NCBI RefSeq assembly: GCF_029227855.1
Contig: NZ_CP074356.1
Origin: Escherichia coli
GTDB taxonomy: Bacteria > Pseudomonadota > Gammaproteobacteria > Enterobacterales > Enterobacteriaceae
Length of the DNA stretch: 64,000 bases
Reading direction: 5' to 3' (one strand)
Every line of letters starts with the position of its first letter. The first letter of the stretch is position 1. The notes below the pieces were generated by a model, which searched no databases, had not been told where the DNA came from, and was given only the letters and a program-made list of their open reading frames with translations. A program made the position numbers and the translations under genes. Shown here in pieces: positions 1-64,000 of this stretch.

Positions 1-293
1 CGAAACAGATTTTGTGCTTTGGTGACCGCGGTATTGACGCCTTTTTCCAGCAGACAAATTTCGCCGATTAATGCACCGAGTAAGGTTGCTAAAACCATCG
101 CCGGAAGGTTGGCGCATTTCACCACCAGTAAAATACCAATCCCCAGCGATGCCAGACCAAAAATTGATGTCATGGAGACGCGGATACGTTCCGGTAAGCG
201 TTGGCTAAGCAGTGCACCGAGCACGCCACCCAGTAATACTGCACTTGCGTTGATAAAAGGACCGATGACCACAAGAGTTCCTGTTAGCTGCAT
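1..293 (-). CDS. yqgA: DUF554 inner-membrane protein YqgA, N-terminal part; gene continues beyond window start
   Basis: Reverse-complement translation from ATG (complement of 291-293) reads [38 protein letters not shown]... with no stop before the window edge, so it is absent from the ORF track. Sits divergent from speC as in K-12. Confidence 0.7.
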
Positions 294-669
294 TGTCTGA
301 TTTTCTTATTATGAACTTTTGCCGCCGTCGATGGCTTGTTTGTTCGCAAAGTCCTGGCTTGCACGCTTTAGCGAAAGGTGCCATGATTGCGCGAATTTTC
401 TCCTCTCTGTACGGAGTTTGCCCGATGCACGCCATCTCCTTACATTCTCTCGCTTATCGCCGTTTCGCGCGAAACGTTTCCCTTTCTATGTTACTACTCA
501 TGCGGTGAAGTTAACGCACGCTCACTGCAGGACAACAGTAAAATCAGAGCGTTTCTGCTTTTACTGATGTCTGGCGGTCGGAGCTGGTGACCAGTTTGAC
601 CCATATCTCATGGGGCAGGGTTTTCCACCTTGTCCGGTATTCTTACTTCCCCGAAACGGGTTTGCGCTT

Positions 670-2805
670 ATGAAATCAATGAATATTGCCGCCAGTAGTG
701 AACTGGTATCCCGACTTTCTACTCATCGCCGCGTGGTGGCGTTGGGAGATACTGATTTTACGGACGTCGCGGCAGTCGTCATTACCGCTGCGGATAGTCG
801 CAGTGGCATTCTTACGTTGCTTAAGCGCACCGGTTTTCATCTACCGGTGTTTTTGTATTCCGAACATGTTGTTGAATTACCTGCGGGCGTTACGGCGGTA
901 ATCAACGGCAACGAGCAGCAGTGGCTGGAGCTGGAATCCGCAGCCTGTCAGTATGAAGAGAATTTGCTGCCACCGTTTTATGACACGCTGACGCAGTACG
1001 TTGAGATGGGCAACAGCACCTTTGCTTGCCCTGGACATCAACATGGTGCGTTCTTTAAAAAGCATCCTGCCGGACGCCATTTTTACGATTTCTTTGGTGA
1101 GAACATCTTTCGCGCCGATATGTGTAACGCTGACGTAAAATTGGGCGATCTGCTTATTCATGAAGGATCGGCGAAAGATGCGCAGAAATTCGCAGCCAAA
1201 GTCTTTCATGCCGATAAAACCTATTTTGTCCTGAACGGCACATCGGCAGCGAATAAAGTGGTGACGAATGCGCTGTTAACGCGTGGCGATCTGGTGCTCT
1301 TCGACCGTAACAACCATAAGTCGAATCATCACGGCGCGCTGATTCAGGCGGGGGCGACGCCGGTCTATCTGGAAGCTTCACGTAACCCGTTTGGTTTCAT
1401 TGGCGGTATTGATGCGCACTGTTTTAATGAAGAGTATCTGCGCCAGCAAATTCGCGACGTTGCGCCAGAAAAAGCTGAGTTGCCGCGCCCGTTTCGCCTG
1501 GCGATTATTCAGCTGGGAACCTATGACGGCACTGTCTATAACGCCCGCCAGGTGATCGATACCGTTGGGCATCTGTGTGATTACATTCTGTTTGATTCCG
1601 CGTGGGTCGGTTACGAACAATTTATACCGATGATGGCGGATAGCTCGCCGCTGCTGTTAGAACTTAACGAAAACGATCCGGGGATTTTTGTGACCCAGTC
1701 GGTGCACAAACAGCAGGCGGGATTCTCACAGACGTCGCAGATCCATAAAAAAGATAACCATATCCGCGGACAGGCGCGTTTTTGCCCGCATAAGCGGTTG
1801 AATAATGCCTTTATGCTCCATGCTTCTACCAGCCCGTTCTATCCGCTGTTTGCTGCACTGGACGTTAACGCCAAAATTCATGAAGGGGAGAGTGGGCGTC
1901 GGCTGTGGGCGGAGTGTGTTGAGATAGGGATTGAAGCGCGCAAGGCTATTCTTGCGCACTGTAAGCTGTTCCGCCCGTTTATCCCGCCCGTTGTTGATGG
2001 CAAATTGTGGCAGGATTATCCGACATCAGTGTTAGCCAGTGACCGTCGTTTTTTCAGTTTTGAGCCGGGGGCGAAGTGGCACGGCTTTGAAGGATATGCC
2101 GCGGATCAGTATTTTGTTGATCCGTGCAAGCTGTTACTCACTACACCAGGTATTAATGCCGAAACTGGCGAATATAGCGACTTTGGCGTTCCGGCGACGA
2201 TTCTGGCGCACTATCTGCGTGAGAACGGCATTGTGCCGGAGAAGTGCGATCTCAACTCCATTCTGTTCTTATTAACTCCGGCGGAAAGCCACGAGAAGCT
2301 GGCGCAACTGGTGGCGATGCTGGCGCAGTTTGAACAGCATATTGAGGATGACTCGCCGCTGGCTGAGGTGTTGCCGAGCGTTTATAACAAATATCCGGTG
2401 CGCTATCGCGACTACACCCTGCGCCAGTTGTGTCAGGAGATGCACGATCTGTATGTCAGTTTCGACGTCAAAGACCTACAAAAAGCGATGTTCCGCCAGC
2501 AGAGTTTCCCGTCAGTGGTGATGAACCCCCAGGATGCGCATAGCGCTTATATTCGCGGTGAAGTGGAGTTGGTGCGGATTCGTGATGCCGAAGGGCGAAT
2601 TGCGGCAGAAGGGGCGTTGCCTTATCCACCAGGCGTGCTTTGCGTGGTACCCGGAGAAGTCTGGGGTGGGGCGGTTCAACGTTATTTCCTTGCGCTGGAA
2701 GAAGGGGTGAATTTGTTGCCGGGATTTTCGCCGGAGCTGCAAGGTGTCTATAGCGAAACCGATGCAGATGGCATGAAACGATTGTACGGTTATGTGTTGA
2801 AGTAA
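670..2805 (+). CDS. speC: Ornithine decarboxylase, constitutive (711 aa)
   Basis: ORF 610..2805; protein from MKSMNIAASSELVSRL matches SpeC. Start trimmed to the internal Met that gives 711 aa. Confidence 0.93.
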   Translation: MKSMNIAASSELVSRLSTHRRVVALGDTDFTDVAAVVITAADSRSGILTLLKRTGFHLPVFLYSEHVVELPAGVTAVINGNEQQWLELESAACQYEENLLPPFYDTLTQYVEMGNSTFACPGHQHGAFFKKHPAGRHFYDFFGENIFRADMCNADVKLGDLLIHEGSAKDAQKFAAKVFHADKTYFVLNGTSAANKVVTNALLTRGDLVLFDRNNHKSNHHGALIQAGATPVYLEASRNPFGFIGGIDAHCFNEEYLRQQIRDVAPEKAELPRPFRLAIIQLGTYDGTVYNARQVIDTVGHLCDYILFDSAWVGYEQFIPMMADSSPLLLELNENDPGIFVTQSVHKQQAGFSQTSQIHKKDNHIRGQARFCPHKRLNNAFMLHASTSPFYPLFAALDVNAKIHEGESGRRLWAECVEIGIEARKAILAHCKLFRPFIPPVVDGKLWQDYPTSVLASDRRFFSFEPGAKWHGFEGYAADQYFVDPCKLLLTTPGINAETGEYSDFGVPATILAHYLRENGIVPEKCDLNSILFLLTPAESHEKLAQLVAMLAQFEQHIEDDSPLAEVLPSVYNKYPVRYRDYTLRQLCQEMHDLYVSFDVKDLQKAMFRQQSFPSVVMNPQDAHSAYIRGEVELVRIRDAEGRIAAEGALPYPPGVLCVVPGEVWGGAVQRYFLALEEGVNLLPGFSPELQGVYSETDADGMKRLYGYVLK

Positions 2806-2807
2806 GA

Positions 2808-2841
2808 AAAAAACGGGTCACCTTCTGGCGACCCGTTTTTC
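2808..2841. terminator. Bidirectional rho-independent terminator between convergent speC and nupG
   Basis: Hairpin aaacgggtc-N10-gacccgttt flanked by an A-run and a T-run. Confidence 0.7.
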
Positions 2842-2850
2842 TTTGCGTAA

Positions 2851-4107
2851 TTAGTGGCTCACCGTCTGTGTGCCTGTCGGGACACGAACGTGTTTATATT
2901 TGAACATCGCCATGAACGCGAAGGCCAGAACCACGGAGTAACCAGCGAAAATCAACCATACGGTCTGCCAGTCGGTAATGCCGTTTTGGGTGTACATCTC
3001 AACAACTTTACCGCTCACGATGCCGCCAAGGATACAGCCGAAGCCGTTAGTCATCATCAGGAACATCCCCTGCGCACTGGCGCGAATTGCCGGGCTAACT
3101 TCTTTTTCGACAAACACCGAACCAGAGATGTTGAAGAAGTCGAATGCGCAACCGTAAACGATCATCGACAGTACCAGCAGTACAGTACCGAACGGAGTCG
3201 GGTCGCCGTAAGCAAACAGCGCAAAACGCAGGATCCACGCCACAATACTGATCATCATTACGTTCTTAATACCGTAGCGGCTTAAGAAGAACGGGATAGT
3301 CAGAATGAACAGGGTTTCAGAGATCTGCGAAATCGACATGATGATTGACGCATGCTGCACAATAAAGCTGCTGGCAAACATCGGATCTTTGTCGAAGCTG
3401 TGCAGGAAGGTATTACCGAACATGTTGGTAATCTGCAGTTCCGCGCCCAGCAGCATTGAGAAGATGAAGAAGATTGCCATACGCTTGTTTTTAAACAGCG
3501 CGAATGCATCGAGGCCCAGCAGGGTTGTCCAGCTCTGATTCGCTTGCTGTTTAGCAACCGGAATATGCGGCAGAGTCAGGGTAAACAGAACCAGAATGGC
3601 GGAAAGTGCTGCGCCAATATACAGCTGCATGTGGCTTAATTCGAAGCCAGACAGGCTCACCACCCACATTGCCATGATAAAGCCGATGGTGCCCCAGATA
3701 CGGATTGGCGGGAAGTCAGTAACGATATCCATCCCGGCATTTTGCAGGCGATAGTAAGAGATGGTGTTGATTAACCCAAGCGTTGGCATATAAGCAAACG
3801 AGTTAATCAATATCACAAGGAACATCGCCTCCGGCGTCGTGACCTGTGCCGCCATGAACAGCGTGATAGCGCCAATGGTGTGGCAAATGGCATATACCCA
3901 TTTCGCACTTAACCATTTGTCGGCCACAATCCCCAGCAGCGCAGGCATAAATACCGCGGCGATACCCAGTGAGCTATAAACTGCGCCGATAGAAGCACCG
4001 TCAAACTTCAGGGTAACAAACATATAGGAGCCGAGGGTCGTCAGCCAACTTCCCCACAGACAGAACTGCAGAAAAGAGAGGATTTTCAGCTGCAGCTTAA
4101 GATTCAT
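2851..4107 (-). CDS. nupG: Nucleoside:H+ symporter NupG (418 aa)
   Basis: ORF 2851..4155; protein from MNLKLQLKILSFLQFCLWGSW matches NupG; start trimmed. Confidence 0.92.
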   Translation of the reverse strand: MNLKLQLKILSFLQFCLWGSWLTTLGSYMFVTLKFDGASIGAVYSSLGIAAVFMPALLGIVADKWLSAKWVYAICHTIGAITLFMAAQVTTPEAMFLVILINSFAYMPTLGLINTISYYRLQNAGMDIVTDFPPIRIWGTIGFIMAMWVVSLSGFELSHMQLYIGAALSAILVLFTLTLPHIPVAKQQANQSWTTLLGLDAFALFKNKRMAIFFIFSMLLGAELQITNMFGNTFLHSFDKDPMFASSFIVQHASIIMSISQISETLFILTIPFFLSRYGIKNVMMISIVAWILRFALFAYGDPTPFGTVLLVLSMIVYGCAFDFFNISGSVFVEKEVSPAIRASAQGMFLMMTNGFGCILGGIVSGKVVEMYTQNGITDWQTVWLIFAGYSVVLAFAFMAMFKYKHVRVPTGTQTVSH

Positions 4108-4308
4108 GTTAATTTCCTCACATCGTGATGCGGATGAGTGTTTGAAAAAGCACATTTGACCGTGCGAGATGATGGGATTCTATCAACTTCGCGGACTGTT
4201 TTTTTGTTACCTGCGGCAAATAATTGCAAACATTCCCAATTTGCAAAACGAAATTGTGATGCGGATAACATTTTTGCCCCTGAGCATCGTCAGGGGCGGT
4301 TAGTGGAA

Positions 4309-5415
<1,107 letters not shown>

Positions 5416-5452
5416 TTATGCAAGTTGCCGGAGGCGTGCTCCGGCACTGTTT

Positions 5453-5731
<279 letters not shown>

Positions 5732-5755
5732 TCATCCTCTTTATCGACTCACGCG

Positions 5756-6808
5756 CTAAACCGGCGCGCCAGTGCGTAACTGCTGTAACAAACGCTCCAC
5801 GGGAGCCGCCAGGCCAACTGACGGCGGTTGCGCTAAGTTATACCAGAGCGCATTGCCTTCATCCATGCAGCCGGTGAATGACGACACGGGAAGCCACATA
5901 GGCACAATATCTAAGTGGAAATGGCTGAAGGTATGCCGAAACGCGGTCAGCTGCGTCAGGTTATCGGCAGAAATCTGTCGTTGCGCCAGCCACTGCCGCA
6001 AACTTTCTTCATCGGCAAACTGCGGGAAACAGTATAAACCGCCCCACAATCCGCTCGGCGGACGCTGCGCCAGCAATACTTCATCTTCGTGCTGTAACAG
6101 CAAAAAGTAGCCGGTGCGCTCTGGCAGCGTCTGTTTCGGTTTTTTGCCCGGATAAAGCGACCAGCTATTGTTGGCGGCGGCAATACATCCGTTTTGTAGC
6201 GGACAGAGCGAACATTTCGGCTTAGAGCGCGTACAAATCATCGCGCCCAAATCCATCATCGCCTGATTAAACCGTTCCACGCCAACCGCGGGCGTCACCT
6301 GCTCGCTCAAACTCCATAGTTTATTCTCGACCTCTTTTTTCCCAGGCCAGCCGCTTACAGCATAGCAGCGCGCCAGCACCCGTTTGACGTTACCGTCGAG
6401 AATCGGAAAGTGCTTACCCAGAGAAAGCGAGAGAATCGCGCCTGCGGTGGAACGCCCGACGCCCGGTAACGCCGCGACTTCTTCAAAGGTTTCCGGGAAT
6501 TTACCACTGTGTAAGGTGGCCACTTGCTGTGCCGCTTTATGCAGATTGCGCGCGCGGGCGTAATAGCCAAGCCCGGTCCACAAGTGGAGAACTTCGTCGA
6601 GCGGCGCATTGGCGAGATCGGTCACCGTCGGGAAGCGCGCCATAAAGCGTTCAAAATAGGGGATAACGGTCGCAACCTGAGTTTGTTGCAACATCACTTC
6701 TGAGAGCCATACTTTGTAGGGCGTCTTGTCAATTTGCCAGGGCAGAGTTTTTCGCCCGTATTTATCGTACCAGTCCAGAACCTGGGCTGAAAATTGCGAC
6801 GCTTGCAT
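5756..6808 (-). CDS. mutY: Adenine DNA glycosylase MutY (350 aa)
   Basis: ORF 5756..6838; protein from [25 protein letters not shown] matches MutY; start trimmed. Confidence 0.92.
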
Positions 6809-6968
6809 GGTCACCGAATTCACTGTTGTTGGGGGCAAGATTGCAGCACAGCGACGGCAGGGTGTAAACCGGAACTTTCCGCAGCCACGGCCTTATCATG
6901 CTTGCATCCGGCAACTAACTTTGGATAATGCCCGTTTTCAGAACACTTTCACAAGCGACTAAATCTTT

Positions 6969-7688
6969 ATGAAAAACGACGTCATCTCACCGGAATTTGA
7001 TGAAAACGGCCGCCCACTGCGCCGTATCCGTAGTTTTGTGCGCCGCCAGGGGCGACTGACCAAAGGCCAGGAACATGCGCTGGAAAACTACTGGCCGGTG
7101 ATGGGCGTTGAGTTCAGCGAAGATATGCTGGATTTCCCTGCGCTTTTTGGCCGTGAAGCGCCGGTGACGCTTGAGATTGGTTTCGGCATGGGGGCGTCGC
7201 TGGTGGCAATGGCTAAAGATCGCCCCGAGCAGGACTTCCTCGGCATTGAAGTGCATTCACCGGGTGTTGGTGCGTGCCTGGCTTCTGCGCATGAAGAGGG
7301 CTTAAGCAACCTGCGCGTGATGTGTCACGATGCGCTTGAAGTGCTGCATAAAATGATTCCTGACAATTCATTGCGCATGGTGCAGCTCTTTTTCCCTGAC
7401 CCGTGGCACAAAGCGCGCCATAATAAACGCCGTATCGTTCAGGTGCCGTTTGCCGAACTGGTAAAAAGCAAACTGCAACTGGGGGGCGTATTCCATATGG
7501 CGACCGACTGGGAACCTTATGCGGAACATATGCTTGAAGTGATGTCTTCTATTGACGGGTATAAAAACCTGTCAAAGAGCAATGATTACGTACCGCGTCC
7601 GGCATCACGTCCGGTGACGAAATTTGAACAACGTGGTCATCGTCTTGGTCACGGAGTATGGGACTTAATGTTCGAGAGGGTGAAATAA
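6969..7688 (+). CDS. trmB: tRNA (guanine-N7)-methyltransferase
   Basis: 239-aa [46 protein letters not shown]... Confidence 0.92.
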
Positions 7689-8014
7689 TGGCAAAGAACC
7701 GTAGCCGTCGTCTGCGTAAAAAAATGCACATCGACGAATTCCAGGAATTAGGATTTTCGGTGGCATGGCGATTCCCGGAAGGTACATCGGAAGAACAGAT
7801 TGATAAAACCGTTGATGACTTTATTAACGAGGTTATCGAACCGAACAAACTGGCCTTTGACGGCAGCGGTTATCTGGCCTGGGAAGGTCTGATCTGCATG
7901 CAGGAAATCGGCAAATGCACCGAAGAACATCAGGCGATTGTGCGTAAGTGGCTGGAAGAGCGCAAACTGGGCGAGGTACGCACCAGCGAACTTTTCGACG
8001 TTTGGTGGGACTAA
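7688..8014 (+). CDS. yggL: DUF469 protein YggL (108 aa)
   Basis: ORF 7658..8014; protein from [23 protein letters not shown]; start overlaps trmB stop by 1 nt (taATG). Confidence 0.88.
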   Translation: MAKNRSRRLRKKMHIDEFQELGFSVAWRFPEGTSEEQIDKTVDDFINEVIEPNKLAFDGSGYLAWEGLICMQEIGKCTEEHQAIVRKWLEERKLGEVRTSELFDVWWD

Positions 8015-8042
8015 GAAAGCATACGGGCGATGACAAATGCAA

Positions 8043-8128
<86 letters not shown>

Positions 8129-8197
8129 GATGACATGTACTTTGTTATCAATCTGGGGCCAGCAAATGCTGGCCTGATTTGTTCTTGAGGGAAGACT

Positions 8198-8917
8198 ATG
8201 ATGCGCAAAATGCTGCTGGCGGCAGCACTTTCAGTGACGGCAATGACCGCTCACGCCGACTACCAGTGCAGCGTCACGCCGCGTGACGATGTGATTGTCA
8301 GCCCGCAAACCGTGCAGGTGAAGGGCGAAAACGGCAATCTGGTGATCACGCCAGACGGCAACGTGATGTATAACGGTAAGCAATATTCCCTGAACGCCGC
8401 CCAGCGCGAGCAGGCGAAGGATTATCAGGCTGAACTGCGTAGCACCCTGCCGTGGATTGATGAAGGCGCGAAAAGCCGCGTCGAGAAAGCCCGTATTGCG
8501 CTGGATAAAATTATCGTTCAGGAGATGGGCGAAAGCAGCAAAATGCGCAGCCGTCTGACCAAACTTGATGCGCAGCTGAAAGAGCAGATGAACCGCATTA
8601 TCGAAACGCGCAGCGATGGCCTGACGTTTCACTATAAAGCCATTGATCAGGTTCGCGCCGAAGGCCAGCAATTAGTGAATCAGGCAATGGGCGGAATTTT
8701 ACAGGACAGCATTAATGAAATGGGCGCGAAAGCGGTGCTGAAAAGCGGTGGTAACCCATTACAGAATGTGCTGGGAAGCCTGGGCGGTCTGCAATCCTCA
8801 ATCCAAACCGAATGGAAAAAGCAGGAAAAAGATTTCCAGCAGTTTGGCAAAGATGTTTGTAGCCGCGTTGTGACTCTGGAAGATAGTCGCAAAGCCCTGG
8901 TCGGGAATTTAAAATAA
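8198..8917 (+). CDS. yggN: DUF2884 periplasmic protein YggN
   Basis: 239-aa ORF with signal peptide MMRKMLLAAALSVTAMTAHADYQCSV... Confidence 0.88.
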   Translation: MMRKMLLAAALSVTAMTAHADYQCSVTPRDDVIVSPQTVQVKGENGNLVITPDGNVMYNGKQYSLNAAQREQAKDYQAELRSTLPWIDEGAKSRVEKARIALDKIIVQEMGESSKMRSRLTKLDAQLKEQMNRIIETRSDGLTFHYKAIDQVRAEGQQLVNQAMGGILQDSINEMGAKAVLKSGGNPLQNVLGSLGGLQSSIQTEWKKQEKDFQQFGKDVCSRVVTLEDSRKALVGNLK

Positions 8918-8956
8918 TCCTCTATTTTAAGACGGCATAATACTTTTTTATGCCGT

Positions 8957-9672
8957 TTAATTGTGCACAGAAAACCCCCAGCTAGGCTGGGGGTTCCGGA
9001 AAGCTTTCAGCTTTGAGCCAGTTATTAAAACCCCTTTTGATTTGTTAAAACACTTTGCGGTCTGGCAACTGCAAGTGTCAAACAAGAAATCAAAAGGGGG
9101 TCCCAATGGGGAACGAAAAGAGCTTAGCGCACACCCGATGGAACTGTAAATATCACATAGTTTTTGCGCCAAAATACCGAAGACAGGTGTTCTACAGAGA
9201 GAAGCGTAGAGCAATAGGCAGTATTTTGAGAAAGCTGTGTGAGTGGAAAAGCGTACGGATTCTGGAAGCTGAATGCTGTGCAGATCATATCCATATGCTT
9301 GTGGAGATCCCGCCCAAAATGAGCGTATCCGGGTTTATGGGATATCTGAAAGGGAAAAGCAGTCTGATGCTTTACGAGCAGTTTGGTGATTTGAAATTCA
9401 AATACAGGAACAGGGAGTTCTGGTGCAGAGGGTACTACGTCGATACAGTGGGTAAGAACACGGCGAAGATACAGGATTACATAAAGCACCAGCTTGAAGA
9501 GGATAAAATGGGAGAGCAGTTATCGATTCCCTATCCGGGCAGCCCGTTTACGGGCCGTAAGTAACGAAGTTGGATGCAAATGTCAGATCGTGTGCGCCTG
9601 TTAGGGCGCGGCTGGTAAGAGAGCCTTATAGGCGCATTTGAAAAACCTCCGGCTATGCCGGAGGATATTTAT
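8957..9672 (+). mobile_element. IS200 insertion sequence (IS200/IS605 family), about 0.7 kb; ends approximate
   Basis: Contains a 152-aa Y1 transposase essentially identical to IS200 TnpA as I recall it. Left-end terminator hairpin cccccagc-tag-gctggggg (about 8973-8993), long-range pairing ccccttttg/caaaagggg that would occlude the tnpA RBS, and right-end hairpin cctccggc-tat-gccggagg (about 9647-9665). Confidence 0.8.
9106..9564 (+). CDS. tnpA: IS200 transposase TnpA (HuH Y1 tyrosine transposase, 152 aa)
   Basis: ORF 9055..9564; protein from MGNEKSLAHTRWNCKYHIVFAPKYRRQVFY...HIHMLVEIPPK...YIKHQLEED matches IS200 TnpA (HuH motif HIH). Confidence 0.9.
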   Translation: MGNEKSLAHTRWNCKYHIVFAPKYRRQVFYREKRRAIGSILRKLCEWKSVRILEAECCADHIHMLVEIPPKMSVSGFMGYLKGKSSLMLYEQFGDLKFKYRNREFWCRGYYVDTVGKNTAKIQDYIKHQLEEDKMGEQLSIPYPGSPFTGRK

Positions 9673-9803
9673 TCTTCGTTTTGTTACCTGCCTCTAACTT
9701 TGTAGATCTCCAAAATATATTCACGTTGTAAATTGTTTAACGTCAAATTTCCCATACAAAGCTAAGGGATAATGCGTAGCGTTCACGTAACTGGAGGAAT
9801 GAA

Positions 9804-10850
9804 ATGGAGTTTTTCAAAAAGACGGCACTTGCCGCACTGGTTATGGGTTTTAGTGGTGCAGCATTGGCATTACCCAATATCACCATTTTAGCAACCGGCG
9901 GGACCATTGCCGGTGGTGGTGACTCCGCAACCAAATCTAACTACACAGCGGGTAAAGTTGGCGTAGAAAATCTGGTTAATGCGGTGCCGCAACTGAAGGA
10001 CATTGCGAACGTTAAAGGCGAGCAGGTAGTGAATATCGGCTCCCAGGACATGAACGATAATGTCTGGCTGACACTGGCGAAAAAAATTAACACCGACTGC
10101 GATAAAACCGACGGCTTCGTCATTACCCACGGTACCGACACGATGGAAGAAACCGCTTACTTCCTCGACCTGACGGTGAAATGCGACAAACCGGTGGTGA
10201 TGGTCGGCGCAATGCGCCCGTCCACGTCCATGAGCGCAGACGGTCCATTCAACCTGTATAACGCGGTAGTGACCGCAGCTGATAAAGCCTCTGCTAATCG
10301 TGGCGTGCTGGTGGTGATGAACGACACCGTACTGGACGGTCGCGATGTCACCAAAACCAACACCACCGACGTAGCGACCTTCAAGTCTGTTAACTACGGT
10401 CCTCTGGGTTACATTCACAACGGTAAGATTGACTACCAACGTACCCCGGCACGTAAGCATACCAGCGACACGCCGTTCGATGTCTCTAAGCTGAATGAAC
10501 TGCCGAAAGTCGGCATTGTTTATAACTACGCTAACGCATCCGATCTTCCGGCTAAAGCACTGGTAGATGCGGGCTATGATGGCATTGTTAGCGCTGGTGT
10601 GGGTAACGGCAACCTGTATAAAACCGTATTTGACACTCTGGCGACCGCCGCGAAAAACGGCACTGCAGTCGTGCGTTCTTCCCGCGTACCGACGGGCGCT
10701 ACCACTCAGGATGCTGAAGTGGATGATGCGAAATACGGCTTCGTCGCCTCTGGCACGCTGAACCCGCAAAAAGCGCGCGTTCTGCTGCAGCTTGCTCTGA
10801 CGCAAACCAAAGATCCGCAGCAGATCCAGCAGATCTTCAATCAGTACTAA
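9804..10850 (+). CDS. ansB: L-asparaginase 2 (periplasmic, 348 aa)
   Basis: MEFFKKTALAALVMGFSGAALALPNITILATGGTIAGGG...; the TGGTIAG asparaginase motif. Confidence 0.93.
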   Translation: MEFFKKTALAALVMGFSGAALALPNITILATGGTIAGGGDSATKSNYTAGKVGVENLVNAVPQLKDIANVKGEQVVNIGSQDMNDNVWLTLAKKINTDCDKTDGFVITHGTDTMEETAYFLDLTVKCDKPVVMVGAMRPSTSMSADGPFNLYNAVVTAADKASANRGVLVVMNDTVLDGRDVTKTNTTDVATFKSVNYGPLGYIHNGKIDYQRTPARKHTSDTPFDVSKLNELPKVGIVYNYANASDLPAKALVDAGYDGIVSAGVGNGNLYKTVFDTLATAAKNGTAVVRSSRVPTGATTQDAEVDDAKYGFVASGTLNPQKARVLLQLALTQTKDPQQIQQIFNQY

Positions 10851-10855
10851 TCACC

Positions 10856-10885
10856 TCGCCCCGGTATCGTGCCGGGGCTTTTCAC
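10856..10885 (+). terminator. Rho-independent terminator after ansB
   Basis: gccccggtatcgtgccggggc followed by ttttc. Confidence 0.65.
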
Positions 10886-10965
10886 TTCAGACTTACGTCC
10901 ATTGCCAATTTTCATTATCCTGATGATAATCACCGGGATAAATTATTCCTCGTGAGGGTTTTCGG

Positions 10966-11973
10966 GTGAAAAAGCAATGGATTGTTGGCACGGCGCTGCT
11001 TATGTTGATGACTGGTAATGTCTGGGCAGATGGCGAACCGCCAACTGAAAATATTTTAAAAGATCAATTCAAAAAGCAGTATCACGGCATTCTCAAGCTT
11101 GATGCCATCACCTTAAAAAATCTTGATGCTAAGGGTAATCAGGCCACCTGGTCAGCGGAAGGCGATGTCTCTTCCAGTGACGATCTCTATACCTGGGTCG
11201 GTCAGTTGGCAGATTACGAACTGCTCGAACAGACCTGGACGAAAGATAAACCGGTAAAATTCTCGGCGATGTTAACCAGTAAAGGAACGCCCGCGTCTGG
11301 CTGGTCGGTGAACTTTTACTCTTTTCAGGCGGTAGCCAGCGATCGTGGGCGGGTGGTCGACGATATCAAAACGAATAATAAATATCTGATCGTGAATAGC
11401 GAAGATTTCAATTATCGCTTTAGTCAGCTTGAGTCTGCGTTGAATAACCAGAAGAACTCGATTCCTGCGCTGGAAAAGGAAGTGAAAGCGCTTGATAAGC
11501 AAATGGTGGCGGCGCAGAAAGCAGCGGATGCATATTGGGGAAAAGATGCAAACGGTAAGCAAATGACCCGCGAAGACGCCTTTAAAAAAATTCACCAACA
11601 GCGTGATGAGTTTAATAAACAGAACGATAGCGAGGCTTTCGCGGTTAAATATGACAAAGAGGTTTATCAACCGGCGATTGTGGCATGTCATAAACAGAGT
11701 GCAGAGTGTTATGAAGTGCCAATTCAGCAGAAGCGAGATTTCGATATCAACGAACAACGGCGACAGACTTTTCTGCAATCACAAAAACTTAGCCGTAAAT
11801 TGCAGGATGACTGGATAACGCTCGAAAAAGGGCAATATCCGTTAACGATGAAAGTTTCAGAAATAAACAGTAAAAAAGTCGCGATTTTGATGAAAATTGA
11901 TGATATCAACCAGGCTAATGAACGCTGGAAAAAAGATACCGAACAATTGCGGCGCAATGGAGTGATTAAGTAA
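10966..11973 (+). CDS. yggM: DUF1202 periplasmic protein YggM (GTG start)
   Basis: 335-aa ORF MKKQWIVGTALLMLMTGNVWADGEPP... starting at gtg. Confidence 0.85.
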   Translation: MKKQWIVGTALLMLMTGNVWADGEPPTENILKDQFKKQYHGILKLDAITLKNLDAKGNQATWSAEGDVSSSDDLYTWVGQLADYELLEQTWTKDKPVKFSAMLTSKGTPASGWSVNFYSFQAVASDRGRVVDDIKTNNKYLIVNSEDFNYRFSQLESALNNQKNSIPALEKEVKALDKQMVAAQKAADAYWGKDANGKQMTREDAFKKIHQQRDEFNKQNDSEAFAVKYDKEVYQPAIVACHKQSAECYEVPIQQKRDFDINEQRRQTFLQSQKLSRKLQDDWITLEKGQYPLTMKVSEINSKKVAILMKIDDINQANERWKKDTEQLRRNGVIK

Positions 11974-11989
11974 CTCATGTTAAGTACCT

Positions 11990-12030
11990 TTGCCGGATAA
12001 TATAAAAAGTTATCCGGCAAATTATTTTTT
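11990..12030. terminator. Bidirectional terminator between convergent yggM and TRAP permease gene
   Basis: tgccggataa-tataaaaag-ttatccggca followed by attatttttt. Confidence 0.6.
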
Positions 12031-13330
12031 ACATTAGCCCTAGTAGCTGTGGAATGAACAAGGATATTTGCGGGATGTAAGTGATCATCATCAACGCGAT
12101 TAACAATGCGGCATAAAATGGCAGCAATGGTTTGATCAAATGTTGAATCTTCACACCTGAAATAGAACAACCAACAAATAGCGCACTACCCACCGGCGGT
12201 GTTAACAGCCCAATACAAAGGTTGGCCACCATCATAATACCGAAATGTACCGGATCCATTCCCAGCTCTTGTGCAATCGGCAAGAAGATTGGTGTGAAGA
12301 TTAGTACAGCCGGTGTCATGTCCATAAAGATGCCGACAATTAATAAGACGATATTAATCAGCAGCAATATGATCAGTGGGTTATCAGAAATCCCCATCAA
12401 CGCGTCGCTGATCATATAAGGAATATCAGCATTGGTCATTGACCAGGACATGCCCACGGAAAAACCGATCAACAGTAATACAATCGAAGTGGTAACAACC
12501 GATTCCAGAATCAGTTTGGGTAAATCGCGCCATTTTACTTCCCGGTAAATCAGCACCGAGAGAATAAATGTGTAGACAACGGCAATCGCAGACGCTTCAG
12601 TTGCGGTAAAAATGCCGCCCAGAATGCCGCCCATTACAATGAACACCAGAAGCAAACTTGGTAAGGCATCCAGAAACGCTTTACAGGCCTGAGCAAAGGT
12701 TGCTCTTTCTGAAAGTGGGTAGCCACGGCGTTTAGCAATAATGCCGCAGACTATCATTACCGCAAGACCCATTAAGATCCCTGGCAAATATCCCGCCATA
12801 AATAGCGATGCTACAGAAACGCCGCCAGCTGTCAGGGAAAACACAATTAACACGTTTGAGGGCGGTATCAGTAATCCAGTAATACAGGATGAGACGTTTA
12901 CAGCGGTAGAAAATGCCGGATCATAACCTTGTTTGGTCTGAATGGGATTCAGTGTGCCACCAACGGCAGCAGCTGCCGCAACGGCTGAACCAGAAATGGA
13001 ACCAAACATCATATTCGCCAGGACGTTCACATGACCAAGTGAACTAGGAACCCGACCAACCATTACCTGGGCGAGGTTAATCAAACGTATCGCAATACCG
13101 CCGCTGTTCATCAGCGTTCCGGCAAAGATGAAAAAGGGGATTGCCAATAGGGCAAAGTTATCCAGTCCATTAGCCAGTCGCTGCGAAACAGTGATTGCCG
13201 CGATATCCCAGGGAAACATCAACAGCATTGAAGCTACAGTGGCAATACCGATTGAGAACGAAATGGGCACACCAATAAAGACCAGCACAAAAAAACAGCC
13301 AAATAGTGTAAGCGCAATATAACTATCCAT
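12029..13330 (-). CDS. TRAP transporter large permease subunit (DctM family, 433 aa)
   Basis: Highly hydrophobic 433-aa ORF, MDSYIALTLFGCFFVLVFIGVPISFSIGIATVASMLLMFPWD...; typical DctM architecture. Start overlaps the stop of the upstream small permease. Confidence 0.85.
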   Translation of the reverse strand: MDSYIALTLFGCFFVLVFIGVPISFSIGIATVASMLLMFPWDIAAITVSQRLANGLDNFALLAIPFFIFAGTLMNSGGIAIRLINLAQVMVGRVPSSLGHVNVLANMMFGSISGSAVAAAAAVGGTLNPIQTKQGYDPAFSTAVNVSSCITGLLIPPSNVLIVFSLTAGGVSVASLFMAGYLPGILMGLAVMIVCGIIAKRRGYPLSERATFAQACKAFLDALPSLLLVFIVMGGILGGIFTATEASAIAVVYTFILSVLIYREVKWRDLPKLILESVVTTSIVLLLIGFSVGMSWSMTNADIPYMISDALMGISDNPLIILLLINIVLLIVGIFMDMTPAVLIFTPIFLPIAQELGMDPVHFGIMMVANLCIGLLTPPVGSALFVGCSISGVKIQHLIKPLLPFYAALLIALMMITYIPQISLFIPQLLGLM

Positions 13331-13842
13331 TAACTGGCCTCCTGCGCAGGTTGTTTCAGTTGTTGAATGCTTTGATTAATAAAACACAAGGCATAAAACA
13401 TCATCACCACTCCACTTAATGGCAGAATGATATATACGTATCCCATCGGTATTTGCATCGCGGCAGATACTTGTGATGTTGCCAGCGTTTTATCAATTAA
13501 TTTCAGGCCACCAGTCACAATGACCGAACCGGCAAAACCTAAAATGAGAATGTTAATGACTATACTAAGAAGTAATTGCTTGCGCTTATTCAGGGCGAGA
13601 GCAAATAAATCGATAGAGAGATGTCTCTGCGCGCCGACGGTATATGCAGCACCTAATAATCCTACCCAGATCATCAAAAAGCGTGCCAGCTCATCGGTTA
13701 ATGTACTTGGCTGGTTAAGTACGTAGCGGCTAAATACTTGCCAGACTACGCATACAACCAGAGCAAGCATTACGGCGACAGAAAACGCGGCAATGACGCG
13801 GTCTACCGCAAGTTTCAGGCGGTTAAATATCATTGTAAGCAT
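13330..13842 (-). CDS. TRAP transporter small permease subunit (DctQ family, 170 aa)
   Basis: 170-aa four-TM protein MLTMIFNRLKLAVDRVIAAFSVAVMLALVVCVVWQVFSRYVLNQPSTLTDELARF..., between the SBP and the large permease. Confidence 0.8.
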   Translation of the reverse strand: MLTMIFNRLKLAVDRVIAAFSVAVMLALVVCVVWQVFSRYVLNQPSTLTDELARFLMIWVGLLGAAYTVGAQRHLSIDLFALALNKRKQLLLSIVINILILGFAGSVIVTGGLKLIDKTLATSQVSAAMQIPMGYVYIILPLSGVVMMFYALCFINQSIQQLKQPAQEAS

Positions 13843-13877
13843 CCTGGAAAATCAGGGCCAGAGACTGGCCCGAAATA

Positions 13878-14864
13878 TTATTGAGCAGCGTTGTCGAATT
13901 TCTCTAACAAAGCAGCTTGTTTTGGATCTTTTTTGAAGTCGTCAAACAGAGGTTGAACTGCGGCACGGAATGGGGCTTTATCAACCTTAACGATTTCACC
14001 ACCCATAGCTTTCGCTTGAGCACGTGTGTCAGCGTCAATTTTTTCCCACAATTTTTGTTGATAAGCTTCGGATTTCTTCGCCGCTGTTTCGAGGATTTGT
14101 TGCTGTTCTGGGGTTAATTTATTCCATGTTTTGGTGGAGATAACCAAAAAGTCAGGAATTGAGGCATGTTCATCTTCAGAAAAGACTTTGGCAATTTCGA
14201 TATGTCGAGTCTGCACCCAGGAAGGCACGTTATTTTCTGCGCCATCTACTACACCTTGCTGCATCGCAGTATAAACTTCGCCAAATGAAATTGGAGTGGG
14301 TGAGCCACCCATCAGTTCAATCATTTTGATGGTGGTCGGGCTTGGCTGAACACGAATTTTCAGCCCTTTAAGATCTTCTGGCTTAGTAATCGGTTTTTTC
14401 GCATAGAAACTGCGTGTACCCGCTACATAAGCTGATAAAGCAAAAAAGCCTTTATCTTTTGTTGAATCCATAATTTCTTTACCAACTTCACCAAAAACCA
14501 CTTTGTTGAAGTGCGCCTGATCTTTAAATAAGAACGGCAAATTATAGATAGCATAAATATTATCAAAAGACTCCAGATCACTGGCGGAACCTTTGGTCAT
14601 ATCCAGTGCACCATTTTGCAACAACTCCATAGTTTCTCGCGCATTACCCATCTGGCTGCTGGGGTAAATACGGATCACCATATTACCTTTTGACAGCTGT
14701 TTTACTTCTTTCGCCAGCTTTTCAAAACTCTGATGTACAACATGACTTCTTTCCAGGTTGTGTGCTAACTTTAACGTCACTTTTTCTGCGGCGTTTACGC
14801 CAGTGCTAACCAGAGCCAGCAAGGATGCGCAGACTAATGAGCGGGTAAATGACCTCATTTTCAT
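13878..14864 (-). CDS. TRAP transporter periplasmic substrate-binding protein (DctP family, 328 aa)
   Basis: Signal peptide MKMRSFTRSLVCASLLALVSTGVNA, DctP-family fold; a conserved Arg (AGTRSFY) is consistent with carboxylate binding. Substrate unknown. Confidence 0.85.
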   Translation of the reverse strand: MKMRSFTRSLVCASLLALVSTGVNAAEKVTLKLAHNLERSHVVHQSFEKLAKEVKQLSKGNMVIRIYPSSQMGNARETMELLQNGALDMTKGSASDLESFDNIYAIYNLPFLFKDQAHFNKVVFGEVGKEIMDSTKDKGFFALSAYVAGTRSFYAKKPITKPEDLKGLKIRVQPSPTTIKMIELMGGSPTPISFGEVYTAMQQGVVDGAENNVPSWVQTRHIEIAKVFSEDEHASIPDFLVISTKTWNKLTPEQQQILETAAKKSEAYQQKLWEKIDADTRAQAKAMGGEIVKVDKAPFRAAVQPLFDDFKKDPKQAALLEKFDNAAQ

Positions 14865-15178
14865 AAAAAAACTCCCTGTTGAAGAATGGAAATTGGTTGA
14901 TATCTAATTGTGCTTATCAGTGCTTTGTGCGACAAATTGGTTAACCTGTCTGACAACTTGTCTATGTTTATCACAACTTGAAATAAAGTCAGAAATTAAA
15001 TATTAATTTTGTGCGCCAGGTTGTACATGTTTATAATCAATAAATGATGAGTAAATATTCAGTAAATATATATAATAAATATCGTCGATATTTATTCAGT
15101 AAGAAATATATTTTTGCCGAAGTTAATTAACGGGGGGGTTAAAAGAAGTGATTAATGCGCCCGCAGGCGCATTAATGA
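14865..15178 (-). promoter_or_regulatory. AT-rich promoter/operator region of the TRAP operon, with direct repeats and a 10-bp-arm palindrome at the hemW 3-prime end
   Basis: Very AT-rich by eye; repeated TATTCAGTAA (about 15054 and 15089) and ACAACTTG (about 14957 and 14979); palindrome attaatgcgc-ccgcag-gcgcattaat at about 15152-15177. Confidence 0.45.
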
Positions 15179-16315
15179 TTACTCAGCGAGGAATAATTCA
15201 AGAAGTGAGTTTAAGAATAATTTACCATGCTTGGTTATCTGCCAGTAATCCGCACATTCTGTGAGATAACCTTGAGCGATAGCCTCGTCTAACTGAGAGC
15301 GAATAACTTCTTCAGAAAGGCCAGTATATTGGCTAAACTCCACGCGCGGCGCGGCCTCAAGCAGACGGAAGCGATTCATAAAGAACTCAAACGGTTTATC
15401 TGCAGCTTCGACATCACGCTGGCTTTCCAGATATCTTCCCTGCATAAAACCACGCGGATGACGCGTTTTGGTGGTACGCAGAATGCGACCATCCGGGAAG
15501 GTGACTTTGCCGTGCGCGCCGCAGCCAATACCAATGTAGTCGCCAAATCGCCAGTAGTTGAGATTGTGCTGGCACTGATAACCTGGTTTGGCGTAAGCGG
15601 ATGTTTCATACTGCTGATAGCCCGCTGCGGTTAATAACTGATGCCCCTGTTCGAATATATCCCACAACGCATCGTCGTCCGGCAGCACCGGCGGGCGAGA
15701 GCCAAACAGCGTATTAGGTTCGATGGTCAGTTGATACCAGGAAAGATGCGGCGGATTCAGTTCAATAGCCTGGCGCAGATCGCCTAGCGCCTCTTCCAGT
15801 GATTGATCCGGCAGCCCATGCATCAAATCAAGGTTAAAGCTACGTAACCCTAAACCGCTCGCCAGCTTTGCCGCTCGTTTCGCTTCTTGCGGGCCATGAA
15901 TGCGCCCAAGTCGTTTCAGCTTTTCTTCGCTAAAACTCTGCACACCAATAGAGATGCGGTTCACACCAGCACGCTGATAATCGACAAAGCGATCGGCTTC
16001 AACCGTACCAGGGTTCGCTTCCATAGTAATTTCTGCATCCGCTGCCAGCGGCAAACGCGCACGCACGCCGTCCAGCAGCGTTTGCATCGCCGGGCCGGAA
16101 AGCAGGCTCGGCGTACCACCGCCAATAAAGATTGTCTGCACTTCACGGCCCTGAGCGTAAGCCACGTCGTTGTCCAGATCGTTAAGCAGATGCTGAACAT
16201 AATCGTCGTGCGGCACTTCTCCTTTCAACGCGTGAGAGTTGAAATCGCAGTACGGGCATTTCTGCACGCACCACGGGATGTGAATGTAGAGACTCAGCGG
16301 CGGTAATTTAACCAT
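15179..16315 (-). CDS. hemW: Radical-SAM heme chaperone HemW (YggW, 378 aa)
   Basis: [28 protein letters not shown]... CxxxCxxC radical-SAM motif. Confidence 0.92.
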
Positions 16316-16901
16316 TACGTAAAGCGTCCAGCAGCAGTTTCAACGCCTGACCACGGTGGGAAATGGCGCTTTTTTCTTCGCGGGTCAGTTCGGCAGCGGT
16401 TTTCCCTTCGGAAGGAACGAAGAAAATTGGATCATAACCAAAGCCACCAGTGCCCGCTGGTTCACGAGTAATCACGCCCGGCCAGCTACCGTGGCACACC
16501 AGCGGAGTGGGATCTTCCGCGTGACGCAGATATACCAGCACGCAGTGGAAACGCGCCTGACGTTGGTCGTCCGGTACGTCTTTCATTGTTTCCAGCAGTT
16601 TTTGCAGATTCTTTTGATCGGTCGCGTCTTCACCGGAATAACGCGCGGAGTAAATCCCCGGTGCACCGCCAAGTACATCTACCGCCAGACCGGAGTCGTC
16701 GGCAATTGCCGGTAAACCGGTCACTTTTGCCGCATGGCGCGCTTTCAGAATCGCGTTTTCGATAAAGGTCAGGCCAGTTTCTTCAGCGGAATCTACACCG
16801 AGGTCTGTTTGGGCCACGATATCAAGACCGAAGTCGCTAAGCAGCGACGCCAGCTCACGCACTTTACCGGCATTGCCGGTTGCGAGGACAACTTTTTGCA
16901 T
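16308..16901 (-). CDS. rdgB: dITP/XTP pyrophosphatase
   Basis: 197-aa [24 protein letters not shown]...; overlaps hemW start by 8 nt. Confidence 0.92.
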
Positions 16902-16908
16902 AGGATAC

Positions 16909-17199
16909 CTAATTAATTAACGCCGCGATTTCTGGCGGGATTTGTTGCGGATTAATGATTTTAATTTGTTTGTGGCGGCCAAGTTCGCCTTTTTCAATCA
17001 CCACCTGGCTTTTGGCAACCCGGAATTGCTTACCGAGAAACTTCACCAGATGGCTGTTGGCCTGGCCGTCAACCGGCGGCGCGGTAATGGCGACTTTTAC
17101 CTCGTCGCCATGTAAACCGACAATAGAATCACGGCTGGCTTTCGGCTGAATATAGAGCCGTAAAACCAGACCGCCATCATTCACTGTTACGGCACTCAT
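16909..17199 (-). CDS. yggU: DUF167 protein YggU (96 aa)
   Basis: ORF 16909..17211; protein from [24 protein letters not shown]; start trimmed. Confidence 0.85.
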
Positions 17200-17762
17200 A
17201 ACGCCATCCACAGCCCCGGCAGCAGCATATTTCCGGTCGCCTGCAAGACTTCTGCGACACCCATATTGATGACATACAGCAGCAGAACGAGGATCATCGG
17301 CGAGAAATCAATCCCACCCATTGCCGGTAGCAGGCGGCGAATCGGGCGCAGCAGCGGATCGGCCAGCTGAATCAGCACGTATTCAATCGGGCTACGCCCC
17401 TGGCTTACCCAGCTCATAATCGCCATCACCAGCAGGACCCAGAAAATCAGCAGGCCGATGGTTTTCAGCAGAATCAGTAAACCGGCAATCCAGATGATTG
17501 GCAGGAAGGTCACCACTTTAAACAGCACGATGGCTTTGATGAAACTGAGAATGTACGCAACCAGCAGTGAGGCGCTATCAATGGGACCCATAGCCGGAAT
17601 AACGCGGCGCAGTGGCCCGATAATTGGCTGCGTTACCTTCACTACAAACTGTGAGAAGGGGTTGTAAAAATCACAATGAGCCCACTGCATCCAGATGCGT
17701 AATAACAGCACCATGGTATACAGCTCAATGACCGTTGAAAGCAGGAAAGTCAACGTATTCAT
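17196..17762 (-). CDS. yggT: YggT family inner-membrane protein
   Basis: 188-aa hydrophobic [32 protein letters not shown]... Confidence 0.88.
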
Positions 17763-17779
17763 GGCGTTCCTTTAATTCC

Positions 17780-18484
17780 TTATTTTTTAGAGTAATCACG
17801 CGCACCAAAAATTGCAGTGCCGATACGAACCATCGTGCTACCTGCCGCAATGGCGGCTTCCATATCGTCCGACATTCCCAGAGAGAGCGTGTCGATATGC
17901 GGGTAGCGCGTTTTCAGTCCGGCAAATGCTACAGCCATTTGGCGTGCAACTTCAAACTGCCTTACATATTCTGACTCAGGCGCAGGGATTGCCATCAGCC
18001 CGCGCAGACGTAAACGCGGTAGTTCAGCGACCGCAGCTGCCAGCTCGTCCAGCTCAGCCAGTTGAATCCCGGACTTACTGTTTTCGTCACTAATATTAAT
18101 TTGAATCAGTACGTTAAGAGGGGGAAGTTCTGCCGGGCGCTGATCGTTGAGGCGGGTAGCAATGCGCAAACGGTCGATGGTATGACACCAGTCGAAATGC
18201 TCTGCCACCAGGCGGCTTTTATTAGACTGCAACGGGCCAATAAAATGCCATTCTAATCCTGTTACGCCCAGTTCCTGAAAGTGGCGAATTTTATCTACCC
18301 CTTCCTGAACGTAGTTTTCACCAAATTGACGCTGCCCGGCATCAATGGCTTCTGCGATGGCGCTCGCAGGTTTTGTTTTACTGACTGCAAGCAGCGTAAT
18401 TTCTTCTGGAGAACGGCCGCAACGCGTTGCAGCCGCTGAGATTTTGTCCCGGACCTGTGCCAGGTTATGCGCAATATCGTTCAT
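17780..18484 (-). CDS. yggS: PLP-homeostasis protein YggS (234 aa)
   Basis: MNDIAHNLAQVRDKISAAATRCGRSPEEITLLAVSKTKP... Confidence 0.9.
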   Translation of the reverse strand: MNDIAHNLAQVRDKISAAATRCGRSPEEITLLAVSKTKPASAIAEAIDAGQRQFGENYVQEGVDKIRHFQELGVTGLEWHFIGPLQSNKSRLVAEHFDWCHTIDRLRIATRLNDQRPAELPPLNVLIQINISDENSKSGIQLAELDELAAAVAELPRLRLRGLMAIPAPESEYVRQFEVARQMAVAFAGLKTRYPHIDTLSLGMSDDMEAAIAAGSTMVRIGTAIFGARDYSKK

Positions 18485-18501
18485 TTTCCGAGGATCTTAG
18501 T

Positions 18502-19482
18502 ATGAATATGGAAGAAATTGTGGCCCTTAGTGTAAAGCATAACGTCTCGGATCTACACCTGTGCAGCGCCTGGCCCGCACGATGGCGTATTCGCGGGCGA
18601 ATGGAAGCTGCGCCGTTTGATGCGCCGGACGTCGAAGAGCTACTGCGGGAGTGGCTGGATGACGATCAGCGGACAATATTGCTGGAGAATGGTCAGCTGG
18701 ATTTTGCTGTGTCGCTGGCGGAAAACCAGCGATTGCGCGGCAGTGCGTTCGCGCAACGGCAAGGTATTTCTCTGGCATTACGGTTGTTACCTTCGCACTG
18801 TCCACAGCTCGAACAGCTTGGTGCGCCACCGGTATTGCCGGAATTACTCAAGAGCGAGAATGGCCTGATTCTGGTGACGGGGGCGACGGGGAGCGGCAAA
18901 TCTACCACGCTGGCGGCGATGGTTGGCTATCTCAATCAACATGCCGATGCGCATATTCTGACGCTGGAAGATCCTGTTGAATATCTCTATGCCAGCCAGC
19001 GATGTTTGATCCAGCAGCGGGAAATTGGTTTGCACTGTATGACGTTCGCATCGGGATTGCGTGCCGCATTGCGGGAAGATCCCGATGTGATATTGCTCGG
19101 AGAGCTGCGTGACAGCGAGACAATCCGTCTGGCACTGACGGCGGCAGAAACCGGGCATTTGGTGCTGGCAACATTACATACGCGTGGTGCGGCGCAGGCA
19201 GTTGAGCGGCTGGTGGATTCATTTCCGGCGCAGGAAAAAGATCCCGTACGTAATCAACTGGCGGGGAGTTTACGGGCAGTGTTGTCACAAAAGCTGGAAG
19301 TGGATAAACAGGAAGGACGCGTGGCGCTGTTTGAATTACTGATTAACACTCCCGCGGTGGGGAATTTGATTCGCGAAGGGAAAACCCACCAGTTACCGCA
19401 TGTTATTCAAACCGGGCAGCAGGTGGGGATGTTAACGTTTCAGCAGAGTTATCAGCAGCGGGTGGGGGAAGGGCGTTTGTGA
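18502..19482 (+). CDS. yggR: PilT-like type IV pilus retraction ATPase homologue YggR (326 aa)
   Basis: ORF 18427..19482 (TTG start in track); protein from MNMEEIVALSVKHNVSDLHL with Walker A GATGSGKST; start trimmed to the ATG at 18502. Confidence 0.88.
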   Translation: MNMEEIVALSVKHNVSDLHLCSAWPARWRIRGRMEAAPFDAPDVEELLREWLDDDQRTILLENGQLDFAVSLAENQRLRGSAFAQRQGISLALRLLPSHCPQLEQLGAPPVLPELLKSENGLILVTGATGSGKSTTLAAMVGYLNQHADAHILTLEDPVEYLYASQRCLIQQREIGLHCMTFASGLRAALREDPDVILLGELRDSETIRLALTAAETGHLVLATLHTRGAAQAVERLVDSFPAQEKDPVRNQLAGSLRAVLSQKLEVDKQEGRVALFELLINTPAVGNLIREGKTHQLPHVIQTGQQVGMLTFQQSYQQRVGEGRL

Positions 19483-19512
19483 GGCTAAAGTGATTGATTA
19501 TTTTAGTAAATA

Positions 19513-19575
19513 TGCCTGATGCGCTACGCTTATCAGGCCTACAAACGTAGTCATTCACGCCGCATCCGGCAATAA
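19513..19575. repeat. REP element
   Basis: gcctgatgcgctacgcttatcaggcctac ... cgccgcatccggca, in the yggR-ruvX intergenic region. Confidence 0.7.
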
Positions 19576-19596
19576 GGAGCGATGACGTAAATCGCC

Positions 19597-20013
19597 TTAA
19601 TATCCCTGCTCGAAATAACTTTCGAGAATGATAACCGCAGAGGCAGAGTCAACTTTGCCTTTGTTGAGCGCCCGATAGCCGCCCTGTTCAAACAGACCGG
19701 AACGGGCTTCCACAGTGCTAAGACGCTCGTCATGGAGCTTTACTTCAACACCGAAACGACCATGAATACGGTTGGCAAATTTACGCGCTCTGGCGGTTAA
19801 CGGCTGTTCGGTGCCGTCCATATTCAGCGGCAAACCGACGATGATTTCGTCCGGCTGCCACTCTTTCAGTAAACGCTCGATAATGTTCCAGTCCGGCGTA
19901 CCGTCCTGCGCTTTAATTGCAGGCAAAGGACGAGCGGTGCCGGTAATGCGTTGGCCGACCGCTACGCCAATGCTTTTGGTGCCGAAGTCGAAGGCGAGTA
20001 AGGTTCCACTCAT
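19597..20013 (-). CDS. ruvX: Holliday-junction resolvase-like / pre-16S rRNA nuclease (138 aa)
   Basis: ORF 19597..20139; protein from [21 protein letters not shown]; start trimmed. Confidence 0.9.
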
Positions 20014-20576
20014 CAGGCGTGTCCTGCCACACCAGGCATGGTGAGAATATCCACACCAATCAGTTTTGCCGCCTCGCGCCAGCGGTCGGCAATCGGTGTT
20101 TTGAACAGAATATTCAGATCCGCCGGGGCCGTTAGCCACGCGTTGTCGAGAATCTCTTGTTCAAGTTGGCCTTTCTCCCAGGAGGCATAACCCAGAGCCA
20201 CCAATACGTCAGACGGTTGTTTATCGGTGCCGAGCGTTTCCAGCACATCGCGGGAAGTGGTCATCACCGTGTTGTCTGAAATGCGAATGCTGGAAGCAAA
20301 ATTGGAGGGCGGAGTATGCAAAATAAACCCGCGATCTTCAGCCAGCGGACCGCCGAGCATAACCGGTTTATCCAGACGGATTGATTCATCACGCGGCTCC
20401 GGCGTGATCTTCAGCTTTTCCAGAATCCCTTCAATTTTGAGATTTTCCAGCGGCTTGTTGACGATGATCCCCATTGCACCATTGGTATTATGTTCGCAAA
20501 TGTAGACCACGGAACGACGGAAAATCGGATCCTGGAGAGCAGGCATGGCAATAAGAAAGTGATGCTGTAAATTCAT
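20013..20576 (-). CDS. yqgE: UPF0301 protein YqgE (187 aa)
   Basis: ORF 20013..20648; protein from [29 protein letters not shown]; start trimmed; 1-nt overlap with ruvX start. Confidence 0.88.
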
Positions 20577-20684
20577 TGTCAGAGGTTCTGTTTCCTGGTT
20601 CAAAAAAGCAACAGCGCCCAGTATGCGTGGAAAGAAGGGCGCTGTCACTCAGAGTCTCAACGAGATCCTTCTCGCTAAGGTGGG

Positions 20685-21635
20685 TTACTGCTGCTGTAAA
20701 CGTGCTTCGATGGCATCCATTAACATTCCGGTGATCGACACCGGAAACTCTGCTTCAATCTCACGAATACAGGTTGGGCTGGTGACGTTAATTTCAGTCA
20801 GACGGTCGCCGATGATATCCAGACCAACAAAAATCAGCCCTTTTTCTTTCAGCGTCGGCCCGATCTGACGGGCGATTTTCCAGTCACTTTCCGTCAGCGG
20901 ACGAGGTTCACCGCGACCACCGGCAGCCAGATTGCCACGGGTTTCGCCCCCCTGCGGAATACGCGCCAGGCAATATGGCACCGGCTCGCCATCCACTACC
21001 AGCACGCGTTTGTCGCCATCTTTAATGGCTGGCAGGTAATTTTGCGCCATGCAGTAGCGAGTGCCATGCTCAGTCAGGGTTTCGGCAATCACGCCGAGGT
21101 TTGGATCGCCTTCTTTCACGCGGAAAATCGACGCGCCGCCCATACCGTCCAGTGGCTTAAGAATGATGTCGCTGTGTTTCTCCCAGAACGCTTTTAGCTG
21201 CGCTTTATTGCGCGTAACCAGCGTTTCTGGCGTTAAGTCAGAGAACCAGGCAGTAAACAATTTCTCGTTACAGTCGCGCAGGCTCTGCGGCTTGTTAACG
21301 ATCAGCGTCCCTTTCTCTTCGGCACGTTCCAGAATATAGGTCGCGTAGATAAACTCGGTATCAAACGGCGGGTCTTTACGCATCAGGATCACATCGAGAT
21401 CGGCCAGCGGCAGATCCTGTTCACCGACGAACGAAAACCACTCTTCGTAGTTCTGCTTCACGTTCAGCGTGCGGGTATGGGCGCGGGCTTCGCCATTGAT
21501 CAGATACAGATCGCCCATCTCCATATAGTGAAGTTCGTAACCACGACGCTGTGCTTCCAGCAACATAGCGAAACTGGAATCTTTCTTGATGTTGATGCTT
21601 GCGATGGGGTCCATCACGATGCCGAGCTTGATCAT
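20685..21635 (-). CDS. gshB: Glutathione synthetase
   Basis: 316-aa ORF MIKLGIVMDPIASINIKKDSSFAMLLEAQRRGYELHYMEM... Confidence 0.93.
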   Translation of the reverse strand: MIKLGIVMDPIASINIKKDSSFAMLLEAQRRGYELHYMEMGDLYLINGEARAHTRTLNVKQNYEEWFSFVGEQDLPLADLDVILMRKDPPFDTEFIYATYILERAEEKGTLIVNKPQSLRDCNEKLFTAWFSDLTPETLVTRNKAQLKAFWEKHSDIILKPLDGMGGASIFRVKEGDPNLGVIAETLTEHGTRYCMAQNYLPAIKDGDKRVLVVDGEPVPYCLARIPQGGETRGNLAAGGRGEPRPLTESDWKIARQIGPTLKEKGLIFVGLDIIGDRLTEINVTSPTCIREIEAEFPVSITGMLMDAIEARLQQQ

Positions 21636-21647
21636 TATTCTTCTCCG

Positions 21648-22379
21648 TTAGCCCAAATCGCCAAATCGTACTTGTAGCGCGGTAATGGCGGTGAGCGCAG
21701 TTGTCTCTGTACGCAAAACGCGAGGTCCCAACAGGATATCAGTAAATTGATAGCGGGCAGTCATGGCAATTTCATCTGCCGATAAACCGCCTTCCGGGCC
21801 AATCAGCAGGCGGACGCGTTCAACCGGTAACGGCAACGTATTGATGCTGTTACTGGCGCGCGGGTGAAGATTCAGTTTCAGTCCTTCATCCTGCTCTGCA
21901 CACCAGGCTTCCAGATCCATCGCTGGACGGATTTCCGGCACCCGGTTACGACCACACTGCTCACAGGCAGCAATTGCAATCTTCTGCCACTGCTGGAGCT
22001 TCTTGTTCAGACGTTCACTATCCAGTTTAACGCCGCAGCGCTCAGAAAAAAGTGGCGTAATGAGGCTTACACCGAGTTCGATCGATTTCTGGATAGTAAA
22101 TTCCATTTTTTCACCACGCGACATCACCTGACCAAGGTGAATATGCAGCGGAGATTCGCGATCGTCGATCTGGCCTTCCAACACCTTCACTTCCACGCTT
22201 TTTTTGCTGGCGCTGGTAATTTCGGCGTCAAAGACCTGGTTGCTGCCGTCAAACAATTGCAACGCCTGCCCCGGCCCCATGCGCAGTACGCGCCCGATAT
22301 GGTTGGCAGCATCTTCGCAAAGCGCGATGTGAGAATGGCTGGTCAGTGGTTCAGGATGATAAATGCGGGGGATACGCAT
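21648..22379 (-). CDS. rsmE: 16S rRNA m3U1498 methyltransferase (243 aa)
   Basis: ORF 21648..22406; protein from [27 protein letters not shown]; start trimmed. Confidence 0.88.
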
Positions 22380-22458
22380 AGTTAAAAATCCGCGTCGTCT
22401 CCCCACGCGGTTGTACGCGTGGGGTAGGGGTTAACAAAAAGAATCCCGCTAGTGTAGG

Positions 22459-23166
22459 TTAGCTCTTTCGCGCCTGGCAAGCGCGTTGCACATACGGGTT
22501 ATGATTGCCCTGCACCTTCGCGATGCGTTCATCGCGCTCGCACTCCCAGTCGGTAACCGGATACATCTTGTTCCATGCGTTGAACAGCTGCGTTTGCTGG
22601 CGAGAGAGTGTCAGGTTGTATTGGTCGCGCATATAGAAGTAGGTGCGCGCAATGGCACCGCGTGCACGCGCTGGTGGTTCGGCAGCTTTTTCTTTGAAAT
22701 CGACCTTCATGGCGCATTGACCGTACTGGCCTTCGCCGCCATTCCACTGGCTGTACATAAAGTTGCCGCGATCGCCATTCACCTCGCCGACTGACGGTTG
22801 CAGGTTATGCATATCGCTTTCCATCTTGCGATAGACCGGATCTTTAGCACAGTTTTTACGTCCACCGTCCTGCCAGCACTGGCGCTGGTGACCGAATTGC
22901 CAGGCGGGAACGACGTGTTCCCACTCTACGCGGCTGGCGCGGTTTTCATTTTTGCGCACCTGATAGCTGCACGATTGCAGATCGACAACGCCTTTTTTGC
23001 CCTGCCAGTTAATTTTACATCCGCAATAAAACGTACCGGGCGCGTCAGCGTGGACTTTTACCGCCGCGGCTTTCGCCTGAGAAAAACTATTGATACCTTC
23101 GGCCAACGCCGGGCCGGAAAATGCTGCGCTCAGTACCACCGCAGCAATAGACAAATAACGGTACAT
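22459..23166 (-). CDS. endA: Periplasmic endonuclease I (235 aa)
   Basis: [50 protein letters not shown]... Confidence 0.92.
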
Positions 23167-23260
23167 CACTTACTCCGTGTTAAAACGAGCCAGCAACGTA
23201 GCGAAAGTTGTTTTGGTATGCAATCAGCCAGATCAGGAAAGTTCCTGATAGTTCAGATGG

Positions 23261-23758
23261 TTATTTTGCGACCAGTTGTTCGCCGCAGTGAACACAGCGA
23301 TAGACGGCTTCGCCACGAACTACGCGATTATGGCGGCGTACGGTAAGCTGATGCTCCTGGCACTTGCAGCGGTAGGGGAAGGTGTTGCGACGCACGGATT
23401 GCAGTTCAAATTGATGCGTACGACGGGCGGGAACGCCCAGCACGCTTTCCATCATCCACTTCCACTCTTTGCCATGTGGCGCTACGCGGCCGAAATGTTT
23501 CCATACCAGCAAATGTGCCAGTTCGTGCGGCACCACTTCTTCAATAAAGGCTTCACTGTTTTCCAACAGCAAAACGGGATTGAGGCGAATTTCATAGCTT
23601 TCCAGCCAGGCTGTTCCGGCGGAGGTTCCGCGCTGGGTATAAGAGAGTTTTGGCTCCGGGTAGTTACGCCCTAGCTTCAGGTTGGCCTGGGCGAGTTTTT
23701 CCCGCAGGCGACGCATAACGGCCTGTTGGATGGCGATAGGGAGACGGGATGTTTTCAT
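23261..23758 (-). CDS. sprT: SprT family zinc-metalloprotease-like protein (165 aa)
   Basis: [45 protein letters not shown]... HELAH motif. Confidence 0.9.
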
Positions 23759-23834
23759 AGCGGCAGAGGATAGAGCGAAGAAAAGATGACTGCAAGAGGC
23801 GGCTTCCTCCGCGACGGGAGGAAGCCTGAGGAGA

Positions 23835-25229
23835 TTAATCGTGAGCGCCGATTTCGCGCAGTTTACGACCTTTCATCAGATTACGTTCAATATGTTCCAG
23901 CGAAACGTGTTTGGTTTCCGGTACCAGCCACAATGTCAGCAGGATAAACAGTACGTTCAGAGCCGCATACACCCAGAAGGTGTTGGCGTTACCCAGCGTG
24001 TTGAGCATGGTCAGGAACGTTGCGCCAACGATCATATTGGCAATCCAGTTGGTGGCGGTGGAGCAGGTGATGCCAAAATCGCGGCCTTTCAGCGGCTGAA
24101 TTTCGGAGCACAGTACCCAAATCAGCGGACCGGCACTCATGGCAAAGCCAACAATAAACATCAGCAGCATGGCGATGGCGAAATACTGCGCCGACGGAGA
24201 GTGGATACCGATATGCATCATTGTACCGAGTACGCCCATGCCAGCAGCCATCACCAGGAAGCCCAGCGTTAGCGTTGGTTTACGTCCCCAGCGGTCAACA
24301 AGGCCGATTGCGATAAAGGTGGCAAGTACGTTGGTCAGGCCGACAATCACTGTCCCCCACATTTGCTCGGTAGTGTTGGTATAACCCGCCAGTTCGAAGA
24401 TTTTCGGCGCGTAATACATGATGACGTTCATCCCGGTGAATTGCTGCATTACCTGCAACAGTACGCCAAGGAACACCGCGCGGCGGAAGTTGCTGTTCTC
24501 TTTAAACAGCGCCCAGCCACTCTGTTTAACCTGCAAACTTTCACGGATTTCATCCAGTTCACGTTTCGCTTCCGCGCTGGTGTCACGCAGGCGTAGCAGC
24601 ACGCGTTCGGCATCAACAAAACGGCGTTTGGCGGCAAACCAACGAGGGCTGTCTGGCAGGAAGAAGACACCAATCAGCAGCAAAATTGCCGGGATGATAA
24701 TCACACCCAGCATCCAGCGCCATGCACCGGTGTAGCTGAAGGCGGTATCAGAAAGATAAGCACCGAGGATCCCGATAGTGATCATCAACTGATACATCGA
24801 GATCATACTGCCGCGAATTTTTTCCGGCGCAATTTCTGACAGGTACAGTGGTGCGGTATAAGAGGCCACACCCACCGCCAGCCCCAGCAGAACGCGGGAA
24901 AGAATCAGTACTTCAACGTTTGGCGCAGCCGCAGAGAACAGTGAACCGGCAACAAACAGGATTGCGCCGATCATCAGGCTCTTTTTGCGCCCGAGTTTAA
25001 AGGAGAGCCAGCCGCTGCCCACCGCACCGACTGCCGCACCGAACATCATGGAGCTTACGACCCATTCTTGCGTGTGCGAAGTAATCTGGAATTCATCTGC
25101 AATAAACGGCAGTGCGCCAGCAATTACACCGATATCCAGGCCAAAGAGTAATCCCGCCAGAGCGGCAAGGAAGCAGACGAAAAACGTCATTGCCTTGTTT
25201 GACCGCCCCTGTTTTTTAGCGTCAGGCAT
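23835..25229 (-). CDS. galP: Galactose:H+ symporter (MFS, 464 aa)
   Basis: ORF 23835..25241; protein from [38 protein letters not shown]; start trimmed. Confidence 0.93.
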
Positions 25230-25311
25230 GATGCCCTCCAATATGGTTATTTTTTATTGTGAATTAAGATAGGTGAGTACGACGTAAAAAGATGTGAAGC
25301 AAATCACATCA

Positions 25312-25327
25312 GTGTAATCGCTTACAC
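25312..25327. promoter_or_regulatory. Candidate GalR/GalS operator upstream of galP
   Basis: GTGTAATCGCTTACAC fits the gal operator pattern GTGnAAnCGnTTnCAC, about 85-100 bp upstream of the galP start in an AT-rich promoter region. Confidence 0.5.
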
Positions 25328-25616
25328 TAACATTTATCTTGGTTATGATTTAAGTGCATGAAAATAATTGAGTTATATCATCATAGATTAAACGCTGTGA
25401 TCTGCAATTAAGACTTTACTGAAAAGAAATGTAACAACTATGAAATCCGAATAATAATATGAAAATATTACAAATATTTGGCTGGTGTGGTTGGTGTAAT
25501 CGGTTTCAGTCTTGATGATAATTTGCGGTAAAACGTGTTGAGGAAGAATGATGTTATTGTGCGGGCGGTTTTTTGCCGGATGCGGCGTGAATGTCTATCC
25601 ACCGCGGTGAGGTAAA

Positions 25617-25645
25617 AGAAAAAGGCCAGCGCGAGGCTGGCCTTT
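25617..25645 (-). terminator. Rho-independent terminator of metK
   Basis: On the minus strand: ggccagcctcgcgctggcc followed by ttttt, just downstream of the metK stop. Confidence 0.7.
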
Positions 25646-25664
25646 GAAAGCAGGTGAAGAAAGA

Positions 25665-26819
25665 TTACTTCAGACCGGCAGCATCGTGCAGCAGCTGCGC
25701 TTTGTCGGTTTTTTCCCACGGGAAATGTTCGCGACCAAAGTGACCGTATGCTGCGGTTTCTTTGTAGATCGGGTGCAGCAGATCCAGCATCTGAATCAGA
25801 CCGTATGGACGCAGGTCAAAGAACTCACGTACCAGCAGAGTCAGTTGTTCAGAAGGCACTTTCTCGGTACCGAAAGTTTCCACCATGATAGAGGTCGGTT
25901 CAGCCACGCCGATTGCGTAGGAAACCTGAATTTCACAACGATCGGCCAGGCCAGCAGCAACGATGTTTTTCGCGACATAACGTGCTGCGTAGGCTGCGGA
26001 ACGGTCCACTTTTGATGGATCTTTACCAGAGAATGCACCACCACCGTGACGTGCCATGCCGCCGTAGGTATCAACGATAATTTTACGACCAGTCAGACCG
26101 CAGTCACCCATCGGGCCACCGATAACAAAACGACCGGTCGGGTTGATGAAGAATTTGGTGGCAGAAGTCAGCCATTCAGCCGGCAGAATTGGCTTGATGA
26201 TCTCTTCCATTACCGCTTCTTGCAGCGATTTCTGGTCGATCTCTTCAGAGTGCTGAGTGGAAAGCACGACAGCATCAATACCAACGATTTTGTCGTCGTC
26301 ATACTGGAAAGTCACCTGGCTTTTCGCGTCCGGGCGCAGCCACGGCAGAGTGCCGTTTTTACGCACTTCAGCCTGACGCTGTACCAGACGGTGTGCATAG
26401 GTGATAGGTGCTGGCATCAGCACGTCGGTTTCATTGGTTGCGTAGCCAAACATCAGACCCTGGTCACCCGCGCCCTGTTCCAGCGGATCGGCACGGTCAA
26501 CGCCCTGGTTGATGTCAGGAGACTGTTTGCCGATAGCGCTCAGAACCGCACAGGAGTTAGCGTCAAAGCCCATGTCGGAATGCACATAGCCAATTTCGCG
26601 AACGGTGTTACGGGTGATCTCTTCGATGTCTACCCAGGCGCTGGTGGTGATTTCGCCGCCAACTAAAACCATGCCGGTTTTTACGTAGGTTTCGCAAGCA
26701 ACGCGTGCTTTCGGATCCTGTTCGAGGATCGCGTCTAAAACGGCATCAGAAATTTGGTCAGCAATTTTGTCAGGATGCCCTTCAGAGACGGACTCGGACG
26801 TAAAAAGGTGTTTTGCCAT
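25665..26819 (-). CDS. metK: S-adenosylmethionine synthetase (384 aa)
   Basis: ORF 25665..26831; protein from [43 protein letters not shown]; start trimmed. Confidence 0.95.
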
Positions 26820-27122
26820 ATTTAATATCACCTAAAGAGAATTTGGTTAGCTCAAACTGTTGTGTGGATTTTCTGTGGTAGCGGATCCTACCACGACTCT
26901 GCAGGTTAAAAACACTGGCAGTCTGAGTGTTAATCGGTATGGATGGATTAACATCTGGATGGCTATTTTAGGTCAATTCTTCACCCGATTTCCACTTTTT
27001 TTTGAATCGTGTCTCATTCTGTTAAAAACGTGGCTGGAAATTTTTCCTGACAATGCTGGCATTCTGCGTATTTATCTTTTGCAATTTTCTGCCATTGTGG
27101 GGTATAAAACGCGGCGCGCGGC

Positions 27123-27338
27123 TTAAATAAAAAGCACACGACGTTTCTTTCGTGTTGCCACTTCCAGCCGGGTTGAAATCAGAGTTTTGGCTTGTGGGTT
27201 CGTCTTAACAGGCGGCCGTGGAGGTGATACGAAATAATGAACCGTTGTCTGCTGCTTAACCTGTCTCACCGTTCTGGTGAAGATTCGTTCCCCGCACTCT
27301 GCATCTCTGCTTTGCATACCTGCCGATGTTATACCCAT
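27123..27338 (-). CDS. Small ORF (71 aa), candidate YqgC-like protein in the metK-speA intergenic region
   Basis: 71-aa [29 protein letters not shown]...; length and position match what I recall of K-12 yqgC, but I cannot verify the sequence from memory. Confidence 0.35.
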
Positions 27339-27473
27339 CTCGGCGCTTCTCAGGATTCAAGAGCTGGTTACAGTTACTGAGGACTGAACAAGGGCGCTCT
27401 TGTAAAAACAAGAGTTTTCTCGTGGTTTCGCCGAACTGTCACACTTACGTTCGGTTATGTGCTTAATAATGTT

Positions 27474-27605
27474 ATGAAAAAGAAACCGGTTGCGCAGTTG
27501 GAGCGTCAGCATTCACTGCTGGAAAATCCATGTGCTTATGGGTTGTTATCGCAGTTCCAGGCTGCGATAGTCGTTAACTGTTTTACACTTAATAAAATAA
27601 TTTGA
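27474..27605 (+). CDS. yqgB: Small protein YqgB (43 aa), immediately upstream of speA
   Basis: Hand-translated: [43 protein letters not shown]; below the ORF-track length cut-off; stop lies 8 nt before the speA ATG. Confidence 0.8.
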
Positions 27606-27613
27606 GGTTCGCT

Positions 27614-29590
27614 ATGTCTGACGACATGTCTATGGGTTTGCCTTCGTCAGCGGGCGAACACGGTGTACTACGCTCCATGCAGGAGGTTGCAATGAGCTCC
27701 CAGGAAGCCAGCAAGATGCTGCGTACTTACAATATTGCCTGGTGGGGCAATAACTACTATGACGTTAACGAGCTGGGCCACATTAGCGTGTGCCCGGACC
27801 CGGACGTCCCGGAAGCTCGCGTCGATCTCGCGCAGTTAGTGAAAACTCGTGAAGCACAGGGCCAGCGTCTGCCTGCACTGTTCTGTTTCCCACAGATCCT
27901 GCAGCACCGTTTGCGTTCTATTAACGCCGCGTTCAAACGTGCGCGGGAATCCTACGGCTATAACGGCGATTACTTCCTCGTTTATCCGATCAAAGTTAAC
28001 CAGCACCGCCGCGTGATTGAGTCCCTGATTCATTCGGGCGAACCGCTGGGCCTGGAAGCCGGTTCCAAAGCGGAGTTGATGGCGGTGCTGGCACATGCTG
28101 GCATGACCCGTAGCGTCATCGTCTGCAACGGTTATAAGGACCGCGAATATATCCGCCTGGCATTAATTGGCGAGAAGATGGGCCACAAGGTCTATCTGGT
28201 CATTGAGAAGATGTCAGAAATTGCCATTGTGCTGGATGAAGCAGAACGTCTGAATGTCGTTCCTCGTCTGGGCGTGCGTGCACGTCTGGCTTCGCAGGGC
28301 TCGGGTAAATGGCAGTCCTCCGGCGGGGAAAAATCGAAGTTCGGCCTGGCGGCGACTCAGGTACTGCAACTGGTTGAAACCCTGCGTGAAGCCGGGCGTC
28401 TCGACAGCCTGCAACTACTGCACTTCCACCTCGGTTCGCAGATGGCGAATATTCGCGATATCGCGACAGGCGTTCGTGAATCCGCGCGTTTCTATGTTGA
28501 GCTGCACAAGCTGGGCGTCAATATTCAGTGCTTCGACGTCGGCGGCGGTCTGGGCGTGGACTATGAAGGCACCCGTTCGCAGTCCGACTGTTCGGTGAAC
28601 TACGGCCTCAATGAATACGCCAACAACATCATCTGGGCGATTGGTGATGCGTGTGAAGAAAATGGTCTGCCGCATCCGACGGTAATTACCGAATCGGGTC
28701 GTGCGGTGACTGCGCATCACACCGTGCTGGTGTCGAATATCATCGGCGTGGAACGTAACGAATACACGGTGCCGACCGCGCCTGCAGAAGACGCACCGCG
28801 CGCCCTGCAAAGCATGTGGGAAACCTGGCAGGAGATGCACGAACCGGGAACTCGCCGTTCTCTGCGTGAATGGTTACACGACAGCCAGATGGATCTGCAC
28901 GACATTCATATCGGCTACTCTTCCGGCACCTTTAGCCTGCAAGAACGTGCATGGGCAGAACAACTCTATCTGAGCATGTGCCATGAAGTGCAGAAGCAAC
29001 TGGATCCGCAAAACCGTGCGCATCGTCCGATTATCGACGAACTGCAGGAACGTATGGCGGACAAAATGTACGTCAACTTCTCGCTGTTCCAGTCAATGCC
29101 GGACGCATGGGGGATCGACCAGTTGTTCCCGGTTCTGCCGCTGGAAGGGTTGGATCAAGTGCCAGAGCGCCGCGCTGTGCTGCTGGATATTACCTGTGAT
29201 TCTGACGGTGCTATTGATCACTACATCGATGGTGATGGTATTGCCACGACAATGCCAATGCCGGAGTACGATCCAGAGAATCCGCCGATGCTCGGTTTCT
29301 TCATGGTCGGCGCATATCAGGAGATCCTTGGCAACATGCACAACCTGTTCGGTGATACCGAAGCGGTTGACGTGTTCGTCTTCCCTGACGGCAGCGTAGA
29401 AGTAGAACTGTCTGACGAAGGCGATACCGTGGCGGACATGCTGCAATATGTACAGCTCGATCCGAAAACGTTGTTAACCCAGTTCCGTGATCAAGTGAAG
29501 AAAACCGATCTTGATGCTGAACTGCAACAACAGTTCCTGGAAGAGTTCGAGGCAGGTTTGTACGGTTATACCTATCTTGAAGATGAATAA
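27614..29590 (+). CDS. speA: Biosynthetic arginine decarboxylase (658 aa)
   Basis: ORF 27602..29590; protein from [56 protein letters not shown]; start trimmed. Confidence 0.94.
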
Positions 29591-29606
29591 TTAAGATTAT
29601 TCCGCT

Positions 29607-29648
29607 GGCGGGTCGATTTATTTACGTAAATCGGCCCGCTTTCTTTTT
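29607..29648 (+). terminator. Rho-independent terminator after speA
   Basis: gcgggtcgattta-tttacg-taaatcggcccgc followed by tttcttttt. Confidence 0.65.
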
Positions 29649-29735
29649 ATATATTCTTAAAAATAATCTAGCTGCTTTTCTTATTAAATAATCTCCCTAC
29701 AATCGCTGCATTAATTAAATGCAGAGGGAACGGTT

Positions 29736-30467
29736 ATGAAAAAATGGAAAGTACGTAGCGCGTTGATAGCATTAGCCGTGCTGCTGGCCGGTTGTTCCAG
29801 TAATGCGCAGTATAATAGCAGTGCATCAGGCAATGTCGGCACCGCCTGGGGTGGGGATGTACACTCATCGGTTCAGGGCGTATCTGCTGAACGAGTCTGG
29901 CGCGATCCGGCAGAGATGATCGTTATTAGTTATTCGACTACTGTTCCTTCGGGCTACGACCGCGTTTATAGCATTCGTATTAACGAACTTGAATATGCTA
30001 TTCGCGATGGTAATTTTAATTCTCTACCTATTACGCGGGTTTATGATTCGTCAAATAATGAACCACGCTATATTGTCCATGCCAGAGTAGGAATGAATTA
30101 TCAATTATATGTCCGCAATTACAGTCGTAACACCAACTACGAGATCGTTGCTACGGTTGATGGCCTGGATGTGCTGAACGGCAAACAAGGTTCGCTGAAT
30201 AACAACGGCTATATTGTGAATGCCGGAGATTCGTTAGCGATTAAAGGATTCCGCAAAGATAAACATACCGAAGCGGCTTTTCAGTTCGCCAACGTTGCTG
30301 ATTCCTACGCAGCCAATTCGGCGCAAGGCGATGTGCGTAATACCGGGGTAATCGGCTTTGCCGCCTTTGAATTACAAGGCTCGGCGCAAAACGCGATGCC
30401 GCCGTGCTCTGGACAAGCCTTTCCGGCAGATAACAATGGCTATGCGCCGCCACCGTGTCGGAAATAG
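29736..30467 (+). CDS. Uncharacterised lipoprotein (243 aa), not recognised as a K-12 gene
   Basis: Signal peptide with lipobox MKKWKVRSALIALAVLLAG-C-SSNA; Ser/Asn/Tyr/Gly-rich mature part; good RBS (gaggga) 7 nt upstream; AT-rich codon usage; own upstream AT-rich promoter region and downstream terminator. Confidence 0.75.
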   Translation: MKKWKVRSALIALAVLLAGCSSNAQYNSSASGNVGTAWGGDVHSSVQGVSAERVWRDPAEMIVISYSTTVPSGYDRVYSIRINELEYAIRDGNFNSLPITRVYDSSNNEPRYIVHARVGMNYQLYVRNYSRNTNYEIVATVDGLDVLNGKQGSLNNNGYIVNAGDSLAIKGFRKDKHTEAAFQFANVADSYAANSAQGDVRNTGVIGFAAFELQGSAQNAMPPCSGQAFPADNNGYAPPPCRK

Positions 30468-30533
30468 CAACCTCGCTTGATGCCTCGTCCATTTAAGGCG
30501 ATAATTAGCACAAACTTGTGTTTCGCAAATCCA

Positions 30534-30575
30534 ACCCTTCCTCGTCGGGCCTAACGACGCGGAAGGGTTTTTTTA
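30534..30575 (+). terminator. Rho-independent terminator after the lipoprotein gene, upstream of speB
   Basis: cccttcctcgtcgggcctaacgacgcggaaggg followed by tttttttat. Confidence 0.7.
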
Positions 30576-30602
30576 TATCGACTTTGTAATAGGAGTCCAT
30601 CC

Positions 30603-31523
30603 ATGAGCACCTTAGGTCATCAATACGATAACTCACTGGTTTCCAACGCCTTTGGTTTTTTACGCCTGCCGATGAACTTCCAGCCATATGACAGCGATGC
30701 TGACTGGGTGATTACTGGCGTGCCGTTCGATATGGCCACTTCTGGTCGTGCGGGTGGACGCCACGGTCCGGCTGCTATCCGTCAGGTTTCGACGAATCTG
30801 GCCTGGGAACACAACCGCTTCCCGTGGAATTTCGACATGCGTGAGCGCCTGAACGTGGTGGACTGCGGCGATCTGGTATATGCCTTCGGCGATGCCCGTG
30901 AGATGAGCGAGAAGCTGCAGGCGCACGCCGAGAAGCTGCTGGCTGCCGGTAAGCGTATGCTCTCCTTCGGTGGTGACCACTTTGTTACGCTGCCGCTGCT
31001 GCGTGCTCATGCGAAGCATTTCGGCAAAATGGCGCTGGTACACTTTGACGCCCACACCGACACCTATGCGAACGGTTGTGAATTTGACCACGGCACCATG
31101 TTCTATACCGCGCCGAAAGAAGGTCTGATCGACCCGAATCATTCCGTGCAGATTGGTATTCGTACCGAGTTTGATAAAGACAACGGTTTTACCGTGCTGG
31201 ACGCCTGCCAGGTGAACGATCGCAGCGTGGATGACGTTATCGCTCAGGTGAAACAGATTGTAGGTGATATGCCGGTTTACCTGACTTTTGATATCGACTG
31301 TCTGGATCCTGCTTTTGCACCAGGCACCGGTACCCCGGTAATTGGCGGCCTGACCTCCGATCGCGCTATTAAACTGGTACGCGGCCTGAAAGATCTCAAC
31401 ATCGTTGGGATGGACGTAGTGGAAGTGGCTCCGGCATACGATCAGTCGGAAATCACCGCTCTGGCTGCGGCGACGCTGGCGCTGGAGATGCTGTATATTC
31501 AGGCGGCGAAAAAGGGCGAGTAA
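30603..31523 (+). CDS. speB: Agmatinase (306 aa)
   Basis: [56 protein letters not shown]... Confidence 0.94.
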
Positions 31524-31570
31524 GCGCCGGATAAGATGCGTTATGCGTCAAATCCGGCGTAATAAAATGC

Positions 31571-32329
31571 TTACTTAACTCCATCCGCGCTCATACGATC
31601 GCGAATATGCTGGGCGCGTTCGGCGGATGCAGGATGGTCGTCAAACATTGAGCTTTGACGGCCTTCTTCCAGCTTCGCCAGTTTTTCAAAGCTGGTGGCA
31701 AGACCTGCCAGGCTGATGCCGCGTTGGCGCAGAAGATCGTAAGAATAATCATCGGCTTCTGCTTCCTGGCGCTGGGAGAATTGCGAATTAACTAATTTCT
31801 CGCCCAGATCACCGAGTTGTGATTGAGATAAACTGCCGACAATCCCGCCCGCAGAGTCCGCAGCTACTCGCACGGCATTTGTACCAAGTGCCACCTGCAT
31901 CCCTTTCTTCACATGGCCTAACGCCACGTGCCCCATCTCGTGACCGATCACCGCTTCGACTTCGTTATCCGTCATCATATCCATCAGCCCGCTATAGACG
32001 CGGATACAACCGTTAGCCATTGCAAAGGCGTTCACATCCTTCGCCATATACACTTTGTAATTCACCGGCTGACCGTTGATATTGTTGCCTAGCGCATTGG
32101 CAATAGTTGTCAGACGTTTAGCGTATTCGCTATTGGCTGGCGCAATCGTCGCCTTGCTGTCCATCTCCTGACATGCCTGATCGCTCAGGGTTTTCACCTG
32201 CGCATCACTCAAACTGTAAGCCTGAAAAGCTTCCGCTCCTGATGAGAGCAGTCCGTTGGAGTCCATATTCTGGCAACCGGTCAGTACCGTTGCCACGCTC
32301 ATTGCTACCAATAAGGCGCGAATTTTCAT
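31571..32329 (-). CDS. loiP: Metalloprotease LoiP (YggG, M48 family lipoprotein, 252 aa)
   Basis: ORF 31571..32548; protein from MKIRALLVAMSVATVLTGCQNMD with HEMGH zinc motif; start trimmed. Confidence 0.9.
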   Translation of the reverse strand: MKIRALLVAMSVATVLTGCQNMDSNGLLSSGAEAFQAYSLSDAQVKTLSDQACQEMDSKATIAPANSEYAKRLTTIANALGNNINGQPVNYKVYMAKDVNAFAMANGCIRVYSGLMDMMTDNEVEAVIGHEMGHVALGHVKKGMQVALGTNAVRVAADSAGGIVGSLSQSQLGDLGEKLVNSQFSQRQEAEADDYSYDLLRQRGISLAGLATSFEKLAKLEEGRQSSMFDDHPASAERAQHIRDRMSADGVK

Positions 32330-32606
32330 GTTTTCTCTTCCGCACAAGGTCAGGATTATTCTAAAAATGCGCCGTTTGCAGGTGAATCGACGCTTAGTCT
32401 CAGTATAAGGAAAAGCGCAGCGGACGGGCGAGTAGATTGCGCAACATGCGAGCATGATCCAGAGATTTCTGAAGCAGCAAAAGGATGTTCCATGTACATG
32501 ACGCGCGGCTTGCGGTAAATTGTTGGCAAATTTTCCGGCGTAGCCCAAAACGCGCTGTCGTCAAGTCGTTAAGGGCGTGCCCTTCATCATCCGATCTGGA
32601 GTCAAA

Positions 32607-34598
32607 ATGTCCTCACGTAAAGAGCTTGCCAATGCTATTCGTGCGCTGAGCATGGACGCAGTACAGAAAGCCAAATCCGGTCACCCGGGTGCCCCTATGG
32701 GTATGGCTGACATTGCCGAAGTCCTGTGGCGTGATTTCCTGAAACACAACCCGCAGAATCCGTCCTGGGCTGACCGTGACCGCTTCGTGCTGTCCAACGG
32801 CCACGGCTCCATGCTGATCTACAGCCTGCTGCACCTCACCGGTTACGATCTGCCGATGGAAGAACTGAAAAACTTCCGTCAACTGCATTCCAAAACGCCG
32901 GGCCACCCGGAAGTAGGTTATACCGCTGGTGTGGAAACCACTACTGGTCCGCTGGGTCAGGGTATTGCCAACGCAGTCGGTATGGCGATTGCAGAAAAAA
33001 CGCTGGCGGCGCAGTTTAACCGTCCGGGCCACGACATTGTCGACCACTACACCTACGCCTTCATGGGCGACGGCTGCATGATGGAAGGCATCTCTCACGA
33101 AGTTTGCTCTCTGGCGGGTACGCTGAAGTTGGGTAAACTGATTGCGTTCTACGATGACAACGGTATCTCTATCGATGGTCACGTTGAAGGCTGGTTCACC
33201 GACGACACCGCAATGCGTTTCGAAGCTTACGGCTGGCACGTTATTCGCGGCATCGACGGTCATGACGCGGCATCCATCAAACGCGCAGTAGAAGAAGCGC
33301 GCGCAGTGGCTGACAAACCGTCCCTGCTGATGTGCAAAACCATCATCGGTTTCGGTTCACCGAACAAAGCCGGTACGCACGACTCCCACGGTGCGCCGCT
33401 GGGCGACGCTGAAATCGCCCTGACCCGCGAACAGCTGGGCTGGAAATATGCACCGTTCGAAATCCCGTCTGAAATCTATGCTCAGTGGGATGCGAAAGAA
33501 GCAGGCCAGGCGAAAGAATCCGCATGGAACGAGAAATTCGCGGCTTACGCCAAAGCTTATCCGCAGGAAGCCGCTGAATTTACCCGCCGTATGAAAGGCG
33601 AAATGCCGTCTGACTTCGACGCCAAAGCGAAAGAGTTCATCGCTAAACTGCAGGCTAATCCGGCGAAAATCGCCAGCCGTAAAGCGTCTCAGAATGCTAT
33701 CGAAGCTTTCGGTCCGCTGTTGCCGGAATTCCTCGGCGGCTCTGCTGACCTGGCACCGTCTAACCTGACCCTGTGGTCTGGTTCTAAAGCAATCAACGAA
33801 GATGCTGCGGGTAACTACATCCACTACGGTGTTCGCGAGTTCGGTATGACCGCGATTGCTAACGGTATCTCCCTGCACGGTGGCTTCCTGCCGTACACCT
33901 CCACCTTCCTGATGTTCGTGGAATACGCACGTAACGCCGTACGTATGGCTGCGCTGATGAAACAGCGTCAGGTGATGGTTTACACCCACGACTCCATCGG
34001 TCTGGGCGAAGATGGCCCGACTCACCAGCCGGTTGAGCAGGTCGCTTCACTGCGCGTGACCCCGAACATGTCTACATGGCGTCCATGTGACCAGGTTGAA
34101 TCTGCAGTGGCATGGAAATACGGTGTTGAGCGTCAGGACGGCCCGACTGCGCTTATCCTCTCCCGTCAGAACCTGGCGCAGCAGGAACGTACTGAAGAGC
34201 AGCTGGCAAACATCGCGCGCGGTGGTTATGTGCTGAAAGACTGTGCCGGTCAGCCGGAACTGATCTTCATTGCCACCGGTTCTGAAGTTGAACTGGCGGT
34301 TGCTGCCTACGAAAAACTGACTGCCGAAGGCGTGAAAGCGCGCGTGGTTTCCATGCCGTCTACCGACGCATTCGACAAGCAGGATGCGGCTTACCGTGAG
34401 TCTGTACTGCCGAAAGCGGTTACTGCACGCGTTGCGGTGGAAGCTGGCATTGCTGACTACTGGTACAAGTATGTTGGCCTGAACGGTGCTATCGTCGGCA
34501 TGACCACCTTCGGTGAATCTGCTCCGGCAGAACTGCTGTTTGAAGAGTTCGGCTTCACCGTTGACAATGTTGTTGCGAAAGCCAAAGCGCTGCTGTAA
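32607..34598 (+). CDS. tktA: Transketolase 1 (663 aa)
   Basis: ORF 32577..34598; protein from [41 protein letters not shown]; start trimmed. Confidence 0.95.
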
Positions 34599-34618
34599 TC
34601 GGTAAGATGCTTTGTGAG

Positions 34619-34645
34619 AAGGGCCGCGAAAGCGGCCCTTTTTTT
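34619..34645. terminator. Rho-independent terminator after tktA, shared with the convergent SPFH gene
   Basis: gggccgc-gaaa-gcggccc followed by ttttttt; the SPFH gene stop overlaps the T-run. Confidence 0.7.
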
Positions 34646-35552
34646 ACTTAGTAGAGATAAACGGAACTGTACTGCCGGGGATCATGGTATCGGGTAGCTT
34701 ACCGTCCCAACGCTCAGCAGTGGTGAGGGCAACAAGTCCGGGATTATCCCGCAGAGCTTCACCGCGCAGGCGGATCGCTTCTGCTTCAGCCGCACTTTTT
34801 AAACGAATAGTTTCAGCCTCTGCCGCGCCTCTTACGCGAATAGTCTCAGCTTCTGCTTTGGCTGCCGCCAGTTTACTGTCTGCTTCTGCCTGGGCCTGAG
34901 TTACCGCTATTTGCGCCTGGATTTTCTCTGTTTCCAGATTTTGCTTACGTGTGGCAATGGCGACTTCTGCTTTCATTCGATCTTCAATCGATTTTTCATA
35001 AGCGTCAGAAAAATCAATATTTTCAATCTGAACACCATCAATCACCACCGGGCCAACAACGGCTTTACGCATTGCATTTTGCAGATCCTGAACCAGTTTT
35101 GTACGATCCTGTACCGCGCTAATGGCTGTATATTGCCCGAAAACGTTCTCCAGTTGGGTTGGCAGCTGGCGGACGATCAGACGCTCTTTTAAAGATTCAA
35201 TGGTGTTGTAGGTGGTATAAACCGCGCCTGCTTCTGAAGGTTTAATGTGGAAGCTGACTGATACTGTCATTTGTGCCGGTTGCTGGTCGCGGCTGTAGGC
35301 CTGTAATCCCTGATAAACCACAGCCTGATTACGCGTGGAAATTTTCTCCACGCTTTCCATAAAAGGGATCTTAAAACCCAGACCCGGCTCGGCAACTTTT
35401 ACGATTTTTCCGTAGCGCAGCAAAATGCCGCGTTCACCTTCATTAACGGTGTAATACGAGAGAAATGGCAGCACAACCACGGCAAGCACGCCAATGACGA
35501 TAGCAATAGATTTTTGTGGGCGAAATGAGGTTATTGAAACAGGTGCTTTCAT
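34644..35552 (-). CDS. SPFH/band-7 (prohibitin/HflC-like) membrane protein with C-terminal coiled-coil repeats (302 aa from MKAPV)
   Basis: ORF 34644..35588; N-terminal TM helix (IAIVIGVLAVVVLPFL), SPFH-like core, then Ala/Glu-rich repeats AEAETIRVRGA/AEAETIRLKSA/AEAEAIRLRGE. Start set at the Met preceded by the AGGAAG RBS. Not recognised as a K-12 gene at this position. Confidence 0.75.
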   Translation of the reverse strand: MKAPVSITSFRPQKSIAIVIGVLAVVVLPFLSYYTVNEGERGILLRYGKIVKVAEPGLGFKIPFMESVEKISTRNQAVVYQGLQAYSRDQQPAQMTVSVSFHIKPSEAGAVYTTYNTIESLKERLIVRQLPTQLENVFGQYTAISAVQDRTKLVQDLQNAMRKAVVGPVVIDGVQIENIDFSDAYEKSIEDRMKAEVAIATRKQNLETEKIQAQIAVTQAQAEADSKLAAAKAEAETIRVRGAAEAETIRLKSAAEAEAIRLRGEALRDNPGLVALTTAERWDGKLPDTMIPGSTVPFISTK

Positions 35553-35928
35553 ATGAATCTTCCTTGAGTAAAGTGGGGAATATGTCACATGAGGTGAGGA
35601 GAAAATAGCCGACAGGTGAGAATTCAGAATCTATAAAGGGGGATAGCGAAAAAACATTGCATTAGAAAAGTATGCTTTCGGATATTCAATAAATAAATGG
35701 CGATATGCATCACAAATACAATAACAAACAAAATATTGATTTTGTGATAAACATACCAAATACAAAGTTGACTTTAAAAATATCAATTTCATGTTGTTGT
35801 TATTTAAAGTTTTATTATTTTGACTAATGAGGTTTTTCTTCTCGCATGCCCAATTGCTTTCATTAAACCGCACGAGTATTTTATTTTTACCGCCGGACGG
35901 TACCCTAAAAATAAAATAAGGATAATTT

Positions 35929-36372
35929 ATGCGGCTTATTGATTATTTTCCAGAATCATCAATCTCAGTTATACATTCAGCAAAAGATTGGCAGGAAGCT
36001 ATCGATTTCTCGATGGCATCATTGCTGGATAAAAACTATATCAGCGAGAATTACATTCAGGCAATTAAAGATTCCACCATTAACAATGGCCCTTATTATA
36101 TTCTCGCGCCAGGTGTGGCAATGCCTCATGCGCGACCGGAATGTGGGGCGCTTAAAACCGGGATGTCTTTGACGTTACTTAAACAAGGCGTTTATTTTCC
36201 GGGGAATGACGAACCGATTAAATTACTCATCGGGCTTTCTGCTGCCGATGCCGATTCGCACATTGGCGCTATTCAGGCGTTAAGTGAATTACTGTGCGAA
36301 GAAGAAATACTCGAACAACTCTTAACAGCATCATCAGAAAAACAATTAGCGGACATTATCAGCCGCGGATAA
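35929..36372 (+). CDS. cmtB: Cryptic mannitol-type PTS enzyme IIA component
   Basis: 147-aa ORF MRLIDYFPESSISVIHSAKDWQEAIDFSMASLL... PTS EIIA(Mtl) fold with active-site His region. Confidence 0.88.
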   Translation: MRLIDYFPESSISVIHSAKDWQEAIDFSMASLLDKNYISENYIQAIKDSTINNGPYYILAPGVAMPHARPECGALKTGMSLTLLKQGVYFPGNDEPIKLLIGLSAADADSHIGAIQALSELLCEEEILEQLLTASSEKQLADIISRG

Positions 36373-36399
36373 TTACTCTCTCCTCTACAGGATAATATT

Positions 36400-37788
36400 A
36401 TGGAAAACAAGTCTGCTCGTGCAAAGGTCCAGGCTTTTGGGGGCTTTTTGACGGCAATGGTCATCCCCAATATCGGCGCTTTTATAGCCTGGGGTTTTAT
36501 AACGGCGTTATTTATTCCCACCGGCTGGCTGCCGAATGAGCATTTCGCCAAAATTGTCGGCCCGATGATTACCTATTTATTGCCCGTGATGATTGGTTCT
36601 ACTGGTGGTCATCTGGTCGGCGGTAAACGCGGGGCGGTCATGGGCGGAATAGGTACTATTGGTGTGATCGTTGGCGCAGAGATCCCGATGTTCCTTGGTT
36701 CGATGATTATGGGGCCGCTCGGTGGGCTGGTCATAAAATATGTCGATAAGGCACTGGAAAAACGCATACCTGCCGGTTTTGAGATGGTTATCAATAACTT
36801 CTCATTAGGTATTGCGGGGATGCTCCTTTGTCTGCTGGGTTTTGAAGTGATCGGCCCGGCGGTGTTAATTGCCAATACTTTCGTCAAAGAGTGTATTGAG
36901 GCGTTGGTACATGCGGGTTATCTGCCTCTGCTGTCAGTCATCAATGAACCGGCGAAAGTGCTTTTCCTCAATAACGCGATCGATCAGGGCGTCTATTATC
37001 CGCTGGGAATGCAACAGGCTTCGGTTAACGGTAAATCCATCTTCTTTATGGTGGCGTCCAATCCTGGGCCTGGATTAGGGCTGCTGCTGGCTTTTACCTT
37101 GTTTGGTAAAGGGATGAGTAAACGTTCTGCGCCAGGGGCGATGATTATTCACTTCCTCGGTGGGATCCACGAACTGTATTTCCCGTATGTGCTGATGAAG
37201 CCGCTGACCATTATTGCCATGATTGCGGGCGGTATGTCTGGCACCTGGATGTTTAACTTACTGGACGGTGGTCTGGTGGCTGGCCCAAGTCCGGGGTCTA
37301 TCTTTGCTTACCTGGCGCTGACGCCGAAAGGCTCATTCCTGGCGACAATTGCTGGTGTTACGGTAGGTACCCTGGTGTCCTTTGCTATCACTTCGCTGAT
37401 ACTGAAGATGGAAAAAACGGTGGAAACGGAGAACGAAGATGAGTTTGCTCAGTCAGCCAATGCGGTTAAGGCGATGAAACAAGAGGGTGCATTCTCGTTA
37501 AGCCGGGTTAAGCGTATCGCCTTTGTTTGCGATGCGGGGATGGGCTCCAGCGCGATGGGCGCGACCACCTTCCGTAAACGCCTGGAAAAGGCGGGGCTGG
37601 CAATAGAAGTAAAACATTACGCGATAGAAAACGTGCCTGCGGATGCCGATATCGTCGTTACTCATGCCAGTCTGGAAGGGCGCGTGAAACGTGTGACGGA
37701 TAAACCGCTGATATTGATTAATAACTATATTGGCGATCCAAAACTCGACACTTTATTTAATCAATTAACCGCCGAACATAAACACTGA
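36400..37788 (+). CDS. cmtA: Cryptic mannitol-type PTS enzyme IICB component
   Basis: 462-aa ORF MENKSARAKVQAFGGFLTAMVIPNIGAFIAWGFITALF...; EIIC membrane domain plus C-terminal EIIB (CDAGMGSS). Confidence 0.88.
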   Translation: MENKSARAKVQAFGGFLTAMVIPNIGAFIAWGFITALFIPTGWLPNEHFAKIVGPMITYLLPVMIGSTGGHLVGGKRGAVMGGIGTIGVIVGAEIPMFLGSMIMGPLGGLVIKYVDKALEKRIPAGFEMVINNFSLGIAGMLLCLLGFEVIGPAVLIANTFVKECIEALVHAGYLPLLSVINEPAKVLFLNNAIDQGVYYPLGMQQASVNGKSIFFMVASNPGPGLGLLLAFTLFGKGMSKRSAPGAMIIHFLGGIHELYFPYVLMKPLTIIAMIAGGMSGTWMFNLLDGGLVAGPSPGSIFAYLALTPKGSFLATIAGVTVGTLVSFAITSLILKMEKTVETENEDEFAQSANAVKAMKQEGAFSLSRVKRIAFVCDAGMGSSAMGATTFRKRLEKAGLAIEVKHYAIENVPADADIVVTHASLEGRVKRVTDKPLILINNYIGDPKLDTLFNQLTAEHKH

Positions 37789-37802
37789 TTACAGAGGTAA
37801 AA

Positions 37803-39080
37803 ATGAAAACCAAAGTTGCTGCTATTTATGGCAAGCGGGATGTCCGTCTGCGCGAATTTGAACTGCCAGAAATTACCGATAATGAACTGTTAGTGAGTGT
37901 AATTTCTGACAGCGTCTGTTTATCGACCTGGAAAGCGGCGTTACTCGGTAGTGAACATAAACGCGTACCCGACGATTTAGAAAATCATCCGGTCATTACC
38001 GGGCATGAATGTGCCGGGGTTATTGTTGAAGTGGGTAAAAATCTCACCGACAAATATAAAAAAGGCCAGCGTTTTGTATTGCAACCGGCGATGGGGTTAC
38101 CAAGCGGATATTCAGCGGGCTACAGCTACGAATATTTTGGCGGTAACGCCACCTATATGATTATTCCCGAAATCGCCATTAATTTGGGCTGCGTATTACC
38201 GTATCACGGCTCTTATTTTGCTGCGGCGTCGCTGGCAGAGCCTATGTGCTGCATTATTGGCGCTTATCATGCCAATTATCACACCACGCAATATGTTTAT
38301 GAGCATCGCATGGGCGTTAAACCTGGCGGCAATATTGCGCTGCTGGCATGTGCTGGTCCGATGGGCATTGGCGCTATCGATTATGCTATTAACGGCGGCA
38401 TACAACCGTCGCGGGTGGTGGTGGTCGATATCGACGACAAACGCCTGGCGCAGGTACAAAAGCTGCTGCCGGTGGAACTGGCGGCCAGTAAAGGCATTGA
38501 GCTAGTGTATATGAATACCAAAGGGATGAGCGATCCGGTCCAGACGCTGCGGGCGCTGACGGATGATGCCGGATTTGATGACGTATTTGTCTATGCAGCG
38601 GTGCCTTCAGTCGTCGAGATGGCTGATGAATTACTGGCGGAAGATGGCTGCCTGAACTTCTTTGCCGGGCCGACGGATAAAAACTTCAAAGTGCCGTTTA
38701 ATTTCTACAACGTCCATTACAACAGCACGCATGTCGTCGGTACTTCCGGCGGTTCAACGGACGACATGAAAGAGGCGATTGCGCTTAGCGCCACAGGGCA
38801 GTTGCAGCCGTCGTTTATGGTGACCCATATCGGTGGGCTGGATGCGGTGCCTGATACCGTGCTCAATCTGCCGGATATCCCCGGCGGTAAAAAACTCATT
38901 TATAACGGCGTCACCATGCCGCTCACTGCCATTGCCGATTTTGCCGAAAAAGGCAAAACCGATCCGCTGTTTAAAGAGCTGGCGCGGCTGGTTGAGGAAA
39001 CGCACGGCATCTGGAATGAGCAGGCCGAGAAATATCTGCTGGCGCAATTTGGCGTTGATATCGGGGAGGCCGCACAATGA
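37803..39080 (+). CDS. yggP: Zn-dependent alcohol/polyol dehydrogenase-like protein YggP
   Basis: 425-aa ORF MKTKVAAIYGKRDVRLREFELPEITDNELLV...GHECAGVIVEVG (MDR family). Confidence 0.85.
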   Translation: MKTKVAAIYGKRDVRLREFELPEITDNELLVSVISDSVCLSTWKAALLGSEHKRVPDDLENHPVITGHECAGVIVEVGKNLTDKYKKGQRFVLQPAMGLPSGYSAGYSYEYFGGNATYMIIPEIAINLGCVLPYHGSYFAAASLAEPMCCIIGAYHANYHTTQYVYEHRMGVKPGGNIALLACAGPMGIGAIDYAINGGIQPSRVVVVDIDDKRLAQVQKLLPVELAASKGIELVYMNTKGMSDPVQTLRALTDDAGFDDVFVYAAVPSVVEMADELLAEDGCLNFFAGPTDKNFKVPFNFYNVHYNSTHVVGTSGGSTDDMKEAIALSATGQLQPSFMVTHIGGLDAVPDTVLNLPDIPGGKKLIYNGVTMPLTAIADFAEKGKTDPLFKELARLVEETHGIWNEQAEKYLLAQFGVDIGEAAQ

Positions 39081-40042
39081 TGTCCCTGGCGTGGCCATTA
39101 TTTCGCGTTACGGAACAGGCAGCGTTGGCTGCCTGGCCGCAAACCGGATGTGGCGACAAAAATAAAATTGATGGCCTGGCGGTCACCGCGATGCGCCAGG
39201 CATTAAACGACGTCGCTTTTCGTGGGCGAGTGGTTATCGGCGAGGGAGAGATTGACCATGCGCCGATGCTGTGGATTGGCGAAGAGGTGGGCAAAGGCGA
39301 TGGGCCAGAAGTCGATATCGCGGTTGACCCGATTGAAGGTACGCGGATGGTGGCGATGGGGCAGAGCAATGCGCTGGCGGTCATGGCTTTCGCCCCTCGA
39401 GATAGCCTGTTACACGCGCCCGATATGTATATGAAAAAACTGGTTGTTAATCGGCTGGCGGCGGGCGCGATTGATCTGTCCATGCCTCTGGCGGACAACT
39501 TGCGCAACGTGGCGAAAGCGTTAGGCAAACCGCTGGACAAGCTGCGTATGGTTACGCTGGATAAACCGCGCCTGAGTGCCGCAATTGAGGAAGCAACACA
39601 GCTGGGCGTGAAGGTTTTTGCCCTGCCGGATGGCGATGTCGCCGCCAGCGTGCTGACCTGCTGGCAGGATAATCCTTACGATGTGATGTACACCATCGGC
39701 GGTGCGCCAGAAGGCGTGATTTCTGCCTGTGCCGTTAAAGCATTAGGCGGGGATATGCAGGCCGAGCTGATTGACTTTTGTCAGGCTAAAGGGGATTACA
39801 CGGAAAATCGGCAGATTGCAGAGCAGGAGCGCAAGCGTTGCAAGGAAATGGGCGTTGACGTTAACCGTGTGTACTCGCTCGATGAACTGGTGAGGGGGAA
39901 CGATATCCTCTTTAGCGCTACGGGCGTGACGGGCGGCGAGCTAGTGAACGGTATCCAACAGACGGCGAATGGGGTGCGGACGCAGACATTACTGATCGGC
40001 GGCGCGGACCAAACGTGTAATATAATAGACTCCCTGCATTGA
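39077..40042 (+). CDS. yggF: Fructose-1,6-bisphosphatase class II (GlpX-like) YggF
   Basis: 321-aa ORF MMSLAWPLFRVTEQAALAAWPQTGCGDKNKIDGLAVTAMRQAL...; 4-nt overlap with yggP. Confidence 0.88.
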   Translation: MMSLAWPLFRVTEQAALAAWPQTGCGDKNKIDGLAVTAMRQALNDVAFRGRVVIGEGEIDHAPMLWIGEEVGKGDGPEVDIAVDPIEGTRMVAMGQSNALAVMAFAPRDSLLHAPDMYMKKLVVNRLAAGAIDLSMPLADNLRNVAKALGKPLDKLRMVTLDKPRLSAAIEEATQLGVKVFALPDGDVAASVLTCWQDNPYDVMYTIGGAPEGVISACAVKALGGDMQAELIDFCQAKGDYTENRQIAEQERKRCKEMGVDVNRVYSLDELVRGNDILFSATGVTGGELVNGIQQTANGVRTQTLLIGGADQTCNIIDSLH

Positions 40043-40063
40043 TGGTGATCTATCGGAAGACCA

Positions 40064-40573
40064 ATGGCGACGCTGACAGAAGATGATGTGCTTGAGCAAC
40101 TGGAGGCACAGGACAATTTATTTTCATTTATGAAAACTGCGCATACCATTTTGCTCCAGGGGATACGCCAGTTTCTGCCGTCGCTGTTTGTCAATAACGA
40201 TGAAGAGATCGTGGAATATGCAGTGAAGCCGTTACTCGCCCAAAGCGGCCCGCTTGACGATATTGATGTTGCGCTGCGTTTGATTTATGCGCTGGGGAAA
40301 ATGGATAAATGGCTGTACGCCGATATCACGCATTTTTCCCAGTTCTGGCATTACCTGAACGAACAGAATGAAATGCCCGGATTTGCCGATGACATGACCT
40401 GGGATTTTATTAGCAACGTCAATAGCATAACCCGCAATGCGACTCTCTATGACGCGTTGAAAGCGATGAAGTTCGCCGATTTCGCCGTCTGGTCAGAGGC
40501 GCGTTTTAGCGGGATGGTCAAAACGGCGCTGACGCTGGCAGTAACGACAACCTTAAAGGAATTAACGCCGTGA
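40064..40573 (+). CDS. yggD: MtlR-like transcriptional regulator YggD
   Basis: 169-aa ORF MATLTEDDVLEQLEAQDNLFSFMKTAHTILLQG... Confidence 0.85.
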   Translation: MATLTEDDVLEQLEAQDNLFSFMKTAHTILLQGIRQFLPSLFVNNDEEIVEYAVKPLLAQSGPLDDIDVALRLIYALGKMDKWLYADITHFSQFWHYLNEQNEMPGFADDMTWDFISNVNSITRNATLYDALKAMKFADFAVWSEARFSGMVKTALTLAVTTTLKELTP

Positions 40574-41283
40574 AAATCGAACTGACGGTGAATGGACTAA
40601 AGGTACAGGCGCAGTACTCTGATGATGAAATTGAGAATGTTCATAAACCGCTACTGCGTATGCTGGCGGCCTTACAGACGGTAAATCCGCAGCGGCGTAC
40701 GGTGGTTTTTCTTTGCGCTCCGCCTGGTACAGGAAAATCGACTCTGACCACCTTCTGGGAATATCTTGCGCAACAAGACCCCGAACTGCCCGCTATTCAG
40801 ACGCTGCCGATGGATGGTTTTCATCATTACAATAGCTGGCTGGATGCGCATCAATTGCGCCCCTTCAAAGGCGCACCAGAGACATTTGACGTTGCGAAAC
40901 TGGCGGAAAATCTGCGCCAGGTAATGGAAGGGGATTGTACGTGGCCGCAGTACGATCGACAAAAGCATGATCCTGTTGAAGATGCGCTGCACGTTACCGC
41001 ACCCCTCGTCATCGTCGAAGGAAACTGGCTATTACTGGATGATGAAAAGTGGCAGGAGTTGGCATCTTTCTGCGATTTTTCTATTTTTATTCATGCACCT
41101 GCTCAAATTCTGCGGGAGCGCTTGATTAGTCGTAAAATTGCGGGAGGATTATCGCGGCAAGAAGCCGAAGCTTTTTATGCCCGAACCGATGGTCCCAATG
41201 TCGAGCGTGTGCTGGTGAATAGTCGTCAGGCCAATCTGATATTAGAGATGACCGAAGAAGGCAGATATCACTTCAAAAGCTGA
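40570..41283 (+). CDS. yggC: P-loop nucleoside/pantothenate-kinase-like protein YggC
   Basis: 237-aa ORF with Walker A APPGTGKST; 4-nt overlap with yggD. Confidence 0.85.
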   Translation: MKIELTVNGLKVQAQYSDDEIENVHKPLLRMLAALQTVNPQRRTVVFLCAPPGTGKSTLTTFWEYLAQQDPELPAIQTLPMDGFHHYNSWLDAHQLRPFKGAPETFDVAKLAENLRQVMEGDCTWPQYDRQKHDPVEDALHVTAPLVIVEGNWLLLDDEKWQELASFCDFSIFIHAPAQILRERLISRKIAGGLSRQEAEAFYARTDGPNVERVLVNSRQANLILEMTEEGRYHFKS

Positions 41284-41567
41284 CAATTTATTCCAGTTAT
41301 TGCAGGGGTATTATTACGCCAGCCTGGAATAAAGCCCCCTACAAAAGGGGATAAAAGTGTGATGTAAGTCAGATAAATGTCTTCTTCGGCTGGACAATCA
41401 TTCCTTTTATTCCACGTTTCGCTTATCCTAGCTGAAGCGTTTCAGTCGATTAAATGTTCGACAATTAACCAATCAGTCGCAGTTTGCGACAGGTAAGGTT
41501 TCCCCGGACGATTTGCTGGATTACTCTGTCTGGCAAATTTGCTCAGGGAAAACCTTGCAGGAGATCT

Positions 41568-42587
41568 ATGACCGTACGCGTAGCGATAAATGGCTTCGGT
41601 CGCATCGGGCGTAATGTGGTTCGTGCTTTGTATGAATCCGGACGCCGGGCGGAAATTACCGTGGTGGCAATCAACGAACTGGCGGATGCTGCGGGCATGG
41701 CGCATTTGTTGAAATATGACACCAGCCATGGCCGTTTTGCATGGGAAGTACGACAGGAACGCGATCAACTTTTTGTTGGTGATGACGCCATCCGCGTATT
41801 GCATGAACGTTCACTGCAATCGCTCCCCTGGCGTGAACTTGGCGTTGATGTAGTCCTCGACTGCACCGGCGTATATGGCTCCCGCGAGCATGGCGAAGCG
41901 CATATTGCCGCCGGGGCCAAAAAAGTGCTCTTTTCACATCCTGGCAGTAACGATCTCGACGCGACCGTTGTTTACGGCGTCAATCAGGATCAACTTCGTG
42001 CGGAACACCGCATCGTTTCTAACGCTTCCTGTACCACGAATTGCATAATTCCCGTCATCAAATTGTTAGATGATGCGTACGGTATTGAGTCCGGCACTGT
42101 GACCACAATTCACTCCGCCATGCACGATCAACAGGTTATTGATGCATACCATCCTGACCTGCGTCGCACCCGGGCAGCCAGCCAGTCGATCATTCCGGTC
42201 GATACTAAACTGGCCGCCGGTATCACACGATTTTTTCCGCAATTTAACGATCGCTTTGAAGCGATTGCGGTACGTGTGCCAACCATAAATGTGACGGCAA
42301 TCGATTTAAGCGTGACGGTGAAGAAACCTGTAAAAGCCAATGAAGTCAACCTGTTGCTGCAAAAAGCAGCACAAGGTGCATTTCATGGTATAGTTGACTA
42401 TACGGAATTGCCGTTGGTCTCTGTAGATTTTAACCACGATCCGCACAGTGCCATTGTCGATGGCACCCAAACCCGGGTCAGTGGCGCACACCTGATCAAA
42501 ACGTTGGTCTGGTGCGATAACGAATGGGGCTTTGCTAACCGAATGCTCGACACGACGTTAGCTATGGCTACTGTTGCTTTCAGGTAA
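41568..42587 (+). CDS. epd: D-erythrose-4-phosphate dehydrogenase (339 aa)
   Basis: ORF 41484..42587; protein from [37 protein letters not shown]; start trimmed. Confidence 0.93.
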
Positions 42588-42636
42588 GACGCAAGCAGCG
42601 TCTGCAAAACTTTTAGAATCAACGAGAGGATTCACC

Positions 42637-43800
42637 ATGTCTGTAATTAAGATGACCGATCTGGATCTTGCTGGGAAACGTGTATTTATCCGTGCGGATC
42701 TGAACGTACCAGTAAAAGACGGGAAAGTAACCAGCGACGCGCGTATCCGTGCTTCTCTGCCGACCATCGAACTGGCCCTGAAACAAGGCGCAAAAGTGAT
42801 GGTAACTTCCCACCTGGGTCGTCCTACCGAAGGCGAGTACAACGAAGAATTCTCTCTGCTGCCGGTTGTTAACTACCTGAAAGACAAACTGTCTAACCCG
42901 GTTCGTTTGGTTAAAGATTACCTCGACGGCGTTGACGTTGCTGAAGGTGAACTGGTTGTTCTGGAAAACGTTCGCTTCAACAAAGGCGAGAAGAAAGACG
43001 ACGAAACTCTGTCCAAAAAATACGCTGCACTGTGTGACGTGTTCGTAATGGACGCATTCGGTACTGCTCACCGCGCGCAGGCTTCTACTCACGGTATCGG
43101 TAAATTTGCTGATGTTGCGTGCGCAGGTCCGCTGCTGGCAGCTGAACTGGACGCGCTGGGTAAAGCACTGAAAGAACCTGCTCGCCCGATGGTGGCTATC
43201 GTTGGTGGTTCTAAAGTATCTACCAAACTGACCGTTCTGGACTCCCTGTCTAAAATCGCTGACCAGCTGATTGTTGGTGGTGGCATCGCTAACACCTTTA
43301 TCGCGGCACAAGGCCACGATGTGGGTAAATCTCTGTACGAAGCTGACCTGGTTGACGAAGCTAAACGTCTGCTGACCACCTGCAACATCCCGGTTCCGTC
43401 TGATGTTCGCGTAGCAACCGAGTTCTCTGAAACTGCACCGGCTACCCTGAAATCTGTTAACGATGTGAAAGCTGACGAGCAGATCCTGGATATCGGTGAT
43501 GCTTCCGCTCAGGAACTGGCTGAAATCCTGAAGAATGCGAAAACCATTCTGTGGAACGGTCCGGTTGGCGTGTTCGAATTCCCGAACTTCCGCAAAGGTA
43601 CTGAAATCGTGGCTAACGCTATCGCAGACAGCGAAGCGTTCTCCATCGCTGGCGGCGGCGACACTCTGGCAGCAATCGACCTGTTCGGCATTGCTGACAA
43701 AATCTCCTACATCTCCACTGGCGGCGGTGCATTCCTCGAATTCGTGGAAGGTAAAGTACTGCCTGCAGTAGCGATGCTCGAAGAGCGCGCTAAGAAGTAA
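42637..43800 (+). CDS. pgk: Phosphoglycerate kinase (387 aa)
   Basis: ORF 42574..43800; protein from [39 protein letters not shown]; start trimmed. Confidence 0.95.
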
Positions 43801-44014
43801 AAAAATCACAGGGCAGGGAAACCTGCCCTTGTTGCAGCGCGCTTTTAAAGCACGCACTTTTTCATACTCTAAATAATTCGAGTTGCAGGAAGGCGACAAG
43901 AGAGTGAATCCCATGAGCTTACATAAGTAAGTGACTGAGGTGAGCGAACGCAGACGCAGCACATGCAACTTGAAGTATGACGAGTATAAGGCCCGACGAT
44001 ACAGGACAAGAGAC

Positions 44015-45094
44015 ATGTCTAAGATTTTTGATTTCGTAAAACCTGGCGTAATCACTGGTGATGACGTACAGAAAGTTTTCCAGGTAGCAAAAGAAAACAA
44101 CTTCGCACTGCCAGCAGTAAACTGCGTCGGTACTGACTCCATCAACGCCGTGCTGGAAACCGCTGCTAAAGTTAAAGCGCCGGTTATCGTTCAGTTCTCC
44201 AACGGTGGTGCTTCCTTTATCGCTGGTAAAGGCGTGAAATCTGACGTTCCGCAGGGCGCTGCTATCCTGGGCGCGATCTCTGGTGCGCATCACGTTCACC
44301 AGATGGCTGAACATTATGGTGTTCCGGTTATCCTGCACACCGACCACTGCGCGAAGAAACTGCTGCCGTGGATCGACGGTCTGCTGGACGCGGGTGAGAA
44401 ACACTTCGCTGCTACCGGTAAGCCGCTGTTCTCTTCTCACATGATCGACCTGTCTGAAGAATCTCTGCAAGAGAACATCGAAATCTGCTCTAAATACCTG
44501 GAGCGCATGTCCAAAATCGGCATGACTCTGGAAATCGAACTGGGTTGCACCGGTGGTGAAGAAGACGGCGTAGACAACAGCCACATGGACGCTTCTGCAC
44601 TGTACACCCAGCCGGAAGACGTTGATTACGCATACACCGAGCTGAGCAAAATCAGCCCGCGTTTCACCATCGCTGCGTCCTTCGGTAACGTACACGGTGT
44701 TTACAAGCCGGGTAACGTGGTTCTGACTCCGACCATCCTGCGTGATTCTCAGGAATATGTTTCTAAGAAACACAACCTGCCGCACAACAGCCTGAACTTC
44801 GTATTCCACGGTGGTTCCGGTTCTACTGCTCAGGAAATCAAAGACTCCGTAAGCTACGGCGTAGTGAAAATGAACATCGATACCGATACCCAATGGGCAA
44901 CCTGGGAAGGCGTTCTGAACTACTACAAAGCGAACGAAGCTTACCTGCAGGGTCAGCTGGGTAACCCGAAAGGCGAAGATCAGCCGAACAAGAAATACTA
45001 CGATCCGCGCGTATGGCTGCGTGCCGGTCAGACTTCGATGATCGCTCGTCTGGAAAAAGCATTCCAGGAACTGAACGCGATCGACGTTCTGTAA
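44015..45094 (+). CDS. fbaA: Fructose-bisphosphate aldolase class II (359 aa)
   Basis: ORF 43931..45094; protein from MSKIFDFVKPGVITGDDVQKVFQVAKENNFALPAVNCVG; start trimmed. Confidence 0.95.
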   Translation: MSKIFDFVKPGVITGDDVQKVFQVAKENNFALPAVNCVGTDSINAVLETAAKVKAPVIVQFSNGGASFIAGKGVKSDVPQGAAILGAISGAHHVHQMAEHYGVPVILHTDHCAKKLLPWIDGLLDAGEKHFAATGKPLFSSHMIDLSEESLQENIEICSKYLERMSKIGMTLEIELGCTGGEEDGVDNSHMDASALYTQPEDVDYAYTELSKISPRFTIAASFGNVHGVYKPGNVVLTPTILRDSQEYVSKKHNLPHNSLNFVFHGGSGSTAQEIKDSVSYGVVKMNIDTDTQWATWEGVLNYYKANEAYLQGQLGNPKGEDQPNKKYYDPRVWLRAGQTSMIARLEKAFQELNAIDVL

Positions 45095-45117
45095 GTCATT
45101 CCTTTCTGCTTATCTCA

Positions 45118-45142
45118 AGGCCCGCTCTGCGGGTCTTTTTTT
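45118..45142 (+). terminator. Rho-independent terminator after fbaA
   Basis: ggcccgc-tct-gcgggtc followed by ttttttt. Confidence 0.7.
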
Positions 45143-45284
45143 CGCCAAAAGCAAGGTGATGCAGATGAGAAATCTGTGATCTATTTGGCAAAATTATGCT
45201 TTATTGTTTACCCTTGTCAGACTGCCCGTCATAAGGCGGCGGAGTGTATTTCTCCATTTTGAGTCAGTTGAAAAGGAATATTGA

Positions 45285-46145
<861 letters not shown>

Positions 46146-46283
46146 TCAACGCTGAGGCCAGATAATACTCTCTGGCCTCTCTCTTATTAGTTTTTCTGAT
46201 TGCCAATTAATATTATCAATTTCCGCTAATAACAATCCCGCGATATAGTCTCTGCATCAGATACTTAATTCGGAATATCCAAC

Positions 46284-46919
46284 GTGTTTTCTTATTACTT
46301 TCAAGGTCTTGCGCTTGGCGCAGCTATGATCCTACCGCTCGGTCCACAAAATGCTTTTGTGATGAATCAGGGCATTCGTCGTCAGTACCACATTATGATT
46401 GCCTTACTTTGCGCTATCAGCGATTTGGTCCTGATTTGCGCCGGGATTTTTGGTGGCAGCGCGTTATTGATGCAGTCGCCGTGGTTGCTGGCGCTGGTCA
46501 CCTGGGGCGGCGTAGCCTTCTTGCTGTGGTATGGTTTTGGCGCTTTTAAAACAGCGATGAGCAGTAATATTGATTTAGCCAGTGCCGAAGTCCTGAAGCA
46601 AGGCAGATGGAAAATTATCGCCACCATGTTGGCAGTGACCTGGCTGAATCCGCATGTTTACCTGGATACTTTTGTTGTACTGGGCAGCCTTGGCGGGCAA
46701 CTTGATGTGGAACCAAAACGTTGGTTTGCGCTCGGGACTATTAGCGCCTCTTTCCTGTGGTTCTTTGGTCTGGCTATTCTCGCAGCCTGGCTGGCACCGC
46801 GCCTGCGCACGGCAAAATCACAACGCATTATCAATTTGGTTGTGGGATGTGTTATGTGGTTTATTGCCTTGCAGCTGGCGAGAGACGGTATTGCTCATGC
46901 ACAAGCCTTGTTCAGTTAG
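46284..46919 (+). CDS. argO: Arginine exporter (LysE family, GTG start)
   Basis: 211-aa [45 protein letters not shown]... starting at gtg. Confidence 0.9.
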
Positions 46920-47011
46920 GCGCTATCTGATGGAAAAATAAAACAGAGGCGCTAAGCTTGCCTCCAGAGGTCCTGAATTTTAGGCAAGTCAATTAACACG
47001 GAGAGACTAAC

Positions 47012-47752
47012 GTGAAGTTCAAAGTTATCGCCCTGGCGGCATTAATGGGTATTAGCGGGATGGCAGCGCAGGCTAACGAATTGCCGGATGGACCGCATAT
47101 TGTCACCTCCGGTACGGCAAGCGTGGATGCGGTGCCAGACATTGCCACTCTTGCGATTGAAGTCAACGTGGCCGCGAAGGATGCCGCTACTGCCAAGAAA
47201 CAGGCGGATGAGCGCGTCGCACAATACATTTCCTTCCTTGAACTCAATCAGATCGCGAAAAAAGATATCAGCTCAGCGAACTTACGCACCCAGCCAGATT
47301 ATGATTATCAGGATGGTAAAAGTATCCTGAAAGGCTACCGTGCTGTGAGAACGGTGGAAGTCACGCTCCGTCAGTTAGACAAACTGAATTCCTTGCTGGA
47401 TGGCGCGCTGAAGGCGGGTCTTAACGAAATTCGTTCTGTGTCGCTGGGCGTGGCGCAGCCGGATGCCTATAAAGACAAAGCGCGTAAGGCTGCGATTGAT
47501 AACGCGATTCATCAGGCGCAGGAACTGGCGAACGGCTTTCATCGTAAACTGGGGCCGGTATATAGCGTGCGCTACCATGTTTCCAACTATCAGCCCAGCC
47601 CAATGGTGCGGATGATGAAAGCCGATGCCGCGCCGGTGTCCGCCCAGGAAACTTACGAGCAGGCCGCTATTCAGTTTGATGATCAGGTCGATGTGGTCTT
47701 CCAGTTAGAACCTGTGGATCAACAACCCGCTAAAACACCTGCAGCACAATAA
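47012..47752 (+). CDS. yggE: DUF541 / SIMPL-domain periplasmic protein YggE (GTG start)
   Basis: 246-aa ORF with signal peptide MKFKVIALAALMGISGMAAQA. Confidence 0.88.
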   Translation: MKFKVIALAALMGISGMAAQANELPDGPHIVTSGTASVDAVPDIATLAIEVNVAAKDAATAKKQADERVAQYISFLELNQIAKKDISSANLRTQPDYDYQDGKSILKGYRAVRTVEVTLRQLDKLNSLLDGALKAGLNEIRSVSLGVAQPDAYKDKARKAAIDNAIHQAQELANGFHRKLGPVYSVRYHVSNYQPSPMVRMMKADAAPVSAQETYEQAAIQFDDQVDVVFQLEPVDQQPAKTPAAQ

Positions 47753-47759
47753 TATTTAT

Positions 47760-47790
47760 AGCCCGACGTATTCGTCGGGCTAATGCCTTT
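47760..47790 (+). terminator. Terminator-like hairpin after yggE
   Basis: agcccgacg-tatt-cgtcgggct followed by a weak T-tract. Confidence 0.5.
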
Positions 47791-47919
47791 ACCCGATATT
47801 GCCTCCTTTTTCTGTAATTTTCTGTAAAACCATGACGTAATCACCTATCTTTGCTCGCGGTTTCATCAAGGATAGGCTGACTGAAACGGTTAAGCGGACA
47901 AGGATGCGGGGGAGCGGGG

Positions 47920-48816
47920 ATGGACATTTTTATTTCGAAAAAGATGCGCAATTTCATTTTATTAGCGCAAACCAATAATATTGCCCGGGCGGCAGAAAAA
48001 ATCCATATGACGGCTTCGCCATTTGGTAAAAGCATTGCCGCGCTGGAAGAACAAATTGGCTATACGCTATTTACCCGCAAAGATAATAATATCAGCCTCA
48101 ATAAAGCCGGACAGGAACTGTATCAAAAACTGTTCCCGGTTTATCAACGGCTTTCTGCGATTGATAATGAAATCCATAACTCAGGGCGTCGTTCACGAGA
48201 AATTGTGATTGGCATAGATAATACTTATCCGACCATTATTTTTGATCAGTTGATTAGTCTCGGAGATAAGTACGAAGGCGTGACCGCCCAGCCAGTTGAG
48301 TTCAGCGAAAACGGCGTTATCGATAATCTTTTTGACCGTCAGTTAGATTTTATAATCTCCCCACAGCATGTATCTGCACGAGTTCAGGAACTGGAAAACC
48401 TGACTATCAGTGAACTACCACCGCTGCGATTGGGCTTTCTCGTTTCTCGCCGTTATGAAGAGCGACAAGAGCAAGAGCTGCTTCAGGAGCTACCCTGGCT
48501 GCAAATGCGCTTTCAGAACCGGGCCAACTTCGAAGCAATGATTGATGCGAATATGCGACCTTGTGGGATCAATCCAACCATTATTTATCGTCCCTACAGT
48601 TTTATGGCCAAAATCAGCGCCGTGGAGCGCGGACATTTTCTGACGGTGATCCCGCATTTTGCCTGGCGACTGGTGAATCCGGCAACGCTGAAATATTTTG
48701 ATGCGCCGCACAGGCCGATGTATATGCAGGAATATCTTTATTCAATCAGAAATCATCGTTATACCGCCACGATGCTTCAGCATATTGCTGAAGATCGTGA
48801 CGGGACGAGTCATTAA
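47920..48816 (+). CDS. ygfI: LysR-family transcriptional regulator YgfI (298 aa)
   Basis: N-terminal HTH (NIARAAEKIHMTASPFGKSIAALEEQIGYTLFTR) and LysR substrate-binding domain; position next to scpC as in K-12. Confidence 0.85.
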   Translation: MDIFISKKMRNFILLAQTNNIARAAEKIHMTASPFGKSIAALEEQIGYTLFTRKDNNISLNKAGQELYQKLFPVYQRLSAIDNEIHNSGRRSREIVIGIDNTYPTIIFDQLISLGDKYEGVTAQPVEFSENGVIDNLFDRQLDFIISPQHVSARVQELENLTISELPPLRLGFLVSRRYEERQEQELLQELPWLQMRFQNRANFEAMIDANMRPCGINPTIIYRPYSFMAKISAVERGHFLTVIPHFAWRLVNPATLKYFDAPHRPMYMQEYLYSIRNHRYTATMLQHIAEDRDGTSH

Positions 48817-50291
48817 CCCAGCATCGAGCCGGTTGCAATTAAATTACGGTGTAAATCGAAGACGTGGCTAAGATCGTGGTGAATATGTCCGCCGGGCGCA
48901 TTTTCCAGATAGCGATGCAGATAATCCCGATACATAGGATGTGCACAATTATCAATGATAGTGCGGGCGCGTTGAAGCGGGGAAAGACCACGCAGATCGG
49001 CGATGCCTTGTTCGGTGATGATCACTTTGACGCTGTGTTCGCTGTGATCAACATGGCTGCACATTGGCACGACGGTTGAGATCTTGCCTTCTTTAGCAAT
49101 CGACGGGGCCATAAAGATCGACAGATACGCGTTGCGTTCAAAATCACCGCTGCCACCGATGCCGTTCATCAGATCGACCCCGGCTACGTGCGTTGAGTTG
49201 GCATGCCCGTAAATATCAAACTCCAGGCCGACGTTCAGAGCGATGACGCCCAGACGACGGATGATTTCCGGGTTATTGGAAATTTCCTGCGGACGCAACA
49301 CAATGCGGCTGGCAAAGTAATCCATATTGTCGTAAATCTTGCGCAGGGAATCGGCCGAGATAGTCAGGCTGGAGGCGCTGGCCCCGCTGATTTTGCCGGT
49401 TTCCAGTAAATGCACCACCGATTCCTGTAGCACTTCCGAATACATCATAAACGGAGGAATTTCCGGGTTTTCCCCTAGTCGCGCCATGACTGCATTATTG
49501 ATGTTGCCTACGCCACTTTGCAGCGGCAGAAATTCCGGCGGAATACGCCCATGCGCCATTTCCTGCAACAAGAACGTGACCACGTTATCGGCAATCTGCT
49601 GGCACATGGGATTTTGCTTATCCAGCATATTACCGGCGTCAGGCAAGTTGGTTTCCACGACGGCGACAATCTTTTTCGGATCGATTTGCACATAGCGGGT
49701 ACCGACGCGATCCATTGCATGGAAGATCGACACGCTATTGCGCCGCGGTGGCGCGCCAGGAATCACAATATCTGCCAGTTCTGCAACGCGCGGATCGTGA
49801 TAGTGATTAAGTTCAATGATCACTTTCTTCGCTCGCAGCAGCCAGGTCGGCGCATTACCGATCCCGCTGGTTAACCAGACTCGACCATCCGGTGCCAGTG
49901 CCGATGCTTCGATGACGGCAACATCAATGTCGCCGAAGAAACCGTAATTGACCATTTGCGCCACTTCGCTCAAATGCAGGTCAACGAAACTCACCGCGCC
50001 CTGATTGATCTTTTTACGTAAACCGGACGATGTTTGATATGGCGCACGCCAGGAAACAGCATCGGCGTCAGAAAGTACATCGTCAGCGGCGGCGCTGATT
50101 GACGCCCCCGTCAGCAGGCGAATTTGATACGGCTTTTTGGCCTCATGCTGTTCGTTAGCTCTGCGGGCAATCGCGGTGGGTAAGGCTTTCGGCGAACCCG
50201 CTGGGGTAAAGCCGCTAAATGCCACCATGTCGTTATGCTGGATAATTTCTGCCGCTTCATCGGCGGTCATCCTTGTCCACTGAGTTTCCAT
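48813..50291 (-). CDS. scpC: Propionyl-CoA:succinate CoA-transferase (492 aa)
   Basis: METQWTRMTADEAAEIIQHNDMVAFSGFTPAGSPKALPTAIARRA...; convergent 4-nt overlap with ygfI. Confidence 0.9.
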   Translation of the reverse strand: METQWTRMTADEAAEIIQHNDMVAFSGFTPAGSPKALPTAIARRANEQHEAKKPYQIRLLTGASISAAADDVLSDADAVSWRAPYQTSSGLRKKINQGAVSFVDLHLSEVAQMVNYGFFGDIDVAVIEASALAPDGRVWLTSGIGNAPTWLLRAKKVIIELNHYHDPRVAELADIVIPGAPPRRNSVSIFHAMDRVGTRYVQIDPKKIVAVVETNLPDAGNMLDKQNPMCQQIADNVVTFLLQEMAHGRIPPEFLPLQSGVGNINNAVMARLGENPEIPPFMMYSEVLQESVVHLLETGKISGASASSLTISADSLRKIYDNMDYFASRIVLRPQEISNNPEIIRRLGVIALNVGLEFDIYGHANSTHVAGVDLMNGIGGSGDFERNAYLSIFMAPSIAKEGKISTVVPMCSHVDHSEHSVKVIITEQGIADLRGLSPLQRARTIIDNCAHPMYRDYLHRYLENAPGGHIHHDLSHVFDLHRNLIATGSMLG

Positions 50292-50314
50292 TTTAACTCC
50301 TTCGTTCGCAGGGA

Positions 50315-51100
50315 TTAATGACCAACGAAATTAGGTTTACGTTTTTCGAGGAAAGCGTTCATCCCTTCCTGGTAATCTTCGCTGTCATAAACCGCGCGGC
50401 GCATCCCCTGAATACGTTCAAATTCATCGGAGTTCATGGTGTGTGCTTCGCCCAGTACACGCAGCTCTTCTTTGATAACGGCAATGGCTAACGGCGCTTT
50501 CTCAGAGATGTGGTGCGCCATTTGTAAGGTGAAATCTTCCAGTTCTTCCACTTCCACAACATGGTTGAGGATGCCGACAGCCAGCGCGCGCTGGGCGGTG
50601 ATTGGCGAAGCGGTAAAAATCAGCTCTTTGACAATGTGGAAGCCCGCGTCGCGGGTCAGGTTGTGAATGCCGACCAGGTTATACGGGACGCCGAGGTTTA
50701 CAGGTGTCATTGAGAAGGTTGAGGTACTGGCGGCGATGATCAGATCGGAACTCATGATCATTTCAAATGCGCCACCCCAGACACTACCTTCCACCATCGA
50801 AATGATCGGTTTCGGGAATTTTTGGATCATGCGGGTGATTTGACGCAATGGATCATCATAGGAGAGCGGATCGCGACCGCCAGACGGCAGTTCGTGAATA
50901 TCGTGACCTGCGGAGAAGACTTTGGATCCACTCGGCGCGCGCAAAATGATACAGCGAATTTCCGGCCGGTTGAGATCGCTTAACGCCTGCATAAGATCAT
51001 CAATAAAGACTTTACTTAAGGCATTAAGTTTTCGGCCATAGTTAAACTCAATGACCGCCACTTTGTTGATAGTGACAACGTTCACATACTGATAAGACAT
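50315..51100 (-). CDS. scpB: Methylmalonyl-CoA decarboxylase (crotonase fold, 261 aa)
   Basis: ORF 50315..51142; protein from MSYQYVNVVTINKVAVIEFNYGRKLNALS; start trimmed. Confidence 0.9.
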   Translation of the reverse strand: MSYQYVNVVTINKVAVIEFNYGRKLNALSKVFIDDLMQALSDLNRPEIRCIILRAPSGSKVFSAGHDIHELPSGGRDPLSYDDPLRQITRMIQKFPKPIISMVEGSVWGGAFEMIMSSDLIIAASTSTFSMTPVNLGVPYNLVGIHNLTRDAGFHIVKELIFTASPITAQRALAVGILNHVVEVEELEDFTLQMAHHISEKAPLAIAVIKEELRVLGEAHTMNSDEFERIQGMRRAVYDSEDYQEGMNAFLEKRKPNFVGH

Positions 51101-51110
51101 AAAAATTCCT

Positions 51111-52106
51111 TTAATCAAAATATTGCGTCTGGATAAATTCACTGAGCTGCCGCAGGCCGGTGCGCGGTGAGAGCGTATTGTTTTTGACCGCTAAAAGCGT
51201 CTGGCGGTAATAGCGATCGAAATCTTCATTCGCGAACAGGTGATTCAGTACTTCTTCTTCGGTTTGTTTACGCAGCCATTCCACCGATTGTTGTTGCCGC
51301 ACTTGTTGTAATCGACCACTGGCAGTTAGCGCGGTTTTGAAGTCGATGATGGCGTGCCAGATCTCATCGATTCCACGTTTTTCCAGTGCGCTACAAGTCA
51401 GAACCCGTGGCTGCCATTCGTCGTATTTACGTCGCAGAATATGCAGAGCACTCTCGTACATATGCCGGGCAATGGCGACATTGGTATGGTTATCGCCATC
51501 GTCTTTGTTGATAACGATCAGATCTGCCACTTCCATCAGCCCCTTTTTAATGCCCTGCAGATCATCGCCGCCACCGGCAATTTGCAACGAGATAAAACAG
51601 TCCACCATGCGGGCGACTTCCGTTTCTGACTGCCCGACGCCAACCGTTTCGACAATCACTACGTCATAACCCGCCGCTTCGCATAACAGCATTAATTCCC
51701 GCGCTCGCTGACTGGCACCGCCCAGATGGCCGGAGGAGGGTACCGGGCGAATAAACGCCGCCTCGGCACGCGCAAGGTCATTCATGCGGGTTTTATCCCC
51801 GAGAATGCTACCGCCAGTGACCAGGCTGCTGGGATCGACCGCAATAACAGCAACCTTTAGTCCCTCACGAATCAACAACATGCCAAAGGCTTCAAGAAAG
51901 GTACTTTTCCCCGCGCCGGGTGTTCCGGTAACGCCCAGTCGCAGGGCGTTACCACAGAACGGCATAATGGCATCAAGCAGCTGCGTACTTAGCGCCTGAT
52001 GATGCGGGTGACGGCTTTCCACCAACGTCATGGCCTGGGCGAGCGTGGCACGCTCACCCTGACGTAAGCGGCGAATACTTTCTGCCAGTGTGGCTTCATT
52101 AATCAT
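51111..52106 (-). CDS. argK: Methylmalonyl-CoA mutase-associated GTPase (MeaB/ArgK, 331 aa)
   Basis: P-loop GTPGAGKST; [36 protein letters not shown]...; 8-nt overlap with scpA. Confidence 0.9.
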
Positions 52107-54243
52107 GATGCTGGCTTATCAGATTCAGTACGTCGCGCACGCTGTCGAGCATAGGCGTACCTGGACCATAAATCGCCGCCACGCCGCGCTCTTGCAGGAA
52201 GGCGTAATCCTGCGGCGGAATGACGCCACCGGCGACCACGCAGATATCTTTGCGTCCCCATTTTTTCAGCGCTTCGACCAGTTCCGGGATCAGCGTTTTA
52301 TGACCGGCAGCCAGTGAGGATGCGCCCACTACGTGAACGTCGTTTTCTACGGCCAGGCGGGCGATCTCTTCAGGTGTAGAGAACATCGGGCTTAAATCTA
52401 CGTCGAAACCGAGATCGGAATAGGCGCTGGCGATCACTTTCGCGCCGCGATCGTGCCCATCCTGGCCCATTTTGGCGATCAGAATGCGCGGACGACGACC
52501 ATTGTCGGCAAGGAACTGCTCCGTTTGCGCAACAATGGCATCGAACTCGGAGGCCGATTTCTCAGACTGATGATAGCTTTGCGCAATCACGCCGGTAACA
52601 CACTGGCTTGGCACCAGATAACGGTCGAAAGCGGCTTCCAGCGCATCGGAAATTTCACCCAGGGTGGCGCGAACGCGAGCAGCATTAACAGCGGCAGCCA
52701 GCAGGTTTTCGTTATGCTGTGCGGCGTGAGTCAGGGCGTTCAACGCGGCGGTTACGGCGGCATCATCACGGGTGGCGCGAATGCGTTCCAGCGAAGCAAT
52801 TTGCTCGTTACGCACCATCACGTTGTCGATCTCAAGTACATCGGTTTCGTCTTCGTGATCCAGTTTGTACTTGTTGACACCAACGATGACACGCTTGCCC
52901 TGGTCGATCAGCGACTGTTCGCGCGCTGAGGCCTCTTCGATCATTCGTTTTGGCAGACCTGCTTCGATCGCTTTCGCCATACCACCGGCTTCGTCGATCT
53001 GTTGGATAATAGCTCTGGCTTGTTTGACGATTTGATCGGTCAGCGACTCAACGTAATAGGATCCGGCCAGTGGATCGACGGTGCGGCAGAGTTCTGATTC
53101 TTCCTGAATGATGATCTGGGTATTGCGGGCAATGCGTGCTGAGAAATCGGTAGGCAAACCAAGCGCTTCATCAAAGGCGTTGGTATGCAGTGACTGAGTA
53201 CCGCCCAGCGTTGCAGCCAGTGCTTCAATGGTGGTGCGGATAACGTTGTTATACGGATCCTGTTCAGTCAGGCTCCAGCCTGAGGTCTGGCAGTGGGTAC
53301 GCAGCGCCAGTGATTTCGGATCCTGTGCGCCAAATCCACTGACCGCTTCGCTCCATAAATAACGTGCCGCACGCAACATGGCGACGTTCATAAACAGATC
53401 CATGCCAATGCCGAAGAAGAACGACAGGCGAGGAGCGAAGTCATCAATTTTCAGCCCAGCGGATATTGCTGCTTTGATGTACTCAATCCCATCGGCGAGC
53501 GTAAATGCTACCTGCTGCACGCAGTTGGCACCCGCTTCACCCATGTGGTAACCGCTGATACTGATGGTATTAAATCGCGGCATGTTGCCGGAACACCAGG
53601 CGATGATGTCGGCGATAATGCGCATTGACGGTTTTGGCGGGTAAATATAGGTGTTGCGGCAGAGGTACTCTTTGAGGATATCGTTTTGAATGGTGCCGGT
53701 CAGTTTATCAGGTGTAACACCTTGCTCTTCCGCGGCGACGATATAAAACGCCAGTACTGGTAGCACTGCGCCATTCATGGTCATCGAAACCGACATTTTA
53801 TCCAGCGGGATCTGGTCGAACAGGACTTTCATATCTTCCACGGTGTCGATAGCGACGCCCGCTTTGCCGACGTCGCCCGCCACGCGTGGGTTATCGGAGT
53901 CGTAGCCTCGGTGGGTGGCAAGGTCAAACGCAACGGAAAGACCTTTTTGCCCGGCGGCCAGGTTACGGCGATAAAAAGCGTTGGACTCTTTTGCTGTTGA
54001 AAAACCAGCATACTGACGGATGGTCCACGGTTGGGCGGTATACATAGTGGCACGCGGGCCACGAACGTAGGGAGGCAAACCAGGAAGGGTACCTGTCACC
54101 TCCAGATTATCGAGATCGGCTTCGGTATACAGCGGCTTGATGGCGATCCCTTCCGCGGTTTGCTGAACCAGCGAGTCGACAGTTTTCTCCCGACGGCTCA
54201 ATTCCTTGTTGGCAAGCTGTTGCCACTCCTGCACGTTAGACAT
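52099..54243 (-). CDS. scpA: Methylmalonyl-CoA mutase (Sbm/ScpA, 714 aa)
   Basis: ORF 52099..54264; protein from [25 protein letters not shown]; B12-binding C-terminal domain; start trimmed. Confidence 0.92.
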
Positions 54244-54446
54244 TATTTGCTCCGTAAAACGCAATCAAAATGAGGGTATTTGCGCCTACGGTGAGCTTTT
54301 TACGTGGGTTTGTCGCCAGCAAAAAAAATGCATTCAGACGTCGTTTTTTGCCGCCTGAGATTTGTCTATTTTGTGATGTGATTCAAGGAATACAAAAAGA
54401 AGTGAGGACAACGCCTGATATGTGCTATCAGGCATTATTTGATGGA

Positions 54447-55340
54447 TTAATCCTGACGAAGGACTTTGTGACCATAATCGAGTAACGCATCAGTGACTTT
54501 ACGCATCATGCGGCTTTCAGGAGCAAAGCGGTGCCAGTAGAGCATCCGTCGTTGAAATAGCCCAGGCGTTAAGTCAATCAGTTCACCGCTGGCCAGCTCT
54601 TTCTCGATTTGCAGGTGCGGGATCATACAGCAGGTGGTGCCCTGGCGAGCAAGTTGCACGAACGCTTCTGAAGAATTAACAATATGGCACGGTACGCTGC
54701 CTGGGGGCAGATCGAAGTTTTGCTGCAAAAAGGCCTGGTGCATATCGTCAAGATGGTCAAAGGCGACCACTGGCGCTTTTAGCAGAGCCGAACGCGTTAC
54801 GCCGTTAGGGAAATATTTTTCGGCAAACGGTTTTGAGCTGACGAATAGATAGTCGAGCGCACCGAGCTTATCGACAAGACAACTCGGCAGCGCCTGATGT
54901 TGAATACTCACCGCGCCGACCACTTCGCCGCGGCGCAGACGTTCCTGAGTGCGGGTTTCATCTTCTACCTGCAAGTTGAGGCGGATAGGCGAATCAGCTA
55001 ACACAGGAGCCAGCGCCGGAAGCAACCACGTCGCCAGACTGTCTGCGTTGACCGCCAGTGAAAGCAGCAGCGGAGTCGAACCGGTTTGTTCATCGCCCAG
55101 CCACTCTTCTTCCAGCAACTCCACCTGGCGCAGCAGTGCCAGCAGTTTTTGCCCTTGTTCTGTCGGGCGCGGCGGTACGGTACGCACCAACAGCGGCTGC
55201 CCGAACATATTTTCCAGTTGCTTAATGCGCTGTGAGACGGCTGATTGTGTAATGCACAGCTTTTGTGCCGCGCGCTCAAATCCTCGTTCACGTATCACCG
55301 CATCCAGTGCCTGTAATGTTCTGTAGTCCGGGCGTTTCAT
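54447..55340 (-). CDS. argP: LysR-family regulator ArgP (IciA, 297 aa)
   Basis: ORF 54447..55406; protein from [43 protein letters not shown]; start trimmed. Confidence 0.92.
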
Positions 55341-55722
55341 TGCTGTTGTCTGCTCCTGGTAAATGCTTTTTCCTGCACTATGACACAATTTTGTGTCAGG
55401 TTGCATATACCGAAGCCGTCGGCGGGTAACATTTGTATCAATGGTTAAACGCGCAGCTTAAAAGATCAGGGATTTGCGCTATTGCATTTCGCTTAGCGAC
55501 TTCGCGCCCTGGTTATGTTGAATGGCGTGGCGTTATTGCCTCTGTTCGCACCGTGGAGCGGCATACCCAGACCGTTGTATGCTTTATTTGCCGGGCGAAA
55601 GGGGATGCCCGCCATTGCGCGATATTTTATGGATGAGTTAACCACGCGGCTTGCCAACGGGGTCTGAATCGCTTTTTTTGTATATAATGCGTGTGAAATT
55701 TCATACCACAGGCGAAACGATC

Positions 55723-56382
55723 ATGACGCAGGATGAATTGAAAAAAGCAGTAGGATGGGCGGCACTTCAGTATGTTCAGCCCGGCACCATTGTTGGTGTA
55801 GGTACAGGTTCCACCGCCGCACACTTTATTGACGCGCTCGGCACGATGAAAGGCCAGATTGAAGGGGCCGTTTCCAGTTCGGATGCTTCCACTGAAAAAC
55901 TGAAAAGCCTCGGCATTCACGTTTTTGATCTCAACGAAGTCGACAGCCTTGGCATCTACGTTGATGGCGCAGATGAAATCAACGGCCACATGCAAATGAT
56001 CAAAGGCGGCGGCGCGGCGCTGACCCGTGAAAAAATCATTGCTTCGGTTGCGGAAAAATTTATCTGTATTGCCGACGCTTCCAAGCAGGTTGATATTCTG
56101 GGCAAATTCCCGCTGCCAGTAGAAGTTATCCCGATGGCACGTAGTGCAGTGGCGCGCCAGCTGGTGAAACTGGGCGGTCGTCCGGAATACCGTCAGGGCG
56201 TGGTGACCGATAACGGCAACGTGATCCTCGACGTCCACGGCATGGAAATCCTTGACCCGATAGCGATGGAAAACGCCATAAATGCGATTCCTGGCGTGGT
56301 GACTGTTGGCTTGTTTGCTAACCGTGGCGCGGACGTTGCGCTGATTGGCACACCTGACGGTGTCAAAACCATTGTGAAATGA
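55723..56382 (+). CDS. rpiA: Ribose-5-phosphate isomerase A (219 aa)
   Basis: ORF 55651..56382; protein from [39 protein letters not shown]; start trimmed. Confidence 0.94.
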
Positions 56383-56637
56383 TCTGACGGGGGAACCTCC
56401 CCCGTTAAAAAAATTCTCTTCATTAAATTTGGTGACATGTGTCACGTTTTTACCTGGCTATTGTCGATTGCTCTAAATAAACCCTCTAAACCAGCATATT
56501 CATCCAAGAAATACCTTTGCGTGATATTTCCTCAACATCGCGACGCAAACGTTCATATTGCCGCAATATTATTTTTTGATATGTTGAAAGGCGGATGCAA
56601 ATCCGCACACAACATTTCAAAAGACAGGATTGGGTAA

Positions 56638-57870
56638 ATGGCAAAGGTATCGCTGGAGAAAGACAAGATTAAGTTTCTGCTGGTAGAAGGCGTGCACCAA
56701 AAGGCGCTTGAAAGCCTTCGTGCAGCGGGTTACACCAACATCGAATTTCACAAAGGCGCGCTGGATGATGAACAATTAAAAGAATCCATCCGCGATGCCC
56801 ACTTCATCGGCCTGCGATCCCGTACCCATCTGACTGAAGACGTGATCAACGCCGCAGAAAAACTGGTCGCTATTGGCTGTTTCTGTATCGGAACAAACCA
56901 GGTTGATCTGGATGCGGCGGCAAAACGCGGTATCCCGGTATTTAACGCACCGTTCTCAAATACGCGCTCTGTTGCGGAGCTGGTGATTGGCGAACTGCTG
57001 CTGCTATTGCGCGGCGTGCCGGAAGCCAATGCTAAAGCGCACCGTGGCGTGTGGAACAAACTGGCGGCGGGTTCTTTTGAAGCGCGCGGCAAAAAGCTGG
57101 GTATCATCGGCTACGGTCATATTGGTACGCAATTGGGCATTCTGGCTGAATCGCTGGGAATGTATGTTTACTTTTATGATATTGAAAACAAACTGCCGCT
57201 GGGCAACGCCACTCAGGTACAGCATCTTTCTGACCTGCTGAATATGAGCGATGTGGTGAGTCTGCATGTACCAGAGAATCCGTCCACCAAAAATATGATG
57301 GGTGCGAAAGAGATTTCACTAATGAAGCCCGGCTCGCTGCTGATTAATGCTTCGCGCGGTACTGTGGTGGATATTCCGGCGCTGTGTGACGCGCTGGCGA
57401 GCAAACATCTGGCGGGGGCGGCAATCGACGTATTCCCGACGGAACCGGCAACCAATAGCGATCCATTTACCTCTCCGCTGTGTGAATTCGACAACGTCCT
57501 TCTGACGCCACACATTGGCGGTTCGACTCAGGAAGCGCAGGAGAATATCGGCCTGGAAGTTGCGGGTAAATTGATCAAGTATTCTGACAATGGCTCAACG
57601 CTCTCTGCGGTGAACTTCCCGGAAGTCTCGCTGCCACTGCACGGTGGGCGTCGTCTGATGCACATCCACGAAAACCGTCCGGGCGTGCTAACTGCGCTGA
57701 ACAAAATCTTCGCCGAGCAGGGCGTCAACATCGCCGCGCAATATCTACAAACTTCCGCCCAGATGGGTTATGTGGTTATTGATATTGAAGCCGACGAAGA
57801 CGTTGCCGAAAAAGCGCTGCAGGCAATGAAAGCTATTCCGGGTACCATTCGCGCCCGTCTGCTGTACTAA
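56638..57870 (+). CDS. serA: D-3-phosphoglycerate dehydrogenase (410 aa)
   Basis: MAKVSLEKDKIKFLLVEGVHQKALESLRAAGYTNIEFHKGALDDEQLKE...; C-terminal ACT domain. Confidence 0.95.
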   Translation: MAKVSLEKDKIKFLLVEGVHQKALESLRAAGYTNIEFHKGALDDEQLKESIRDAHFIGLRSRTHLTEDVINAAEKLVAIGCFCIGTNQVDLDAAAKRGIPVFNAPFSNTRSVAELVIGELLLLLRGVPEANAKAHRGVWNKLAAGSFEARGKKLGIIGYGHIGTQLGILAESLGMYVYFYDIENKLPLGNATQVQHLSDLLNMSDVVSLHVPENPSTKNMMGAKEISLMKPGSLLINASRGTVVDIPALCDALASKHLAGAAIDVFPTEPATNSDPFTSPLCEFDNVLLTPHIGGSTQEAQENIGLEVAGKLIKYSDNGSTLSAVNFPEVSLPLHGGRRLMHIHENRPGVLTALNKIFAEQGVNIAAQYLQTSAQMGYVVIDIEADEDVAEKALQAMKAIPGTIRARLLY

Positions 57871-57888
57871 TTCCCCTTCTCTGAAAAT

Positions 57889-57922
57889 CAACGGGCAGGT
57901 CACTGACTTGCCCGTTTTTTTA
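57889..57922 (+). terminator. Rho-independent terminator after serA
   Basis: acgggcaggtca-c-tgacttgcccgt followed by ttttttt. Confidence 0.75.
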
Positions 57923-58029
57923 TCCCTTCTCCACACTGTTGCCGCGTTGCGCATTCTACTTTGCGAGTCTGCTCCAGAAAATAAATCAAAGTCAGATCAA
58001 TGCATTGTGTTTATTTAATGGGGATTTAC

Positions 58030-58180
58030 GATGGCAGGACAGCACAGGGCTGTAACGGTAAAGCCCTCACCGAAGCGAGGGCTTGAAGGAGAAGGGTTAT
58101 GATGCGACTTGCCATCATACTGATTGTACTGTTACTCATAAGTTTCCCAGCTTATTAACAGTCAGTCACAGGGGAGGAGT
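58030..58180 (-). ncRNA. sibC: SibC antisense sRNA (type I antitoxin) overlapping ibsC; ends approximate
   Basis: Inferred from the ibsC ORF and flanking hairpins (aagccctc-accgaagc-gagggctt upstream; gggagga-gtaat-tcctccc downstream). Sib RNAs are encoded fully antisense to ibs ORFs. Boundaries not determinable by eye. Confidence 0.45.
58099..58158 (+). CDS. ibsC: Type I toxin IbsC (19-aa hydrophobic peptide)
   Basis: Hand-translated: MMRLAIILIVLLLISFPAY*, preceded by a strong SD (gaaggagaa); Ibs-family peptide in the serA-fau intergenic region where K-12 carries ibsC/sibC. Confidence 0.8.
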   Translation: MMRLAIILIVLLLISFPAY

Positions 58181-58258
58181 AATCCTCCCTTACCCTTACT
58201 CACTAAATTAGGTCAAAGAATCAACGATGTCAATCAGGGCGATGCAGGTGTGTCGCCC

Positions 58259-58807
58259 TCACCACTCCCAGACTTTCGACGGGGTAACCACCGCAGGCAG
58301 TGGGATATCCCACTCTTGAACGGGGAGTTTTTCCACCAACTGACAATCATGCGCATAACCCACCGGTTGCATTTTATAGTGCTGCCAGTTTTGTAAGGTC
58401 CGATCATAAAAACCACCGCCCATTCCCAGGCGCTGACCGTACTCATCAAAGGCGACCAGCGGTGTGATCAACACGTCTAATCGGGATAGGGGTAGCACGT
58501 CACGCACATCCAGTTTTGGCTCATGGATCTTCAACCTGTTCATCACCAGTTCGCTTTGCGGATGGTAATTCAGGAACAGCAAATTACCGGCACTAAAGGG
58601 ATGCAAAACTGGAAGATATACGCGCTTACCGGCGCGCCAGAGTTGTTCTATGAGTGGCTGGGTGTCGAGTTCGCCATCAAAAGAGAGGAATACAGCGACC
58701 GTATGTGCCATCACCACCGGGGGGTAAGTCATCATCCGGGTAGCGGCTTGTTGACCCATTTCCTGCTGTTGTTCCGGCGTTAACGCACGACGACGTTGCC
58801 GAATCAT
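58259..58807 (-). CDS. fau: 5-formyltetrahydrofolate cyclo-ligase (182 aa from MIRQRRR)
   Basis: ORF 58259..59005; protein from MIRQRRRALTPEQQQEMGQQAATRMMTYPPVV; the longer track ORF runs into ssrS, so the start is trimmed to the Met giving the 182-aa form. Confidence 0.85.
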   Translation of the reverse strand: MIRQRRRALTPEQQQEMGQQAATRMMTYPPVVMAHTVAVFLSFDGELDTQPLIEQLWRAGKRVYLPVLHPFSAGNLLFLNYHPQSELVMNRLKIHEPKLDVRDVLPLSRLDVLITPLVAFDEYGQRLGMGGGFYDRTLQNWQHYKMQPVGYAHDCQLVEKLPVQEWDIPLPAVVTPSKVWEW

Positions 58808-58879
58808 TTTGCGGATTTCTTGTCGGGATAATGTCTGTGGGAGTTCTGGTAGTTGCGTCATGGCTGGTGCCAGATAAGA

Positions 58880-59065
58880 AGGGAATCTCCGAGATGCCGC
58901 CGCAGGCTGTAACCCTTGAACCCTTGGTTCAAGGTGAATGTGTCGTCGCAGTTTTAAGGCTTCTCGGACGGACCGAGCATGCTCACCAACCGCGGAGCGC
59001 CACATTCTTGTGGTATGAAATATCGGCTCAGGGGACTGGCCCGCTTGCGAACATCTCAGAGAAAT
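58880..59065 (-). ncRNA. ssrS: 6S RNA (RNA polymerase sigma70-holoenzyme regulator)
   Basis: Reverse complement reads AUUUCUCUGAGAUGUUCGCAAGCGGGCCAGUCCCCUGAGCCGAUAUUUCAUACCACAAGAAUGUGGCGCUCCGCGG...GGAGAUUCCC, which matches the E. coli 6S RNA sequence as I recall it; lies between zapA and fau as in K-12. Confidence 0.88.
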
Positions 59066-59106
59066 TTTGTCTTCACGGTTACTCTACCACAGTAAACCGA
59101 AAAGTG

Positions 59107-59502
<396 letters not shown>

Positions 59503-59603
59503 CTATAGCTACCCTGATGAGAAGAGACAAGCCCTTTTCTGGTCCACCAGGGCCCAAAGTGGTAGCATATCATGAATATTCCTCCCTTTGACGACGAATG
59601 CTT

Positions 59604-60182
59604 ATGTCTATACAGAACGAAATGCCTGGTTACAACGAAATGAACCAGTATCTGAACCAACAAGGGACGGGTCTGACCCCTGCTGAGATGCATGGTTTAA
59701 TCAGTGGGATGATATGTGGCGGTAACGATGACAGCTCATGGCTGCCGCTACTTCACGACCTGACGAACGAAGGCATGGCTTTCGGTCATGAGCTGGCACA
59801 GGCACTGCGTAAAATGCACTCTGCCACCAGCGATGCCCTGCAGGATGACGGCTTCCTTTTTCAGCTTTATCTGCCTGATGGCGATGATGTCAGCGTTTTC
59901 GATCGGGCTGATGCGCTGGCAGGTTGGGTCAATCACTTCCTGCTTGGTCTTGGCGTTACGCAACCGAAGCTGGACAAAGTGACCGGCGAAACCGGTGAAG
60001 CCATCGACGATCTGCGTAACATCGCGCAGCTGGGCTACGACGAAGACGAAGATCAGGAAGAGCTTGAAATGTCGCTTGAAGAGATCATCGAATACGTTCG
60101 TGTTGCCGCGCTGTTATGCCACGACACCTTTACTCATCCGCAACCGACCGCGCCAGAAGTACAAAAACCGACTCTACACTAA
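59604..60182 (+). CDS. ygfB: UPF0149 protein YgfB (192 aa)
   Basis: ORF 59598..60182; protein from [40 protein letters not shown]; start trimmed. Confidence 0.88.
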
Positions 60183-60207
60183 AAACAAAAAACGTAAGGA
60201 GAGTGTT

Positions 60208-61533
60208 ATGAGTGAGATATCCCGGCAAGAGTTTCAGCGTCGCCGTCAGGCCCTGGTGGAGCAAATGCAACCCGGCAGCGCCGCGCTGATTTTTGCTGCA
60301 CCAGAAGTAACACGTAGCGCCGACAGCGAATACCCCTATCGTCAGAACAGTGACTTCTGGTACTTCACCGGCTTTAACGAACCGGAAGCGGTGCTGGTGC
60401 TGATTAAAAGCGATGACACTCATAACCACAGCGTTTTGTTTAACCGCGTTCGCGACCTGACGGCAGAGATCTGGTTTGGTCGTCGCTTAGGTCAGGATGC
60501 CGCGCCAGAGAAACTGGGTGTTGATCGCGCTCTGGCATTCAGCGAAATTAATCAGCAACTTTATCAACTACTTAATGGTCTGGATGTGGTTTACCACGCC
60601 CAGGGCGAATATGCATATGCTGATGAAATCGTGAACAGTGCGCTGGAAAAACTGCGTAAAGGCTCGCGGCAAAATCTTACCGCACCGGCAACGATGATCG
60701 ACTGGCGTCCCATTGTTCATGAAATGCGCCTGTTCAAATCGCCGGAAGAGATTGCCGTACTTCGCCGCGCGGGGGAAATTACCGCCTTGGCGCATACCCG
60801 GGCGATGGAAAAATGCCGTCCGGGAATGTTCGAGTACCATCTGGAAGGCGAAATTCACCACGAATTTAACCGCCACGGTGCGCGTTATCCGTCCTACAAC
60901 ACCATCGTCGGCAGCGGTGAAAACGGCTGCATTCTGCACTACACCGAAAACGAGAGTGAACTGCGCGACGGTGACCTGGTGTTGATTGACGCGGGTTGTG
61001 AATACAAAGGTTACGCGGGCGATATTACCCGCACCTTCCCGGTCAACGGCAAATTCACTCAGGCCCAGCGTGAAATCTACGACATTGTGCTGGAGTCTCT
61101 TGAAACCAGCCTGCGCCTGTATCGTCCGGGAACTTCCATGCAGGAAGTCACTGGTGAAGTGGTGCGTATCATGGTTAGCGGCCTGGTAAAACTCGGCATC
61201 CTGAAAGGTGATGTTGATGAACTGATCGCTCAGAACGCCCATCGTCCTTTCTTTATGCATGGCCTTAGCCACTGGTTAGGACTGGATGTCCATGACGTTG
61301 GCGTTTATGGTCAGGATCGCTCGCGCATTCTGGAACCTGGGATGGTACTGACCGTAGAGCCTGGTCTGTATATCGCGCCGGATGCGGATGTGCCAGAACA
61401 ATATCGCGGTATCGGCATTCGTATTGAAGACGACATTGTGATTACCGAAACCGGCAACGAAAACCTCACCGCCAGCGTGGTGAAAAAGCCGGAAGAAATC
61501 GAAGCGTTGATGGCTGCTGCGAGAAAGCAATGA
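60208..61533 (+). CDS. pepP: Xaa-Pro aminopeptidase (441 aa)
   Basis: ORF 59995..61533; protein from MSEISRQEFQRRRQALVEQMQPGSAALIFAAPEVTRSADSEYPYRQNSDFWYFTGF; start trimmed. Confidence 0.93.
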   Translation: MSEISRQEFQRRRQALVEQMQPGSAALIFAAPEVTRSADSEYPYRQNSDFWYFTGFNEPEAVLVLIKSDDTHNHSVLFNRVRDLTAEIWFGRRLGQDAAPEKLGVDRALAFSEINQQLYQLLNGLDVVYHAQGEYAYADEIVNSALEKLRKGSRQNLTAPATMIDWRPIVHEMRLFKSPEEIAVLRRAGEITALAHTRAMEKCRPGMFEYHLEGEIHHEFNRHGARYPSYNTIVGSGENGCILHYTENESELRDGDLVLIDAGCEYKGYAGDITRTFPVNGKFTQAQREIYDIVLESLETSLRLYRPGTSMQEVTGEVVRIMVSGLVKLGILKGDVDELIAQNAHRPFFMHGLSHWLGLDVHDVGVYGQDRSRILEPGMVLTVEPGLYIAPDADVPEQYRGIGIRIEDDIVITETGNENLTASVVKKPEEIEALMAAARKQ

Positions 61534-62708
61534 GCGTAATCATCGTCGGTGGCGGCATGGCGGGCGCGACGCTGGCGCTGGCTATTTCCCGGTTAAGTCA
61601 CGGGGCGCTGCCGGTACATTTGATTGAAGCGACTGCGCCAGAGTCACATGCTCATCCGGGCTTTGATGGACGAGCTATTGCGCTGGCGGCGGGTACCTGT
61701 CAGCAACTGGCGCGCATCGGCGTTTGGCAATCTCTGGCGGATTGCGCAACCGCCATCACCAGCGTGCATGTCAGCGATCGTGGTCATGCCGGATTCGTCA
61801 CCCTCGCCGCAGAAGATTACCAACTGGCGGCGCTGGGGCAGGTTGTCGAATTGCATAATGTCGGGCAACGGCTGTTTGCATTGCTGCGCAAAGCACCTGG
61901 CGTAACGCTGCATTGTCCTGATCGCGTGGCTAGCGTTGCCCGTACTCAGAGTCACGTTGAAGTGACGCTGGAGAGTGGCGAGACGCTGACGGGCCGCGTG
62001 CTGGTAGCAGCTGATGGCACCCATTCAGCGTTAGCCACCGCGTGCGGCGTTGACTGGCAGCAGGAGCCTTACGAACAACTGGCCGTGATTGCCAACGTTG
62101 CGACTTCCGTTGCGCACGAAGGCCGCGCTTTTGAACGCTTCACGAAACATGGCCCGCTGGCGATGTTGCCGATGTCTGACGGACGCTGTTCGCTGGTCTG
62201 GTGTCATCCACTGGAACGGCGCGAAGAGGTGCTGTCGTGGAGCGACGAGAAGTTTTGCCGTGAACTCCAGTCTGCCTTTGGCTGGCGACTGGGGCAAATT
62301 ACCCACGCCGGTAAACGCAGTGCTTATCCGCTGGCATTAACCCGCGCCGCCAGACCGATTACCCATCGCACTGTGCTGGTGGGCAATGCGGCGCAAACTC
62401 TGCACCCCATCGCCGGGCAAGGGTTCAACCTCGGTATGCGTGATGTGATGAGCCTTGCAGAAACCCTGACTCAGGCGCAGGAGCGCGGAGAAGACATGGG
62501 TGATTACGGCGTATTGTGCCGTTATCAGCAGCGTCGACAGAGCGATCGCGAAGCAACCATCGGCGTCACGGACAGCCTTGTACATCTTTTTGCCAACCGT
62601 TGGACCCCGCTGGTTGTCGGGCGCAACATCGGGCTGATGACGATGGAATTATTTACCCCGGCACGCGATGTGCTGGCGCAGCGCACCCTCGGTTGGGTGG
62701 CGCGTTGA
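61530..62708 (+). CDS. ubiH: 2-octaprenyl-6-methoxyphenol hydroxylase (FAD monooxygenase, 392 aa)
   Basis: MSVIIVGGGMAGATLALAISRLSHGALPVHLIEATAPESHAHPGFDGRAIALA...; 4-nt overlap with pepP stop. Confidence 0.93.
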   Translation: MSVIIVGGGMAGATLALAISRLSHGALPVHLIEATAPESHAHPGFDGRAIALAAGTCQQLARIGVWQSLADCATAITSVHVSDRGHAGFVTLAAEDYQLAALGQVVELHNVGQRLFALLRKAPGVTLHCPDRVASVARTQSHVEVTLESGETLTGRVLVAADGTHSALATACGVDWQQEPYEQLAVIANVATSVAHEGRAFERFTKHGPLAMLPMSDGRCSLVWCHPLERREEVLSWSDEKFCRELQSAFGWRLGQITHAGKRSAYPLALTRAARPITHRTVLVGNAAQTLHPIAGQGFNLGMRDVMSLAETLTQAQERGEDMGDYGVLCRYQQRRQSDREATIGVTDSLVHLFANRWTPLVVGRNIGLMTMELFTPARDVLAQRTLGWVAR

Positions 62709-62730
62709 AGGCGGTTTTAAGGAATAAACA

Positions 62731-63933
62731 ATGCAAAGTGTTGATGTAGCCATTGTTGGTGGCGGCATGGTGGGGCTGGCGGTTGCCTGCGGCTTACAGG
62801 GGAGCGGCTTACGCGTTGCCGTACTGGAGCAGCGCGTACCGGAACCTCTGGCGGCGGATGCACCACCACAACTGCGCGTTTCGGCTATCAATGCCGCCAG
62901 CGAAAAATTACTCACCCGTCTTGGCGTCTGGCAGGACATTCTCTCTCGTAGGGCCAGCTGTTATCACGGCATGGAAGTGTGGGATAAAGACAGCTTTGGT
63001 CACATTTCGTTTGACGATCAAAGCATGGGCTATAGCCATCTTGGGCATATCGTTGAAAATTCAGTGATTCACTACGCGCTGTGGAACAAAGCGCAGCAGT
63101 CGTCAGATATCACTCTGTTGGCCCCCGCAGAATTACAGCAGGTTGCCTGGGGAGAAAATGAAACCTTCCTGACGCTGAAAGATGGCAGCATGTTAACGGC
63201 GCGTCTGGTGATTGGCGCGGACGGCGCTAATTCCTGGTTGCGCAACAAAGCCGATATTCCGCTGACTTTCTGGGATTATCAGCATCACGCGCTGGTAGCG
63301 ACCATTCGCACGGAAGAACCGCATGATGCGGTGGCGCGGCAGGTTTTCCATGGCGAAGGCATTCTGGCCTTTTTACCGCTTAGCGATCCGCATCTTTGCT
63401 CGATTGTCTGGTCACTGTCGCCAGAGGAAGCGCAGCGTATGCAGCAGGCAGGGGAAGACGAATTTAATCGCGCGTTAAATATCGCTTTTGATAATCGCCT
63501 GGGCTTATGTAAGGTTGAGAGTGAGCGCCTTGTGTTCCCACTGACGGGGCGTTATGCGCGCCAATTTGCCGCGCACCGTCTGGCGTTGGTGGGCGACGCC
63601 GCGCATACCATTCACCCGCTGGCGGGGCAGGGCGTTAATCTCGGCTTTATGGATGCTGCAGAGCTGGTTGCTGAACTGAAACGGTTGCATCGTCAGGGGA
63701 AAGACATCGGGCAGTACATTTATCTGCGTCGCTATGAGCGTAGCCGCAAGCACAGTGCGGCGCTGATGCTGGCTGGTATGCAGGGATTCCGCGATCTGTT
63801 TTCCGGTACCAATCCGGCGAAAAAACTGCTGCGTGATATTGGTTTGAAACTGGCCGACACGCTTCCTGGCGTTAAACCACAACTTATCCGCCAGGCAATG
63901 GGATTAAACGATTTGCCTGAATGGCTGCGTTAA
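62731..63933 (+). CDS. ubiI: 2-octaprenylphenol hydroxylase (FAD monooxygenase, VisC, 400 aa)
   Basis: MQSVDVAIVGGGMVGLAVACGLQGSGLRVAVLEQRVPEPLAADAPPQLRVSAINAASE... Confidence 0.92.
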   Translation: MQSVDVAIVGGGMVGLAVACGLQGSGLRVAVLEQRVPEPLAADAPPQLRVSAINAASEKLLTRLGVWQDILSRRASCYHGMEVWDKDSFGHISFDDQSMGYSHLGHIVENSVIHYALWNKAQQSSDITLLAPAELQQVAWGENETFLTLKDGSMLTARLVIGADGANSWLRNKADIPLTFWDYQHHALVATIRTEEPHDAVARQVFHGEGILAFLPLSDPHLCSIVWSLSPEEAQRMQQAGEDEFNRALNIAFDNRLGLCKVESERLVFPLTGRYARQFAAHRLALVGDAAHTIHPLAGQGVNLGFMDAAELVAELKRLHRQGKDIGQYIYLRRYERSRKHSAALMLAGMQGFRDLFSGTNPAKKLLRDIGLKLADTLPGVKPQLIRQAMGLNDLPEWLR

Positions 63934-64000
63934 AAATTTCTCTTCTGCTGTTTATTTGATACCCATCACACTTTCATCTCCCGGTTTTTTCGCCGGGAGA

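Follow-up and report, generated by a model that had tools for sequence, protein, structure and literature searches.

The ssrS-fau locus of Escherichia coli: a reading frame that runs across 6S RNA and the most likely start codon of fau

The window analyzed here is a 64,000-nucleotide stretch of Escherichia coli DNA, and a mechanical listing of its ORFs includes one of 248 aa on the reverse strand (58259..59005) that runs out of the gene for 6S RNA and into fau (ygfA). The locus raises the question of where the Fau protein begins, and of whether any part of the RNA gene is translated with it. Three in-frame ATG codons are relevant, located at 59005, at 58861 (MTQLPELPQTLSRQEIRK...; MTQLPELPQ..., 200 aa), and at 58807 (MIRQRRR..., 182 aa). 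Our reading, to which we assign a probability of about 0.88, is that this is a standard enterobacterial ssrS-fau unit in which fau is translated from 58861 as a 200-aa protein without a Shine-Dalgarno (SD) sequence, the 248-aa ORF is spurious, the start at 58807 is an under-call, and the arrangement fits with Rho-dependent termination. This analysis identifies 6S and fau and shows that the long frame is not conserved, whereas the 58861 ATG and two arginines (R13 and R17) are; co-transcription, Rho termination, and the start mapped by ribosome profiling are taken from the literature.

The gene order is pepP-ygfB / zapA-ssrS-fau / ibsC-sibC / serA. A 1.5-kb region around the locus is found at 95-100% identity in 5425 of 5426 complete E. 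coli genomes, and its DNA is 100% identical to that of strain JNEC-KY178. The 6S gene lies directly upstream of the 5-FCL gene on the same strand, at a distance of 20 nt from the 58861 ATG. To compare this arrangement between species, we assembled 68 loci encoding Fau relatives, with one genome per species, of which 63 (62 Enterobacteriaceae plus the window) were usable because both 6S RNA and the conserved N-terminal motif of Fau could be placed. The spacer between 6S and the fau ATG measures 14-24 nt in 61 of these 63 Enterobacteriaceae loci; longer spacers occur in Klebsiella spallanzanii (102 nt; locus L032, 1099-1200) and Enterobacter sp. 10-1 (125 nt; locus L037, 1076-1200). Four Pasteurellaceae loci also carry 6S just upstream of fau. 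It has been reported that 6S RNA and ygfA are co-transcribed and that their arrangement shows strong conservation across enterobacteria and gamma-proteobacteria, although its significance is unexplained (PMC2848244). The sequence-only reading had named the known co-transcribed order of ssrS followed by fau, which agrees with the position of fau directly downstream and with this report.

On the far side of fau, an RNA of the SibC antitoxin type (RF00113, 138.5 bits) occupies 58083-58233 on the reverse strand, and a 19-aa Ibs toxin ORF, MMRLAIILIVLLLISFPAY, lies antisense to it at 58099-58158 on the forward strand. In the PGAP annotation, this variant is given the name 'Ibs family toxin' and not IbsC. 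Two Ibs genes occur at this spot in some E. coli genomes, where the match to the region is split into two pieces.

An Rfam scan of the whole window places 6S RNA (RF00013, 6S/SsrS) with 139.8 bits (E = 2.2e-28) over model positions 1-187 of 187, against a gathering score of 46.4 bits. The 184 nucleotides of the match are identical to K-12 ssrS at every position, and PGAP annotates an ncRNA with the same coordinates in a genome that is 100% identical to the window. The RNA is also unusually stable, with a minimum free energy (MFE) of -80.5 kcal/mol (z = -5.62; none of 200 shuffled sequences was equally stable). Both the MFE and the centroid structures form a long rod in which the 5′ and 3′ ends pair as a closing stem, followed by an open central bubble and an internal stem. 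The RNA is by its sequence 6S RNA, and hence the predicted RNA polymerase sigma-70-binding regulatory RNA; binding to the sigma-70 holoenzyme and templating of pRNA follow only from its identity to the characterized K-12 molecule. The placement of 6S RNA on the reverse strand by the sequence-only reading is confirmed, with a 3′ end that was trivially 2 nt too long. A consensus scan further identified a promoter-like site with a TG-extended -10 element whose predicted start falls approximately 9 nt ahead of the 5′ end of mature 6S RNA, a position that would match P1, the proximal ssrS promoter reported by Kim and Lee (2004). Coordinates are collected in Table 1. Elsewhere in the window, the Rfam scan returned a full-length match to the Hfq-binding sRNA STnc490 (RF01405, 144.6 bits) at 8973-9096 on the forward strand.

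Table 1. Features of the zapA-ssrS-fau region, in window coordinates.
Feature	Coordinates	Strand	Basis
zapA, upstream neighbor	59107..59436	-	ORF and PGAP annotation
Sigma-70 promoter-like site upstream of 6S (ATGACA, 18 nt, TG-TAGAGT)	59081..59110	-	Consensus scan
ssrS, mature 6S RNA, 184 nt	58882..59065	-	Rfam RF00013, K-12 identity, PGAP ncRNA, rod-like fold
Spurious extension of the ORF at its N-terminus, 48 codons (124 nt of 6S and the 20-nt spacer)	58862..59005	-	Non-conserved frame
Pyrimidine-rich spacer from 6S 3′ end to fau ATG, 20 nt, CTTCTTATCTGGCACCAGCC	58862..58881	-	No SD, duplex -1.5 kcal/mol
C-rich, G-poor stretch (rut-like), spacer plus first 13 fau codons	58822..58881	-	Base composition
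fau (ygfA), most likely CDS for the 200-aa 5-formyltetrahydrofolate cyclo-ligase, stop codon included	58259..58861	-	Family models, PGAP CDS of 603 nt, invariant ATG, TetRP
Internal ATG (Met19), K-12 reference start	58805..58807	-	NC_000913.3 fau, 549 nt

The 248-aa ORF reaches 59005 as the sequence-only reading described, but it covers the 3′ two-thirds of 6S RNA rather than half, because its first 41 codons (59005-58882, 124 nt) lie within 6S nucleotides 61-184. The fau frame is in fact open still further, back to a TAG at 59086, which is the next in-frame stop upstream. If this ORF were truly translated from 59005, 6S RNA would at the same time encode part of a longer Fau protein, and nothing favors such a role for the RNA gene except that, in Escherichia, the frame is open from 59083 and contains an ATG at 59005. 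The comparative set speaks against it. Among the 63 loci, the fau frame stays open for 3 to 74 codons ahead of the ATG, and the value of 74 is reached in Escherichia only; in the other genera, a stop occurs 3-53 codons upstream of the ATG. Moreover, the lengths of the spacer between 6S and fau fall into all three classes modulo 3 (18, 23, and 22 loci), and the phase of the two genes varies between genera; therefore, the frame through 6S is not conserved. When read in the fau frame, the 3′ part of 6S RNA accordingly gives three different translations depending on the genus, namely "RRIHLEPRVQGLQPAAASRRFP", "TKGSRVTACGGISEIP", or "NYDDTFTLNQGFKGYSLRRHLGDS".

Initiation at 59005 is also poorly favored by local features. 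No SD sequence precedes this ATG (duplex with the anti-SD of -0.7 kcal/mol), and the codon sits in the strongly paired rod of 6S RNA. Residues 1-51 of the ORF are covered by none of the protein-family models searched. Translation from 59005 is consequently a reading to which we give almost no credence. On comparative grounds the extension is a chance open frame through an RNA gene and is predicted to be untranslated, as the sequence-only reading had proposed. A 108-aa ORF at 58831-59157 on the forward strand, antisense to 6S RNA and the 3′ end of zapA, also appears in the ORF list and is presumably another artifact.

The choice that remains is between the ATG codons at 58861 and 58807. The protein itself is readily assigned. 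The Fau sequence scores 443.1 bits with the equivalog model NF007661, 160 bits with PF01812, and 178.1 bits with TIGR02727 (curated cut-offs of 343, 27, and 84.9 bits, respectively), and it is predicted to catalyze the ATP-dependent conversion of 5-formyl-THF to 5,10-methenyl-THF. The full-length matches to PF01812 and TIGR02727 start at residue 61 of the 248-aa ORF. This residue corresponds to R13 in the 200-aa form, six positions ahead of Met19, the methionine encoded at 58807. Coverage by the NF007661 model (198 positions) begins at residue 4 of that form. Solved homologues likewise align from E. coli residues 12-14. The 58861 start thus provides a complete 5-FCL domain that includes the N-terminal K/R-x-x-L/I-R helix, whereas a start at 58807 does not, since it results in the loss of the invariant R13/R17 motif and of six positions at the beginning of the Pfam domain.

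Annotations of this gene disagree. In the curated K-12 reference (MG1655, NC_000913.3; locus L003, 1742-2290), fau is annotated from the equivalent of 58807 as a 182-aa protein. In two RefSeq genomes, including one that is 100% identical to the window, PGAP instead annotates a CDS of 603 nt whose start lies 20 nt past ssrS. If the K-12 reference were right, Fau would begin at MIRQRRR and 6S RNA would be followed by an untranslated spacer of 75 nt. The curated annotation and the presence of an ATG at this codon in Escherichia, Salmonella, and some Citrobacter are the points in favor of that start. However, an ATG equivalent to 58861 is present in all 63 loci, whereas the Met19-equivalent codon is ATG in 15 of 63, is never GTG or TTG, and is no start codon in the other 48 species, where it reads CTG, TTA, CTA, GTT, CTC, ATC, ATA, CAC, CTT, ATT, ACT, CAG, TTC, TTT, ACC, or TAC.

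The residues that precede Met19 evolve as protein. In a gap-free alignment of 56 in-register sequences, M1, R11, and R15 never vary (the latter two are R13 and R17 in E. coli), and position 17 (E. coli Met19) is occupied by L, M, I, V, T, and others. Column entropies at the first, second, and third codon positions are 0.74/0.43/1.25 for codons 2-16, 0.47/0.34/1.42 for the codons downstream, and 1.28/1.07/1.53 for the spacer. Codons 2-16 therefore show a coding pattern like that of the downstream codons and unlike that of the spacer. This coding-type substitution pattern in the 18 codons upstream of 58807, with both arginines invariant, argues against their being untranslated, as does the removal of six positions from the Pfam and TIGRFAM domains by the shorter form. 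In Aggregatibacter, another member of the Pasteurellaceae, and Colwellia, a methionine also precedes the N-terminal motif.

Experimental data point in the same direction. By tetracycline ribosome profiling (TetRP) of K-12, Nakahigashi et al. (2016) assigned an ygfA ATG at -54 to the category '1. new site' (PMC4909307, Table S2, row 100), and their Table S5 lists ygfA as "alt-N'(new)" with 200 aa. The TetRP signals in the three samples were 150.5, 4.7, and 0.6 at the new site versus 0, 1.75, and 0.33 at the annotated site, which is that of 58807. The ygfA row of the same paper holds no N-terminal peptide, and the portion of the TRAINSPOTTER supplements covered here contains no fau/ygfA entry. 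Because the TetRP signal is strong in one of three samples and is not accompanied by an N-terminal peptide for ygfA, we regard the experimental support as real but modest. Initiation solely at 58807 appears very improbable on the combined evidence.

The same data bear on the prospect that E. coli initiates at both codons, producing a long (200-aa) and a short (182-aa) proteoform that differ in their roles. In Escherichia, ATG occurs in frame at 58861 as well as at 58807, two of the TetRP samples give a weak but non-zero signal at the annotated site, and the TetRP study reported 28 genes with two starts (PMC4909307). Since Met19 is encoded by ATG in Escherichia, Salmonella, and some Citrobacter, a minor second start in these genera is conceivable. 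However, Met19 is not conserved beyond these few genera, and the short form would lack the invariant R13 and R17, which align with the N-terminal K/R-x-x-L-R of solved homologues. The TetRP study also classed ygfA as '1. new site' and not as '4. multiple'. We consider dual initiation with distinct roles to be likewise very improbable.

The sequence-only reading had proposed a comparison of ribosome-binding sites before MIRQRRR and before the upstream starts. When the 20 nt preceding each start are paired with the anti-SD sequence, the duplex energies are -1.5 kcal/mol for 58861 and -0.7 kcal/mol for 58807, compared with -7.8 kcal/mol for zapA and -5.8 kcal/mol for serA. No SD sequence is present before either fau ATG, and therefore this test cannot choose between them. 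Accessibility is likewise similar for both, with mean unpaired probabilities of 0.52 and 0.46 near the two codons in a partition-function fold of the transcript from P1. The only SD-like element found, AGGAA (-4.3 kcal/mol), precedes an ATG at 58759, which was rejected as a start because it lies inside the conserved domain and the element is badly spaced. Among 36 representative species, the spacer between 6S and fau is on average 76% pyrimidine and the absence of an SD sequence is conserved. Fau translation would then start independently of an SD sequence, from a short pyrimidine-rich leader.

Points that also count against the 58861 start are that it has no SD sequence, that a very stable structure ends just 20 nt away, and that the curated K-12 reference places the start at 58807. 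On balance, the true fau start is most likely the ATG at 58861, 20 nt past the 3′ end of 6S RNA, and the 182-aa annotation of the K-12 reference is probably an under-call by 18 codons. The sequence-only reading gave the position of MIRQRRR correctly, but its choice of this codon as the true start is not borne out, given the conservation of the 58861 ATG, its annotation by PGAP, and its support from ribosome profiling. This correction is not new, as it has already been made by PGAP and the equivalog model and by the 2016 ribosome profiling study; only the K-12 reference record lags.

The region just after 6S RNA has a second distinctive property, which is its base composition. In the window, the ratio of C to G is 2.7 in the first 50 nt after 6S. 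Across all 36 representative species of Enterobacteriaceae, the first 60 nt after 6S contain 35% C and 11% G, whereas the remainder of fau contains 28% C and 28.5% G. This C-rich and G-poor composition is compatible with a Rho utilization (rut) site, a role that we infer for it from composition. Rho-dependent termination within ygfA was described by Chae et al. (2011), as cited in a passage of PMC3299989. A scan found no intrinsic terminator between 6S and fau; its sole hit, at 58417-58432, lies inside fau and is at chance level. Termination by Rho in the 5′ part of fau would yield a 6S precursor, and read-through would yield fau mRNA.

If fau starts at 58861, the C-rich stretch would coincide with its translation initiation region and first codons. 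A further and more speculative proposal, which we think rather unlikely, is that this stretch may serve both as the rut site for generating the 3′ precursor of 6S and as the region for fau initiation, such that loading of the ribosome and loading of Rho would be mutually exclusive on each transcript. The result would be a conserved switch between translation and termination. If true, the switch would partition each ssrS transcript between 6S RNA and Fau synthesis, and would explain in mechanistic terms why the linkage of ssrS and fau, long a puzzle, is conserved.

The significance of the locus otherwise amounts to little beyond annotation hygiene. Two opposite errors of ORF calling occur side by side: an over-extension through a structured RNA gene, and an under-call in the K-12 reference that drops 18 codons and with them two invariant arginines from the N-terminal helix of the enzyme. 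For cloning or deleting fau, or for designing ssrS mutations that spare fau, the 58861 start should be used. With this start, the distance from the RNA gene to the coding sequence is 20 nt and not 75.

Everything at the locus corresponds to objects that are already known, namely E. coli ssrS, fau/ygfA, and their linkage. The K-12 ssrS gene (b2911; RF00013) has the same sequence and the same neighbors as that in the window, with zapA upstream and fau downstream. The only difference concerns the annotated 3′ end, which gives a 183-nt RNA in K-12 (58883), a 184-nt RNA according to PGAP and Rfam (58882), and 186 nt in the sequence-only reading (58880). The Fau proteins of K-12 and the window differ by three substitutions (L9Q, T164M, and E182Q in the 200-aa numbering), and the K-12 reference protein NP_417387.3 is annotated as 18 residues shorter than the PGAP protein WP_001598600.1 (200 aa).

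More distant comparisons are provided by the solved MTHFS/5-FCL structures from Bacillus anthracis (2jcb), Bacillus subtilis (YqgN, 1ydm), Aquifex (1sou), and human (3hxt), which can be aligned over nearly their whole length with E values of 1e-16 to 1e-22. In human MTHFS, K10 and R14 contact the phosphates of ATP; our literature search on Arg14 of MTHFS found only papers on Arg145. Although these homologues are distant, and E. coli Fau carries approximately 10 extra, poorly conserved residues (MTQLPELPQTLS) ahead of the motif, they share with E. coli R13-R17 the N-terminal K/R-x-x-L/I-R helix, in which R13 and R17 correspond to K10 and R14 of human MTHFS, K2 and R6 of B. subtilis YqgN, and K3 and R7 of the Aquifex protein.
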